NCBI GenBank assembly: GCA_013265495.1
Contig: MU058009.1
Span: 1,056,001 to 1,120,000, forward strand
Direction of reading: 5' to 3'
Length of the DNA: 64,000 nt
Source of the DNA: Vicugna vicugna
Lineage: Eukaryota
Below are positions 1 through 64,000 of the stretch, piece after piece. Made by a program: the position numbers and the translations under genes. The first letter of the stretch is position 1, and each line of letters begins with the position of its first letter. The notes below the pieces were generated by a model that was not told the origin of the DNA, searched no databases, and was given only the letters and a program-made list of their open reading frames with translations.

Positions 1-224
1 CAATTACAAACTTATTTGTAAGAAAACGCATTGACAGTGTCATAGTCCTGCCTGTCGGAGTCCTAATTCTCATCGTCAAGAGCAGGCTCTTGCACTGGGT
101 GGAAGCTTCAAAAAATTAGTTGAGTGGTGGAATTGATGATGGGGTGCAACCTAATATATAATAGTGGAGGAATAATTAGGTACATTATAGTATATCCGGA
201 TAATTAAATATAATCATTAAAATC

Positions 225-576
225 AACATTTTGAAGAATTCTAAATGGGAAAAAAACTATCAATGTAACATTTTTAAGAAACAAGCTATGAATGATACTT
301 CAAGTACTACAATATATGTACCTATATTGCAAATATATACAGACATATAATCAGAGAGAAATCTGTTTCCTGGAGTTGGAATTATGGAGAATTATCATTT
401 CTTGATAGTACTGTATTTAAGTTTTCACAAAAAGCTTTTACAACATTAAATTAAAAAAAAAAACCAGACAGAATAATCTGAAAAGATTCATGCTAAAAAG
501 TGAATAGTGATTATCTCTAGATGGTAAGATGTTTTTACTTCTTGTCAATTTTCTATTGTAAGCCTGTATTTTTTAA
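225..576 (+). mobile_element. Old L1 (L1ME-like) 3' UTR fragments
   Basis: A-rich degenerate sequence with L1ME 3'-end-like phrases (aatagtgattatctctagatggtaagat; ctggagttggaattatggagaatt). Confidence 0.5.
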
Positions 577-713
577 TTTTTTTTTTTTTTAGTTTTTTTG
601 AGAGGTGGATATTTGGTTTACTGTTAATTTAGACTTAGAGGAGGTGCTGGGGATTGAACGCAGGACCTCGTGCATGCTAAGCATGTGCCCTACCCTAAAC
701 TATCCCCTCTCCC
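577..713 (-). mobile_element. tRNA-Ala-derived SINE (camelid Vic-1-like)
   Basis: The reverse complement reads ...gcacatgcttagcatgcacgaggtcctgcgttcaatccccagcacctcc..., which resembles the tRNA-Ala(AGC) body with a B-box, followed by a tail and poly(A) (T-run 577-590). Imperfect TSD gcctgt..tttttaa at 560-576 and 714-732. Confidence 0.9.
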
Positions 714-1039
714 ATGCCTGTGTTATTTTTAATCAGAAAAGATGTTCATATTCTATTCTACATGTGTTCTTATTCTATTAATAAGAAGCAGAGGTTATCA
801 ATCAACAGCATGAAAAGGTCAACAGTGAAACTTAGAACTAATGGACATCACGAAGTCAAGGTTAGAGACAGGTGTGCAGCAAGGTGGTCGATTGCATCAA
901 TGGCCTCAATTCTTCACGCCTTCCCTTATCTGTTGCCCCTGCTACGGGACTTTTAGTGCCCTTCCGCACTGACTCTGGGCTTGGGCAAAGACCTGCCTTG
1001 GTCAGTGGGCTTTGCAAATAGGATCTAAGCAGAGTTTGA

Positions 1040-1323
1040 GGTGGGTGTGTACTGTGGGGCCAGTTTTCCCCCATGACCCCACCATGAGGACATTTTCCAT
1101 CTGTCCTGCTGGCGATGAGAGACCCCGTGGTCACCTTTGTGACCTTAGCTCACCAGCAACTAACTGCTAGACATGAGGGTGACCTCAGCCAGGACCAGAC
1201 CCACCCAGCCGGTCCAGCCACAGCGCTGACGCAAAGCCGCGAGCTTAACAAATGCTACTGCAATCCACTGAGTCCTGGGGTAGACGGTTACACGGCATTA
1301 TTATGACAATAGATTCTGATTCA
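1040..1323 (+). mobile_element. MaLR LTR fragment (MLT1 family)
   Basis: Ends in ccactgagtcctggggtagacggttacacggcattattatgacaatagattctgattca, matching the MLT1 3' terminus pattern. Confidence 0.65.
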
Positions 1324-1979
1324 ACGGGGTGTGATGACTACTAGTTGATTAGAAGTCACAACAGAAACCCCTGCTTCACTGCAAAGATACTCATCCCATT
1401 AGGACTCACTGAGGGCAGCATTGCTCAAATGCCATTCTCTCCAGTCGGTTTGTAGTCCACCAAGTGCACAGCTTTATTTTCTGGGGGGAAATGCCCTTAA
1501 TAAAATACTCAAGCACTCAAGTTCCTGGAAAGATTTCCATACCCATCCCCCCCATAGGTATTAATACACTGACGTTCAGATTAATTTATCAATCTCCTAG
1601 AAGTTTAGTTAGCATTAAAATGTCCCCATCAAACTGGGGCAAAGACAAGCTGCACTCTGGGAGCTGGGAGCTGGGGTCGATCTGGGCGGCGTACCAGCGC
1701 CCTGGCATTGGACAGGGCTTCCCAGCAAAGCCAAGCCTAATTTTCTCTGGCTGTTGCTATGTTCTTTTCAGAATCCTTTAACCTTCAACACCAAACATTA
1801 AACTGAGTGTGTGAATCAGAGAAGTACCAAAATTTAAAGGTAGAAATCCACTGCTTATGAACTCATTAAACATCATTAAGTTTCTCTCCAAACACTGTTT
1901 CGGGGAAAAGGACCTTGTCAGTCTGATGGGCATGTCAGGCTGTCAGAGACTGAAGTCATCATCTATTTGAATTACAAAA

Positions 1980-2190
1980 GTAATGATAAAAATGTCCACT
2001 CACTGAGCATCTAAAATGTATCAATATTGCGCTATTCTCTTCACACAGTAACGTCCTAAGAACCCTGTAAGGGAAGTGTCATTCCTTCCATGTTGCAGGA
2101 ATGTAAAACAAATACGCTATCTGAGGTTTAGAGAGGCTGATCCCTGGCAGAGGCGGGGCTCACACCACGCTCCGGGACTGGACCCCCTGC
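1980..2190 (-). mobile_element. MIR SINE
   Basis: Degenerate MIR phrases: cactgagcatct, aagaaccctgtaaggga, ctgaggtttagagagg. Confidence 0.55.
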
Positions 2191-4184
2191 TAACCTGCCC
2201 CGATCCTGCTGCTTCCTGTGACTGCCTTACTGTGAGCAGACACGCTGGTCTCCACGTATCTTGTATCTTGGAAGTCACACATTTAACCTTGTAAATCAAC
2301 GGACTGGCATTCTGATTTTAAAATGAGGTTTAATTTCTAATTAGCCCAGTTCTCTCCTGCACAGTCTCTTTCATTTGACACACCGTAAGGGCTTTAGACT
2401 TGCCTTTCATAGATATCCAATAAACTTAAAACACTCCAAAATATATACATTCTCACCAGGCAATCTGCAGTCACTTTAATGTGGCTTAAAGGACTGTGAA
2501 CTTCCTTCATCTGCAGCTTAACATACGGTACCTTCTGATTCTGTTAGTATAATGTGATAATTACAAATGTACACGATTTAATTATAATGTTTATCATGCT
2601 GTTTGTGGGCTCGTGAACAAGGAACATGATCCCCATATAGTTAATAAGCCTTATTCTGCATCAGAGCAAACCCCACCCTCCCTGTGTCCCCTCCCCCTCC
2701 CCCTCTCCCGCCTGGGCCAGCCTCCTGGTGGAATGGATCCCAGTGCACATGTTGCCCGGTGGACCGCTCCCTTCTCCTTCCTGCCAAGCCTCCTACACAG
2801 TGAGCCGTGTCTTGGAAAGATTTTAATAAACAAATCACATTAAGCTATTCACTTACAGCAGCTTAAAATCTTACTCTTTTCGGATTACATAGGCTTTAAT
2901 AGGGGCTCTGATAAATCAACTTAAAAAATAAAAGTGAAGTGAAAGCTTACAAGTTGAAATCTTATCAGAAGTGAGCCTTTTTCCAGTGCTCCTCAGCTGA
3001 CATTACAGAGGTCCCGTTTCCCGCGGTGGTACCGCCTTTTCTTCCATCCAGAGCGGTGAGTCATGTGAAGGCTGCAAAAATCATGCTTTTCCAAAGCCAT
3101 GAAAAACCAAACTTGAAGCTCAGAAGGGTAGATTACAGTTTAAGTGCTTTACCACAATTTTATTTTCTGCAACAACATTTTGGTTTGACTCAGGCAAGGT
3201 CTGCACTTGCCTACTTTAAGATACTGAGAGAAAAACAAGAGTGGTAACTACAGTTTATTATGACGACAATAGCACCCAATTAAGTGAATGAAAAAGACTG
3301 AGTTCGCATGTGCTCAGTGCTCCGTCTCTGCACAGGAAAAGATGCGAGGCAGGTAACAGACCATCAATTGCTAAATGCATAAATGAGTGAATATTTGCAG
3401 ACACACAGACTGCACATTCACATTCCATGCATACAAACACAATCACATACATTCACTGCACAGACACACACAGATAGACACACATACTTAACACAGAAGC
3501 AAAGTCATTTTCTGAGATTCGGGGAACATTTTCAGGCATCGTGCTTACCATTCGCTACGTAAGTTTTGCCTTTCTGAAAGGTCCCAGCAAGGGGACAAAA
3601 TAATGCCGACTCTTTTCCCTCCTTCAAGAAATTTTAAATCTGATCAATTGGCAGGTTGATGGGTCTATTTATTTAAGAAACTTTAATCACCTAAACGTTT
3701 GCCCTAGTTACTATTTAACAATCTTAAATCTTGAGGAAATTGTGGTGACCCAAAGACCTCTCCGAGAAATGAGTTCTGGCATAGGTCTGGTCCCCCTAGG
3801 TTTCTCTTCGTGAAAAGATGAACAAGTCTCTAACCTTCTTTTCCAAGAGCCTCAAGTCAACCAGACACAGAACTCACCTGTCCCCATAATTCTGGATCTA
3901 GAGGTATTTCTAGAATTAGGAACATGGGGAAGTGGTACGGAAAGAGGTGGAGAGTTAAGAAGAACTTCAGTGCCCCGGATGTCTTCATACCACTTCAGGA
4001 TTACTAATTTGAAGCAGTACCAACCACTAAACCCTCTAGCTTAAATTATTATTCTATTTAGATGAGTGTCTAGCACAGACCTAGGATAGCAGACAATAGA
4101 ATTTCATGAATTAGCCCTTATTTACATAATTCCCTAGAGAACGTATTTGACTAATACTGGAAACTGTGGGAGAAACATCATTTT

Positions 4185-4330
4185 ATTCGTTCTCCACTCA
4201 ACAAATGTTTATTGAGCACTTACTGCACGCCAAACACTGTTCTAGTTTCCATGGATAGAACTGTTAACAAAACAGCATCCAAAAATCCCATTGACATTAA
4301 ACTTATATTTCATTGACAGAAATTAAACAG
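4185..4330 (-). mobile_element. L2 3' end
   Basis: caacaaatgtttattgagcacttactgcacgccaaacactgttctag is the classic reverse-complement L2 tail. Confidence 0.8.
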
Positions 4331-5529
4331 ACATTAAAAACAAAGACAAATAAACAATTAGACAAATAAACAAGGCTATGCGATCCATTCCCTGCCCTGC
4401 CGCCTGGCAGGTGATAGGTGACATATGGAGTTGAAGGCTGAGGAGTTTTTTGGTAGCAGCTTTAAAACACGTGCAATTCTTTCAGTAGACCAGAGACACA
4501 GGTTACCTGCTGAGGAGGTTCAGCATGCACGGCAGCGGCATGGGGGTGCTGGCCGAGGGAATCCATGGAAGTGAGGCGCTGCCTCTTCTCTCCCTCCCGT
4601 AGGCTGGTTTGAGAGGTACCAGTGTTTGTGCTTCTCTGCTAAGGGTGCTTCAAAGCGGGAGTGTGGCTCTTTGGCGGGCTGGGAGTCCTGCCTGTCCTGT
4701 CTGCAGGCGCAGTGCAAACCAAATGAAAGTCAGCCGCATTTTGATGAAGGCTGCCAAGAAAGCTGTGAGCCGAGCTGCTCGTCATAGCGTCCTCTTTGTT
4801 GGGTTTATTTCTGTTGTAAGGCATAGCTGTGTCTGGCAGGAGCCTGCAGGCTCCCCACAGGGGGACAGAATCAGTCCCTGTTTCTCTCCTCGTGAGCAAA
4901 GCAGCCCTGCAGAGCAGGTAAGCTTTCACAGGGCGGTTACTGCCTCTGCCCAGTCACCTCTAGGTTAGTCTTCAGTCTTCAAGAGGATGCTTCATAAACC
5001 CACCTCAAGGCTGTTAGAAAAAAAGGTGACATAGATGAGTGAGTATGAGGAATGAAGATGGTCATCTGCAAATGGAACCCAGCAGGTCAGGTTAACAGAA
5101 AGCCTGTGCTTGCACATGAATGTAGGTGGATTCCTGGGACTTCAGCCACATGGCTCAGTTCACAGCAGTCCATAGTTCAAAAGTTTAATGTAAAAGGATG
5201 AAGTGAATGCAATTTGTTCTAAATTGCTTTGTTTGAGTCAAGAGAATTATTCCTCACTTCAACCTATGTTTGAAAGTAGAGAAAGGCAAAAAAAAAAAAA
5301 AAAGGGCATGGTTTCCTTTGAACTTCAGGAAGGAGTTCATTACAGAGTCAACCAAAATTGACTCTACTTAGATCACCTCCTCTGGACAATTACCTTAAAA
5401 CTAGGCTTCCCCTCGTGGTTTCATTACACAGAAAACATTGTCTGATGATGCCAGCTAACGGAGCTTAAATGTGACTACTTATAGACAAGAAGTTGTTGAT
5501 TTTCATTGCCTTTATATATTTTCAGAAAC

Positions 5530-6950
5530 CTTTTTTAATGCATCACACTAAGATTAAAGGAGAAAAAAAAATCATGATTATATTAGGTAGAAAAATAATT
5601 TGAGGAAACACATTACCTATTCATAACAGTTTCTAAAAATTAGGAAAAGAAGAAAACATATTTTTACAAAATGAATCTACCAATACTTACCACAAACGTC
5701 ATATTAAATTTTCAAAAAGCAGAAGCATTTCTGCCAAAGTCAGGAAAAGTCGGGGCTATAGACTAGTCTCACCTATTCACCTCTCTCCAACATTATGCTG
5801 GAAATCATGAACAATTCAATAAGACAAGAAAAGCAAACTGTATAAAGAAGGAAATAAACTGAATTATTATTTTAATGGGTTATATTCTAATCCACATAAT
5901 ATGCAAAATAACTTATAAAATGTTTAAATTAAGAGAATTCAGTAAGACTGCTGTCAATCTCAAAACTGATAACATCTCTATTCACTGAAGACAACCAACT
6001 AGAAATGATTATTTTAAGAAAATGGGAATCATTTACTGTAAAACTAAAACTGTAAGATAGCTAAGAAACCATCAAACAAAAGCAGTGTGAGACCTGTGAA
6101 AGAAAAAAAAATTGTATTAAAGATAATTAAAGAACAAAACAAGAGCAGCTATAGCCCATATTTATAAATAGAAAGATTCATAAAATTAAACCAAATTTTA
6201 AAAAAATCTCAATCATAATCCTGGCATGATTGTTTCTAAAATTCATATGGAATAATAAGAATTAGGAATTAACATGGCAATTTTGAAGAAAAAAGGAAAT
6301 GAAATTTACTCTACCAGACATATAATAAAGCTATAAATAGCTAAAGTATGGTGATCTGGGTTCATAAATATTCATTTAGGTTAAGAGGACAGACTAGAAA
6401 GCTGATAACTCTCAATGTTTATATGGGGATTTATGTAAGAAAGAGGAGACTATGCATATTATGGAAAAAAATAGCTATAACTATTTAATACTTTCACTGA
6501 GTCAATTAGCTAACCATGTTAAAAGAAAGAAAGTAAAATTATATCTCTACTTCCCACCAAACCCCAAAACAATTCCATATTTATTACAGATCTAAGCATG
6601 AAAAGCAAAACTTAGAATCTTTAATGGAAAAAATGAGTTTATGTCCATAGTATTAGAGTAAGAAAACATTTCCTAAAATACATAAGCTAATACATAATAA
6701 AGGAAAAGACAGACACATGTAACCACCCTAGAATGAAAAATACAAGCTCTTAATGACGACAGTATAAATAGTCTTAAAAAACAAAGTACAACTGGAAAAG
6801 TGACATTTACTTTATATATTACTAATAAGTGTAAATATTTTGAATATATAAAGAGCTTACTGAAAATCAACAACAATAACAAAAAATACGAGCTACCAAA
6901 TAGAAAAGATGTCAAAAGTTTCAAACCTGCAGTTTTCAGGTTGGATATCT
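5530..6950 (+). mobile_element. Old L1 (L1ME-like) ORF2 remnant
   Basis: A-rich and colinear with L1 ORF2 from the RT region to near its end (agaagcatttctgccaaagtcagga; ttctaaaattcatatggaa; ctctaccagacat), heavily degraded. Confidence 0.8.
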
Positions 6951-6957
6951 GAAAGGC

Positions 6958-6990
<33 letters not shown>

Positions 6991-6999
6991 TATATATAT
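6958..6999. repeat. Compound (TA)n(CA)n(TA)n microsatellite
   Basis: Directly visible. Confidence 0.95.
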
Positions 7000-7014
7000 G
7001 ACCTTCTGTTTATT

Positions 7015-7770
7015 AGACAGTCTGATATGTACAAATGTTAGTTGTAACAGATTAGTTAAACAAAACCATGCCCCAACAATAGAATTTGCATTTGATGTGC
7101 TGTGGCATATTAACTGTGAGTACCAACCACACTGCCAGCTCTCAGTCCACAAATCGCTATGCAAATAACATGCTCAACATAATTCATGACAGCTATGTTT
7201 CTTCTTTCAGGTTGTGATTCATCCATCATTGAACATCTGGTATTTAGTTCACATGCAGACAGCAATGCATTTAGTTGTGTTACTTCTTTGTCTCTTAGAA
7301 ATAGCACTGCGCAACATCTTAGAAAAATGAATATATGAAAGAGGGAAATTGACCAACACAGATGAAAGTGTAGCAAAAAAAATAAATAAATAAGAAAAGT
7401 AATTACACTGGAAGTGAGGTTAGAATCAAATGTAAACAGAGCTATAGAGCAACGAGCCGGCCACAGGAAATCTGACACAGCCACCACTTGCTAGACTCTA
7501 ATATGATGCCAGAGGAACTTTGTGAAGGCAAACTTACCCATGGGAATGAGAAGCATGTTATAAAGAAAAGGGTGCAGATACTACAGAGGAAGTGATATGT
7601 GCAAAAAACCTTCACAACAAAGGGAACACTCAGAGATAGTCATACTTTTATGATAATAAAAATGTAAAGAATAAAATGATGAAAGTTTAAAAACTTTCAA
7701 ATGTTGAAATAAAATGTTGAACTTAGAAAGGAGTACGACAACCTGGTAAGGCACAGAAAACATACTCTCT
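7015..7770 (+). mobile_element. TcMar-Tigger non-autonomous DNA transposon (MER82-like), right end missing
   Basis: gatgaaagtgtagc...ctggaagtgagg...gccagaggaactttgtgaaggcaaactta...acttagaaaggagtacgaca resembles the MER82/Tigger consensus. It is cut off by L1 at about 7770. Confidence 0.7.
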
Positions 7771-9205
7771 CTTTCAAAAAAATTGAAGAGGAAGGACTAC
7801 TTCCTCTCGTTCTTGGAAGCCAGTATTATTTCAATCCCAAAACCAAAGAAACTATGAGAAAAGAAAATTACAGACAAATGTTCTGTATGAACATAGATAT
7901 AAAAATTCTCAATAAAGCACTTGCAAGCATAATTCAGTAAGATATTAAAAGGATTATACATCATGACCAAGGGAATTTATTTCTGGAATGCAAGAATAGT
8001 TCAATATATGAAAATTGATCAAAGTAATACACCACATCAATAGAAGGGGAAAAGTGATCATCTCAATTAATGCAGAAAAAAAAACTGACAAAATTCAATA
8101 CTCTGTCATTATAAAAACACTCAAACTTGAAATAGAAGGAAACTACACGGCATAATAAAAGCCACGTATGAAAATCCCACAGTGAACGTCACACTCGATG
8201 GTGAAGGATTGAAAGATTTCCTCTAACGCAGTAACAAAGCAAAGATCTCGGCTTTCGCTGCTTCTATTCAACACAGTACTGAAAGTTCTAGCCAGAACAA
8301 TTATTCAAGAAAAAGAACTAAAAGGCATCAGGATTTGAAAGGAAGAAGTAAAATTACCTCTGTTTGCAGATGGTATAATCTTGTATGTAGAAAACCCTGA
8401 AGATTCCACAAAAGAGCGATTAGAATAAATGAATTCAGCAAAGTAGCAGGATGCAAAGTCAACATACTATAGTAAGTTGCATTTTTACACACCATAAACA
8501 ACCTGAAAATGAAATTATAAGAAAACAACTTCATTTACAATAACAACAAAAAGAATAAAATACTTGGGAATTACCTTTATCAAAGAGGTGAAAGATGTAT
8601 GCAACAAAATTATAAGAAACTGATGAAAGAAACTGAAATACAAACAAATGGCAAGCTATCGTATATCCATGGGTTGGAAGAATTAATACTGTTAAAATGT
8701 CAATATTATCCAAAACAATCTATAGATTCAATGTAATCCCCATGAAAATCCCAATGATATGTTTTGCAGGAGTAGAAAAATTCATCCTAAAACGTACATG
8801 GAATCTCAAGGGATCCTGAATAGCCAAAACGACCTTGAAAAAGAGCAAACTTGCAGGACTTATACTTTCTGATTTCAAAATGTACTGCAATGCTATGATA
8901 ATCCAACCCAAGCAGGTGACATTGGCATAAGATAGATATGGAACAGAATACCGAAACCGGAAACAAATTCTTGCACACGTAATCGAATGATTTTTGACAA
9001 GGGTGTCAAAGCCACTCAATGGGGTAAGAACAGCCTTTTCAACAAACTGTGAATAGACACATGCGAAAGAATGAAGCTGGACCTTTACCTAACATCACAT
9101 ATAAACTGACTTTACTTCAATAAAAAATAAATTAACTAAAAATGGAACAAGTACCTACATATAACGCTTAAAATGACAAAACTCTTAGAAGACAATTTAA
9201 GACCA
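7771..9205 (+). mobile_element. L1 ORF2 remnant (RT domain), disabled
   Basis: Encodes degenerate NYR..MNID.KILNK, IHHDQ, LFADGII (8360-8380, equivalent to LFADDMI) and IYRFNVIP, with stops and frameshifts. Confidence 0.95.
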
Positions 9206-9219
9206 AACGTCCCAACACT

Positions 9220-10914
9220 GGATTTAACACTCAGAAAGAAATCAAACAGTCCAATTAAAAAATGGCCGGAAGACCTAAACAGACACTTCATCAGAGAAGA
9301 CACGCAGAAGGCAAATAAGTACATGAAAAGATGTTCAGCATCATTTGTCACTAGAGAAGTGCAAATTAAAACCACAATGAGATACCATTACACAGAAAGC
9401 TGACAATACCAATTGTTGCCAACGATGTAGAGCAACAGGAACTCTCATTCATTGCTGGAGGGAATGCAAAATGGTGCAGCACCGTGGCAGACTGTTTGGA
9501 AGTTTTCTACAAAGCTAAACATATTACTATACAATCCAGCAAGTGTGCTTCTAAGTATTTACCCAACTAATTTGAAAACATATCCATATAAAAACCTGCG
9601 TATCAATATTTATTACATTTTTCCCATAATTTCCCCAAACTGGAAGCAACCAAGATGTCCTGAACAGGTAGATGGCTGAACAAATTGTGAATCTTAAGTG
9701 CATGTTATTAAGTGAAATGTCAGTTTTAAAAGTCTACATACTTCATGATTCTATTTATATGAAACTCTGGCATAGGCAAAACTATTGAAATGGTAAACCA
9801 AATAGTGGTTGCTGGGAGTTTAGGGGAAGGTTTAGGGCTAAGGAGATGAAGATCAGGAGATTTTTGTAGGGTGGAGAAACTATTTTCCTTGATACCCTAA
9901 TGGTAGACACATGACACGCTGTGCTTGTTCAAACTTATTCAACTTAATTCTATAAAGAGTGAAGCTCAATGTACACACGTTTTTTAAACAATCACTTAGA
10001 ATGTTGGAGAATCTCAGGATGGAACACAGACTGTGAGTTTTGAGACGTCTAAGGTATTACAAATGTTTGAAACATCCATACTGGAGGGATTGGCAGGGAA
10101 AGGGGCTGAGCAAAGTAACTTTGGAAACAAGTGGCACCTGTGATACACGTGACAAAAAGGACTGGTTATACTGATGTCTTCTAGTTGATAAAAGTGTTTT
10201 TCTTTTTCCTCTCATGAGGTTACAGGTTAACAATTCTGAAAAGTCTACAGTAATTGCACAACTAAGTATAGTATAGGGATCCAGGTTTCTTGCTGTTGGA
10301 GCTGGCAGTTACAGAATAAACAGGTAAGAAAAGGGAGAAGGCTAGAATAGCCCATGTGTTAATGGGTTTCTGTTGGAGACATTAACGTCCACCAATGTTT
10401 AACTTAATGTAGATACAGACAGATACACGAGCAAATGCATATGGAAATATGTGTACGTGGAGGGCTAGTACATACACATAGATTCCCCAGCTCCGTCAGC
10501 TGACCTTCCGCCCATTTTTTTAAAATTGATGGTACCCCAGTAAAGGGCAAAATCAGTGCCTGGATCTTGTTTTCTAACACCAGTCTCCCATAAAAGGGAC
10601 AGGGCTTTTGGATAAATGGCTCCTTCCAGGACCAGGCACGAAACATACGAGATGAGCCTGGAGCATGCCGCAGTGCCAGCGAGTAAGGAAGTGCTCAGAG
10701 CAAATGAGCAAAGAGGAAAGCAAAAATAACACAGGAATAGGGGACTGTCACCGGGACACAGAAGCCAAATAAGACAGCTCCCAAAGGCTGAAGCTGGAAC
10801 AAGTCGAGTCATAAAATAAATAACGTACCATTGGACTGCAACTCAAGCATGAATAATTATCCATGAGTCCAGACTGATGTAAATAATTGAATAAAAATAC
10901 GTGGGAGAAGAGAG
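9220..10914 (+). mobile_element. L1MC-like ORF2 end and 3' UTR, first half
   Basis: The ORF track shows [32 protein letters not shown] (L1 ORF2 C-terminus). The long 3' UTR contains gatgagcctggagcat...gtaaggaagtgctc...ccatgagtccagactgat, typical of L1MC3/4. Confidence 0.85.
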
Positions 10915-10929
10915 TGCACCAGCAGCTTC

Positions 10930-12130
10930 TCGGTGATGCTAGCTGCTTCTCCTTTTTGTCCCCCCTTTTCAACTATGAATTAGGCACTCATCCATGAACA
11001 CACTTGCCTACGTGGTGATCGCAGGATTCTGCACCGCACATCAAGGGCCCCAGGAGGAGTCTCGCCCACGTGTGCCTCTGGTAACAGGCAGAGACACCTC
11101 AGTATGGACTGCGGGTCCACTGGAGCGGCCACCCTGCCTGAACTCCTTTCTCTGTGGCTGGGAGAAGTCCTGCAGGGTCCTGACCTGGGTGGACACCCAC
11201 AGATAAGAGAAAAATTGAAGAAATCTATCCTTTCTCAGGGAAGATTCCAGAACATCGGAACACCAATGACAAACAAAACAAACAAACAAATTTGGACGCC
11301 CCAGAAGTGGTAAGAATAAAATGTATCAGCATTGCCTACCCCCTCCTCCAAAAGCAGCACTGCCCGGGGCTGAACTTTCCAGCTGGGTGACTTCTCCCAC
11401 AGGGGAAACGGTGGGGCGTTCTCAACAACTCCAGGGCTGTGGATGCAGCAGGAGACACATTTCTCTCAAGCAGCCCTCAGAGTACAGAGGGGGCACCTCT
11501 GTGACTGGGAGAAGAGGGGGAAGTCAGCAAAGCAGCAGACAAGACTATCAAAGCGCATCAAAGGGATGCGGGTCCTGCTGACTGTGCTCCGCAGGCAGTC
11601 CTCCCATGGGGCTCTGGGGGTTCCACACGTGGGGCTCTCTCTACTAGGTCTACAGGCACCCACAATGCCTTGAGTGCTAAACCTACACCTCCCCAACCTG
11701 CAGCTGTCCCCTTGGGCATGCTCCTGAACGTGGTGGTGAGTGTGAGCTCCAGCGGACAGGGACTGAGCTTACAAAACAGGGTCAGTGGGCAGAGGGGAAG
11801 CCACAAACTTGAGCTGTGGTGCCACCTTCTGGAAAACAAATGGTTCCAGTAGCCAGCCTGGTGAATGGTGAAAATCAGAGAAGACATACAAGCTTAAGAA
11901 TCCTGCCACAAGAGCGAGCAAGAAGAGTGGGGTAGCTGTACCCCTACAGAGGTGGGGAAAGCTCCACATAATAACGGTGCTGACAAGCAGAGCGCCCAGC
12001 CTGAAGGCAACTAGAACAGACTTAAGGGGGTGTCAGCTACTTTCAATGCAAAGCAGTGATATCCTCTGCAGACAGCTTGAGAATTCTAGCGAGCCCCAGG
12101 TGTGAGTAACCCACCCGCCCATAATGCCTG
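10930..12130 (+). mobile_element. L1 5' UTR-like GC-richer segment
   Basis: Composition shift and phrases resembling old L1M 5' ends. It lies upstream of an L1 inter-ORF/ORF2 start. Confidence 0.45.
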
Positions 12131-12139
12131 TGGGACAGG

Positions 12140-12400
12140 AGCTGTGTTTTATTTCTCTACGTACCCCTAGCACCCAGCAGAGAATACTTTCTGGGATGCT
12201 CAGAATGCATTCATGGTTGAAAACACAGTGTTACTGAAGAATTTTTAGTTGCAGATGAACATACTAAAAATCTCCTTTGGGAAGATTTAGAAACTTGATT
12301 GATGATGATGGTGAGTAGATAAGGAATTTAGAGAAGAGAGCTAGCTGAATGGGTGGAAGCGATTGAAGAAGGTTTCGTAGAACAGGTAGGACCTGGCTTT
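12140..12400. mobile_element. Degenerate L2-like fragments
   Basis: tctctacgtacccctagcacccagcagag resembles an L2 tail (+); gaagaaggtttcgtagaacaggtaggacctgg resembles reverse-strand L2. Confidence 0.4.
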
Positions 12401-12439
12401 AAAAAAAAAACAAAAACAGAGGACTGTTCTATCTATGCA

Positions 12440-14220
12440 GTGTCTTATGTAAGCCACATGGTAATCACAAAGCAAAAACCTAGAGTAAATAGGCAAAAAT
12501 AAAGGAGAAAAACAGCACGCCGCCATGGGGAATGACCAATTTACAAAGAGAGGCAGAAGCTCAGGGAAAAAGAGACAGTGAAAATACAAAACAGTCAAAA
12601 AGCAATTAGTAAGATGGCACTAGTGTAAGTCCTTACATATTGACACTCACTCTCTAAACTGAGATGGATTGATTCACTCTAAAGGCACAGAGTGGCTAAA
12701 GGGATAAAAACACAAGATTCAACTATATGCTGTGCACAAGAGATACACGTCAGCTTTAAGGATGCACAGAGGTTCAAAGTGAAGGGACAGAAGAAGATAT
12801 TGTGGAAACCCAAAGAAAACAGTCTGCAAGTAAAAAAATGATGACAAGAGACAAAGAAGGTCATTATATAAGGATAAAGAATTAGAGAATTCAAGCTGAT
12901 TTCAAAAGCAAAAACATAAGTGGATCAAGAGATCAAGAAGATATAACACTAGTAAATTAAAAAATATATATATATCCAATGTGGGAGCGCCTACATGAAC
13001 TAAGCAAATACTAAGATACCTGAAGGGAGAAACAGACAACAATACAACATAATGGAACTTCAATACTCAACATTTACAATGGATAGCTCATCAGACAGAA
13101 AGTCCACAGGGAAACATTGGACTTGACCCATACATTAGACCAAAGGAAACTAACAAACATGTATGGAACATTCCATCCAGCAGGAGTAGAATTCACATTC
13201 TTTTCAAGTGCACATGAACCATTCTCCAGAACAAATCATGCATTAGGACCCTGAACAAGTCAACAAATGTAAGGAGACTGAAACTATAGTAATTATCTTT
13301 TCTGATCGCAATGGTATAGATTCATCCCTCTATAGATTCAATATAATCCCTATCAAAACTCCATAGAAATAGAAAAAATATTCTAAAATTCATATGGAAC
13401 CACAAAAAAAAAACCCAAAGAGCCAAAAGAATGATGAAAAAGAAGAACAAAACTGGAGGCATCACACTTCCTGATTTCAAACTACACTACAAAGCTGTAG
13501 TAATGAAAACAGTGTGGTACTGGCATAAACATAGACACATAGCCATTGGAACAGAAGAGAGACCCCCAACATAAACCCATGCATACAGAGTCAAATAATA
13601 CTTGACAAGGGAGTCAAGAACACTCATGGTAAAATGATAATCTCTTCAACAAATGATGCTGGGAAAAGGATGAACACATGCAGAAAAAATAATTTAGACC
13701 CTTTTTTTACATCACTCATAAAAATAAATTAGAGATGGTTTGAAGATGTAAACAGAAGACCTGATGTTTTAAAACTCCTGGAAAAAACATAGGGAAGAAA
13801 CTCCTTGACATGTGTCTTGGCAATGATTTTCTGGATATGATACCAAAGCACAAACAACAAATGAAAACAAAGGGGGGAGGCTACATTAAATAAAAAGCTT
13901 CTGTATGTCAAAAGAAACAATGAGGAACCTATGGGATGGGAAATTATTTGCAAACCACATATTGGTTAAAGAGTTAATATCCAACTTATTTAAAGAACTC
14001 ATGCAACTGAAGAACAATAGCCATCAGATTAAAAATTAGTCAGAGAAAGTAAACAGACATTTTTTTCAAAGAAGAAACTCAAACGGCCAACAGTGACATG
14101 GAAAGATGCTCAACATCACTAATCATCAGAGGAATTCAAATCAAAACCACAGTGAGATGTCACCTCAAACCTGTTGGACATGGCTATCATCAGGGAGGCA
14201 AGAGATAACGGAGTTGAGAA
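12440..14220 (+). mobile_element. L1 inter-ORF plus ORF2 (endonuclease fused to C-terminal part, RT deleted)
   Basis: ATG at 12614 is followed by EN-like HRVA..IKTQDSTICCAQEIH and FSDRNG at about 13300, then a jump to YRFNIIPIK at 13331 and on to the C-terminal region. Confidence 0.9.
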
Positions 14221-14712
14221 GGATGTTCATCCCATACCCTCTGCTCATTACTCTGCCTGGAAATTTTTGTTGGTTTACTGTATTGGATTTGAAGGGTGCC
14301 TTTTCTTGCATAGCACTGAGTTTCAAATATCAAAAATCGTTTGCTTTCAACTGGGAAGAGCTTGGTACAATCATGAAACAGTGATCCTGGGCAGCACTTC
14401 TTCAGGGATTCAGATGCCCCCCCACAATATTTAGAGAAATCCTGGCAATAGATTTGAGGGAACTTCAACTCAACAAGGGAGCCCTGCTCCAGGATACGGA
14501 TGATGTTCTGATTGTTAGTAAAACAAAGGCCACCTCAGACCAGCATACAGTTTCGGCTTTGAACTCTTGGTTGAATAAGGCTATAAGGTGTTCAAGAGGA
14601 AAAAAAAAAAAAAAAAAAAAAAAACACCCAGCATTCTCAGCTCTGTTAAACACTTGGGTTTTGAACTCTCACAAGGACAGAGACCTGCTGGCTCCCTGAC
14701 AGAAGGGAAGCT
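14221..14712 (+). mobile_element. ERV1 (gammaretrovirus-like) pol reverse-transcriptase fragment, disabled
   Basis: Translates to PYPLLITLP..WFTVLDLKGAFSCIAL..FAFNWE..LLQGF..PTIFREILAIDL..LLQDTDDVLI (YVDD equivalent at 14493-14504)..GYKV..VKHLGFELSQGQR, with stops and frameshifts. Confidence 0.92.
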
Positions 14713-14724
14713 CAAGCCAAGGTT

Positions 14725-15215
14725 GGTAACTTGGCTGCGGCGAACCTGGCCCTGGTTGGTGCTACACCCAGGTCTCCAAGGTTCACATCAATGGTGTAAG
14801 TCATGTTCGTAGTATGGACCTTCATTAGATGTGATGGGAATGGTACTTTATTTCAGCAGTATTCTTCCCTAAAATTCATAAACAGTCAAATCATGAGAAA
14901 ATCATCAGAAAAAATCCTCTCTGAGGGATATTCTATAAAATATCTGCCTAATACTCCTCAAAACTCTCAAGAGCCTTATCAACAACAAAGGTGGGGGAAC
15001 CGTCACAGCCAAGAGGAGTTTATAGAGACCTGATGACTAATTGAAACGTAATATCCTAGAACAGAAGAGGCATTCAGTAAAAACTAAGGAAATCAGAATA
15101 AAGTATGAACTTCAGTAATAATGTACTGATATCGGCTCATTAATTGTGACAAATGTACCATACAAACATTAAATGTTAATAATTGAGGAAATTAATGGTT
15201 AGGAATGTGAAAACT
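14725..15215 (+). mobile_element. L1MC-like 3' UTR, second half (continuation of 9220-10914)
   Basis: caaggttcacatcaatggtgtaagtcatgttcgtagtatg...aaatcatgagaaaatcatcaga...ggctcattaattgtgacaaatgtaccatac is the distal L1MC 3' UTR. Confidence 0.8.
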
Positions 15216-15229
15216 CTTGATTTTTCTCC

Positions 15230-17290
15230 TACTGAAACAGTATTCCATCTTTCCCCATTGCTTTGAAATATGGCCTTTATAATTCTCTAGATCCCCTGTG
15301 TTCTTGTGTGGATCTGCTCTTCCCCATTGTTCTATTTTTGTCTCAGTGACAACTGTTTATTTGTTACAGTTTAGCAATAATTTTAACGTCTAGTAAAGTG
15401 AGCTCCTTCTTATTCTTGTTTTGAAGAAATTCTTTGGCTATTCTTGTTTCTTTTTCTATTTAATTTTAATCAACCTTAATTTCACAAACATACGACCCAT
15501 CAGAATTTTAATGGATTCCATTAAAATTATGTAACTTAGAAAGAATTAAATTCTTCTGAATATTGATTCTTCTTATGCAGGAAGAGGGCATATATTTCTA
15601 CTTATACAAGCCTTGGATTATTACCTTCAGTAGCGTTTCAGTTTTAATCATAGAGTTTCTGCAAACTTCTAGCTATATTGCTGAGTATTTTAGTATCTTT
15701 TCTGACTTTGTTCCTGGCATCTCATCTTTGCATTTATATCCTAAGTAATTTTTATTTGAACTCAAGACAGCTGTTTTCCAATCATCTCCTGTAATTTCTT
15801 TAAGATTCTTAGTAACTCTTTTGTTGGCTTTCTTGAGATTTTCATGTTTACAATAATCACACACTCTGCAAATGACCAAAATTTCCCCGCTTTTCTAATT
15901 TTCTCCATAATTTAGACTGGTTGTGGCACAGCTGTGGATTCAGGATCTCCTGTCCCCATCACCCTGAGGGGGTCACTTCTTGATCTAGTCTTTTTTCTTT
16001 ACCTGATTTACTCCCTAGTTTTAACTGCACACACACACACTCCAGTAACTTTTTCTGGTAAAGGGGGTTTGGGATATTTTCCAATATTTTTCATGTTTAA
16101 CATATCTTTACTTCCCTTCCACTGATGTTTGAGTTGGGATAGAATTTCCTTTTGGATTTTGAAGACATTTCTCCATTGTTCTTCATTTTCATTGTCACTA
16201 TTGAAAAGTTCATTGCCTTGTGTATTTTTTTTCATTTTTTTGTGTATAATGACCTTTTTACTCTTTCTGGGAAGCTTTAATATTTTAATTTTTCCCCTTT
16301 TCATTACTTTCTGGATGGTGTGGCTTGGAGCAGAACATATTAAAACCTAAAGTGCTGAGTTAAATGATTCAGTGGGTCATTTCAAACCACTATTCATATT
16401 CTTTAATTCTTAATTTTCTCCATATGCATCTGTAAATTTCCTCCCCACTGTTTTGTTTGCTGTTTTGCAAACGCCTTTAAATGATACACCTGACTTACTT
16501 CATTGGTTTCTGATTTCCATGTCCCTTCTCATTTACTTTCTTTTGCCTCTTTGTTTGCCGTCTTTTGATATGACCTCACAGTTACCATCCAATCCTTCTA
16601 CTAAACATTTTATTCTTGCGATCATTTTTAAAAATTTATTTTCTGTGTTTCTTTTTTCATAGCATCCTCTTCTTTCTTCATAGTGGCCAATTTATGGCCA
16701 CTATGAAGAACTAAGTTGTTTTCTGTGATTTTATTTTTCCCCCTTTGGCTATAAATAGTGTGTCCATGTCTTCAAAGTTTTTTCCTCTGTTCTTTTGGTT
16801 TGTTTTTCCTGTTAGATGTTTCCTGAAATATGCATTAACCACAGGTTATATTTAAGAGGAAGCCCTTAAAGTTAATTGGAAAACGCCTACTGGTACAGCT
16901 GAAGCTGAGTGTAAGGATGGTCCTGGCGATCATCATGCAGGACTGAAAAGAAAGGGACACACCGAGTGGCAGGTTGAAAGGAGAGTCTCACAACTTGTTA
17001 TGTAGATGTTCGCTTAATCCTTTTATCTCTGCTAAGGGGCCTGCTTCCTCTGCTGTGTCTGTTGTCAGAGAGATATCTTGTCCAGTCTTCCTGAGGATGG
17101 ATCCCTGGTCTGCTGCCAAGGGGGGAGTGGTTCCTGGCAGCTGAGAAAATGGAGTTTACTTCTTTTTGTCTAAAGGCTTAAAACAAATCCTTCTTTAGTT
17201 AGCCCTATACTTTATTCCCATTTTTAAAGGTGCCTCCTGCCTTCAGTCCCTGAGACTTTCTGCTGCTCTGCAGGGTGAGTTCCGCGTGTA
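15230..17290 (-). mobile_element. Old L1ME-like element (ORF2 pieces, ORF1, 5' end)
   Basis: T-rich, with reverse L1 ORF1 phrases (ttgaagacatttctccattgttctt...tattgaaaagttc) and a 5'-end-like aggtgcctcctgccttcagtccctgag. Confidence 0.7.
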
Positions 17291-17365
17291 CCTCAATATG
17301 CTTAGCTTAAGAAGGGACACACAGGACAAACTGAGTATCTATTTGTATAGAGTCTGAAAGAGAAT

Positions 17366-18493
17366 CCTCTAAAAAAAAAGCCTAAAGAAATACAGAGCTA
17401 AGCACAAAGAACTTGACATGGGAATCCCAAACCCACAGGTTGGAGAGCAGGGGTTTTTATAACCAAGAGTGGCTGCTACTTAAACCCACCAGTAGCTCAT
17501 TACGCTAAGCACGTGTCTAAGTGTTAGGACGAAAGATGTAAAAACCTTGAAGATCTGTTTCTGTGATTTCTGTAACCCAGTGAGGCCAAAACAGCAGTTG
17601 TTTAGGACCTTTTTTAAAGTGCACCACAAACGGGAAAGAACATTGTGCACACCTGGACATAAAGTCCAACTCGAAATTTGAGTGGCCTAGAATCTCCAGG
17701 AGGCTGTTACGTTTCAGGAGCGGGGATGGAGAAGGTGTGGAGACCAGAGGACATCCGGGACAATTGGAGGAGGTTCAGCTGCATCTGGCAGCAGCCACGC
17801 CTCGTGGGAACTGCCACGGCCAGCGGGGCAGAGGTGAGCACCAGTGGGCACAGCTGCTTCTGACATAAGAGCCCAGGGAAACTGCAGGCCAGGGCAGAAG
17901 CGATACCTGGCAAAGTGGTATGAGTGCCGCGGAAGTAGGTTTTTACCTAAACGGATGTGCTCAGTGACCTATCTTCTTCTAGAGATATTTGCCAGAGACA
18001 TAGCCAATTAGGGAAGGCCATGGAGAATTTGTGCTACATGATACCGCTTGAGGTATGTGGACTGCAAAGTAGACTATGTGCCTACAACCTCAGCCGCAAT
18101 CCAGGTGGTGACAAGCCCCAGGATTTTAAGGAGGGGCTTTCGCATCTGAATGCGGCGCCTTAAGCTGTTGCCAGGTTTCCTGGCTGCAAAGAAACGCCCT
18201 ACTCATGTCTGCCCCACTTGGTGAACAAGAATCCTCTGAGTGCATGTGTTTGTCTTCAAAATAAAATGTTTAGTGCGCTTGTAAGAGGAGGCCAGAGAGC
18301 TCGCTAGCTCTCCTTCTGCCATGAGAAGACACAGCAGGAAGTCAGCTGTCTGCACCTGGAAGAGGGTCCTCTCCGCACCCAAACATGCTGGCACCCTGAC
18401 CTCAGACTTCCGAGCTCCAGAACTGTAAGAAATAAATTTCTGTTGTTTATAAGCAAAAAAAAAAAAAAAATTTTTTTTGCTACCATTAAAAAG
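17366..18493 (+). pseudogene. Candidate decayed processed pseudogene of unidentified parent, interrupted by an MLT1 fragment
   Basis: GC/CpG-richer non-repeat-looking core at about 17690-18230; a long basic frame broken by TGA/TAG; AATAAA at 18260-18265; short A-run at 18488-18492; 10-bp direct repeat gaaagagaat at 17356-17365 and 18494-18503. Confidence 0.45.
18270..18470 (+). mobile_element. MLT1A/B-like MaLR LTR fragment lacking U5 and ending in poly(A)
   Basis: gccatgagaagacacagcaggaag...ggcaccctgacctcagacttccgagctccagaactgtaagaaataaatttctgttgtttataagc followed by A16 (18455-18470). Confidence 0.88.
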
Positions 18494-19590
18494 GAAAGAG
18501 AATTTCCTCCTATAACCAATTTGCAGGAACCAGCCGAGTTTGGCAGGTCAGATTCAGCATCCAGCAAGACTGAACTGACTGCTCGGTTGGTGTGCCAGTG
18601 CTGCAGGGCAGCCCCTGCGCGGGTCCCCGGCCGCTGCCTGCACTCTTCCAAGCCCAGCTTCCAAGTCTCAGATCTGTTCGCTTCAGGGCACCAAAGCTAT
18701 TGGATTGCAGTCCTGACAGGTGTCGGAAGTTGGGGAGCATCGGGTATGCACAAGGTGCAGGTAAATTATGTAGGCCTGCAGATATAATGGGGCGTGTTAA
18801 ATAGGAGAGAAATAATGATCAGAGGGAAAAGATAAGAATGCAACAATCACTCACAAACTTTGATGGCAAAGTAGAAACTCTGCAGTGTCCTGGGGAGAAG
18901 AACCACTAGGGTGACGTGTGGGGGCGAACGTCATGTAACCCTTGCTATTCAAACTGGCGCGCAGACACTTACCTCACACGAAAGGCTGAGCCGTTAGCTG
19001 CTGTGGTCCCTGTGCTGTGCGGGTGCCTTTTCCTCTGCACTAATGATACCACTTTCCACAACGGCAACAGATGCTCATAATTTAACCCATGACCAGTTCA
19101 GATAAAATCATGGAGGCCAAGGATATTCAGAAGCAGCACCAGATACCCTACCTCTCAGAGCTCTTAAATGTGTGCAGACAAAATTAACTGTTAGAGATTA
19201 TCAACATGTCAGGACGGGCTTTCTTAATGCACATTATGACTGCAGAAATATCAGGTGTGTAAAGTAAAACTCGGGACCCCACCAGTTTGAGTGCCCTAAA
19301 ATGATCTTTAATTACTTCCAAATATTTAAAAATCAGTATCATGTTCATGAAATATCTAGAAAATCTCCAGAACAGTTGGAAAAAGTCAGCCCTGCACACA
19401 TGTTCTGACATGAAAATGATATACAAGAGGTAGAAATTACATGGAAATCACATAAAATAATTTATACCATCTATAAACATTGGCTGAAGACGGGTAGGTT
19501 GAGATCCAAGCCCTCAATGATGTTAAAATCTGGAACGCGAAGCTGATTATTCTAAGTACCTTAAGAGAGGTACAGAAATTGGGATGAAGT

Positions 19591-20248
19591 TGAGACAGGA
19601 AGGGGGCAGGGCACAGCCATTCAAGGAACGCTACAGCAATCAGCATCAAAATGGTGAAGATTCAACCTCCAGGAGGCCTTGAGGCTCAAGATGGTGGGAG
19701 ATTTGACTTCTCCCAGACCTTGAGCTTCATTATAAGCTCATTGTAATATATCAACATGGTGACTAACACGCCCACAGGCGCCTTGGCCGTCCCAAGGCTA
19801 GCCACAAAAGGTCAAAGGGTGGGAAATGGCCAACTTCCTGGGAATCCCAGCCCCTTCCCCAGGCTAGTTAGACTGACCCTTCCACTTATTAGCATATGAA
19901 GCCACTGAGCCCATAAGAATTGTCAACACAGTGCCTGGGGGCAGCTGCCTCCCTCTCTCTCCCTCTCTCCCTCTCCCTCTCTCTCTCCCTCTCTTTATCT
20001 CTCTCTCTCTGTCTATGGAGTGTGTACCTACTTTTAATCTGAGCATCCAACCCCCACACCCTGTGGCCTTTCTCTTGCCTTTCGATGTATCTCTCTGAAT
20101 AAACCTACCTTTACTCAAATGTGGCTCGCTCTTGAATTCTTTCCTGCATGAAGCCAAGGACCCACACCTGGTGGGGCATGTCCCAGGGGCTCAACCAAGG
20201 CCTGGGACATGGCCCTCCTCACGTCCCACATCCGTTTTTCCTGCAACA
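19591..20248 (+). mobile_element. ERV1-class solo LTR (MER41-like), 658 bp
   Basis: TG...CA termini, perfect 4-bp TSD AAGT (19587-19590 and 20249-20252), AATAAA near 20100 followed by U5-like ttgaattctttcctgcatgaagccaagga, and an internal CT microsatellite. Confidence 0.92.
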
Positions 20249-21639
20249 AAGTGTCCATACAGGTGATTATCCATCATAGCCCGGCCAACTGACAGCTTCT
20301 TATACAGGGTTCCCCCAGTGTGAGGGTTTCTTAGTGTTGGAAGTGGCTCTGTCTTCCACACCAGCTGGCTTATACTGTCATTATAATTCAGTATGATTGC
20401 TGCATATTTGAGATATTTCATTTTGTCTTTTAATAGCCATGCTGTCATAGGCACATTTGCTCATTGGTCACTCTTTGTACCCTTCCTATATCTTGAGGGT
20501 TTATTTTTTTTCCTTGAATGTCAAGAATTGTTCATCTAAAGAGCTTCTTGCTCACATGATTTTTTTTAATAAGGTTTTCATTTTGAATACTGGTCATTTA
20601 AGGGTCACTCAGGGATTTTGTTCACAACATGGTAGTAACTGTTTTCCAGGAAAAACTACTAGGTCTAGAAAATGAAGCTGTTTTAAGGAAGCCCCCCACA
20701 GGTGATTCTAAAGTGCATGCCTTTTGTTTAACAAGTGGATAATTGGCCCTGCAGAGAGGTGAAGGCATTCATTTAGCATTTCACCACCAGCTCCTGCACA
20801 GGCCAGGACTAGAACACAGGGCCCCCCATTCACAAACTAGTTTTGTTTATCCCAGAATACTTTAAACAAAGACAGCTGGTTATTTCTCCTTCAGAAAGTC
20901 AGAAGGTGGTGAGAATGCACTGGTTCTCTCAGCCTTCGAGCCCTGCTCCTTGGATTTTGACCTCGTTAGAGCTAGTCTCCTAAAATGTACCATTTGTTTG
21001 GTCTCTTAAATCAGAACTTCCCAGGGCTCCATTCCTGGGCTCAGTTTGTGACTCTTCAAATCGTTCATCAGGAATTTTCTGCCGAGAGCCAGCGCCTTGT
21101 ACCCTGCACCAGAGAGCTTCATTTGTGCTGATTGCCCTGAGTTTCACATAAAAGTCATTAAGAATTCTGTTTCAGTGAATAAAAGAATGTAAATGAGCTA
21201 ATTATGAGCTCCACTTACCTTACTAACCCCGTGCATTATATAATCATTAATGCTTTCACATGATCTGTTCCCTGGAAAAACCAGGAAGATGGAAAGCACT
21301 ATTGTTGAGAAAGAAAATAGTGGTGAGGTTTATTCTGTGGTGGCTTTTTGTTTCCCTTTTGGGGGAGTTAGGGAGGGTCTTTTAATGTAAGCTGTGAAAA
21401 AGACAGCTTGGGAAATAGCTGTGCTTTGCAGCTTTAACCCCCACCTACCCTTTGCATAAATTAACTTCAAGTTACACAGATTTCTCATAACAGCGTTTCA
21501 CACTTGGAAAGCAACACTCATCTGAAACACTCTTTAAGATCCATCCATATGATTGTTTTCACTTACTGGGCAAATGCATCTTCCCACATAACATACATTG
21601 GCTGTTGAGTTTTAGCAGGATGATGCTGGCTGCTTAGAA

Positions 21640-22260
21640 GATACCTTGAATAGGGGACGATGCAGGAGCCAAATGTGGCCTTGGCCAAGTTTCCCTTCTT
21701 TCCTACCTGTGGTGAGAACATTGCTTTTGTCATCCCAGTGCTGCTACCTCACGAGCCTACTTTCCACCTCCCCGTGATATGGATGGGTTTATCGAGGTGT
21801 CCCTCCACCCTGGCCACAGGAGTGGGGCTGATCTAATCTCATGCAGTCCTCTCCTCGAATAACATGAGTTGTGCAGGTGGGAGCATGTGACCCCGGCAGT
21901 TCCACTAGAAGAGCGTTTGGATAGATTCGATAATACAGATATGGAAGACAGATGGTCTCTCTTCCTGTTGGATAGCAAGTCATAAAAATGTAGACCTGGG
22001 GCTGCCAGAAACCGTCTTTCCTGACACAGGGAAAGAGCCTGACTGCGAATGACTCCAACGTGCAGAGAGGAGCAGAGCCAAGAGTGAGAGGAGAAAGTCA
22101 GCATCCGGTGATGGCCCCTGCAGCCATGGCTCCAACTGTGCCCAGAGCTCAACAATCCTGAGACATGCTGGACAAGCAGGATGGCGAATTTTTATTTTGG
22201 GGGGAAACCAGTTTTTATGAAGCTTTTAAACATTGCAGCCAAAAGGGTTCTCATCAATAT
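21640..22260 (+). mobile_element. Old MaLR LTR (MLT1K/L-like)
   Basis: ggggctgccag...gagcctgactgcgaatgactccaac...gagaggagcagagcc...ttgcagccaaaagggttctcatcaatata. Confidence 0.7.
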
Positions 22261-23340
22261 AGAAGTTGGCACTTCCACACAAGGCACTGCAAGGGAGATA
22301 GCCTAAAATAGAGACTAGACCAGGTTGAAATGAGGTGACGTTCAGTGGAAAAGAGAGAATCTTTGTCATGTAGGAGTGTGGCAATTGGTTAAACTTCTCA
22401 CGATTTTATCTAAATTATACTGAGTACCGCTCGAGCTGGATCACTGAGATATTTGGTATAAAAAAAAATGTTGAGTCTGTTACCTTTGGTAAGGTGCAAA
22501 CAAGTAAAAAGATGTTTTTTGGTCTTAATCAGCCTGTTTGAAAAGGAGTAGTATGTATCATAGTGGCCCTTTCTTTTTACAGCTAATGGCACATTACTAT
22601 GAAAGGTCAGATGATTACTGGCAAGCAACAGATTCTCTGTAGTGCGCAGCAGCTGACTTGAGCAAAGGTAAGAAGATGGAAAACACACAGGAGACAAGAT
22701 TTAGAACCAGAAGTTAAAGAAATGGGAGAGGTCAAATATGCAGGACCCTCCCCAAGCTACCTGTGTGCACAAGCTTACTGTCTGGTAGATAACGTTCCTT
22801 TGGAAAGCGTTCTCCGCTGAGATCCAATCTGGCAGCAGAGAACAAGTGAACGCAGCCTTAAACACACAGGTGACACCAAGATGGAAACCATTAGTGGAAG
22901 GTTTAGACAGAGGCCAACGCCAAAATGGAAACTTCCAGGGTAACTACTTCACCCCCAGAAATCTGGTGAAGTATTTGTCCTTGCAGTTTTCCAGCCGGTG
23001 CATCGTTAGGTTTCTTCCCAAGTCTGGTAAACAAGGATGTGTGACTAGAATCTGAAAAACCATGAATCACCACCTCACCCCCAGGTATTGTTATGAAAAC
23101 GACTAAACCCTGGGGAGCCTCTTCAAGTGCAAAACTGGAGTCAGCCGGACTAAGGAGCTGACACTCTAGGTGGTACGGAGAGACACCCATTCCAGGCCCT
23201 GTTTTCTTGGTTTTGTTCCAGTATTCCTGCTTCCTCTGTGCAGCATGTAATTCAGAGGAGGGTGAACCAGCGTCCAGCTCTCGCAGTCTGAACCGACCAT
23301 AGCAATTCACAGCACTGAACGTGGTTCATTTAGGTATAAG
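22261..23340 (+). mobile_element. Possible MLT1 internal region
   Basis: Starts gaagttggcact immediately after the LTR end (MLT-int starts gaaattggtacc) and lies between two same-strand MLT1-like LTRs. Confidence 0.4.
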
Positions 23341-23344
23341 CATG

Positions 23345-23727
23345 TGACGAATTCTTGAAACTGACTTTTAAAGTTCTTTGAGGGGAGTGGGATTTGTGCT
23401 GGGGAAATTCTAGAAAAAATGTCATTTTTTTTATTAAAAATGAGACGTGAAAAGAGATGGCTCCCCTGTACTTTCAGACAGACAAAATCTCAACATATGC
23501 CTACCTAAGTATGACACCTGGGGTTGCAGGAACTGTCTTCCTTCAAAGATGAAGATGACGCCATCACACTGAGAAAGACAAAGCCAAGGCAAGGGCATCT
23601 GGACCCCCGAGGTACTATGACCATCTACAGATTTCTTGTCTTCTTAGATAATAGAATCCCTTATTGTTTAAGCCAATTTCAATCAGAGCTTTCTTTTACT
23701 TATTGCTGAAATCTTCCTAACTGATAA
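23345..23727 (+). mobile_element. Old MaLR LTR (MLT1J-like)
   Basis: 3' end cccttattgtttaagccaatttcaatcagagctttcttttacttattgctgaaatcttcctaactgata. Confidence 0.65.
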
Positions 23728-24199
23728 ACAAACAATGAATCCACCTCCCCTCCAAGGGAGAGAATTTTTGCTTTCTCTAAGAGGTAGGCAAAAGGGCAGT
23801 CGATTCTATAAACTGCTGCCCCTTTCCTATCTGATAGTTAACTGTGATTGTTTTATGTCTCTCTGTAATTATTTATTGTAAATTGCTGGAGTAAATAATG
23901 TTTTCATTTATCTATCCATGGAGAGCCTGATGCTGAGGCATTGCAGCTAGCTTTCACGAGCCCAATGTACTACACTCAGAGATTCTGGATATGGAACAAA
24001 ATGGAATGAAATAATCATGTCTCTGATTTCTGTTTGGGAAGGAAAGGAAGCAAATGTCTGTGTGTGCTGCTGACTGTTTATGCTAAGAGAGAGAGTTAGA
24101 AGAGGAACTATTTGGAATTAGGTTTTATGCAGATGATGTTGTAGTCTGCCAGACTTTACTCCTAAGGGAAGCAACCAGTCCCCCACTGCAGGACCGTCT

Positions 24200-24705
24200 A
24201 TCTCGGCCCCACGCCTTACACCCACCACAGGTGTGTAGCCTCAGCTGGACCACCCATCGTACCTGGATGAAGCATGCAATGCATTGCTCCATGACTAGAG
24301 TGACTAAAGTGATGGGGAGGGGTATGGAGATACCCAGAGCAGGTACAATCATGTGCTTATTTGAGAAGATACAGACGTTTGAAGGCAGAAGCTCTGTTCA
24401 TTTAGATTGGCAGGCATGATGGGTACAGGCCTGTTGTTTTTAATAGCCATCTTTTCTAACATATGGAAAGAACCAGTCTGAGAATAAATCCAACATATAG
24501 AGAGAAGCGGAGCCAAGAGGAAAAGAGAAGTAAACATCATGACATCATTTGCACTCCTATATCCATCCTTGCCTAACGGTTTCTAACTTTATAATTATAC
24601 GATACAATAATCCATCGACTGGCCTCAGCTTCTTCTTGTTTTGTTTTGTTTGTTTGTTTGTTTGTTTTTAACTTAAAAAACCAGAACAGAGTCTTGACTA
24701 ATATA
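24200..24705 (+). mobile_element. Old MaLR LTR (MLT1K/L-like)
   Basis: gccatcttttct...gtctgagaataaatccaac...gagaagcggagccaagag...gagtcttgactaatata. Confidence 0.6.
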
Positions 24706-25699
24706 ATACCTGAGTAAAATACATGGGGAACGATTGTCAAAATAATGACATAATGGTAAATGGAAGACCAAATAATGTTTTATTATCCGGGATTTCAACC
24801 TCCAATCTCAACACAACAACTTTAGTAACCTGGCTTGTGTGCTGAATGGAGAATCATGTTTCTTGTGATAATCAGGTAAAAACTGATTTTGTCCACCTTC
24901 CACCATCAAATGTAGGCATCTGATCGTGGCACCCCGATTCACAAAAAGACAAAATTCAATGCATACCCATTGCACAAAGTTAAATAAGCAAAAAAGACGC
25001 ATTTTTTCCCTCTGTAAGTTATTTACAGTCCCAAATTAATCCACTGGTAAACATGAGCAAATCAGTATCTATAAATATGGATGCTCAAAGAAGGAATTAA
25101 AAAAGTGAGTTAGAGAAAGCTGATTTCTCTGGAGTCTAATATATATGTGAAAAGCAGATGATGGATCTGATCTCAATACAAACACTAACTTTATAGATCA
25201 GAGATTAGATCAGGTACCTGCCCAGAAATTCCAGAAAATGAGTATGAAGCTAACACATTTGTTACACCAAATATTTGGCTCTGTCTGTTATATGTACCTA
25301 CAGACTGGAGTTTGGATTCATTAAAAAAGAATCCTCTGTTCCTCATCTGAGTAAAATAAGATAATCTCTAAAATTCTGCCTTTAAAATATTCATTACCGT
25401 TTTGAAATTACACGCGATATATGGGTAAATCATTTGGCTAGGTGCGAGACACAGGGATTTGGCCAAGTGTTTCCCTCGGAACTGTAGTCCGGAATGAGTC
25501 CACGGCTCCCAGCTCCCAACCGCTGACACCCCAGTGCTCTCTGCAGACCTCGTTGCCAGGGTGTTTGGTGCTGAGGTACAAAAGCAGGATAGGATGCTTT
25601 GTGACAGGGACCCATTTGGATGATTAGCAACATTACCATTTACATCATGCTCCAAATAGAAAATTCTAGTGCCCTTTTCAATGACACTTCTCTCTTGAG

Positions 25700-26205
25700 T
25701 AACTTCTGTTAGCTTTCCACTGCTTACTGCCTTCAGTTGGTCTCACAGAGTCTGTTAACTATGTCCCAACATGTAATTTCAGTCTCATCTTCAGCCACCC
25801 ACGAACGTTACATCCCTGCCAAACAGTTTCCTTCCCACATCAGGCGCTTTCACATTCTATTCTCACTACCTAGAATTCTCTTGGCCGTATTTCTCTACCG
25901 AGACAATTTCTATTTATTATTCAGGAGACAACTTACATCGCACCTCTGGAGTGAAGCCATTCTTCCCTTGCTCGTTATTATTAAGTTCTGATTTAGAGAT
26001 TTACTTGTATCTTATAAGGTCCATACTGCATCATACTGCAATTTATTTATTCACTTCATTTATTTATTTATTTACATATCTGTCTCCCGCTAAGCTCTCA
26101 TTTCCTCAACGTCTGCAGGATGTTTTGGTCTTTGCATCACCCTGTGTGATATCTGACCCTTAAGAGAGACTTGATAGGATTTGCTGAATTAATTAATTAA
26201 TTAAT
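25700..26205 (+). mobile_element. L2 3' region
   Basis: Degenerate L2 phrases ending in ttgctgaattaattaatt. Confidence 0.6.
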
Positions 26206-26651
26206 TTAAGAATCCGTAAAGCACAGACAGTTTTGAAAAGGATCAAGGGGCATGGCTAACCACACTGAGATGAAATGAAAATGAAACAGAGCGAGATCCA
26301 AGAAAAAGAGATCAAAGAACAAGGTTAAGTGTCCCAGAAAATCTTATCATCAAATGAATCCAAAATAGTAGCTACTGAAACCTGCTGTGTGCAAAGCATT
26401 TTCGTTTGCCCAAAATGTTCATTCTCTGATAACTTTAAAATTTAATTATGGTGGTCTGATTTAAATACAATGGTTAGATGGAAATATAATGGAAAACAGA
26501 TGATAATTGTTCACGGTAGATCAGCAAAGAGTGAGCATGGCCAGAACAGGTTTTCATAAAGGAAGCAGTTATTCATGGAGGGGCAAGGGGAATTTATGTA
26601 GAATCATTAAATAGATGATATTAGAGTTGGAAAAATCTTCAATGATCCTCT

Positions 26652-26766
26652 GAAATGTAAGCTCCATGACCACAGAAACTCTGTCTGGAGTGTTTGCTAT
26701 CTTATTCTCATTTTCCAGAACTATACCTGGACATGGCAGGTGCACAGTAAATACTTATTGAGTGAA
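26652..26766 (+). mobile_element. L2 3' end
   Basis: aatgtaagctccatgaccacagaaactctgtc...cctggacatggcaggtgcacagtaaatacttattgagtgaa. Confidence 0.8.
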
Positions 26767-26824
26767 AGAGCGCCCTCATTTTATCTGGGAGCCTGCTAAT
26801 GTCCTAACATAAGTGAGATTACGG

Positions 26825-27030
26825 GAGAGTGGCTGGCTCAGGTTCTCTAGAATTAGAATGCTTGGCTTCCAGGCACAACTTCATCACTTTCCCAACCTCT
26901 CTGCACCTCGGCTTTTTAATCTATAAAATGAATGTAGTAAAGGTATCTTTTTTTGGTAACACTGTACGAGCTCTTATATAGTGCTCAGTGTACAGTGGAT
27001 GCCCGTTAAATATTGTCTGTTACTATTAAG
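26825..27030 (+). mobile_element. MIR SINE
   Basis: MIR core aacctctctgcacctcggctttttaatctataaaatg. Confidence 0.7.
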
Positions 27031-29209
27031 TCACAATGATAATCAATGACAGGGATTGAACAGAATCCAGGACTACTGGTTCCCAGTTCAGACTCATTCA
27101 AGTGGATTTGGAAACCTATTTCTTCATGAGGAAAAAACAAAGTTTCAATTGGGTTGCATAGTTATCTATTGAGATGGACTAAAACGACTCCCTTTGATAA
27201 ACAGGGAATGGAACTGCTCTTTAAAGTGAAATTCTACCGCCTATAAATGCCTGCGGTGGCTCTGGGTCATTTTAATTTTCTCTCATCTTCTTTCTGTCAT
27301 CCCTTACCTGCCTCATCAGGAACACAGTGACTCAGACATAGTGATGCTGAAAGAGCAACCATCTTGCCTGAGTGTGGTACCTTGGCTGAGATAAAGAATG
27401 AAAACAAAGGACGGGTGAGTGAAGCCCAGAGACTTGACCTAAAAAGTGTGAAGGTCTTGGGCAACCTCACTCAGATATGAACTGAAGGTTTGAAGGAGCC
27501 GTGATGCGTTGTACTTGATATCGAGACAACTGAAATATCCGATACGAGCCACAAAGGAGGAGTTCCACGTTTGTCAGAAATGACAAAAGGAAGGGGAAGA
27601 CAGATGAAAGTCATGAGGAAAACTGTAACAGCAGATGCTTTATAAATTTGAGGGAATAGATTTTATGGAAAAAAATAGACTTTGAATAAGATTTTGTATT
27701 ACTACACATTTGAACGGTGCTTGCTTTGCATAATAAATGAGAAGGTAAGCACTCTGCGATTTCCTGTTTTTGAAGGAAAGTGTATTTTAAAAGCTCATTA
27801 AAAGGTAACCTAGACTAGCTGGACATCAGAAAGCTCCCAGAAGCCAAAATATTGATGATTTAAGCATAAATGAGTCAGAGATGTGTGGTTGCAAGTTTCT
27901 TTTAAACGAATGGGAAAAAAGTGCTCCTGGCAAAACCCATTTTGCAATTCTACTGGACCGGAACCAGAACCTCTGAGGCACATATCACCTGGAGCCATGT
28001 TGAAGGAGACAGCAAGGTGCTGGCAGAGGAGAGAGGAAAATGGAAGAGATTTACTTGGCTATGTGTCTTTTCTTCAATTCTCTGACTAAGAGACTTATTC
28101 TGAAGATAACGATTCTCCATCTGGCAGGAATATGACAAAGTAGATTTGTTAGGTATTTTGCAGTTCTGTGAGAAACACGTTTTGAACAGAGCTCTGAGGA
28201 TTGCAAACCCTTAGTAATAGCATTATTGTAATAAAATATGAGGTAACCCACTCTTAATTTCAGCTTTCTGAAGATCAAGACAATTAGTAACAGTTCAGTT
28301 AATTTCAAATTGGTGTCTTAGAAACTTTAGACATTATTTTTACAGCCAGCATAGGAGACTTAGAAGAACACAGAGCCTGTCAGTGATTATTCAAACTGGG
28401 AATGGAGTTTAAAAACATTTTTTAATGTTCTGTTTCCTACGTTGAGTTGAGTTTTTATTTGAGAGCGAAAGATGTTACCCTGATGAGATCATGAGACTTT
28501 ATCTAATTGGATTTGATTATGACTGTGATCAAGAAACATGTATTTTCCCTTTTGGAAGTTCCAAGTGGCAGAGAATTTCAGGAACTGAGAATACACACTG
28601 GCGATTTTCAGTACAGACACAAAGAGATTAGTATTGAGGTTAAACCTGTTCTTCACACAGTATTTAAATGACTTATGTGATGAAGTCGGACCCCAAAGGG
28701 CATCTTAATTTGCTAATAATGGAAAACCACATGGAGGATCAACCCCATCCCATTGACGTTGAAGGGATTTAGCAGGATTTGTGCAGATTAGAAATGGTAA
28801 GTATCAAGGAACAGATGTCATTCCCTCCCAGTTTCATCAAATGGCAAAATGAGTTTATCGTACAAGAAGGCATGAGGATGTCATTCCAGAGGCAGATGGA
28901 TGGGGAGGAAGCAGAGGTAATGGTCAAACCTGAACAACAGAAAAAAGATATATAGTAGGATCAAATTTACTTTCTCTTGATTGTTTAAAATAGATATGTA
29001 TTTTTAAGACTGTAATCTGATCAGGTATTTTAAATCTATTTTCCTGAAGAAAAATTGATATATTAATAACCTGGCCCATATTTAGCACTCAATTAATATT
29101 GTTGATTGAATGAGATTTGTAAAATATTTTTAGAGTTTTACTTAGCTTTAGAAGAAATTAAAGAGACATTTAGAATGACTTTTGTAAGTCAAGTGGTATG
29201 ACATATTAC

Positions 29210-29960
29210 TTAAGGTAATATTAGCTGCTATAACCAACAACCCCTCACCCCCAAATTTAGTATGGTCAAACTCATAGGTTTTTGAGTCTGAAACAGGTGT
29301 TCCTAATTGGTGAGCAGCTCTCCTTGTGGCTGTTCTTCACAGACCTAGGCTTCTTTGACCTTTTGGTCTTGACATCTCTTAAGGCCTTGAGTCCTCTGCT
29401 GAATCTTCCCCATCCAGGTGGGAGAAGAGAGAGTGCAGAAGTCACACCTGTGTGGTCGCTTCAACCTGTAATTGGCATACTTCACTTCTGCTCATATCCA
29501 TTAGCAAGAACTAGTTACATGCCTCAGATTATGCAAAAGAAGCTGGGAAATATATTTCTTAAGTGGGCAACCATTTCTCAGCCAAAAAAAAAAAGCATGA
29601 ATCGTTGTTGACAGTTGTCTCTGCAACGGTTCATCCCTTTGATCACCAAATATGCATGGGTACATTTTTCCCCACGCATAGACAGTATCACCCACCAAGG
29701 GGGACAACCCCAAATCAAACCCAATTTCTGCTTCCTGTTCAAAGTCCAGGATCTCTCTATCAGGTCCATATATGGCTTTTCTGATCTGGTAACTTATCAA
29801 CCAAAATATTTCATCTGTTCCCTAAATATCTCCTAATATAAAAAGATGGAGCAAAACCAATATAAGGAAATAAAAATTCCCTTTTTTAAAGGAACGAATA
29901 GGACACCCAGGGCAGTCACCAATCCATAACAATGATAAACTGCTTTAGGGCAGACATTTT
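29210..29960 (-). mobile_element. MLT1J-like LTR plus adjoining internal sequence
   Basis: ttagctgctataaccaacaacccc...cacttctgctcatatccattagcaagaactagttacatg (LTR), then aaagtccaggatctct...aaaattcccttttt (internal-like). Confidence 0.75.
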
Positions 29961-32249
29961 AAGAGTAGAATGACCTTTTTTCTAATTTAATATCATATTT
30001 ATAATTTAATGCCAGAGATAAAAATCTGGATATTTTGATATTTGACATGTGACTGAAACTAGGAAACCAGTACGTCCTTAGATTACAGTGAGAAATACTT
30101 CATTAGACCAGATCGCTTTTCAAATTTATATTAAAGCGTGACACGCACCCTCGCACATACACAGTCTTGTACACACAGACACACATAGAGACACCTTTGT
30201 AGCACTGAAAAATAATGATGTAGTGGGCATCTAATGGCATCATAATTTATTGGTCCAATTTCTAAATCAGTCTCTTAGGTGGTAATAATATAAAGTATGA
30301 TAAAAAGGAACGAACAATTTATAGTGACACCAGAACCCCAAATATGATATTCCAAGCTAACCTTTCCTCTTTGCCATGCTGGATTCCTTCATGGGGCAAC
30401 TGGGAAGTCTCTTACTAGTTTATTAACTGTCAGACACTTTCATCCAGAGGGATTTACACCACAGCCATTTCTAATTCAGCAGCACTTAATCAGCCAGGAA
30501 ACTCTAAAAATGCAAACACATTTTTTACAGCATTTCCAACTTTCCTCTGAAATCGGTGCCAGTATTTGATGATCTGCCCTAACAGAAAGGAGTAGGGATG
30601 CAGGGAGATCCCAAAGTCATTCATATTTGGCTTTCAAGTATAATAATAATTTTTCAGATTTTCCCCCTTTTTCATGTGGTTTTACTTGGCCTAATATTAA
30701 AATGAATTTGTGTTTCCAGGAAGACAACCTCATTGGGTGTCAAGAAGAAAAACTGTTCAATATTAAAATTTTGTGATGGATAATCTGCAATGTAGAAAAC
30801 CTACCATGTGGTAATTGAAAATTGATAAAGCTAAACTGATTTTTATTTGGAGAAAAAAATTCTTGTGCTCTTTGGGTGGAAACCGTGTTCATTATTTGAT
30901 TCAGTTAAGTCATTATCACAGAAAAAGTCAGAGCCACCTCAGCATATAAATGTCTCGAAGTTATGTCCTAAATTTTCCCACCTATTACTGACTTGCTCAG
31001 AGAAACTGAGTAGTTCTTTTTCTTGAATGTGAAAGCAAATGGCAGTCATCCCTCCAACGTACATGTGTTTGAGTGTTGAGAACTTCCTAGTTTGGATAAA
31101 CTCTGCTCGACTCATGTCAGAAAGCACAGGGAAAGGAGTAAGATCAGAAAAACTTGGCAGATTGGCTTATAGGAGGGGATATTTTATCTGTGCGAGCTTG
31201 CTACCATTTCCACTCCATCGTTCCCCTTGAAAGGGAGAGTCGGCACTGGTTTCAGGTGTCTGATGTTCTGGGAAAGAGATCGTGTCTCTTTTCATCACAG
31301 AATCCTCTATCAATGCAAGAGAAACAGGATAGCTAAGACTTTCACTGGAGAGATATTTGGAGGTTGAATTCTGGAATATCTAGGATTATTAATGTCTGAT
31401 GCTTTCCAGAAAATGGGTAGTCTGTAATATCAGTTTCTGCTATAGTCATGGCACACGAGTGGAGTCCCTCTGCCCGGGCCAACCAACTTCTAGTTTTCTG
31501 ATTCCACCAAATCTGAATTAGGAGACAAAGACGATGTAGGACTGGAAGGCCAGTTTCTCCTGCTTCCCATTGATATTTGTATTCCCATGCTTGAAGTTTT
31601 CCCTGCTGCATGGAAAAAGAAAGGGTTGCACACAGCATGGCATACCCTAAATCAGTGAAAAAATGGCGAAAAATGAGATGAAAAAAGAAGTAACATATGA
31701 GTGGCCACGTGTGGCTGTTGGACAACTCAGTATGAAGCTAGTAAGTCTCGCCGTGGCATATTTTATCCTCATAATGGGAGAATCGCCTCTAACTGAACTT
31801 GCAGTTATTGGGGACCTTATGCAGGAGTAAGGGTCCCCTGCCTTTTTTCCCGTTAGCATATCGCCACACATACTCATTTCAACGCTAATTCAAGAACAGC
31901 CAAAGCTGAAGATGCTGAAAAGTCAAAACCAGGAAAACCCCACCAAATGGGAAAGTATGCCAATGCAAAGGCAAATGAATTATTCACACACTGTGCAGGT
32001 TTCCTTATTTTTTTCTTAAAAAGAGAGAGAAATATCTAAGGAATAGAAGTTGTTAAACATTGGAACAGATTAAAGAAATGGCGGCAGAATTTCTTCAGCA
32101 GTTCATTAGGCACGGATGAATTCTTGCTGACTTCACAAATTTGCAATGGAACTCTAGGGGGCTAGGATAGAGAACTTTAGAGGTCCCTTTGGCTATTTAC
32201 TTGTTGAATTTGATAATATCTTGGCCATTTAATATGCACTTCATTTATT

Positions 32250-32251
<2 letters not shown>

Positions 32252-32282
<31 letters not shown>
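32252..32282. repeat. (GT)n microsatellite
   Basis: Perfect GT run, directly visible. Confidence 0.97.
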
Positions 32283-32284
<2 letters not shown>

Positions 32285-33029
32285 CAGGGTGATATTAATG
32301 AAGTCCACACTGTCAGGGCTTACATTCCGGGAAGCCAGAGTTAGAGTGGGTGGTCTGTGAAAGGTGGCCAGGAGCAGAAAGAGCCAGCAGAGATTTCCAG
32401 AACCTCTGACGTTGGTGTTTAAGACAGGTAGCGAAGAGAACTCTCCAGTCTAAGGATATCAGAGGAACTAGAATCTACAGACAAAGCCCAGACAGAATGT
32501 GAGCATCTTAAGAACTAAGGGCCAGTCTTGAGTGACCTCCCTGAGTGAGCGTGGAGCCAATGATACATGAACGAAGCAGGTTAGACATTTTAGAGTCCCC
32601 AGGAAAGATGTGGAACTCTTTTTAAGTACCATGCTGCAAAACTTTTAACTGAACACAAGCCATTCCTTTACAAGTTAGGTTTTCAAAGTGTCTGTTCATT
32701 GCACTGCTGGGAAAATGTAGGGGGAAATAAGACAAATGTGTCAAAGATCCAGGTGGAATAGTGAGTATTTTTAGCAGTGAATGGGAGACAAGAAAGAGAT
32801 GAAAAGAAGTCCAACAGGAGAAAAACGAAAACATATGACTCCAGAAAATGTGTGAAAAGACAAATGGGAAGTAGAGAACATTGTTGGGAGTCCCATAGCT
32901 GGAACTACATTGATGTGGCCACCAACAATAATGAGCCTTAGGGGACAGCTCTAAAGAGCAAGAATTCCTCCCGAGAAGGAGGGAAGGTAAACAGAGCTGC
33001 AAATGAAGTAACCAGCCAAAGATTAAGAA

Positions 33030-33235
33030 TAACTAATATTTAAGTCCTGTGTAGTTTACAAATGCTCTAAAATATAGCCTCTCTTTGGAAATTCCCTTGT
33101 GCCATGCAGGTAAAATGGTACATTTTTTAGCTATTTTCAGATTTAAGTGATTTGCCCAAAGTCATGCAGTCAACAAATGGTAGAATTGGGTTTCAAGCTC
33201 AAGTCCTCTGACTGTAATTCTCCTGTTCTTTTCTA
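33030..33235 (-). mobile_element. MIR SINE
   Basis: ttaagtgatttgcccaaagtcatgcag...tggtagaattgggtttcaagctcaagtcctctgact. Confidence 0.75.
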
Positions 33236-34849
33236 ACAGAGGTACATAAGCATAATAGAGTATGAACACATTTTAAGATGAAATTCAGAGTATTTCAACA
33301 GGAACGTGTCTGCAATTGTTCCAATAGACACGGAAAAATAAGCTCGGGGTCATTAAGATGTTTTAATGCTGTCCAGGCAAGTGATATGATGTAGTTAAAG
33401 AAAGGGACTCCATGCCCAGATGAGAACCATTTTAGCTGACTTATTCAGCCTGCAAACGTATTGAACCGTAAGGTTCCAAATCTGGAACATCGTATTTCTC
33501 GAAAAAGCATGACCTTGAAACAAGATTCAAGGACTTAGAAGAAAAAGGGCGATGCTTCTTCCTGTTTGACCACATGTGGAAACAGAAACTCTCTACCTTG
33601 GCTATGGTCTGACCCCTTTTCCTGGCAGGCGGTTCCAAGGAATAACATAAAAAGATTATCCTTCAACTATGACTCTGCATATATAAGGTGTATTATGTAG
33701 TATCAGAAAAAAAGTGCATAAAATTCTGGCCTGTACAAATGTCAAAAGCTCAGAGTTGAGAAAATGTTACATCTTAAAGTTTGCATCAATCAGCCTTTGG
33801 ACTTTTCTGTCCTTCATATACTTTAACATCTACATTTTACCAGGTCCATTGATTATTGGTTTGAATCCCAAAGACTGGCTTTAACACAATATATATAGAA
33901 ATGTTTATGTGTAAAAAAATGCATAAAAAATTCTAATATATACCTGTTGCAGCATTCAAGAAGTTCTTTAGTAATTTTAATAGACTACTATCACATTTTA
34001 TTTGTTAACTCATATGTTTCATTATATACCTAATTAGAAATCTTGTTCTCCTCTGATACACCACTTAATGAATCCAATTATCTGATTCTTGAGAACAAAA
34101 TAGGATTTATATGATTAAATACTGTAGATTTTATCGAAGTTTGTCCCTGACAGGCATAGAAGTGCCTCTCATCCTTACAAACAATTTGATGCACAGTATT
34201 GTTTTCAAGAAAAGGGCTCACCATTACTCTTTAGAAATGTTCAGGTTAACTTCTAAAAACGATTAGAAATAAATGCTCAGAAGTACAAAGAATTATTAAT
34301 ACTTACATGTCACTTGACAGTCTCACCATGTATAAAGTAACAAATGTGGTTTCCATGTGCTCATTGAAAGTATACTGGCTCATTAGCTGGCGTGATGGCA
34401 TGAAACTGTGTCCACCTGAGCCTGGAGGAAGCACTCTGGATTATTGTGAATAAATATGAAGTAAGTCCACTTTGGTTTCCCAAGGAAACGCCATGACATA
34501 TTTGTGGTACATGAACCTTTCATAGGTAAATCACTAATTGTATTGCTGTTATTATTTTTACTTTCTATTACCTTTAATGTGATTATTTTTGCATCTAAGA
34601 AAACACGTGGACATACCTTTTAAAAGAAAAAGCAAAAGGTGTTAATGGATTATAGAAATAACAGCAGCAACCAAACCAGCAGTTCTGTGTCCTTATCACT
34701 CCTCCCCCATTTCTTGTCCTACAAGAAACTAATTTCAACCCCTTCGACTGTTTTCATGTTTTTACCGTAATATGTGTATCTATTATATTTATACTACAAT
34801 CTCTTTATTCAGCAAATTTAGCTATAGTTGTAAGATTTTTTACAAAATA

Positions 34850-35960
34850 ATCTTTATCACATTAAGAAACTTCCTATTTTCCTAAGAATGTTAAAAATAT
34901 AGTTTTTAGTAATCATTAAGTGATGTTGAATTCTATTAAATACTTTCTTTGCATTCATTAAGATGATCATTTGGTTTTCTTCTGTATTCTATTAATATAA
35001 TGAATTATGCTGATGGATTTTTTAATGTTGAGACAATTTTGCATTTCTGAAATAAACTTTACTTGGATATTATGCCTTAGTTCTGAATTTAATTTGTTAG
35101 TATTCTGTTTAGAATTTTTCAACTCTAGCCATAAGATAAATTGTCTTTTTTTTTTTCTTTTAAAAATATATCTGTCAGTTTCAGTGTACTTCAAAGTCCT
35201 TTGATGTCCTTAAGTGACTTAAAAATGTACTGGGAAGTGTTCTCTAGCTGTTCTCTGGAAGACTTTATGAAAGGTAAGTGTTAGTTTTTCCATTAAAATT
35301 TGGAAAATTTTACTAGTGAAATCGTCCAAGCCTAAAATTTTTCTTGTAGGAAAATATTAAACTAGAGATCAATCTCTATGTGCATGAAGGAATATTCACT
35401 TTTTCTCCTTCTTATTGTCACTGTTGGCACGTTGCTCTTTATAAGGAATTTACTTATTTTAAACTTTCAAGTGTATTTTCACTAATTCAGATTATCTGAT
35501 ATACTTCACAGTGTCTATAGACCAGTGTGATCCTGATGTCAGTAACATGAGTCATCCCTTCTTCCTGTTCAATCTCATTGAAATTTTTATTATGTTTACT
35601 GGCCTTTTCAGAGAATGAATTTTTAAATTTCATGGTGTTTTTCATTCTGTATTTGCTTTTCAGTTTAAAGGTTTTTGCCCTTAACTTTATTATTTTATTT
35701 CTTCTACTCTATTTGGTTTAATTTCCTCTTCTATTTCTACTTTCTTTATGTAATGTCTATATGACTGATTTGTAGTCTTTCCTACTTTTTAATATATACA
35801 TTTTAGGCATATTTCTAACTACAGCTTTTGCTGCATTCCAAAAGTTTTACTATATTTAATTTTCATTATCCTTCAGTTCAAAATACATCCTAATTTCCAT
35901 TGAGACTTGGAAATACATTACTTAATGCTCAAAACTTTTAGTTTTCATTCTCAATTTCTT
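34850..35960 (-). mobile_element. Old L1 ORF2 remnant
   Basis: Reverse translation QVKFISEMQNCLNIKKSISIIHYINR is equivalent to L1 [26 protein letters not shown]. Confidence 0.85.
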
Positions 35961-36269
35961 TTGTTTGTGTTTCATGTATTTCTGAGGCTGGGAGTGAGAA
36001 AGTATTTTAATTAAAAGTATTTCTGCAATGAATGATAAATTGCTTTTAAAAAATTAACAGAAAAGAGTGACTAGTAAACATAACACTTTCACCCTATTAT
36101 GCCAATTAACTATATAAAAATACTGTCCCAAGATGAAACTCATATTAAATTGAGTTTAAAAGACTGCCAATAATTATGTCAGCAATTAATATTCAGAAAT
36201 TGGCTAACAGACAAGTTAATCTAGAGGGCATGGGAAATGTTCAGTTGTAAATTGCATTTATAGAATCTG

Positions 36270-36630
36270 GGCAAGGAGGAACCGGAGGTACAAACTTCAC
36301 AGATTACAAACTTCCAGTCATAAGATAAATAAATACAAGGAATGTGATGTTAACACTGCTGTCTGACATATAGGAAAATTGTCAAATCCTAAGAATCATT
36401 GCAAGAATATTGTTTGTTTTTCTTTTTATTGTATCTGTATGAGATGACAGAAGTCAAGAAAACCTACTGTGGTTTGGTTTTCACTATATATGTATATGTG
36501 TGTGTGTGTGTGTATAAATACACTGTATATATTTCATAATTTATATAAATCAAATCATCATGGTGTAAACCTGAAACTTAAACAGTGATGTATGGCAACG
36601 TTATTTTTCTATGAAAACTGGGGAAAAAAC
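36270..36630 (+). mobile_element. L1MA-like 3' end
   Basis: acaaacttccagtcataagataaataaatac...aaatcatcatggtgtaaacctgaaacttaaacagtgatgtatg...aaaactggggaaaaaa. Confidence 0.8.
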
Positions 36631-36874
36631 CAAACAGTTAAACTAAGAAGCAAATTACTTTTGATAATGTAGATTAATCATTTGCGATTGACATACTCAA
36701 TCCTGTCCCCACCTTGGGGACAGTGGCAACCAGGTGTGGAGGTGAGGGCAGGGAGCCTGAGACAGTATTTTTTGTTACATTATTTGTGTTGGATGCTGAA
36801 CAGTCACCACTGTGTGAGACCAAATATGAATCCCATAAATTCTATGCATGTAGTACATACACATATGTTACCCT

Positions 36875-37070
36875 GGGTGGCGCTTCCAAGTGAGGTCCAC
36901 GAGTGATGTGCATCAAAATAGCTGGGATGCTGGGACGCTTCTCAATACCGATTCGTAGGCTTCACTCCCAGTGGGCCCCGTCAGGATCTCTGAGCCTGAG
37001 GCCAGGCAATACGCCTCTGGACAATTATTCCAGGTGGTTCTTGTGTACAATAGCATTTGAAAACCACTTG
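36875..37070. mobile_element. hAT-Charlie MITE (MER5-like)
   Basis: Ends ccaggtggttcttgtgtacaatagcatttgaaaaccact and begins gtggcgcttccaagtgaggtcc. Confidence 0.6.
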
Positions 37071-37114
37071 TGGGACAGCGCAGAGCTCAACAATAGAATT
37101 GCTCTATTTGCTGA

Positions 37115-37560
37115 AGGAGCGAAACCCCCAGACGGAGAACAGGGAACCTGCGAATCCCCGCGGTGCGGCTGGTAGACCAGGAGCCGGCTCTTCCTCACTC
37201 AGGCCGCGGCTCCTCTCCCGGCGATGCCTCCTGCTGTCATCGTGACCCGTTCGCAGGGCTGCTCCTTCCGCTCTGTTTGACGGAGAGAGGCTTTCAGGGT
37301 CCCCAGGAGCACGAGAAAATGCGCTTCCTTCCTTACCGCCCACCCACCCTCCCCGACGAACATCATCCTTAAACTCGAGTTGCTTTTCCTCAGGGAACTT
37401 CGCCTCTCCTGCCTTATTCTCAGCCCCAGCCCTGCGGCCCTGGTTACTGGACTTGTGAGTTCGTCTCCGAGGCGATGGGGGCTCTCGACCTTCACGAGGG
37501 TCTCTTTATGCTGCTTTTGCAACATCCGTTCTCACTGAGCCCTGCTCCTCCCATCTCGAG
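37115..37560. promoter_or_regulatory. Small CpG-island-like segment
   Basis: About 31 CpGs counted by eye in about 445 bp of GC-rich sequence, against a CpG-poor background. Confidence 0.6.
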
Positions 37561-37999
37561 AGCAAGTGATGTTCATCCTCTTCCCAACACAGCTCTGCCT
37601 CCCTGGGTTTACGTGTGGCCTGAGTTCAGCACATCCCGGCCTCAGGGTGTAATTCCCTGACATTTTAAAGTGGGCACTCCGCTCTGCTGCAGGTAGGGAG
37701 CCAAAATGACTTTTTACCCTTGTGTGAGGAATACCACAGCTCTTCTGCAGTGCTGACAGAAGGACTGGAGGGGACGGATGGCAGGGGACGCGACGTGGCT
37801 GTGTCCTGATGGAGGCAGAAGTGAGAGGCGTTGGTTTAATTCAATTCTAGGCACAGTTCAGAAAAAGCAGCAGGGAACTGGATAAAGGCCTCGGACTGTA
37901 GGCATCTAAAAATAAGTCCTCTTTGTCCTTGTAATTGAACTTGCTGAAGACGCAGCGCGGAATATTCACTAAGCATGTGGGCTGTGGTGTCTGTCAGCT

Positions 38000-38185
38000 T
38001 ACCTTGGTTGGAAATTCCGGCTGAGCATTTACAAGCTGTGACTTTGGCACGTTTTTTTATATCTTTGTTTCTCAGTTTCCTCTTCTGTGATGTAAGACGC
38101 GTCATTATCCCGGATGCATGAGGTTGTTTGGGGGGTTTAGCTGAGATAGTAAACTTCAGTATCTGGTACATAAGTCCTCAATGAG
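38000..38185 (+). mobile_element. MIR SINE
   Basis: agctgtgactttggcac...ctcagtttcctcttctgtga...atgaggttgttt. Confidence 0.75.
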
Positions 38186-38310
38186 CAATGCCAACCATAC
38201 TTAGTCATACGAGAAAATGAGAGACATAACTTGATGCCAGTAGCAACACCTTTATACCTCATTTGTTTTGCTTGATTTGGGATTTGGATAATAGTTTCTA
38301 GCGAACATAT

Positions 38311-38385
38311 TTAGGCTGAAGTATATGACATTGCTGATATTCAGCCATTCCGACCATAAAAATAGTGATACAATTTGGTTCAATA
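38311..38385. mobile_element. Mariner-derived MITE (MADE2-like)
   Basis: ttaggctgaagtatatgacattgctgatattcagccattccgaccataaaaatagtgatacaatttggttcaa, about 75 bp. Confidence 0.6.
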
Positions 38386-38780
38386 GTTTTACATATGTAT
38401 ATATCTCTCTATATATAGTCATTCATATATATATATAGGTATATACATATTACTGTATTCAGTCTTTTAAGAGCGCTGGAGGGCTATTAGGTACATATTA
38501 TTTTCATTTTAGAGAGTAAAGCTCAGAGAAGTGAAGTGACACAGCATAGCAATGAGGAGGGAACCCTGTTTCCAACTTCAGTTTTTGGGTTCAAGTCCTA
38601 CTTTCCTTCTAAGACAAAATGAGCATCTTAAAGAGTGTGAGGAATCCCTTGAAATGTTATAGATATATTTTTGTAGAAATACATAAAAATAAATTTATAT
38701 TTATAAGTATAAATATAAATATATAGAACTGAAACTGAATTTTGTTGACATAAATGTCCCTTGCCTAGAGTATATTATAT

Positions 38781-38852
38781 TGTATATTAGTCAGGATCAT
38801 CTAGGGAAACAGAGCTAACAGGAGATATACATATATATATATATATATATAT
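38781..38852. mobile_element. MLT2 (ERVL) LTR terminal fragment with (TA)n
   Basis: tattagtcaggatcatctagggaaacagagctaacaggagatatacatata. Confidence 0.65.
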
Positions 38853-38854
38853 AG

Positions 38855-39590
38855 GGTTTAGCCTTTTAGGAATGCTTTCTGATACTCCCCTCTTTCCTTG
38901 ACCATGACCCCTATATGTTTTCCTCTGTGCCTTGTCAGACTTTGAATATTATAGCTGAAGTCCACCGGTTTTAATAGAAGTCCTCAGAGCCAAAGCCACT
39001 TCGATGTTCTGACTTCCTCTGTTAGATTCTTGCTTTCACTTATTTTTTTGGCCTCCAAGTCTTTATTTTCTTATCTACTCATTGATGCATTTAAAAATAT
39101 TTTAAAGTATATTTTAGTCAGCATGTTTGTTTCAGGTGGATGATAGTCAGATTACCTAAACTGATCTCACTGAAAATAGAAGACTCCATGGTAAAGAAAT
39201 TTACCCTCTATTTCTTCATCTATTAACTGATACAAATTATCTTGACTCCCCATTAGGCTAAATGAGAGCCACTGAGCCCCCAACATTTTCTCCAACTGAC
39301 CTCTCTCACCCATCATCCAATTTCTGCAAGTGAGAACTTACATTGTCTATCCTGTATCATTTATAGTGTAGTTAGAGCATCTGTGTTTGGTCTGTAAAGT
39401 GATTTTAACATTAAAAGCCAATAAATGGTATTTACAAAGTATTTATCTAAACGTTATAATTGCAAAATTAAATATTGTTTGAGCTGTTAAAAAAAAGTAA
39501 ATGTTGCCCAATATCACTTAAATTTTGTGGTTCATCAAATGCTCAGTACCATTCCATAGGTTGAGCCAAACAAATTTGAATAGCTATACA
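38855..39590 (-). mobile_element. Old L1ME-like 5'/inter-ORF fragments
   Basis: Degenerate phrases such as cctcagagccaaagccactt and attaaaagccaataaatggtatttaca. Confidence 0.45.
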
Positions 39591-39613
39591 TATATCCCAC
39601 ACACATACACACA

Positions 39614-40921
39614 GAGCTGATCCTCATTATTTCCAGATTCCATATTTGCAAAGTCACCTAAATTTTATTTGTAACCTCCAAATCAATACTTGAATCACTT
39701 TCTTATTCATTCATGGACATATGCAGAGTGACAAAAATTTTGAGTTGCCCAGTGTGGATTTTACTAGCTGAGGTCAAACTAGGTAATGCTCTGACTTCTT
39801 GTCTAAGCTCTCTCATTGTAACCAAGCTTCCCCTTTGCTGTGTATTGAATGCCACATTTTTGTCCCTTTTTACTTAAGTTTAAAATGGCTTCTATACAGA
39901 AAACAGACTTGTGGTTACCGAAGGAGAGAGGGAAGGGAGGACAAATTAGGAGCAGAAGATTAATAGATACAAACTACTATGTATAAAATAGATAAGCAAC
40001 AAGGATATACTGTATAGCACAGAGAATTATAGCCATTACCTTGTAATAACCTCTAATGGAATATAATCTGCAAAAATACTGAATCACTATGCTGTACGCC
40101 TGAAACTAAAATTACATTGTAAATCAGCTGTACATCAATAATTAATTCACTGCTTTAAAAATGGCATCCAAGTGCAGTGCTGGAGTATTTATTGCCCAGT
40201 GTTCCTAAGTGCAAGAAAACTGTGATCTGCCTTATGGAGAAAAACAAATGTGTGTTGGTTGAGTTTCATTTAGGCATAAGTTACAATGCCTTGTGATGTT
40301 GCTTGTGAGTTCAATGTTGGTGAATCAAATATATGGTACATCCCAAAATGGAAGAAGAAATTTTGCAGATCTGTACATGAGGCTGCTCTAAGAAGTGCTA
40401 ACGTAACATCTATAGTGTGTGATGAAGTGGTGGAAAAGATGGAATAGTGGTTAAATTTGTGGATTCATGTGATGATGATAGATTTGAAAAAAAGCACTGT
40501 GATGAGGCCAAGAGCCAAAGTAACTGACAGACGTTACCCTGGGCCGGGAAAATGGTAAACCTTCTCAGCTAGTGCAACCTGGTTTGCACTTTTCAAAAGA
40601 TAATGTGGCATAAAAAAATATTAAACTTGCAGGAGAGGCAATTTCTGCAATCAAGAGTCTGCAAAAGAATTCTTAAAAATACCTGCTAAGTGTTGAAAAG
40701 AACAAAGGTAATTTTGAAAAAAAAAACATGTTTTTAATGCTAATGAGACTGGTTTCTTTTACAAGGGCATCGACAAACAAACCTGCATAACGTAAAGGTG
40801 CTTCATTTGAGGTAAGTGTTGTGAGCAGGGGCTCCAGCAAAGCAGTGGTTCAGTCCTTGTTAATTCAGGGTTCATGGTGACCTTACAGAACACCACGGCA
40901 GTGAAACATGAGAACTGACTG
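39614..40921 (+). mobile_element. Tigger DNA transposon (Tigger6-like), internally deleted, with transposase remnant
   Basis: Degenerate TIRs (gctgatcctcatt / atgagaactgactg+TA). The remnant reads MA...VPKCKKTVICLMEK...CEFNVGES and FNANETG (pogo DDE motif FNADETG) at about 40735-40755. Confidence 0.85.
39893..40157 (+). mobile_element. 5'-truncated artiodactyl-type L1 3' end nested in Tigger
   Basis: gaaaacagacttgtggttacc...ataagcaacaaggatatactgtatagcacag...gaatcactatgctgtacgcctgaaact; TSD aaaatggc(t/a)tc at 39882-39892 and 40158-40168. Confidence 0.9.
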
Positions 40922-43900
40922 TAGATACAGAGGCTGATAGAGACATAGACACATACAAGTTGGATCAGAAACTTTTTATATTGATGAGTATTAGACTACA
41001 TGAAGAAATTATTCATTTTAGAGGATAACAGATTTTTGGCCATTTTGAAGAATGCTCTTATTTTAAGAGAAGAATATAGAAATATATAGCTGTGGCTTGC
41101 CAAAATGCCTATAGTTAATTTTACATCAAAATTAATCAAAATGATTGAAATTTATATTTTCAAACCTTGTACTGATTTTTGTTTTTAATTTAAGTGATCA
41201 TATTTTACATTTTCAACACTTTGCTACTTTCGCCATTGTTCCTTTTTCATAGTAACCTGTTCTTGTTTTAGGGATACCATATATTTTTGAGAATATTTCT
41301 GAGGTTAATATATATCTATATCTGTCTCTACATATACGTAAATATTTATTTACATAATATCGGTTCTGCTTTGTACTCCATTGCTCCAAGGATCTGGGAG
41401 AGCCTGTTAGAGTGTGTGGACAGAGATCAGGCAGGCTGGTTTTGATCCACACCTACCTCAAACACCAAGATAAGGAGGGTTTTATTCTGCATTGCTAACT
41501 TTTATACAGAAATTATTTTTCTTTGACTATATTAATGGTAGTAATTGTAGCAGTAGTATTAACATACCTTTTCTTTGTTAAAAAATAGTTTGAAAAACTA
41601 TAAATCTATAATCTTATAAAGTATAAGTAAATGCCTTTTATTTTCCTCTCACATTTATCAACTCCATTTCATAGAAGCCTTCATTGTTTTACTTTGTATT
41701 ATGTGCCAATTCAGGCTATCCTGGTATTAATTAGTGTTTTTATTTATTAACTAATATTATTTGACATTTTACTGTGTGGTAGGCTTTTTCTTATTTATTT
41801 ACATCAGTGTGGGCCCATGCAGTCCTACTTTCTTCAATAGATTACAACCTGGTTTAGTAATTCTTTATTTTGATGCTCAAATTATCCACTATTTTAATTA
41901 AATATATATCAAATAATTCCCCACATCCTTTTGTTATGCCCACTTTACTCTTTGGGGCAAGTGGATTGTTGATTATCTCACTGCTTGAACAGAGGCTGAG
42001 GAGAAAATGTAGGACATGTGGTCTAAACATTTCATACAATGAAATCTTTATAATTAATCTTTTTCTGACCCGGAGCCCAGTCGTGGTCCCCACACCTGCC
42101 ATGCAGATCTTGGAGCATCCCTGGAATTCTGCCTGGAAGAAGAAATTCCACCTCTGCAACTGGCTGTTCTTATTTTTAACAGAGATTCCTTCCCTCCACT
42201 CTGATTTTATCCCTCAGGGAGAATCTTTTCACCTTCATCTTTCAAAAATATTTCTGGTTTTCTCCTGAAGATGTTTTCTACCGCACTTTTTAACTGAGAA
42301 TAAAAATAAGCTATTTTTGAAACACGGTTCTTATTATGATTGATATACAATATTGTATCATAACTTTATTTACATAGTATGTTGTACAGTTTATAAGGGG
42401 AAATCTATTAATCTGTCTTTATATCCTGATGAGGGAAGGATAAGAATTATTACCACTAAATTTGAAAAAAATAACGATTTTTGAAATTACTGAATTTACA
42501 ACTTATAAAGTAAGCAAATGATGCAGCCAGGGGCAAAAATCCATGGCTTTCACTGTTGACCTCTCTGGACTTCAGTTTCTTTTTTTTGTTGGAAGGTAAG
42601 GTCAGTATATGATCCCCACAGGGAGATTTTATGAATGAATGATTCTTAGCCAGATAGTCTCCATCTATGTTAGGCATTCTTACCCTCATTCTTCATAAAG
42701 AAAATCAGGATTATTAAATATCCTTGATAAGACATATAAATTATCATTCAAGTAGTGTGTGCTTGTTGTAGAATGATGCAGTTTCAGTACCTGGAATGTA
42801 AATCTTCAAGTCAAGATTTTGTAAGAATAAAATGACCCATGGTCAGTGATCTCTTTTGTCATTTTCTCTACAGGAGGGAGGATGATAGAAATATCCGTGC
42901 ACCTCCTGAGGGGGGCCTTGGCACACACTAATAATTGTAAAGTGCTTCAAAGAAACAGAGGGCTGACTTAATGGTAGCGAGGACTGGGTAAATATGAAAA
43001 GTATTCTACTGTGATAGCAATGTTCTCCTAAATGACAAGTCAGGGAGGGGTCTGTCGGGCTCTGTGTCCTGGTTCAATTATTAAAGAGCTGAAGTGGCCC
43101 TGTGCCCAAATGTTTACAGTCACAACCAAGGGCAATGGGAGTTTAGCTTGAACCAGTTGAGATCAGTTAGATGGTTCACAATCATGTATTCCTATAACGC
43201 AAGCAGAATGCAATTAAGTATTTCTTTTAACATTGAAAACAATTATATCTAATAGGAGAAAGCCTTATTGGTGTGGCTGGACTTTGGGTATTAAAAATAT
43301 TGTCCAAGTTTAAATTATGTTGTTTATTATCCATGATGATTCCACTGGTGCACTTGGGAAGGGGGAGATGAAAGCGGTTTTTATCTCATTAGCATGTCTT
43401 CACTGGTAACTGTTTGCAACATTAGTTCCCTTTGATCTTCCTTTTGATTACAGTGTGCGGGAGCTGATATAATCTGTTATTATTTCCATTAATAACTAAG
43501 TATCTCTTGTGGTTGACAAGGCAATTTGTTATTATCAGGTTGCCTTTGTGCAGAGCAAAGAGGTTTGCACCCGCTCCCCCACCCAGCCTGTGTCAAACAA
43601 GCAGCCAGGAGAGGCTGCCCTCTTCACAGGGCCTCTGCCAGAGCGGCTGGGCAAAGACAGGAAGCACCTTGCCAGTGAGATGGAGAATCCGGGGTGGAGA
43701 TCCTAATCTGGACACGATTTCTGCCTCAGAGGCTTCAGCAAATTGGGCAGTCTAACCCCAAGCACGTTTTGCTGACCCTGTTTTGTTTTCTCCAGGATTG
43801 AGTTGGACAAGAAGAGAAGAGGCGGGTTAAGGACAGACATGAGATAGCGGTGATGAATCTGAAGTTTCTTCTGCAGCAAGCGAAGTGTATTCTCATTGTC

Positions 43901-44700
43901 ATGTCCTCGCTATTTCAGCTTTCCAAAATTTGAGTTTTGGCAGACTCTGAAGGTGAAAGATTTGCAACTCAAGAGGCTTTATTGTCAAGTTTCTATATTT
44001 GGCTTGAATTAATGGGTGTCTGCCATCTTCATTCCCAGGGACTGTGAGATATTTGACAAATTTTGACACATACAAGGATAATTTTCTTCCACTTCCAAAA
44101 TGACTCCACCTTCCAAAATAATACAGTGGTTGAGTCATTAAGAGAGAAAAGACAGAATGGAGTTGAGCTCAGCTCAAGATTCGGCAACCTCATCTCTTTT
44201 AAGTAGAACGAGGGCATCGCAAAACACAAGCTTTTTCTAATGGATTGAATTGACACCTTGACTCTGACATATACTAGCAGGAGTGTCATTTTCTAAAAAA
44301 TCTGCTGGTTTGCAGGGCAGACTATATTCTTGGAAGCCTCACCTGTCCTATGAATTTAGCCAAACTGCCTCTATCAACAGCGCAGAGGGGGTGAGGGCGC
44401 TATTTAAAGTGGCAAAGTCAGTTGGAGGCAACTGCTGAAGAGCACGGCATTCCCCAAGGCAAGGTTCCCTCCGCGGGTTTACCTTCTGCTGCATAAATAG
44501 ACATAGACAATAGATCTCCGCATGTGGTCGTGAAAAGCCACGTGCCACTGCATGTCTGGGTCTGTGAGAAAGCATAGTGAGAAGAGAATGAATTAGGTAA
44601 ACCAGACAGTCCTGTCAGATCCTTTCAGGCCAATGTCACCCTCTGGGACAGTTCAGGTGATTTCAGATGCCCTTTTAATGGGGAGGTTACTGGATTTGTG

Positions 44701-44736
44701 GCAGAGCCCCCTAGTGGTCACAAGGATGAATGCAGT
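44701..44736 (-). promoter_or_regulatory. CTCF binding motif with upstream module
   Basis: The reverse strand reads CTGCATTCAT-CCTTG-TGACCACTAGGGGGCTC: core CCACTAGGGGGC plus a TGCA upstream motif at typical spacing. Confidence 0.7.
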
Positions 44737-45754
44737 TTCAGCAAGTCTTGATCCGATAAATTTCAGCTCTTTAATTGGTCCATCCAGATAGTGTCACAGT
44801 TGGTAGTGGATGCACCGGACTAGGTCAGAGCAAGCTGAACTCCCTTCCTGCTAAGGACTAGCACAGTGAGATCGCCCTTTAACTAGAATGGTTAGTTGCT
44901 TAGATGGTACCTGGCTGTGCTGAGACATGCTCGTTCATGCCCATCTTAGTAGTAACCAAGGAGTAGGAACATCTGCCTTCCCTTAATGCCTAATTATGGA
45001 CTTTCACTGAGCTTAGGAGCAGTGCACATGTCTTCTATTTTCTGTTCTGCCATGATTCGAGAGGATTCTTGTATTCTCGCTATTTTAAAATAAGCAAGAA
45101 GGTAGACAGTTCGGGACTTAGAGTCAAGACAAGTCAAAGTACTTTTCTTGGGATCCTCTGCTATCTACACAAAATAGAATTAAACGATATTTAGATTGTA
45201 CCCACATTGATTTCAGCCACTCTGCTTGTGAGCCTTGTTCTTTTTCAAATACCAAAGCAGTTCCAGACATTTCACTGTTTGGGTGGGGGAGGAGGGCGCC
45301 AACACAGAGCTTTGTCCACACTAGGTGATTACTTCCTCCAGAGATAGACTGACCTCTATTATTCTCTTCCTGGGTACAGAAATGATCGGCGGCCTTGAGG
45401 GTTCCATCCTGCCTCTCTTACTTTTATCCCAGGGAAGTCAGTCAACAGACTCCCTGGTTAGTAAGTAGCAACATTAAGCACCAAGTAGGGACTGCATGTT
45501 CCATTTGCTAGAAGGTGTGGAATTTATGTTCTGAGAAAGCTTCATGGAGTTCTCATTGTGACTCACTTTAATATAATAGAAATCAGCCATGATTTGTTAA
45601 TTTCATTTGTCCCTTCACAAGAAAGGAAAAAGCATTAATTGCATGGTGTTGGCAGAGGCTTTTCAGCTCATAAACTGAAATTTGACCAATGTTCTTCCAG
45701 AATCCAGCCCTAGGAAGTAGATGTCATCATTCTAACTTTAAAAATAAAGGAGCT

Positions 45755-45871
45755 AATGAAAAAAGAATATGAAAATGAATATATGTATGTATGTGCATGT
45801 CTGGGACATTGTGCTGTGCATGAGAAATTGACACATTGTAACTGACAGTATTTTAATTAATTTTTTTTTTT
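45755..45871 (+). mobile_element. Short camelid-type L1 3' end nested in a MIR
   Basis: aatgaaaaaagaatatgaaaatgaatatatgtatg...ctgggacattgtgctgtgcatgagaaattgacacattgtaactgac; the flanks are reverse MIR-like (gttcagagaaactgagtaacttccccaaagtta). Confidence 0.8.
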
Positions 45872-46479
45872 AAAAGGGAACCATGTTCAGAGAAACTGAG
45901 TAACTTCCCCAAAGTTAGACCATTTCTAGAGGTAGAAACATTCTTTGAAACCAAAGCTAAGATTCTTCACACTAGCACATAATTTTTCCCCTATTAATTT
46001 CTTTCTTGAAAGAGGAGAAGAAAAAGCTATAAAATTTCGAGTGAATTAGGCCCAGGGTGATTTTTGGAGTAATGGCTTTTTGACATGAAATATCTAACTT
46101 TTATTGGGTTGAATCATAGCCTCTGCAGGAGGTATCAGATAGACTGAGCAAGATTGAGGCTAATTATTTGGTGTAATTTGGTTGAGCTGCTATTATTATA
46201 ACTACATGTTAGAGAACAGTATTTAAAATCTGCTTCAGTATATAATTTGTGTAAATTGATTGATACGACTTTATTGTTTATCAATATAAAAACACTCATT
46301 TTTAGTTTTGAGAAAGCCCTCTTTCATCTTTAGAAACCTGAAGAATATAGGCCCTCAGAAACCATTACCTCCTGGAAATGTTTAGATTCGAGTTCCCCGG
46401 TGTCATTCCATCTTGTGCCCCTCATGGATGACGTGAAGGAGCGGGCTGACTGCTCTTGAAATGCCCTGTGAACAGCCTG

Positions 46480-46675
46480 GGCTGAGCGCACTGGACTTGG
46501 AGTCAGATGCAGGTTTGAACATGTGACCTTGGATAACTCATACACCCTCTCAAAGTTCCAGTCTCCTCAGAAGGCAAACCTCAGAGAAGCCTGCAAGGAT
46601 TAAACGACATATGTAAGCGAAAGGGTCGAACAGTATTTCCCATAAATAGTTTAGGTGCCTGATAATTGTTAGTTG
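46480..46675 (+). mobile_element. MIR SINE
   Basis: gcactggacttggagtcaga...tgtgaccttggataac...aggattaaacgacatatgtaa. Confidence 0.75.
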
Positions 46676-47359
46676 GACCTGAATCTATTTCCAAAGCAAA
46701 ATTAGGTTATGGGAGTATTTTTTTGTAAGTGATTAGAAAAGCTTTTTTGGCTTCCTTTGCTCAGCAACCAGGTTACATCGGTTAGGGCACAACTGTCTTG
46801 AGGTTTAGGAAGAGCACAAAAACCTCATGCATTTACGTGACAGCCCAGCTCTGAGAGGACAGATGTGAAGTCGTGAAACACTGAAGAATAATGCATTCTG
46901 GCTAAGCTGGGCCTGCATCGCCTTCCAGGAGCTCCTCTTATTAGCCAGGCTTGTCAAGAACTAATCACCAGCTTTCAAGTTTTGTAAAGCTACTCTGAAG
47001 GTTTACTTTAACCCTACCATACACAAAAATGTTTGTATTGCTACCCACTGATAAGGAAACTATTAGCATTCATTAAGTACAGCCATAAATCTCTCCCTCT
47101 TGGAAGAGCAACAATGCAGCCTTCCAGCTGCCGTAATGAATGCAGCGTTTAATCTCTCCTTGGGAGAGTGTCCTCACTGCACTCTTCTACTGTGGTTAGA
47201 CGCTCGGGGAAGAGCACAGCATTCTGGGAATGAGACTGATGACAAAGGATTTACACTCTTGCTTGACTTTAAATCTGGAGAGCCTCCAAGTTATAATTAA
47301 AGCCGAAACCTTGATTTCAAAGAGGAAAGGCAAGGAAAAGTGACTTATTCCGGAAGGTT

Positions 47360-47585
47360 TGCTGAGTACCTACTGCAAATGACACACTCTATAGAAGGAA
47401 CTTTTTATCTGTAGCTCATTTTCGCCTCATAACCACCCTCCAAGTTCTTGCTCGAGTAATGTTACAGAGGGGGAAAGAGAGACTCGGGAGGCTCATTTAG
47501 CAGTCCTAGAGCAGAGACCGAATACAGCACAAGCATAGTGGAATCTGAATTTATTTATCTCTGTCTTTAGAGCCCAGATGCTGTT
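47360..47585 (-). mobile_element. MIR SINE
   Basis: gctgagtacctact...ctcattttcgcctcataaccaccct...ttacagaggggga. Confidence 0.65.
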
Positions 47586-50254
47586 CCCAAGAGCAGTGCC
47601 TTATTTCTTTTCAGACGTCAGACGTCTCTAGGTGAGAAGTGTATGAGTTCTCTGGTAGACCTTGTGGGGTTGGGACCTCATTTCTATCTTACAGAACGTC
47701 TGTAGCATATGAACGCGAAGACGTCTCAGTCTCACTTTGCCGATGCACCGTCTTGGGAATGTCACTGAGGAACAGCATCCTGGGTTTTAATATTTTTAAA
47801 TACATTCCTCTGTGAGCTCTGCCTTCTTCCTTCCATATTCCCTGATGGAAAATACCTGGCGTCCCATGCGATCTGCGGCCGCTGCACAGCTGAGCTAGGG
47901 AGCATCAGAACCAATGGCCCATGGATAGAGAGACGTTTCTTTCTTTCTCTATGGACCAATAAAAGAGATGCCGTCTGATTCTGGGCTAAACTATCAAGAC
48001 CCAGGCAGATACCGTAGCTCCTTGTCTTCCCCCTCCATATGTTTCTTCTTCAGGAATCTAGATTTCCACTATTGTGCAAACCCTGAGATTCTTGAACAGC
48101 TGGCAGTGAATGATCCTCATTGCCAAGGAGACTTGAAAGAAAAGGAAAACCAACAATTCCAATTCTGAAGACATAACCCTCCCATCAGCTTTCATGCAGG
48201 AACCACCCTCATGCTGGCTTTCTGTAGGCGCCTTCCACCCGTGGGAGAAGAGGTTATTGTGCTGGGAGTGCTGGGCATCGGGGAACGCTGCTTTGATTAT
48301 TTTATCTAGAAAAATCGAAGGTCACCTTGAACATTAGTTTCAAGGTCTAGAGCAGCATAGTTTACAAAAAAAAAAAATGGAACAGCTGCCTTCTTGTTCA
48401 ACACAAAGGAAGCAAAAATCAAACAAAAACAGGCAAATAAACTAGTTCGATATTTCAGAGAGCTCCAGTGAAACTGGCACCTTTTAAATGTATCAGTAAA
48501 TCACATTAGAAACCGGAGATCATGTCTAAGGCAGAGAGGTTGTGGTGCCCAGGCGGGGGCTGTCTTCCAGGCCGGATGGCGATTCCATGCATGCTGACGA
48601 AGAATCTACCAGCTCAGTTTTGTTCAACTGGCAGTCCGTCCCAGTTTGAGTCCATTCAGAAATATTACACTGAAATATCAGTTTTAAATAAGCTTCATAG
48701 GTGATTGCCAGGGTTGGTTTAACATTTTATTTAAACTTTCCATGCTTAGCATGAATTCACTCGATAAGCCTTCTATTCTGTAGGAGACAGAAAAGGAAAT
48801 GGGGGCACCCCAGTTAAAAGGAATTGTTCTTATAATTACTTCATGATCTCTGCATCTTATATGTCTTTACCTTGCCTCTCAGTTACATTTTCACTATCTC
48901 ACTCCCCTAAGAAAGAAATAAGAGGCATGTTTGTGCACCCTAAAGAGAAAAAATGTAGGGTGGGGGTAAAAATCTCTCTTCAAATGAATTGAAAATAAAA
49001 TCTGTGTGACGTCATCATACCTAATACACTGTGGCAATAGTACTTTTGTCCCGGTAGGAGTTTAACCATTTGCACGTCTTTTCAGTTCCCTTAAGTCACT
49101 TCAAACAACAAACAGATAAATAAAAGATTATTGGTTTCTTCTCCAGGAGAGAGCTGGAGAGATTCCTCATTTTAGGATGAGAGAACACTGAAAGGCCGAT
49201 GATTGGCAAGGGTCCAGAAACAGGTTTGGGTTTTATGTTCTTTTCGGGCCTGACACCTGGTTCAGGGAAGGTCTTTCTATCCTTCGGTTTCCATCCCTGC
49301 TTCTTTATTGCAGGAAAAGAAAGACACTCGGGTACCTCCCGTGTCCTGAGCTTTTGTGAGCGTTCTTTACCTTTGGGAGTGGTCATGTTGTCACAAAGCT
49401 TAACAAAAACAGTTTCCCAGTATTCTCTAGTACATCAGCAGAGATTTTTCTTGAGACTTTAATGGGCTGGAAGAATAAAGGAGTCATGATGTTCTACAGG
49501 ACCCAGAATTGATTTTTTCCAATCAACTGAGTCTCCCCAGCGCTAGGGATCCCGTGGGCTGGAGCAGCAGCCCCATGGAGTGCTGGGGACTGCTCCTAAG
49601 AGAACCAGGCTCTGAGTTGGTATCAAGTACATTAGCCATGTGGCACAGTGTGCCCAGACCTCCAAACGCCTCCAGCTTGGTGTTTTATTTTTGTTTTATG
49701 AATCCAATTATTTGTAAATTCTGAATAGCCAAACATTGATTTGTTTTGGTTCATTCACAACAGTGCCTAAATTTATCCATGTGTTCTTCTCAAATCAACC
49801 AGCTAGATTTTCCTTATTTATACTAAGTTAATCTAATGTATAAATGATTTTGAAGTTGAAGGAAAAACTATATCCTTTGAGTATGTTCTCCCATTTGCTG
49901 TATAATTAAAAGTGGCAAATGAGATCTGTGAACCAATGTGATTTCTTGAAAATAGAAATAAGAAAAATGTGGCATTAGAAATAAAGTTCCATTTTTCCCT
50001 AGCCTCCTTTTACTCTGTCTCCAAATTTTACTGAAAGCTTTAAAATTAGTATTCAAGATTATTAAAAGGGCCATTAAAATGAGGGAAAAAATTATGCTGT
50101 GGTTTCTGTTCCTTTGTATCAAATCATAAAGCTGATACTTCAATTTATGGCCATTCAGAGATATTTATTTAGTTGCCTGAATTTGCTTGGTTCAAAATAT
50201 TCCCATTCTGCAATCCCAATAAACCCATATTTGCCATCGATGTTTTTCTTTTTC

Positions 50255-51095
50255 TTTTAAAATAGCTTTATCAAAGCACAATTGATAGATAAAAATTACT
50301 CAGGCTGAAACTGGACAATTTGATAAGTTGAGACAAACATATATATAGTCACTCAAAACCATCGTCATCTTCAAGAAAATGAAGCAGCCATTGCTCCCCA
50401 GTTTCCTTGAGCCCCGTTGTCATCTTGCCCTCCTGCCCTTTCCTTAACTCCTTATCTCCAGACAATCACTGGGCTGCTTTCTGTTACTATACATTTGTTT
50501 ACGTTTTCAATTACTTTGCATGAAGGGAATTACACAGTGCGTACCCTTCCTGTCCATTTGCTTTATTACAAAGTCATCACGTATCATGTGGTTCCAACCC
50601 AGTCTGTTTACCTACTCACTTCTTGTTGGACTTCTGGCTGGTATTCAGATTTTGTAGATGTTCAGACAGAGCTGATATGTACATTTTTAAACAAGTCTTT
50701 GTATAGTTAGAAGATTTCATTTCTCTTGCGTAAATAAATACCTAGGCTTTGAATGGTTGGATCTTATGTTACATGAATATTTAACTTTTTAAAGACACTG
50801 CCAGACTGTTTTCCAAACTGGTTGTATCATTTTACATTTAGATCAGCACTGCATACGATTTAGAATGACGCCAAAACGTCTCCAACACCCGGTCAGTGTT
50901 TCAGTTCTGTACACTTTAACAGATGTGTATGCGTAGGTCACTGTGGCAGTAACATTTCTCTCTTGTGGAATTTAGCATGATCTACACGTGCTAATTTACA
51001 ATTTATATATCATCTTTGGTGCAATGTCTGTTCAAGTACTTTGCTACTTTTATTGAATTATTTGTTTTCTCATTATTGAATTTTGAGAAATCTTT
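50255..51095 (-). mobile_element. L1M (L1MB/ME-like) 3' end
   Basis: tagctttatcaaagcacaattga...gacaatcactgggctgctttctgttactata...actgccagactgttttccaaactggttgtatcattttacatt. Confidence 0.85.
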
Positions 51096-51096
51096 A

Positions 51097-54000
51097 CCAG
51101 GAAGTATGATGTTAACTCTGAGGGTTTTTTCGGTAGATGCTCTTTTACCAAGTTGAGGAAGTTCCCTTCTGACTCTAGCTTATTGACTATATCATGAAAA
51201 GATTTTTGATTTTCTCAAATGCTTTTTTTCAGTCTATTGAATAATCGTGTGATTTTTGTTTTTTATTCTATCAATATGGTCTTCTCCATTAATTACTTTT
51301 CATATGTTAGAACAAACTTGCATTGCTGGGATAAGTGTCACTTGATCATTGTCTGTAATTCTTTCTATATGCTATTGGATTTTGTTAAGAATTTTTGCAT
51401 ACATCTTCATAAGAGATTTGGGGCTGTAGTTTTCTCATGACGTATTTGTCTAGTTTGGGCATCAGGTAATAGACTGAGTTGGGAAATGTTTTATCCTCAT
51501 ACTTTGTGGAAGTGTTTGTGAAGAATTGATGTTAATCATTTGTTAGAATTCATCAGTAAGGCCACGTGTCCCTGGGCTTGCCTTTGTGGGTAGGTTTATT
51601 GCTACTTCAGTGTAAGTCTACTCAGATAGGCTATTTCTTTTTGAGTTAGTTTTAATAGTTTATATCATTCAATGAATCGGTTCATTCCATTAAATGTATC
51701 TAGTTTATTATTCAGTGTCCCTTTATAATTATTTTTATTTTTCTAAGCTTATTAGTAATGGCCCTCCTTTCAGTGTTAATTTTAGTAATTTTGGTCTTCA
51801 TGTAAAAGATTTCTTGAGCTATAATTGATGTACAAAAAGGCACATTTAACACGTATATATTGAGTCTTCTTTTTTTTCTTGGTCAGTCTAGTTAAATATT
51901 TGTAAATTTTGTTAACCTTTTCAAGGAATCAATGTTTGTTTCTTTTGATTTCCTCTTACTGTTTTCCTATTCTTTATTTCATTTATTCCATTATAATCAA
52001 TATTATGCTCTTCCTTACGTTTGCTCTAAGGTTAGTTTGCTCTTTCTTTTCTACTTTGTTAAGGTAGAAATGAAAGTTATTGATTTGATTTCTGTCTTTT
52101 CTTAATATAAGCCTTTAAAATATAAATTTTAATATACATTTTGGTATGTTTTGTCTTCATTTTTATTGCTCTTAAAATATAAAGCATTTTCTAATTTCTT
52201 TCCTAATTTCCTCTTTGACTATTGATTACTTGAGTGCTTTTATTTATTTATGTGGTTGAGTTTCCCAAATTTCTTTTTGTTATTTATATCATGTTTCATT
52301 CTGTCATGCTTGGAGGATACATTTTCTATTATTTTCATCCCTTTAAGTTTACTGAAGTTTTTGTATGGCCTAACATATGGTATAACCTGGAGACTGTTCA
52401 TACACACTTGAGAAGAATGTATTTTCTGCTGTTGTTGGTGAAAAGTGGGGTAAAGTCCCTAAGTATCATTCAGAACTACCTAGTTCTCCCTTCAACCCAT
52501 CAATGTTTGCTCTACTTACTTTATTTTCTATTATTAAATGCATATGTTTATAATTGCTATGTATTCCTGAAGTATTATCCTTTTTATTATTATTAACTAT
52601 CCCATTTTATCTCTGGTAACTTTTTGTTTTGAAGTCGACATTGTTTGAGATTTGCCTAATCTAACTGACAGGCATTCTGGCTTTCTTGTGGTTGATGTTT
52701 GCATGATGTATCTTTCCCCATCCTTTTACATTAGATCTATTTGTATCTTTGAATCAGAAGTGTATCTCCTGTAAACATCAGATAGTTAGATCTTAATTTT
52801 ATGCAAATTGGCAATCTCTTCCTTTTGATTGGATTATTTATTCCATTCACATTTAGTGTTATTATTGATACAGTGGGGTTTACATCTACCGTTTTATTTT
52901 CTATGTTTTTTTCCTCCAGCATGTTTACTATGTTACTTCACTACCTTCTGGTCTTTATTGTCACTATTGAGAAGTCAGCTCTGCCTAGGTGTGGCTTTAT
53001 TTGCAGTTTTCATACATGAAATTCATACAGCTCCTTAAAATGTGTCTTTATTTCTTTAATAAGTTTTGAAAAATTCTCAGACACTATTTTTTCAAATATT
53101 GTATCTTTTTTGTCTTTTGCTGTTTTAATTACACACATGTTAAACTTCTCATGTGTCTCAGAATATTCTGCCACCCTGTGGGCTTTTGTCTGAATATGTT
53201 TTACTTAACACATCTTCCAATTTAACAATGTTCTCTTTTATATTGTCTACCCTCTTCATCCATTCATCTATTGAAGTATTGTTTTAATGATTATATTTTA
53301 TTTCTATTTTTTCATTTCACTGTGTCATTTATAGATAATAGTTCCCTGAGGGAATTCTGTATCTTATCATTAATTAGTTGAATATTTTATAGGTAGTTAT
53401 TTTAAAGTCTGTGTCAAATATATCCTGTGTTTAGCAATGCTAACAATTCTCTTCAGATTACTATTTTTTTCCTTTCTACCAGCTGTCAGTTATTTCTGTA
53501 TCCTGGTATTTCTGATAATTTTTATTTGAATAATGAACATTATGTTTGGAAAATTGTATAGCTTTTGGATAATGTTTTTTCCCTCCAGGGAGAATTTAAT
53601 TTTCTTCTGACTAGCAGTTAGAGAGGGCGCACACCAAGTTTATTTACTGAGGGACTGAGATGATAAGATAATGAATTTCAGACTTTTGATAGTGGTCTTA
53701 TTTTTAGTTTGTTTTTAATTTCCAAGACCTATTGATTCACCCTTCTGAAATAAAAGCTGGGGATATTTCCAGGGACCATCCTCCAGGAAGGGCTCTGAAT
53801 TACAATTTTTGATCCCTCTGCTCTATTACACTGCCAAAAGCTCTGCTTAGCTTTTTATCTTCTTGGAAACAACTTTCTTTATTTTTTTCTCTCTTGCTCC
53901 CACGTAATATAGGATACAGCAAAGCTTTGAGAACAAAAGTCACACAGAATGTTTATCTCACATCGTTTTACTGTCCTTTTTCTCCATGCTTTTGGTCCCA

Positions 54001-54260
54001 CAAATATGGCTCATTTGTTAGCCATACTCCTTAACAGTTGGTTTCCTCTGTCCTGTGCTGTTTCCAAAAGGATTTTGTCTGCTGTGTTCTGTTTTCCCTC
54101 TACGTCTCATGCTATGCGCTGGAAAATCCCCAAAAGGAAGAGGCAGTGAAGACATTTTTTTCCTAATTCAATATGTCCTCCACTCACTTGCTCTTTAAAA
54201 AGCTATTCTCCTCTGAAGGATTTACCTGATGCAAACCACTCCACCATACCCAAAAGAAGA
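51097..54260 (-). mobile_element. Old L1 ORF2 (RT to EN), ORF1 and 5' fragments
   Basis: The reverse ORF at 52737-52922 contains NPTVSIITLNVNGINNPIKRKRL (L1 endonuclease N-terminus). ORF1/5'-like T-rich sequence continues to about 54260. Confidence 0.85.
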
Positions 54261-57200
54261 AATCTGTTATCTTTTCAATGACATTTGTTCTTCTCAGCTC
54301 TTCTGACAGAAACCATGTATCATCTATATTTTATTTGATTGGTATGATGAGTTAGGCCAGGACCCTGAATTTCTGAATCTTTATCCAACTTACTGTTTTG
54401 GGACCTAGAAGATGATACATTCAGAAACAAGCTATTTCCAAGCTGCAGAATACTCTGGCCTCCATTAGATTCAAGTCATGTCTGCACAGGCTTACATAAT
54501 TCTCCTTTTTTCCTATTCTTCATCCTGTTTATCCCTTGACTTTCTCAACAGAAACATATCCATCCAAGATACAGGCATACTTTTTTTTTTTAAATCAGGT
54601 CCAAAGAATTTAAGTAGATTATTTAGAGAGATAAGTGTTCTAAGAAAGAGGAAACAATAAGAGAATATATAATTCATTTTAGAATTCTAAAGCCATTAAG
54701 CTTCTAATCATATGTAAGGCCTTCTCCAATGGATTAAACTAGAAGGTGTCTTGAATTATGAGATTATCAAAAATGTTATCCTTCTTCCTCCTTCTCCTCT
54801 GCATTCTTTCCTAAATTACCATTGAAGCATCTTTATTAGGAATCCAAGTGCATGTGGCTGTTTCACATAACATCCTTGTTCTTTAGTAGCATGTGGTCTG
54901 AAAGCAAATGTGAGATTGTGGGTAAGGACCAATTCACATGTACAGGAAGTGGAACAATTAGAGAGAAGATGCAGCAGCAAGATCCAAGCCTGTGAGTAAA
55001 TGAAATAATTCATTGTGCTGGTAATAAATTCAGCGTTCTGGCTTCATGCTGAGACAGTGAGTAGGGCCTAGCTGGGGAAGTAAATTTTCTCAGGGGGAAG
55101 GCTTCCTACTGCTCAAGACATAGGCATGAGTCAGCCTTGAAAATATTTGTCAAGACTCAGATGGTGTCTTCATATTTCTAAGTACTCAGGTCCATCTCTT
55201 TCCAATCCATCTACAGCTCTCTCTGCTCTTCCCCACGTTAAAGCTCATACTGAGATCTTCCCCCGCCCATGGTATAATTATGTTACTAAGTATGAAGAAC
55301 CATTTAATGTTAGAACAAGAAGAAAGCTTATTTATCATATTGTCCGGGGATGAAAGCTAGGTTTTATCTCACACACCAGCCCCACTCAATCAAAAGTGAT
55401 TATGTGGAAAGCTGAGCTGAGAAGGTTGTAATTCTATGTTCGAAGTCAGTACAAGAGTGGACAGCGGATAATGATTTATAACAAGAATATAGACTAGGGA
55501 ATTAGCATCCCATATGCACCAGACATGATTCTACTGCTAATTACAGAAGGTTCTAGAAGATCCTCCAAGTCATTGGTTGGTCTCAAGGATGCTCATACCT
55601 GTGCAAGTTGTTGGCAGGGACCCTCTGCGTATCCCCCCTCTTACTGAGACCAGCTGTGTGCTGTACAGAAACCCACCTGCAGAGAGCTCTGCCTCACTGA
55701 TGTCTCCGAGCCAGACCACTAGAACTGGGGCTCTGCCTGTGTACTTTCTAAAGGGGAAGTCCCGTCTGGGGAGAGGCGACCCTGCAGGTGTTCGCCAGGG
55801 CCTTGAAACCAAAGAAATCCCAGACATTGAACATAAGGTGACACTGCCACAAGAATCAGTTGTGGCCACTGATTTCAAACTTGTGAAAAAATAATAGCAA
55901 TATCTGTCTCACTGGTGGTGATATTAAGTCATAGTTTATACATAACTTCTTCAGTACTGTTTGTATTAAATTACAGTATCTTAAACATCATAGCTTATTG
56001 TGCTGCAGACCCAACATACATCTGAGTAGTGAATACTTTACACTGATGCTGCGTGTTTAACAATCATGTGAATCCCCAGACGTGACTTAGAGCAAAATCT
56101 CTAAGCAACACCTTTGTGAAGCTGTTTAAGGGTGAGAGAGGAAGTTTGTCCATTTTCCCTGTTTATGAGCATCTTCATCAGCTGCTCTTAAAAGCTCAAC
56201 TGGTATCTGTAATATCTCTTTAATTATAGGGCAGTGATTCTCAAATTTGTGTGTTTCAAGATTTATTTCAAAGGAAGTTATCTCTTGCATACCTCCAGAA
56301 TACAGCCATGGATCTTAGTGTGGGAAACACGGACTGAAGAAAACAAAGACTTACACTTTAAAAATGTCTTTTGATAAAAAAATTATCATTGTACAGTAGT
56401 TTTGCAGAGTAAAAGTAAATTCTGTAAGTTCCATTAAAAAGTAAGTTTTATAAGATTATCACTGAAATAAATCACAAAACAAAACAAAACTCAGAGTGGA
56501 TCTTTGAATATATGTTGGTGAACCTCAATTTGAGAAAGCGTGTTTTAAGGTTTATCAAGTACAGATCTATCACCTTATTTAATTCTTGTATCAATCTCAT
56601 GTAATACATAATATTATCTTCCCAGAATCACCTGCATGATCACTGGTACTAATGATATTTTAGCTCTAATTTTATAACTTCAGTTTCACTAATAACATAT
56701 TCTTTCTAAGAATAAGTAATATTTTCTTACTGCTTAAAAGTTGATAAATCTCTCTTATATAACCCATCACATGTGGGTTTCATAACAATCTACAAGATCA
56801 TAGGCTGGATATTATTTCTGTGAGAAACAAAGGTAAGGTTAATGTTTTTTTTTGTTTTGGGTTTTTTTTGGTTTTTTGTTTCTGCTTTTCCTAAGCTCAG
56901 TGCCTTAGTTCATTAAGAAGAATCTCTTTTACCCTGTCATTTACTTTCAGTCATTTGATTATGCAGTATTATCCTAAATAAATAAGTCAGCAGGTATTTA
57001 ATAAGTCCTATTGTATGTTTAATTCTGAATAACACTCAACTGGTCTAAAATAGTATTTCCCAGAGTAGGATGCAACAAAACAAAACAAAACAAAACAACA
57101 AAAATCAAACCAAACCAAATCAAGCCAAAACACTAGGCATTCTGCCTTGCAAAGAAAAAGAGAGAGAGAGAGAGAGAGGCTGGTTTATGACAAAAGCTAA

Positions 57201-57752
57201 TTGTTTATCAACTTTGAAGATTCATAATACTACCTCAAAATCTGAGAGATGTACAGTATAAATCTGCTTATTTCACTCAGTATTTCTCAAACTTATTTAC
57301 TCCCATGTATACGCGTGTATTTCAGTCTAGAAGTGTATGCCACTTCTATAGGGGCTCATGGCTAATTCATAATGACCAAAGAACACACGACTTGAAGGCT
57401 GGTGCCATAACATATTTCAGAGCATCTTTCTGAAGCCTCATATGACCCAAGCCCTTCCATTACCTGAGATGTTTCTCGGCCCAGTTGCAGCCTCTCATTC
57501 ACTGAACCAAGATTGAGATAGTTTTTAACAACATCTTTCTTCCGACAAGTGCAACCCAAGCAAGAATTTGTGTTCTTCCATATGTTATCATGTGTTTTCA
57601 CCTTATTAAAGGGTAAACTCAGTGCTACTTAGTAAGCAATGTAACAAGCAGATCTTTTGAGTAAACTAATGAACCGTCCAGCATTGCAAAACATTGCAGG
57701 AGAGGCTTCTGCACAATAAGTGTTAAATAGGTGTTAGTCATTATTTTTTTTA

Positions 57753-57757
<5 letters not shown>

Positions 57758-57802
<45 letters not shown>
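57758..57802. repeat. (ATT)15 microsatellite
   Basis: Perfect trinucleotide run. Confidence 0.97.
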
Positions 57803-57805
<3 letters not shown>

Positions 57806-60689
57806 TTATGCAGTGCAGGTGTTTTGAACACTTGAATACATATTGTATTTTCATAAATGAAATATATTTAAACACTGTAGTGCAGTTGGATGCCTAATGG
57901 AACCACAGCTAAAATTTTTGCAAAATTAAAATTGACTATTATTTGCAATAGGAGTATAATCCCCACGCCAATCAAATATTTATATATTTCCTATCACTTT
58001 GAGTATTCTGGAAATGGGGGTATAACAGAATTATGCTAGGGCCTCTATATATGGTGTATAATGCACAAAATGGGAAAAGAAAGAAGCAGTGGATAACTGA
58101 CTCTTAAGTGACAGAAACAGAAAACACGAGGTGTGATTGTGACCACAAGGGGAATGTCAGAACATTTGGAAATTATTTCCCTTCAGGAAGATCTTTCTGA
58201 AATTCTGCAGCATGTTTTATTGTTGAGATGTTTTTCATGGACATACCCCCAGTGTCCTACGCTCCAGGTATCCATTCTCTGGGCTTCGCAAAGGTCTTTA
58301 CATGCTTGTTATACACAGATGACATTTTCATCCTGGAAATGTATTGTCTCCATAACTGAACACCTGCCACAAGGCACAACATTAGACTCAGAGCATGCAT
58401 TCAAATATCCTAGAGTCAATATATTAGAAGTTATCAGAACATGTTGCTCAAAAACAGAAAAATTAATCAAAATGTCCAATTTTAGCTTTGCAAGCAACAG
58501 CAGGGCACGACAGACTGCAGAACTGATTAGTTACTTATTAAATAAGAGCAGTGGTGACAGAGTTTTAAAAAATCAAACCAGCCTAACAGAGCTCCCAGCA
58601 AAAAGGAAAAACCCAAGCACGCGGTGGGCTGTAGACACAGCAGGGCGCCGTCTGTGAAAGGTGGCAGGGACAAAGGTTTTTGCTGATGCTGCGTCTGTAA
58701 ACGTTTATATTTTGCGGGCTTAAAGAGTTGCTGTGATTTGTTCTACTTTCTGTGATCTTAGTCCCTGGAGAAATGTACCTACTTGCTCTGAGAGGGTACC
58801 AGGAAAATCAAGGACCCTCAGGGCCTTAAAGCAGGTCCAGAAAGTCCTCCTCTATCTGGCACAGACTTGGCTACTGAGCAGCCAAGATGCAATGAAACTT
58901 GACCACGAGTAAAGCCATCGGGCAGCATCACCAGATGATGTTACTGGCCTGTTCACAGCAAACAAGTAAGTGAGAGTTTTAAATAGGTGTGATCTCATCT
59001 ACTACTAAGGTCACACACGTATCAGTGCTCACCATCAGTGGTTGGCAACAACTAGCTGATAAAGTTGGATCAGCAATTTCCAGAAGTTAGACAGTACAAG
59101 CTCAGGAACTGTGCAGCTAGCCGCCTTCTGTGAGATGAGAGCTCATGTATGTGGGATGTTGCCTATGAACTCTGAACACCGGTATCCAACTTCAAAAGGA
59201 GATTATTGAAGAGGTAGTGCATAAAGCTTCCTGTAGGGCTTAGCATCGTCTTGGTCTTAGGGCTAAACATACAATCGCTGTTTATTTAACGCCTTTTATT
59301 TTACCATCCATAGTTTCCTCTTTGAGCATTAGAAAGAATCAACATCTGTCTTTTGGCATCAAGTCGAATCCCACAAGGCAAGTGAAAAACAAACAAACGA
59401 ACAAACAAACAACATGCAAGCAAAAGAGTTAAAGAGAGTGCCATGTCTACAGATTCCCTCTATGCTGATAATTCTTCCAAATGGATGCATCATGTTATGA
59501 AGAACTCATCCCCAGGTTCCCACATGCCCTGAAAGAGGTTGGATGTCTTTACAAAGACGTTCATCTACGTTAGGTGTTCATTATGAGTCTAGGTTTGGGA
59601 AATGAAGGCTGTTTATATCTCAGAGTGCCTTCTAGTCAAGCTCTTCTCCACCACTAATTGGCATGACCTTGGCTGTGTCTGCTCTTGACTATCCTTGACA
59701 TCCATCTGCTATGAAGATGAATTAGTTATTTAGGTAGCAATCAGCTTTCCCGGTTTGGCCAAAGTGCATCCATTTCTCTTCAGTCCTATTAAGCTGGGAA
59801 TGAACTTTCAAGCTAATGCACAGGGCAGTCACTACCACTCTGGAGGTGCCAGACACCTAAATATTTTGTATTCACTAATAAAAAACTTCTTTCTAAAATA
59901 AGAGAAATAGATAGAAAAAAAAAAAAAACGGGAGGAGGGACGATGGGGGAAAAGTCAATAAAGACCTGGAGATTCAATTAAGAGTTTAGGGATCTGCCAG
60001 TTTTATTGGCTCCAGCTCTGACTTATATGGCTGAGGTCAGCAAGTGGCCAATGTGGAGGGAAGTAGGAAGAGCAGAGAAATTGCATCCATCAGGGTCTAG
60101 ATACAGGAAACACTGAGTCTCTTGAATGGGTAACAAGAATGATTGTCTATAAAGACAGGAAAATCACAGTTTATTCCAGGAAGAGGATAAACTTCTCTGG
60201 AGCGCTGTAACCAGCCTGAAGGAATCTTCCACTGCTACCTGGCATGCCAAGCTTACAAGAGATGACTTCCTCTCCCCATCTACACAAACACACAATACTT
60301 AGAGAGAGAAGAGTTTTGTTGTCCATGCCTGACTTAAGACATCATCTGAAGTATTTGGAATTTGCATTTAGTAACAAAGTATGAAATGGTGCCAAATTTT
60401 TGGAATGTGATCTTTGTTCATTAGGGGAGGAAAAAATATTTTAAGAAAATGTTAGGCACTGGAATTTGTCCACAGGCACTGACAGATATTCTGGAATGTC
60501 CACAGAGCAGCATCCTTGGGTAAATACCATAGTCAAAATTTTAGAGCTAAAAAAAAAAAAAAATGGAGGCTAAGTGGGATGGCCACCTTGCTTGAAGTAA
60601 TCCAGGCGTTATCACTCCACATCCCAGTCTTCTGATTTTAGAGTATACTCCTGTCGCTACACATCCATGCACAAAAGAAAAAAAATGGC

Positions 60690-60800
60690 ATTGATTGAGC
60701 ACCTACTATTTGGCAGTCAGTGTTCTTGAACTGACACAGGGGGACCAACAGCGAATAAAACAGACAAACCTCTGTGGTTTCACAGATCTAACCTTCCACA
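60690..60800 (-). mobile_element. L2 3' end
   Basis: attgagcacctactatttggcag...cagcgaataaaacagacaaacctct. Confidence 0.7.
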
Positions 60801-61634
60801 GCATCTCCCCTGACCTGCTTGTTTTTCTCCTTAAGACTTGAGGACAATAGATTGGCTGCATTTTTTGTTTTGCTGGCTTGTTTGTGTTTGTTTTTGTCAA
60901 GGTTTCTTTCTGATTGCCTTGGGTCACATTATGCTCAAGAGAGTCATGTTGGATTTGGTTTCACCCAATTATTTATTTTTAAACGCCTATTATGTGTGAG
61001 TGACTAGACCAGGCCCTGGAGATGTACGAATAAAACTATGACCATGGCACTTGAGAATAGGATGCCTCATAGAGATTTTAAGGAAATAATAAGGATTCTG
61101 ATTTAATCTAGTGGGTTGAACAAGTGTTTATCACATCTCCTCTTAAAGCATCATTATTGTGAAGTAAAAGTTTTATGAAAAGCATAAGGCCTCAAGGACA
61201 AAGTTAATAAGACAGAAAACAATAGAAGATAAAGGATACGATTACGTGTTTACAAAGAGAAAACAGTTGGATGAGAGAAAACTAACGTATCTGAAAGGGG
61301 AAAGCAGAAAGTTCAGTGCTCTAGGGGTAGACAGGCCAGTGTGTGTTTCAGAACCCTGGAAAGACCCAAAAGTTGAAGGATGAAACAGGTCAGAAGTTAA
61401 ATTGACGGTTGGGACAGTGAACAGGAGGCATTTCACTCCTAGATCTCATCTCTCACTCCCACAGCTGAGGACACCACATTCCTCGCAGAATACTGCAGTT
61501 TCACTCTCTAAAGGAGGTGAATTGGAGAGAATGTTTTGGGGACAGTGACACGGCTATGAGTGAAGGGCAATGTTGAAGTCATGCAAATTAAGTAACAGCC
61601 TCCCTTGAACCCCTTCTCCGCGCAGATCCGTTCC

Positions 61635-62285
61635 TGTGTTAGACAGACTCTGCAGTGAGCAGCTTCTGACTTGCACTTAATAGTCCCCCTTTCCTGGTAC
61701 CCAAGTCCTCTGGGTCACTCCTTCCCTAGGGTGTGGGCTGGGCTTGGGGACTTGCTTCTAATGAATAGAATATGGCAAAGTGATGGAATGTCATGTCCAT
61801 CATTAAGTGACAGGAACTGTGACTTTGTCCTGCTGGCGCGATCACTGGTGCTTTCTTGACTTCCTGCTCCCTCAGCCTGATGAAGCAAGCTCTAAGGAGA
61901 GGGCCACTTAGAAGGAAACTCAGGGGGTTCTCTGTCCAGCAGTCTGTTAGGAATTGAATTCTACCAACAACTACATGAGTGAGATAGAAACAGAGCCTCC
62001 ACAGTTAAGCTTCAAGGTGACTACAAGCTTGTGGGGGTGGGGGGTGACAAAAGTCTCCTTTCCCAGGACGGGGGGGCTTCCTGGGATACAAAATGTTGAT
62101 GACTAAGGCCAGGAGAGTGTTGGGCAGACTGGGATGGTTGTTCATCCTACTTGTGAGGGACCCAGAGCCAGAAGTCCCAGCTAAGCAGCACCCGCATTCC
62201 TGAAGCTGTGAGACAGTAAATGTTGTTGTTCTAAGTCATTGATTTGGAGGCTAATTTGTTACACAGCAGTAAATAACTGAAATAT
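61635..62285 (+). mobile_element. MaLR LTR (MLT1E/F-like)
   Basis: Starts tgtgttagacag; contains gacttgcttctaatgaatagaatatggcaaagtgatgg; ends taatttgttacacagcagtaaataactgaaata. Confidence 0.85.
62038..62149. mobile_element. hAT-Blackjack MITE (MER81-like) nested in the MLT1 LTR
   Basis: Degenerate TIRs gggtgacaa / ttgttcatccta and an 8-bp TSD cttgtggg (62028-62035) / cttgtgag (62150-62157). Confidence 0.75.
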
Positions 62286-63344
62286 ACTCCCAGGCACAGA
62301 CAGCCAGAGTTACACCAACAAGGCAAGGTATCTGACTACTTCTCATGGTCAAATAATGACCATAAGAGAAAAGAGCTATCATTACCATGGTCAGCGGTTT
62401 TCCTAAGGAAATTCTAGGGTTCCTACCTGATTGTTCCATGATGATGTCTACCTCTTGTCAAGACCCACCTGTGCATACAGAGCTTTCTAAAATCACTTTA
62501 ACATTTCCCTTTTAAAGGAACTGACAACCAAGATTAAAATAAAATTTTAAAGAAGGCTTCTAATATAAAGGTCAAAAAACAAAGGAAATATACAGGAAAA
62601 AATTAGACGAAAGGGAGAGTCTAGAGAGCAAAATAAAGCTTCACCAGAATCACTAATGTCCCCATTAATATACTCAAAAATGTGAAAAAAAAAGAGTACA
62701 GTCATAAAATCAGAACAAATGCTATAAAAGGAGCATTAATAGAATAAATAATCTTGGGGTTGAAGAATATGAAAGATATTAAATCTTCACAGAACTGTTA
62801 AAAGATAAAGGCAACTTTCTCAGAAATCTGAATAAAGTGACAGAGTTGAAGTGATAAAAGAAGAAAGAGAATTAAATTAAAGCATCAGTCTAAGATTAAT
62901 AGGAATTCCAGACAATCAGAGAATTAAGAAAACAGAAGAAAATTATTCAATAGTTTTAAAAAATCCAACTTGAGAGGGGCCACCAAGAACGCCACACAAT
63001 AAATTTTTAAATAGACCCACATCATTAAAAAAAAAACTATAAAAGTAAAACCTATGTCACAAAATATTAGGACACTAGGAATAAAGACAATAACCTTTAA
63101 AAAATGCAGAGAAAAACTATACAAAATAGATCAAGAATCAAAATAGCATTACATTTCTCAATAGCACCATTGGATTATAGAACATAATGGAACAAAGCTT
63201 TAGTAATTCTCAAAGGAAATTATCAACAACCAGAATTCTGCCTCTGGAAAAAACTGAGAAGGAAACACCATTGTTTGAAGCAATTTGACAATGAAGTGTG
63301 AGAGACACCCGCGTAGGGTTGAGAAAGGTATTTTGGGGAGGTCA

Positions 63345-63720
63345 GTAGTGCTCACTGATATTTTGAGAACACCCCTCATTCTGGGCCCACAATCAGATAG
63401 CCCTGCCTGGCTCCCCCTGAGTTTCGATCTGGCCATGTGACTTCTTTGGCCATAAAATAAAAAAGGAAGTGACATGTTCCTCCTGTGCAGAGTCACTTAG
63501 AATTGGTGCACAGATCGTCATTCTCTCTTTGTCTGAAACATTAAGCCATGAAGCCCTGTGTTCAAATGATGGTGCCTCAATCTCTGAAGGGCTGGGATGA
63601 GGAGAGCTTTGGGACTACTCAGAATGGCCACGTGGAGGGGGTGGGAAGTAAATCTTACTTGTTTTAAGACATTAAAGTTTTTGAGCTATTGTCAGAGCAT
63701 TATTTAGACATCTTGATAAA
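63345..63720 (+). mobile_element. Old MaLR LTR (MLT1I/J-like)
   Basis: ggccatgtgacttctttggcca...ggaagtgacatg...cttgttttaagacattaaagttttg. Confidence 0.7.
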
Positions 63721-64000
63721 TGTGGCGTGTTGTCTGTGGACTTGTGTTTAAAATGAAGGTATATTTATATGTTTGTATGATACAAAACAAGCAAACAAAA
63801 CACAACTAAAGGGGTAATGGTAAAGCATCCGAGGCAGAAAGATGGATAGAGATACGGCAGAAAAAAAGAGCAGCTGAAGCACCACAGGCTAATGGAAGAA
63901 TTAACCTTCAACAGGAAGAGAAACACCTCATCCTTTGTGACAGAAGAGAATGAGCTAAAATGGAATAGAAATGCACTTACAGTAATCAATATGAGGTCAG

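Follow-up and report, generated by a model that had tools for sequence, protein, structure and literature searches.

The segment at 17366-18493 on the + strand is read here as a possible old, dead processed copy of some RNA, whose 3' end contains a nested, probably younger retro-fragment that ends in an LTR; this is a tentative reading to which we give somewhat less than an even chance. The outer insertion is suggested by the order of its parts: a direct repeat, a 0.9-kb body, AATAAA, 18 nt, an A-run and the repeat again. The 64-kb stretch of DNA analyzed, referred to below as the window, is repeat-rich and of mammalian type, with a GC content of 0.30-0.49 per 2 kb, and no Rfam match was found anywhere in it. 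The 905-nt body was found to be contained in 17 of the 24 listed sequencing runs, at 0.92-1.00 of 89 sampled words. These 17 runs carry four organism labels and belong to seven studies, and three of them are possibly the source of this DNA. Such high word content under four organism labels indicates that the body is a real, fixed sequence rather than an assembly artifact. The RNA-seq run X18 (labeled reproductive system metagenome) contained 0.20 of the 89 body words, and runs X19 and X20 contained 0.08 each; these figures represent word sharing only and were set aside as evidence on expression or tissue. Nothing on this locus appeared among the papers listed for camelid retrocopies or MLT1 retroposition.

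Layout of the outer and inner candidate insertions

The candidate outer TSD is a 10-nt direct repeat, GAAAGAGAAT, with its left copy at 17356-17365 and its right copy at 18494-18503 (both +); a third copy occurs at 62863. When one 2-nt gap is allowed, the repeat extends to 17369 and 18509 and agrees at 14 of 16 positions, as would be expected from a decayed longer TSD, which argues for the outer insertion. Between the two copies lie the body of the putative older copy (17366-18271, +), which is without a family match in six frames, a first AATAAA (18260-18265, +), which is the candidate outer poly(A) signal and overlaps the site where the inner piece would have inserted, and the rest of the outer 3' end (18476-18493, +), where an A5 tail remnant at 18488-18492 is followed by one G. 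The initial annotation had reported the 10-mer at 17356 and again after the A-run, and AATAAA at 18260; both were recovered, with the second copy of the repeat at 18494 and another AATAAA at 18431. It had also placed an A-run at 18488. The run is there, but it comprises just five A's, and a G stands between it and the repeat. A poly(A) signal is usually spaced 10-30 nt from the tail. The outer spacing falls in this range only with the inner piece taken out: without 18272-18475, the distance from AATAAA at 18260 to the A-run at 18488 is 18 nt, as had been claimed, and this restoration of a canonical distance speaks for the two-insertion reading.

The ends are less persuasive when taken singly. 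An outer tail of five A's and a G is under the criterion of eight A's given in passages of a study of retrocopies (bioRxiv 10.1101/2020.06.07.139212); it is possible that the tail was shortened by decay with age. The left insertion site, CT/GAAA, is two transitions from TT/AAAA. Per 100 nt, the GC content was found to be 0.41-0.64 in the body, 0.29-0.49 in the left flank and 0.39-0.65 in the right flank. The GC rise does not stop at the right repeat, since the flank beyond it matches the body in GC content, and this equality counts against the outer insertion. The right flank at 18500-19100 is both GC- and CpG-rich, with GC up to 0.65, and no Pfam family was found above cut-off in its six frames. 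The window's highest-CpG kilobase is located elsewhere, at 37001-38000 (GC 0.55, 45 CpG, observed/expected 0.6), and is a possible CpG island.

Near 17300, the base skew turns from T-rich to A-rich, a change that is consistent with the outer insertion; the T-rich flank that ends there is presumably L1-like. Old L1-type DNA is presumably also found further upstream, where two related stretches, 8719-9383 and 13329-14158, are 64-73% identical and are taken by us to be L1-like ORF2. A broken remnant of a retroviral-type reverse transcriptase was observed at 14229-14600 on the + strand (Pfam RVT_1, E = 2.2e-9, one in-frame stop). It adjoins an L1-like stretch upstream and is followed by A25 at 14600-14624, and the 150 nt after this run gave no Pfam match.

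The outer hallmarks were compared with a control set of 390 runs of at least five A's, taken from both strands of the whole window, and each of them was found to be common. An exact match of at least 10 nt located 200-1500 nt upstream accompanied 9 of the 390 A-runs; that of the outer unit is one of these 9, and genuine TSDs may be present among the rest. AATAAA lay 10-36 nt before the run in 14 of the 390, and the gapped repeat score of 14/16 was equaled by 7. Both AATAAA and a 10-mer match were observed at one other site in the window, and the A-run counts lead one to expect about 0.25-0.3 chance coincidences of signal and repeat per 64-kb window. At ~15335 on the - strand (48662-48666 on the reverse complement), AATAAA occurs together with a run of five A's and an upstream match of 10-11 nt; this site either shows how readily the hallmark set arises or is another old insertion. 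Scans for retrocopies call for caution on this point, the combination of a 10-nt repeat, AATAAA and five A's being near chance in 64 kb of mammalian DNA. The retro-insertion with these ends that had been proposed is plausible, but its hallmarks are near chance and its tail is shorter than eight A's.

The inner piece at 18272-18475 is the best-supported insertion of the locus, on account of its own AATAAA, its pure A16 tail and its 8/9 flanking repeat. The piece itself is 183 nt long (18272-18454, +). TGTAAG lies at 18424 and AATAAA at 18431; 18 nt past this signal, the piece gives way to the candidate poly(A) tail (18455-18470, +), a pure run of 16 A's. On the left, the candidate inner TSD reads AAAATGTTT (18263-18271, +) and is preceded by AT; the right copy, at 18467-18475 (+), matches it at 8 of 9 positions. 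This repeat stands in low-complexity A/T sequence, and the insertion site, AT/AAAA, is one change from TT/AAAA. The purity of the tail suggests that the inner insertion is younger than the outer one. The piece is presumably MLT1/MaLR-LTR-like, and no second copy of it was found within the window by BLAST. The initial annotation had termed it an MLT1 insert; rather than a plain LTR insert, its signal, tail and repeat indicate a second retro-insertion, one with a poly(A) end. A separate stretch at ~19640-20249, which we assume to be a solo LTR, includes a CT microsatellite (19949-20014) and an internal AATAAA.

According to passages of PMC5538554, MaLR LTRs carry TGTAAGY and AATAAA near the 3' end, and ERVL LTRs bring a poly(A) site. 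In the inner piece, which has TGTAAG at 18424 immediately ahead of AATAAA, the Y position is an A. L1-processed LTR transcripts, as described in part of PMC5016936, end at R in a truncated LTR with a tail and are inserted at a TT/AAAA-type site. The layout of the inner piece (signal, 18 nt, A16, repeat) resembles that of these transcripts, and both the left outer site and the inner site are near TT/AAAA as given in the same part of that source; both likenesses are consistent with the reading of an old processed copy with a younger one nested in it.

The arginine-rich frame and searches for protein relatives

The initial annotation had tentatively assigned the outer unit to a small basic-protein mRNA. 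The peptide that it quoted was confirmed to be the + frame of 17721-18221, and the frame as a whole extends to 18224, with the closing TGA at 18222. Four internal stops were counted instead of the three claimed, namely TGA at 17835, TAG at 18009, TGA at 18039 and TGA at 18147. The TGAs had been placed in Arg-rich contexts. The frame is indeed Arg-rich, but the TGAs are flanked by AGG/GCA, ACA/TAC and ATC/ATG, respectively, so that only one TGA has an Arg neighbor. TGA makes up 46% of the stops in shuffled sequences, and three TGAs out of four stops are thus unremarkable. No stop depletion beyond chance was observed: when the best + strand stretch of 167 codons was taken from each of 500 dinucleotide shuffles of the body, 60% reached four stops or fewer. 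The first ATG after the stop at 17688 is the one that encodes the internal Met in PKRMCS, leaving the 5' half of the frame without a start codon, and the 108 codons upstream of the frame contain 6 stops. Base composition by codon position showed no significant periodicity (p = 0.39), and of 61 GC-rich windows, 41% were more periodic; a rough codon-usage score, calculated with human frequencies, favored no frame.

The amino acid content of the frame is less ordinary. It contains 24 Arg, compared with 14.3 +/- 3.3 in shuffles, and has a net charge of +23, compared with 7 +/- 5; this level of Arg and charge together has P = 0.01 (best of three frames, 1000 shuffles). At least 24 Arg were found in 3 of 357 GC-rich window-frames, of which this frame alone is also strongly basic. 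CpGs fall on codon positions 1-2 in 10 of 16 cases (P = 0.016, or 0.048 after three frames), and within 17838-18221, 8 of 10 CpGs start a codon and lie in Arg codons. The stretch was chosen after the fact, and the Arg and CpG-phase signals are therefore hints. A G-rich second position, Arg and TGA are also obtained when another reading is viewed in a shifted frame; the frame neighboring the Arg-rich one has eight stops and no family match. These two signals constitute the entire case for a basic-protein mRNA, against which stand the missing homologue and the missing start codon. It is unlikely that the outer unit represents a fossil mRNA from a gene, unannotated or since lost, for a small Arg-rich protein of ~130 residues (17838-18221) that is absent from current protein catalogs; the copying would have taken place in the germ line of a common ancestor with a ~14% diverged lineage. 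A non-coding RNA, or a 3' end, is the more likely source, and the coding version accounts for about a quarter of the reading in which an old processed copy is present.

Protein searches were performed with X at the stop positions of the queries. In word-indexed searches, the quoted peptide gave 0 of 113 candidates at E <= 1 (lengths 91-293) and the second + frame 0 of 387 (lengths 166-529). A phmmer search with the whole Arg-rich frame against 1.84 billion representatives returned two matches, P0003 and P0004. P0003 was rejected as an artifact: it is a repeat protein, and its E-value accumulated over 17 weak matches to 40 residues. No relative of the quoted peptide was found by these searches, the match of P0004 lying outside it. 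This full phmmer search covered the Arg-rich frame, and the other five frames were covered by Pfam and PDB; an uncurated parent in another frame is possible. No Pfam family scored above cut-off in any of the six frames, and the Arg-rich frame was also without an NCBIfam match. Two sub-threshold Pfam matches were judged to be chance: Me-amine-dh_L (E = 0.39), and Prokineticin at 18145-18261 (+, frame of 17365; E = 0.019, 15.7 bits against a cut-off of 21.6), which overlaps the end of the Arg-rich frame and has no similar match in PDB.

The best PDB match of the Arg-rich frame (E = 0.19) was due to a Gly-Ser linker, and no histone was present among its 7 matches up to E = 10, nor in Pfam; the other five frames gave 0, 1 (E = 1), 0, 0 and 0 PDB matches. 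Suspected likenesses to H2B, short H2A variants, DPPA2, ZAR1L and THAP were unsupported in Pfam and PDB. The ESM Atlas returned no usable match for two open stretches, one of them the longest open part of the Arg-rich frame and the other from a different frame, a result uninformative either way, and viral contigs gave 15 pattern matches, of which 0 were confirmed. Overall, no disabled ORF homologous to a known protein was found by any of these searches in the Arg-rich frame or by Pfam and PDB in the others, and the suggested origin from a germline gene received no support from any completed test.

A diverged homologue and the competing explanations

The sole homologue, P0004, is a singleton, a 62-aa ORF on one 3,645-nt Logan contig. 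When used as a query it retrieved only itself, and it matched no Pfam or NCBIfam family; its DNA was not recovered in scans of metagenome contigs, where 364 pattern matches were obtained with 0 confirmed and a DNA pattern that matches the window itself gave 0. The P0004-homologous stretch covers 17335-17500 (+), passing through three window frames by two frame shifts and spanning the left repeat. Residues 7-16 agree with 17335-17364 at 7 of 10 amino acids, the best of 63,899 + strand positions, and residues 7-13, which lie wholly upstream of the left repeat, require 4 minimal changes, a level reached by 2 of the 63,899 positions. The agreement is 21 of 29 amino acids at 17382-17468, and residues 52-62 correspond to 17468-17500 in the third frame with 9 minimal base changes (null mean 19). 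The homology reaches 21 nt or more past the left repeat, with a weaker match extending to 39 nt (P = 0.05, first six codons). Twelve minimal changes in 39 codons give a roughly estimated divergence of ~14% at non-degenerate sites, which looks like neutral decay and is far beyond that of the four organisms of the word-matched runs.

The presence of left flank, repeat and body together in P0004 implies that the insertion is old, that its 5' end was miscalled, or that there was no insertion. The lineage-specific origin suggested in the initial annotation is weakened by so diverged a relative, colinear across the left repeat. Colinearity of the segment with its flank in an outgroup had been named there as evidence against a retrocopy; such colinearity is partly found in P0004 and would count against a retrocopy unless the insertion predates the split. 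If it does, the history may be reconstructed as follows. LINE-1 proteins would have inserted a copy of the 3'-terminal 0.9 kb of some polyadenylated RNA at the site before the split from P0004's lineage, making P0004 the orthologous, filled site. The copy would then have decayed, with its tail shrinking and its repeat losing two bases. A later RNA ending at the poly(A) site of an old LTR would have been copied into the A/T-rich signal region, and target-primed reverse transcription would be the mechanism of both insertions. The single true homologue given by phmmer, as opposed to the many that might be obtained with a high-copy repeat, and the fixed presence in 17 runs are in line with this history; the former is a weak indication, the library's coverage of mammalian DNA being uncertain. 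Weighing on the other side are the unbroken P0004 homology at the left repeat, the commonness of each outer hallmark and the tail of just five A's; moreover, no parent, paralogue or empty site came to light in the searches. The element would be without function today.

What if no outer retrocopy exists? The sequence at 17300-18271 and from 18476 onward would then be old single- or low-copy DNA, either anonymous or what is left of a lost gene or lncRNA, a decayed last exon carrying its own AATAAA; the 10-mer would be chance, and the inner piece would be the sole insertion. This explanation is doubtful, yet still a serious contender, as the P0004 homology crosses the left repeat, the expected number of chance coincidences of signal and repeat is appreciable and one other was found, the frame shows neither stop depletion nor codon periodicity, and Pfam and PDB gave no homologue in any frame. 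It has more difficulty with the signal, 18-nt spacing, A-run and repeat all being correctly ordered and oriented, and with an Arg and CpG-phase signal that is unexpected for anonymous DNA. The same P0004 alignment, which begins at or before 17335, could instead place the 5' end of a retrocopy upstream of 17335, near ~17300 where the T-rich flank stops; P0004 would be a parent or sibling, the true TSD would have decayed and the 10-mer would again be chance. This version is improbable: with up to two mismatches allowed, no other 12-mer from the 3' junction was found to have a counterpart in 17000-17350, and the 3,645-nt contig of P0004 suits genomic DNA equally with mRNA.

A single event has also to be considered, in which a transcript that ran past the first AATAAA and ended at the poly(A) site of an MLT1 LTR was copied whole, with A16 as its tail, or in which the LTR is an old in-place remnant with an expanded A-run. 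A16 is the only convincing tail of the locus, and a poly(A) site is present in ERVL LTRs according to passages of PMC5538554. A TSD would be expected right after A16, yet the TTTTGCTACC found there occurs once in the window, and the 8/9 inner repeat and the restored 18-nt spacing are left unexplained; a single event is improbable.

Known systems and significance

In passages of bioRxiv 10.1101/2020.06.07.139212, published retrocopies have TSDs of 7-40 bp, and a tail is scored at eight or more A's. The outer unit resembles LINE-1 processed pseudogenes, as far as these passages describe them, in having a repeat in the 7-40 bp range, AATAAA followed by an A-run, several stops and no visible intron-like gap. 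It differs from them in its A5 run, below the eight-A cut-off, and in the diverged homologue extending over its 5' junction. The inner piece is similar to the HERV-W processed pseudogenes described in part of PMC5016936 in that it ends soon after AATAAA and has a poly(A) tail, an AT/AAAA site and a short repeat; unlike those elements, it is only 183 nt long, contains no internal retroviral sequence and is presumably MaLR/MLT1-like, not ERV-W. Its source could be any host transcript polyadenylated in an old LTR, of which it would be the 3' end. A further parallel is the pseudogene recycling by MaLR/ERVL LTRs outlined in passages of PMC5538554, where, as here, an LTR piece and a (candidate) processed pseudogene lie side by side in the same orientation. 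In contrast to that system, the LTR piece of this locus is located downstream, is 5'-truncated, apparently arrived as a tailed RNA copy, and could supply a poly(A) site, not a promoter.

Overall, the locus looks like ordinary nested retro-debris, or like near-chance hallmarks on old DNA, with the Arg-rich frame as a small loose thread. An old processed copy with a younger one nested in it, if true, would carry little weight, nested retro-insertions being ordinary mammalian debris; it would record two germ-line RNAs. Should a parent prove to have the Arg-rich frame open, the finding would have moderate weight, as a missed or lost basic-protein gene would then be revealed and dated by its copy.
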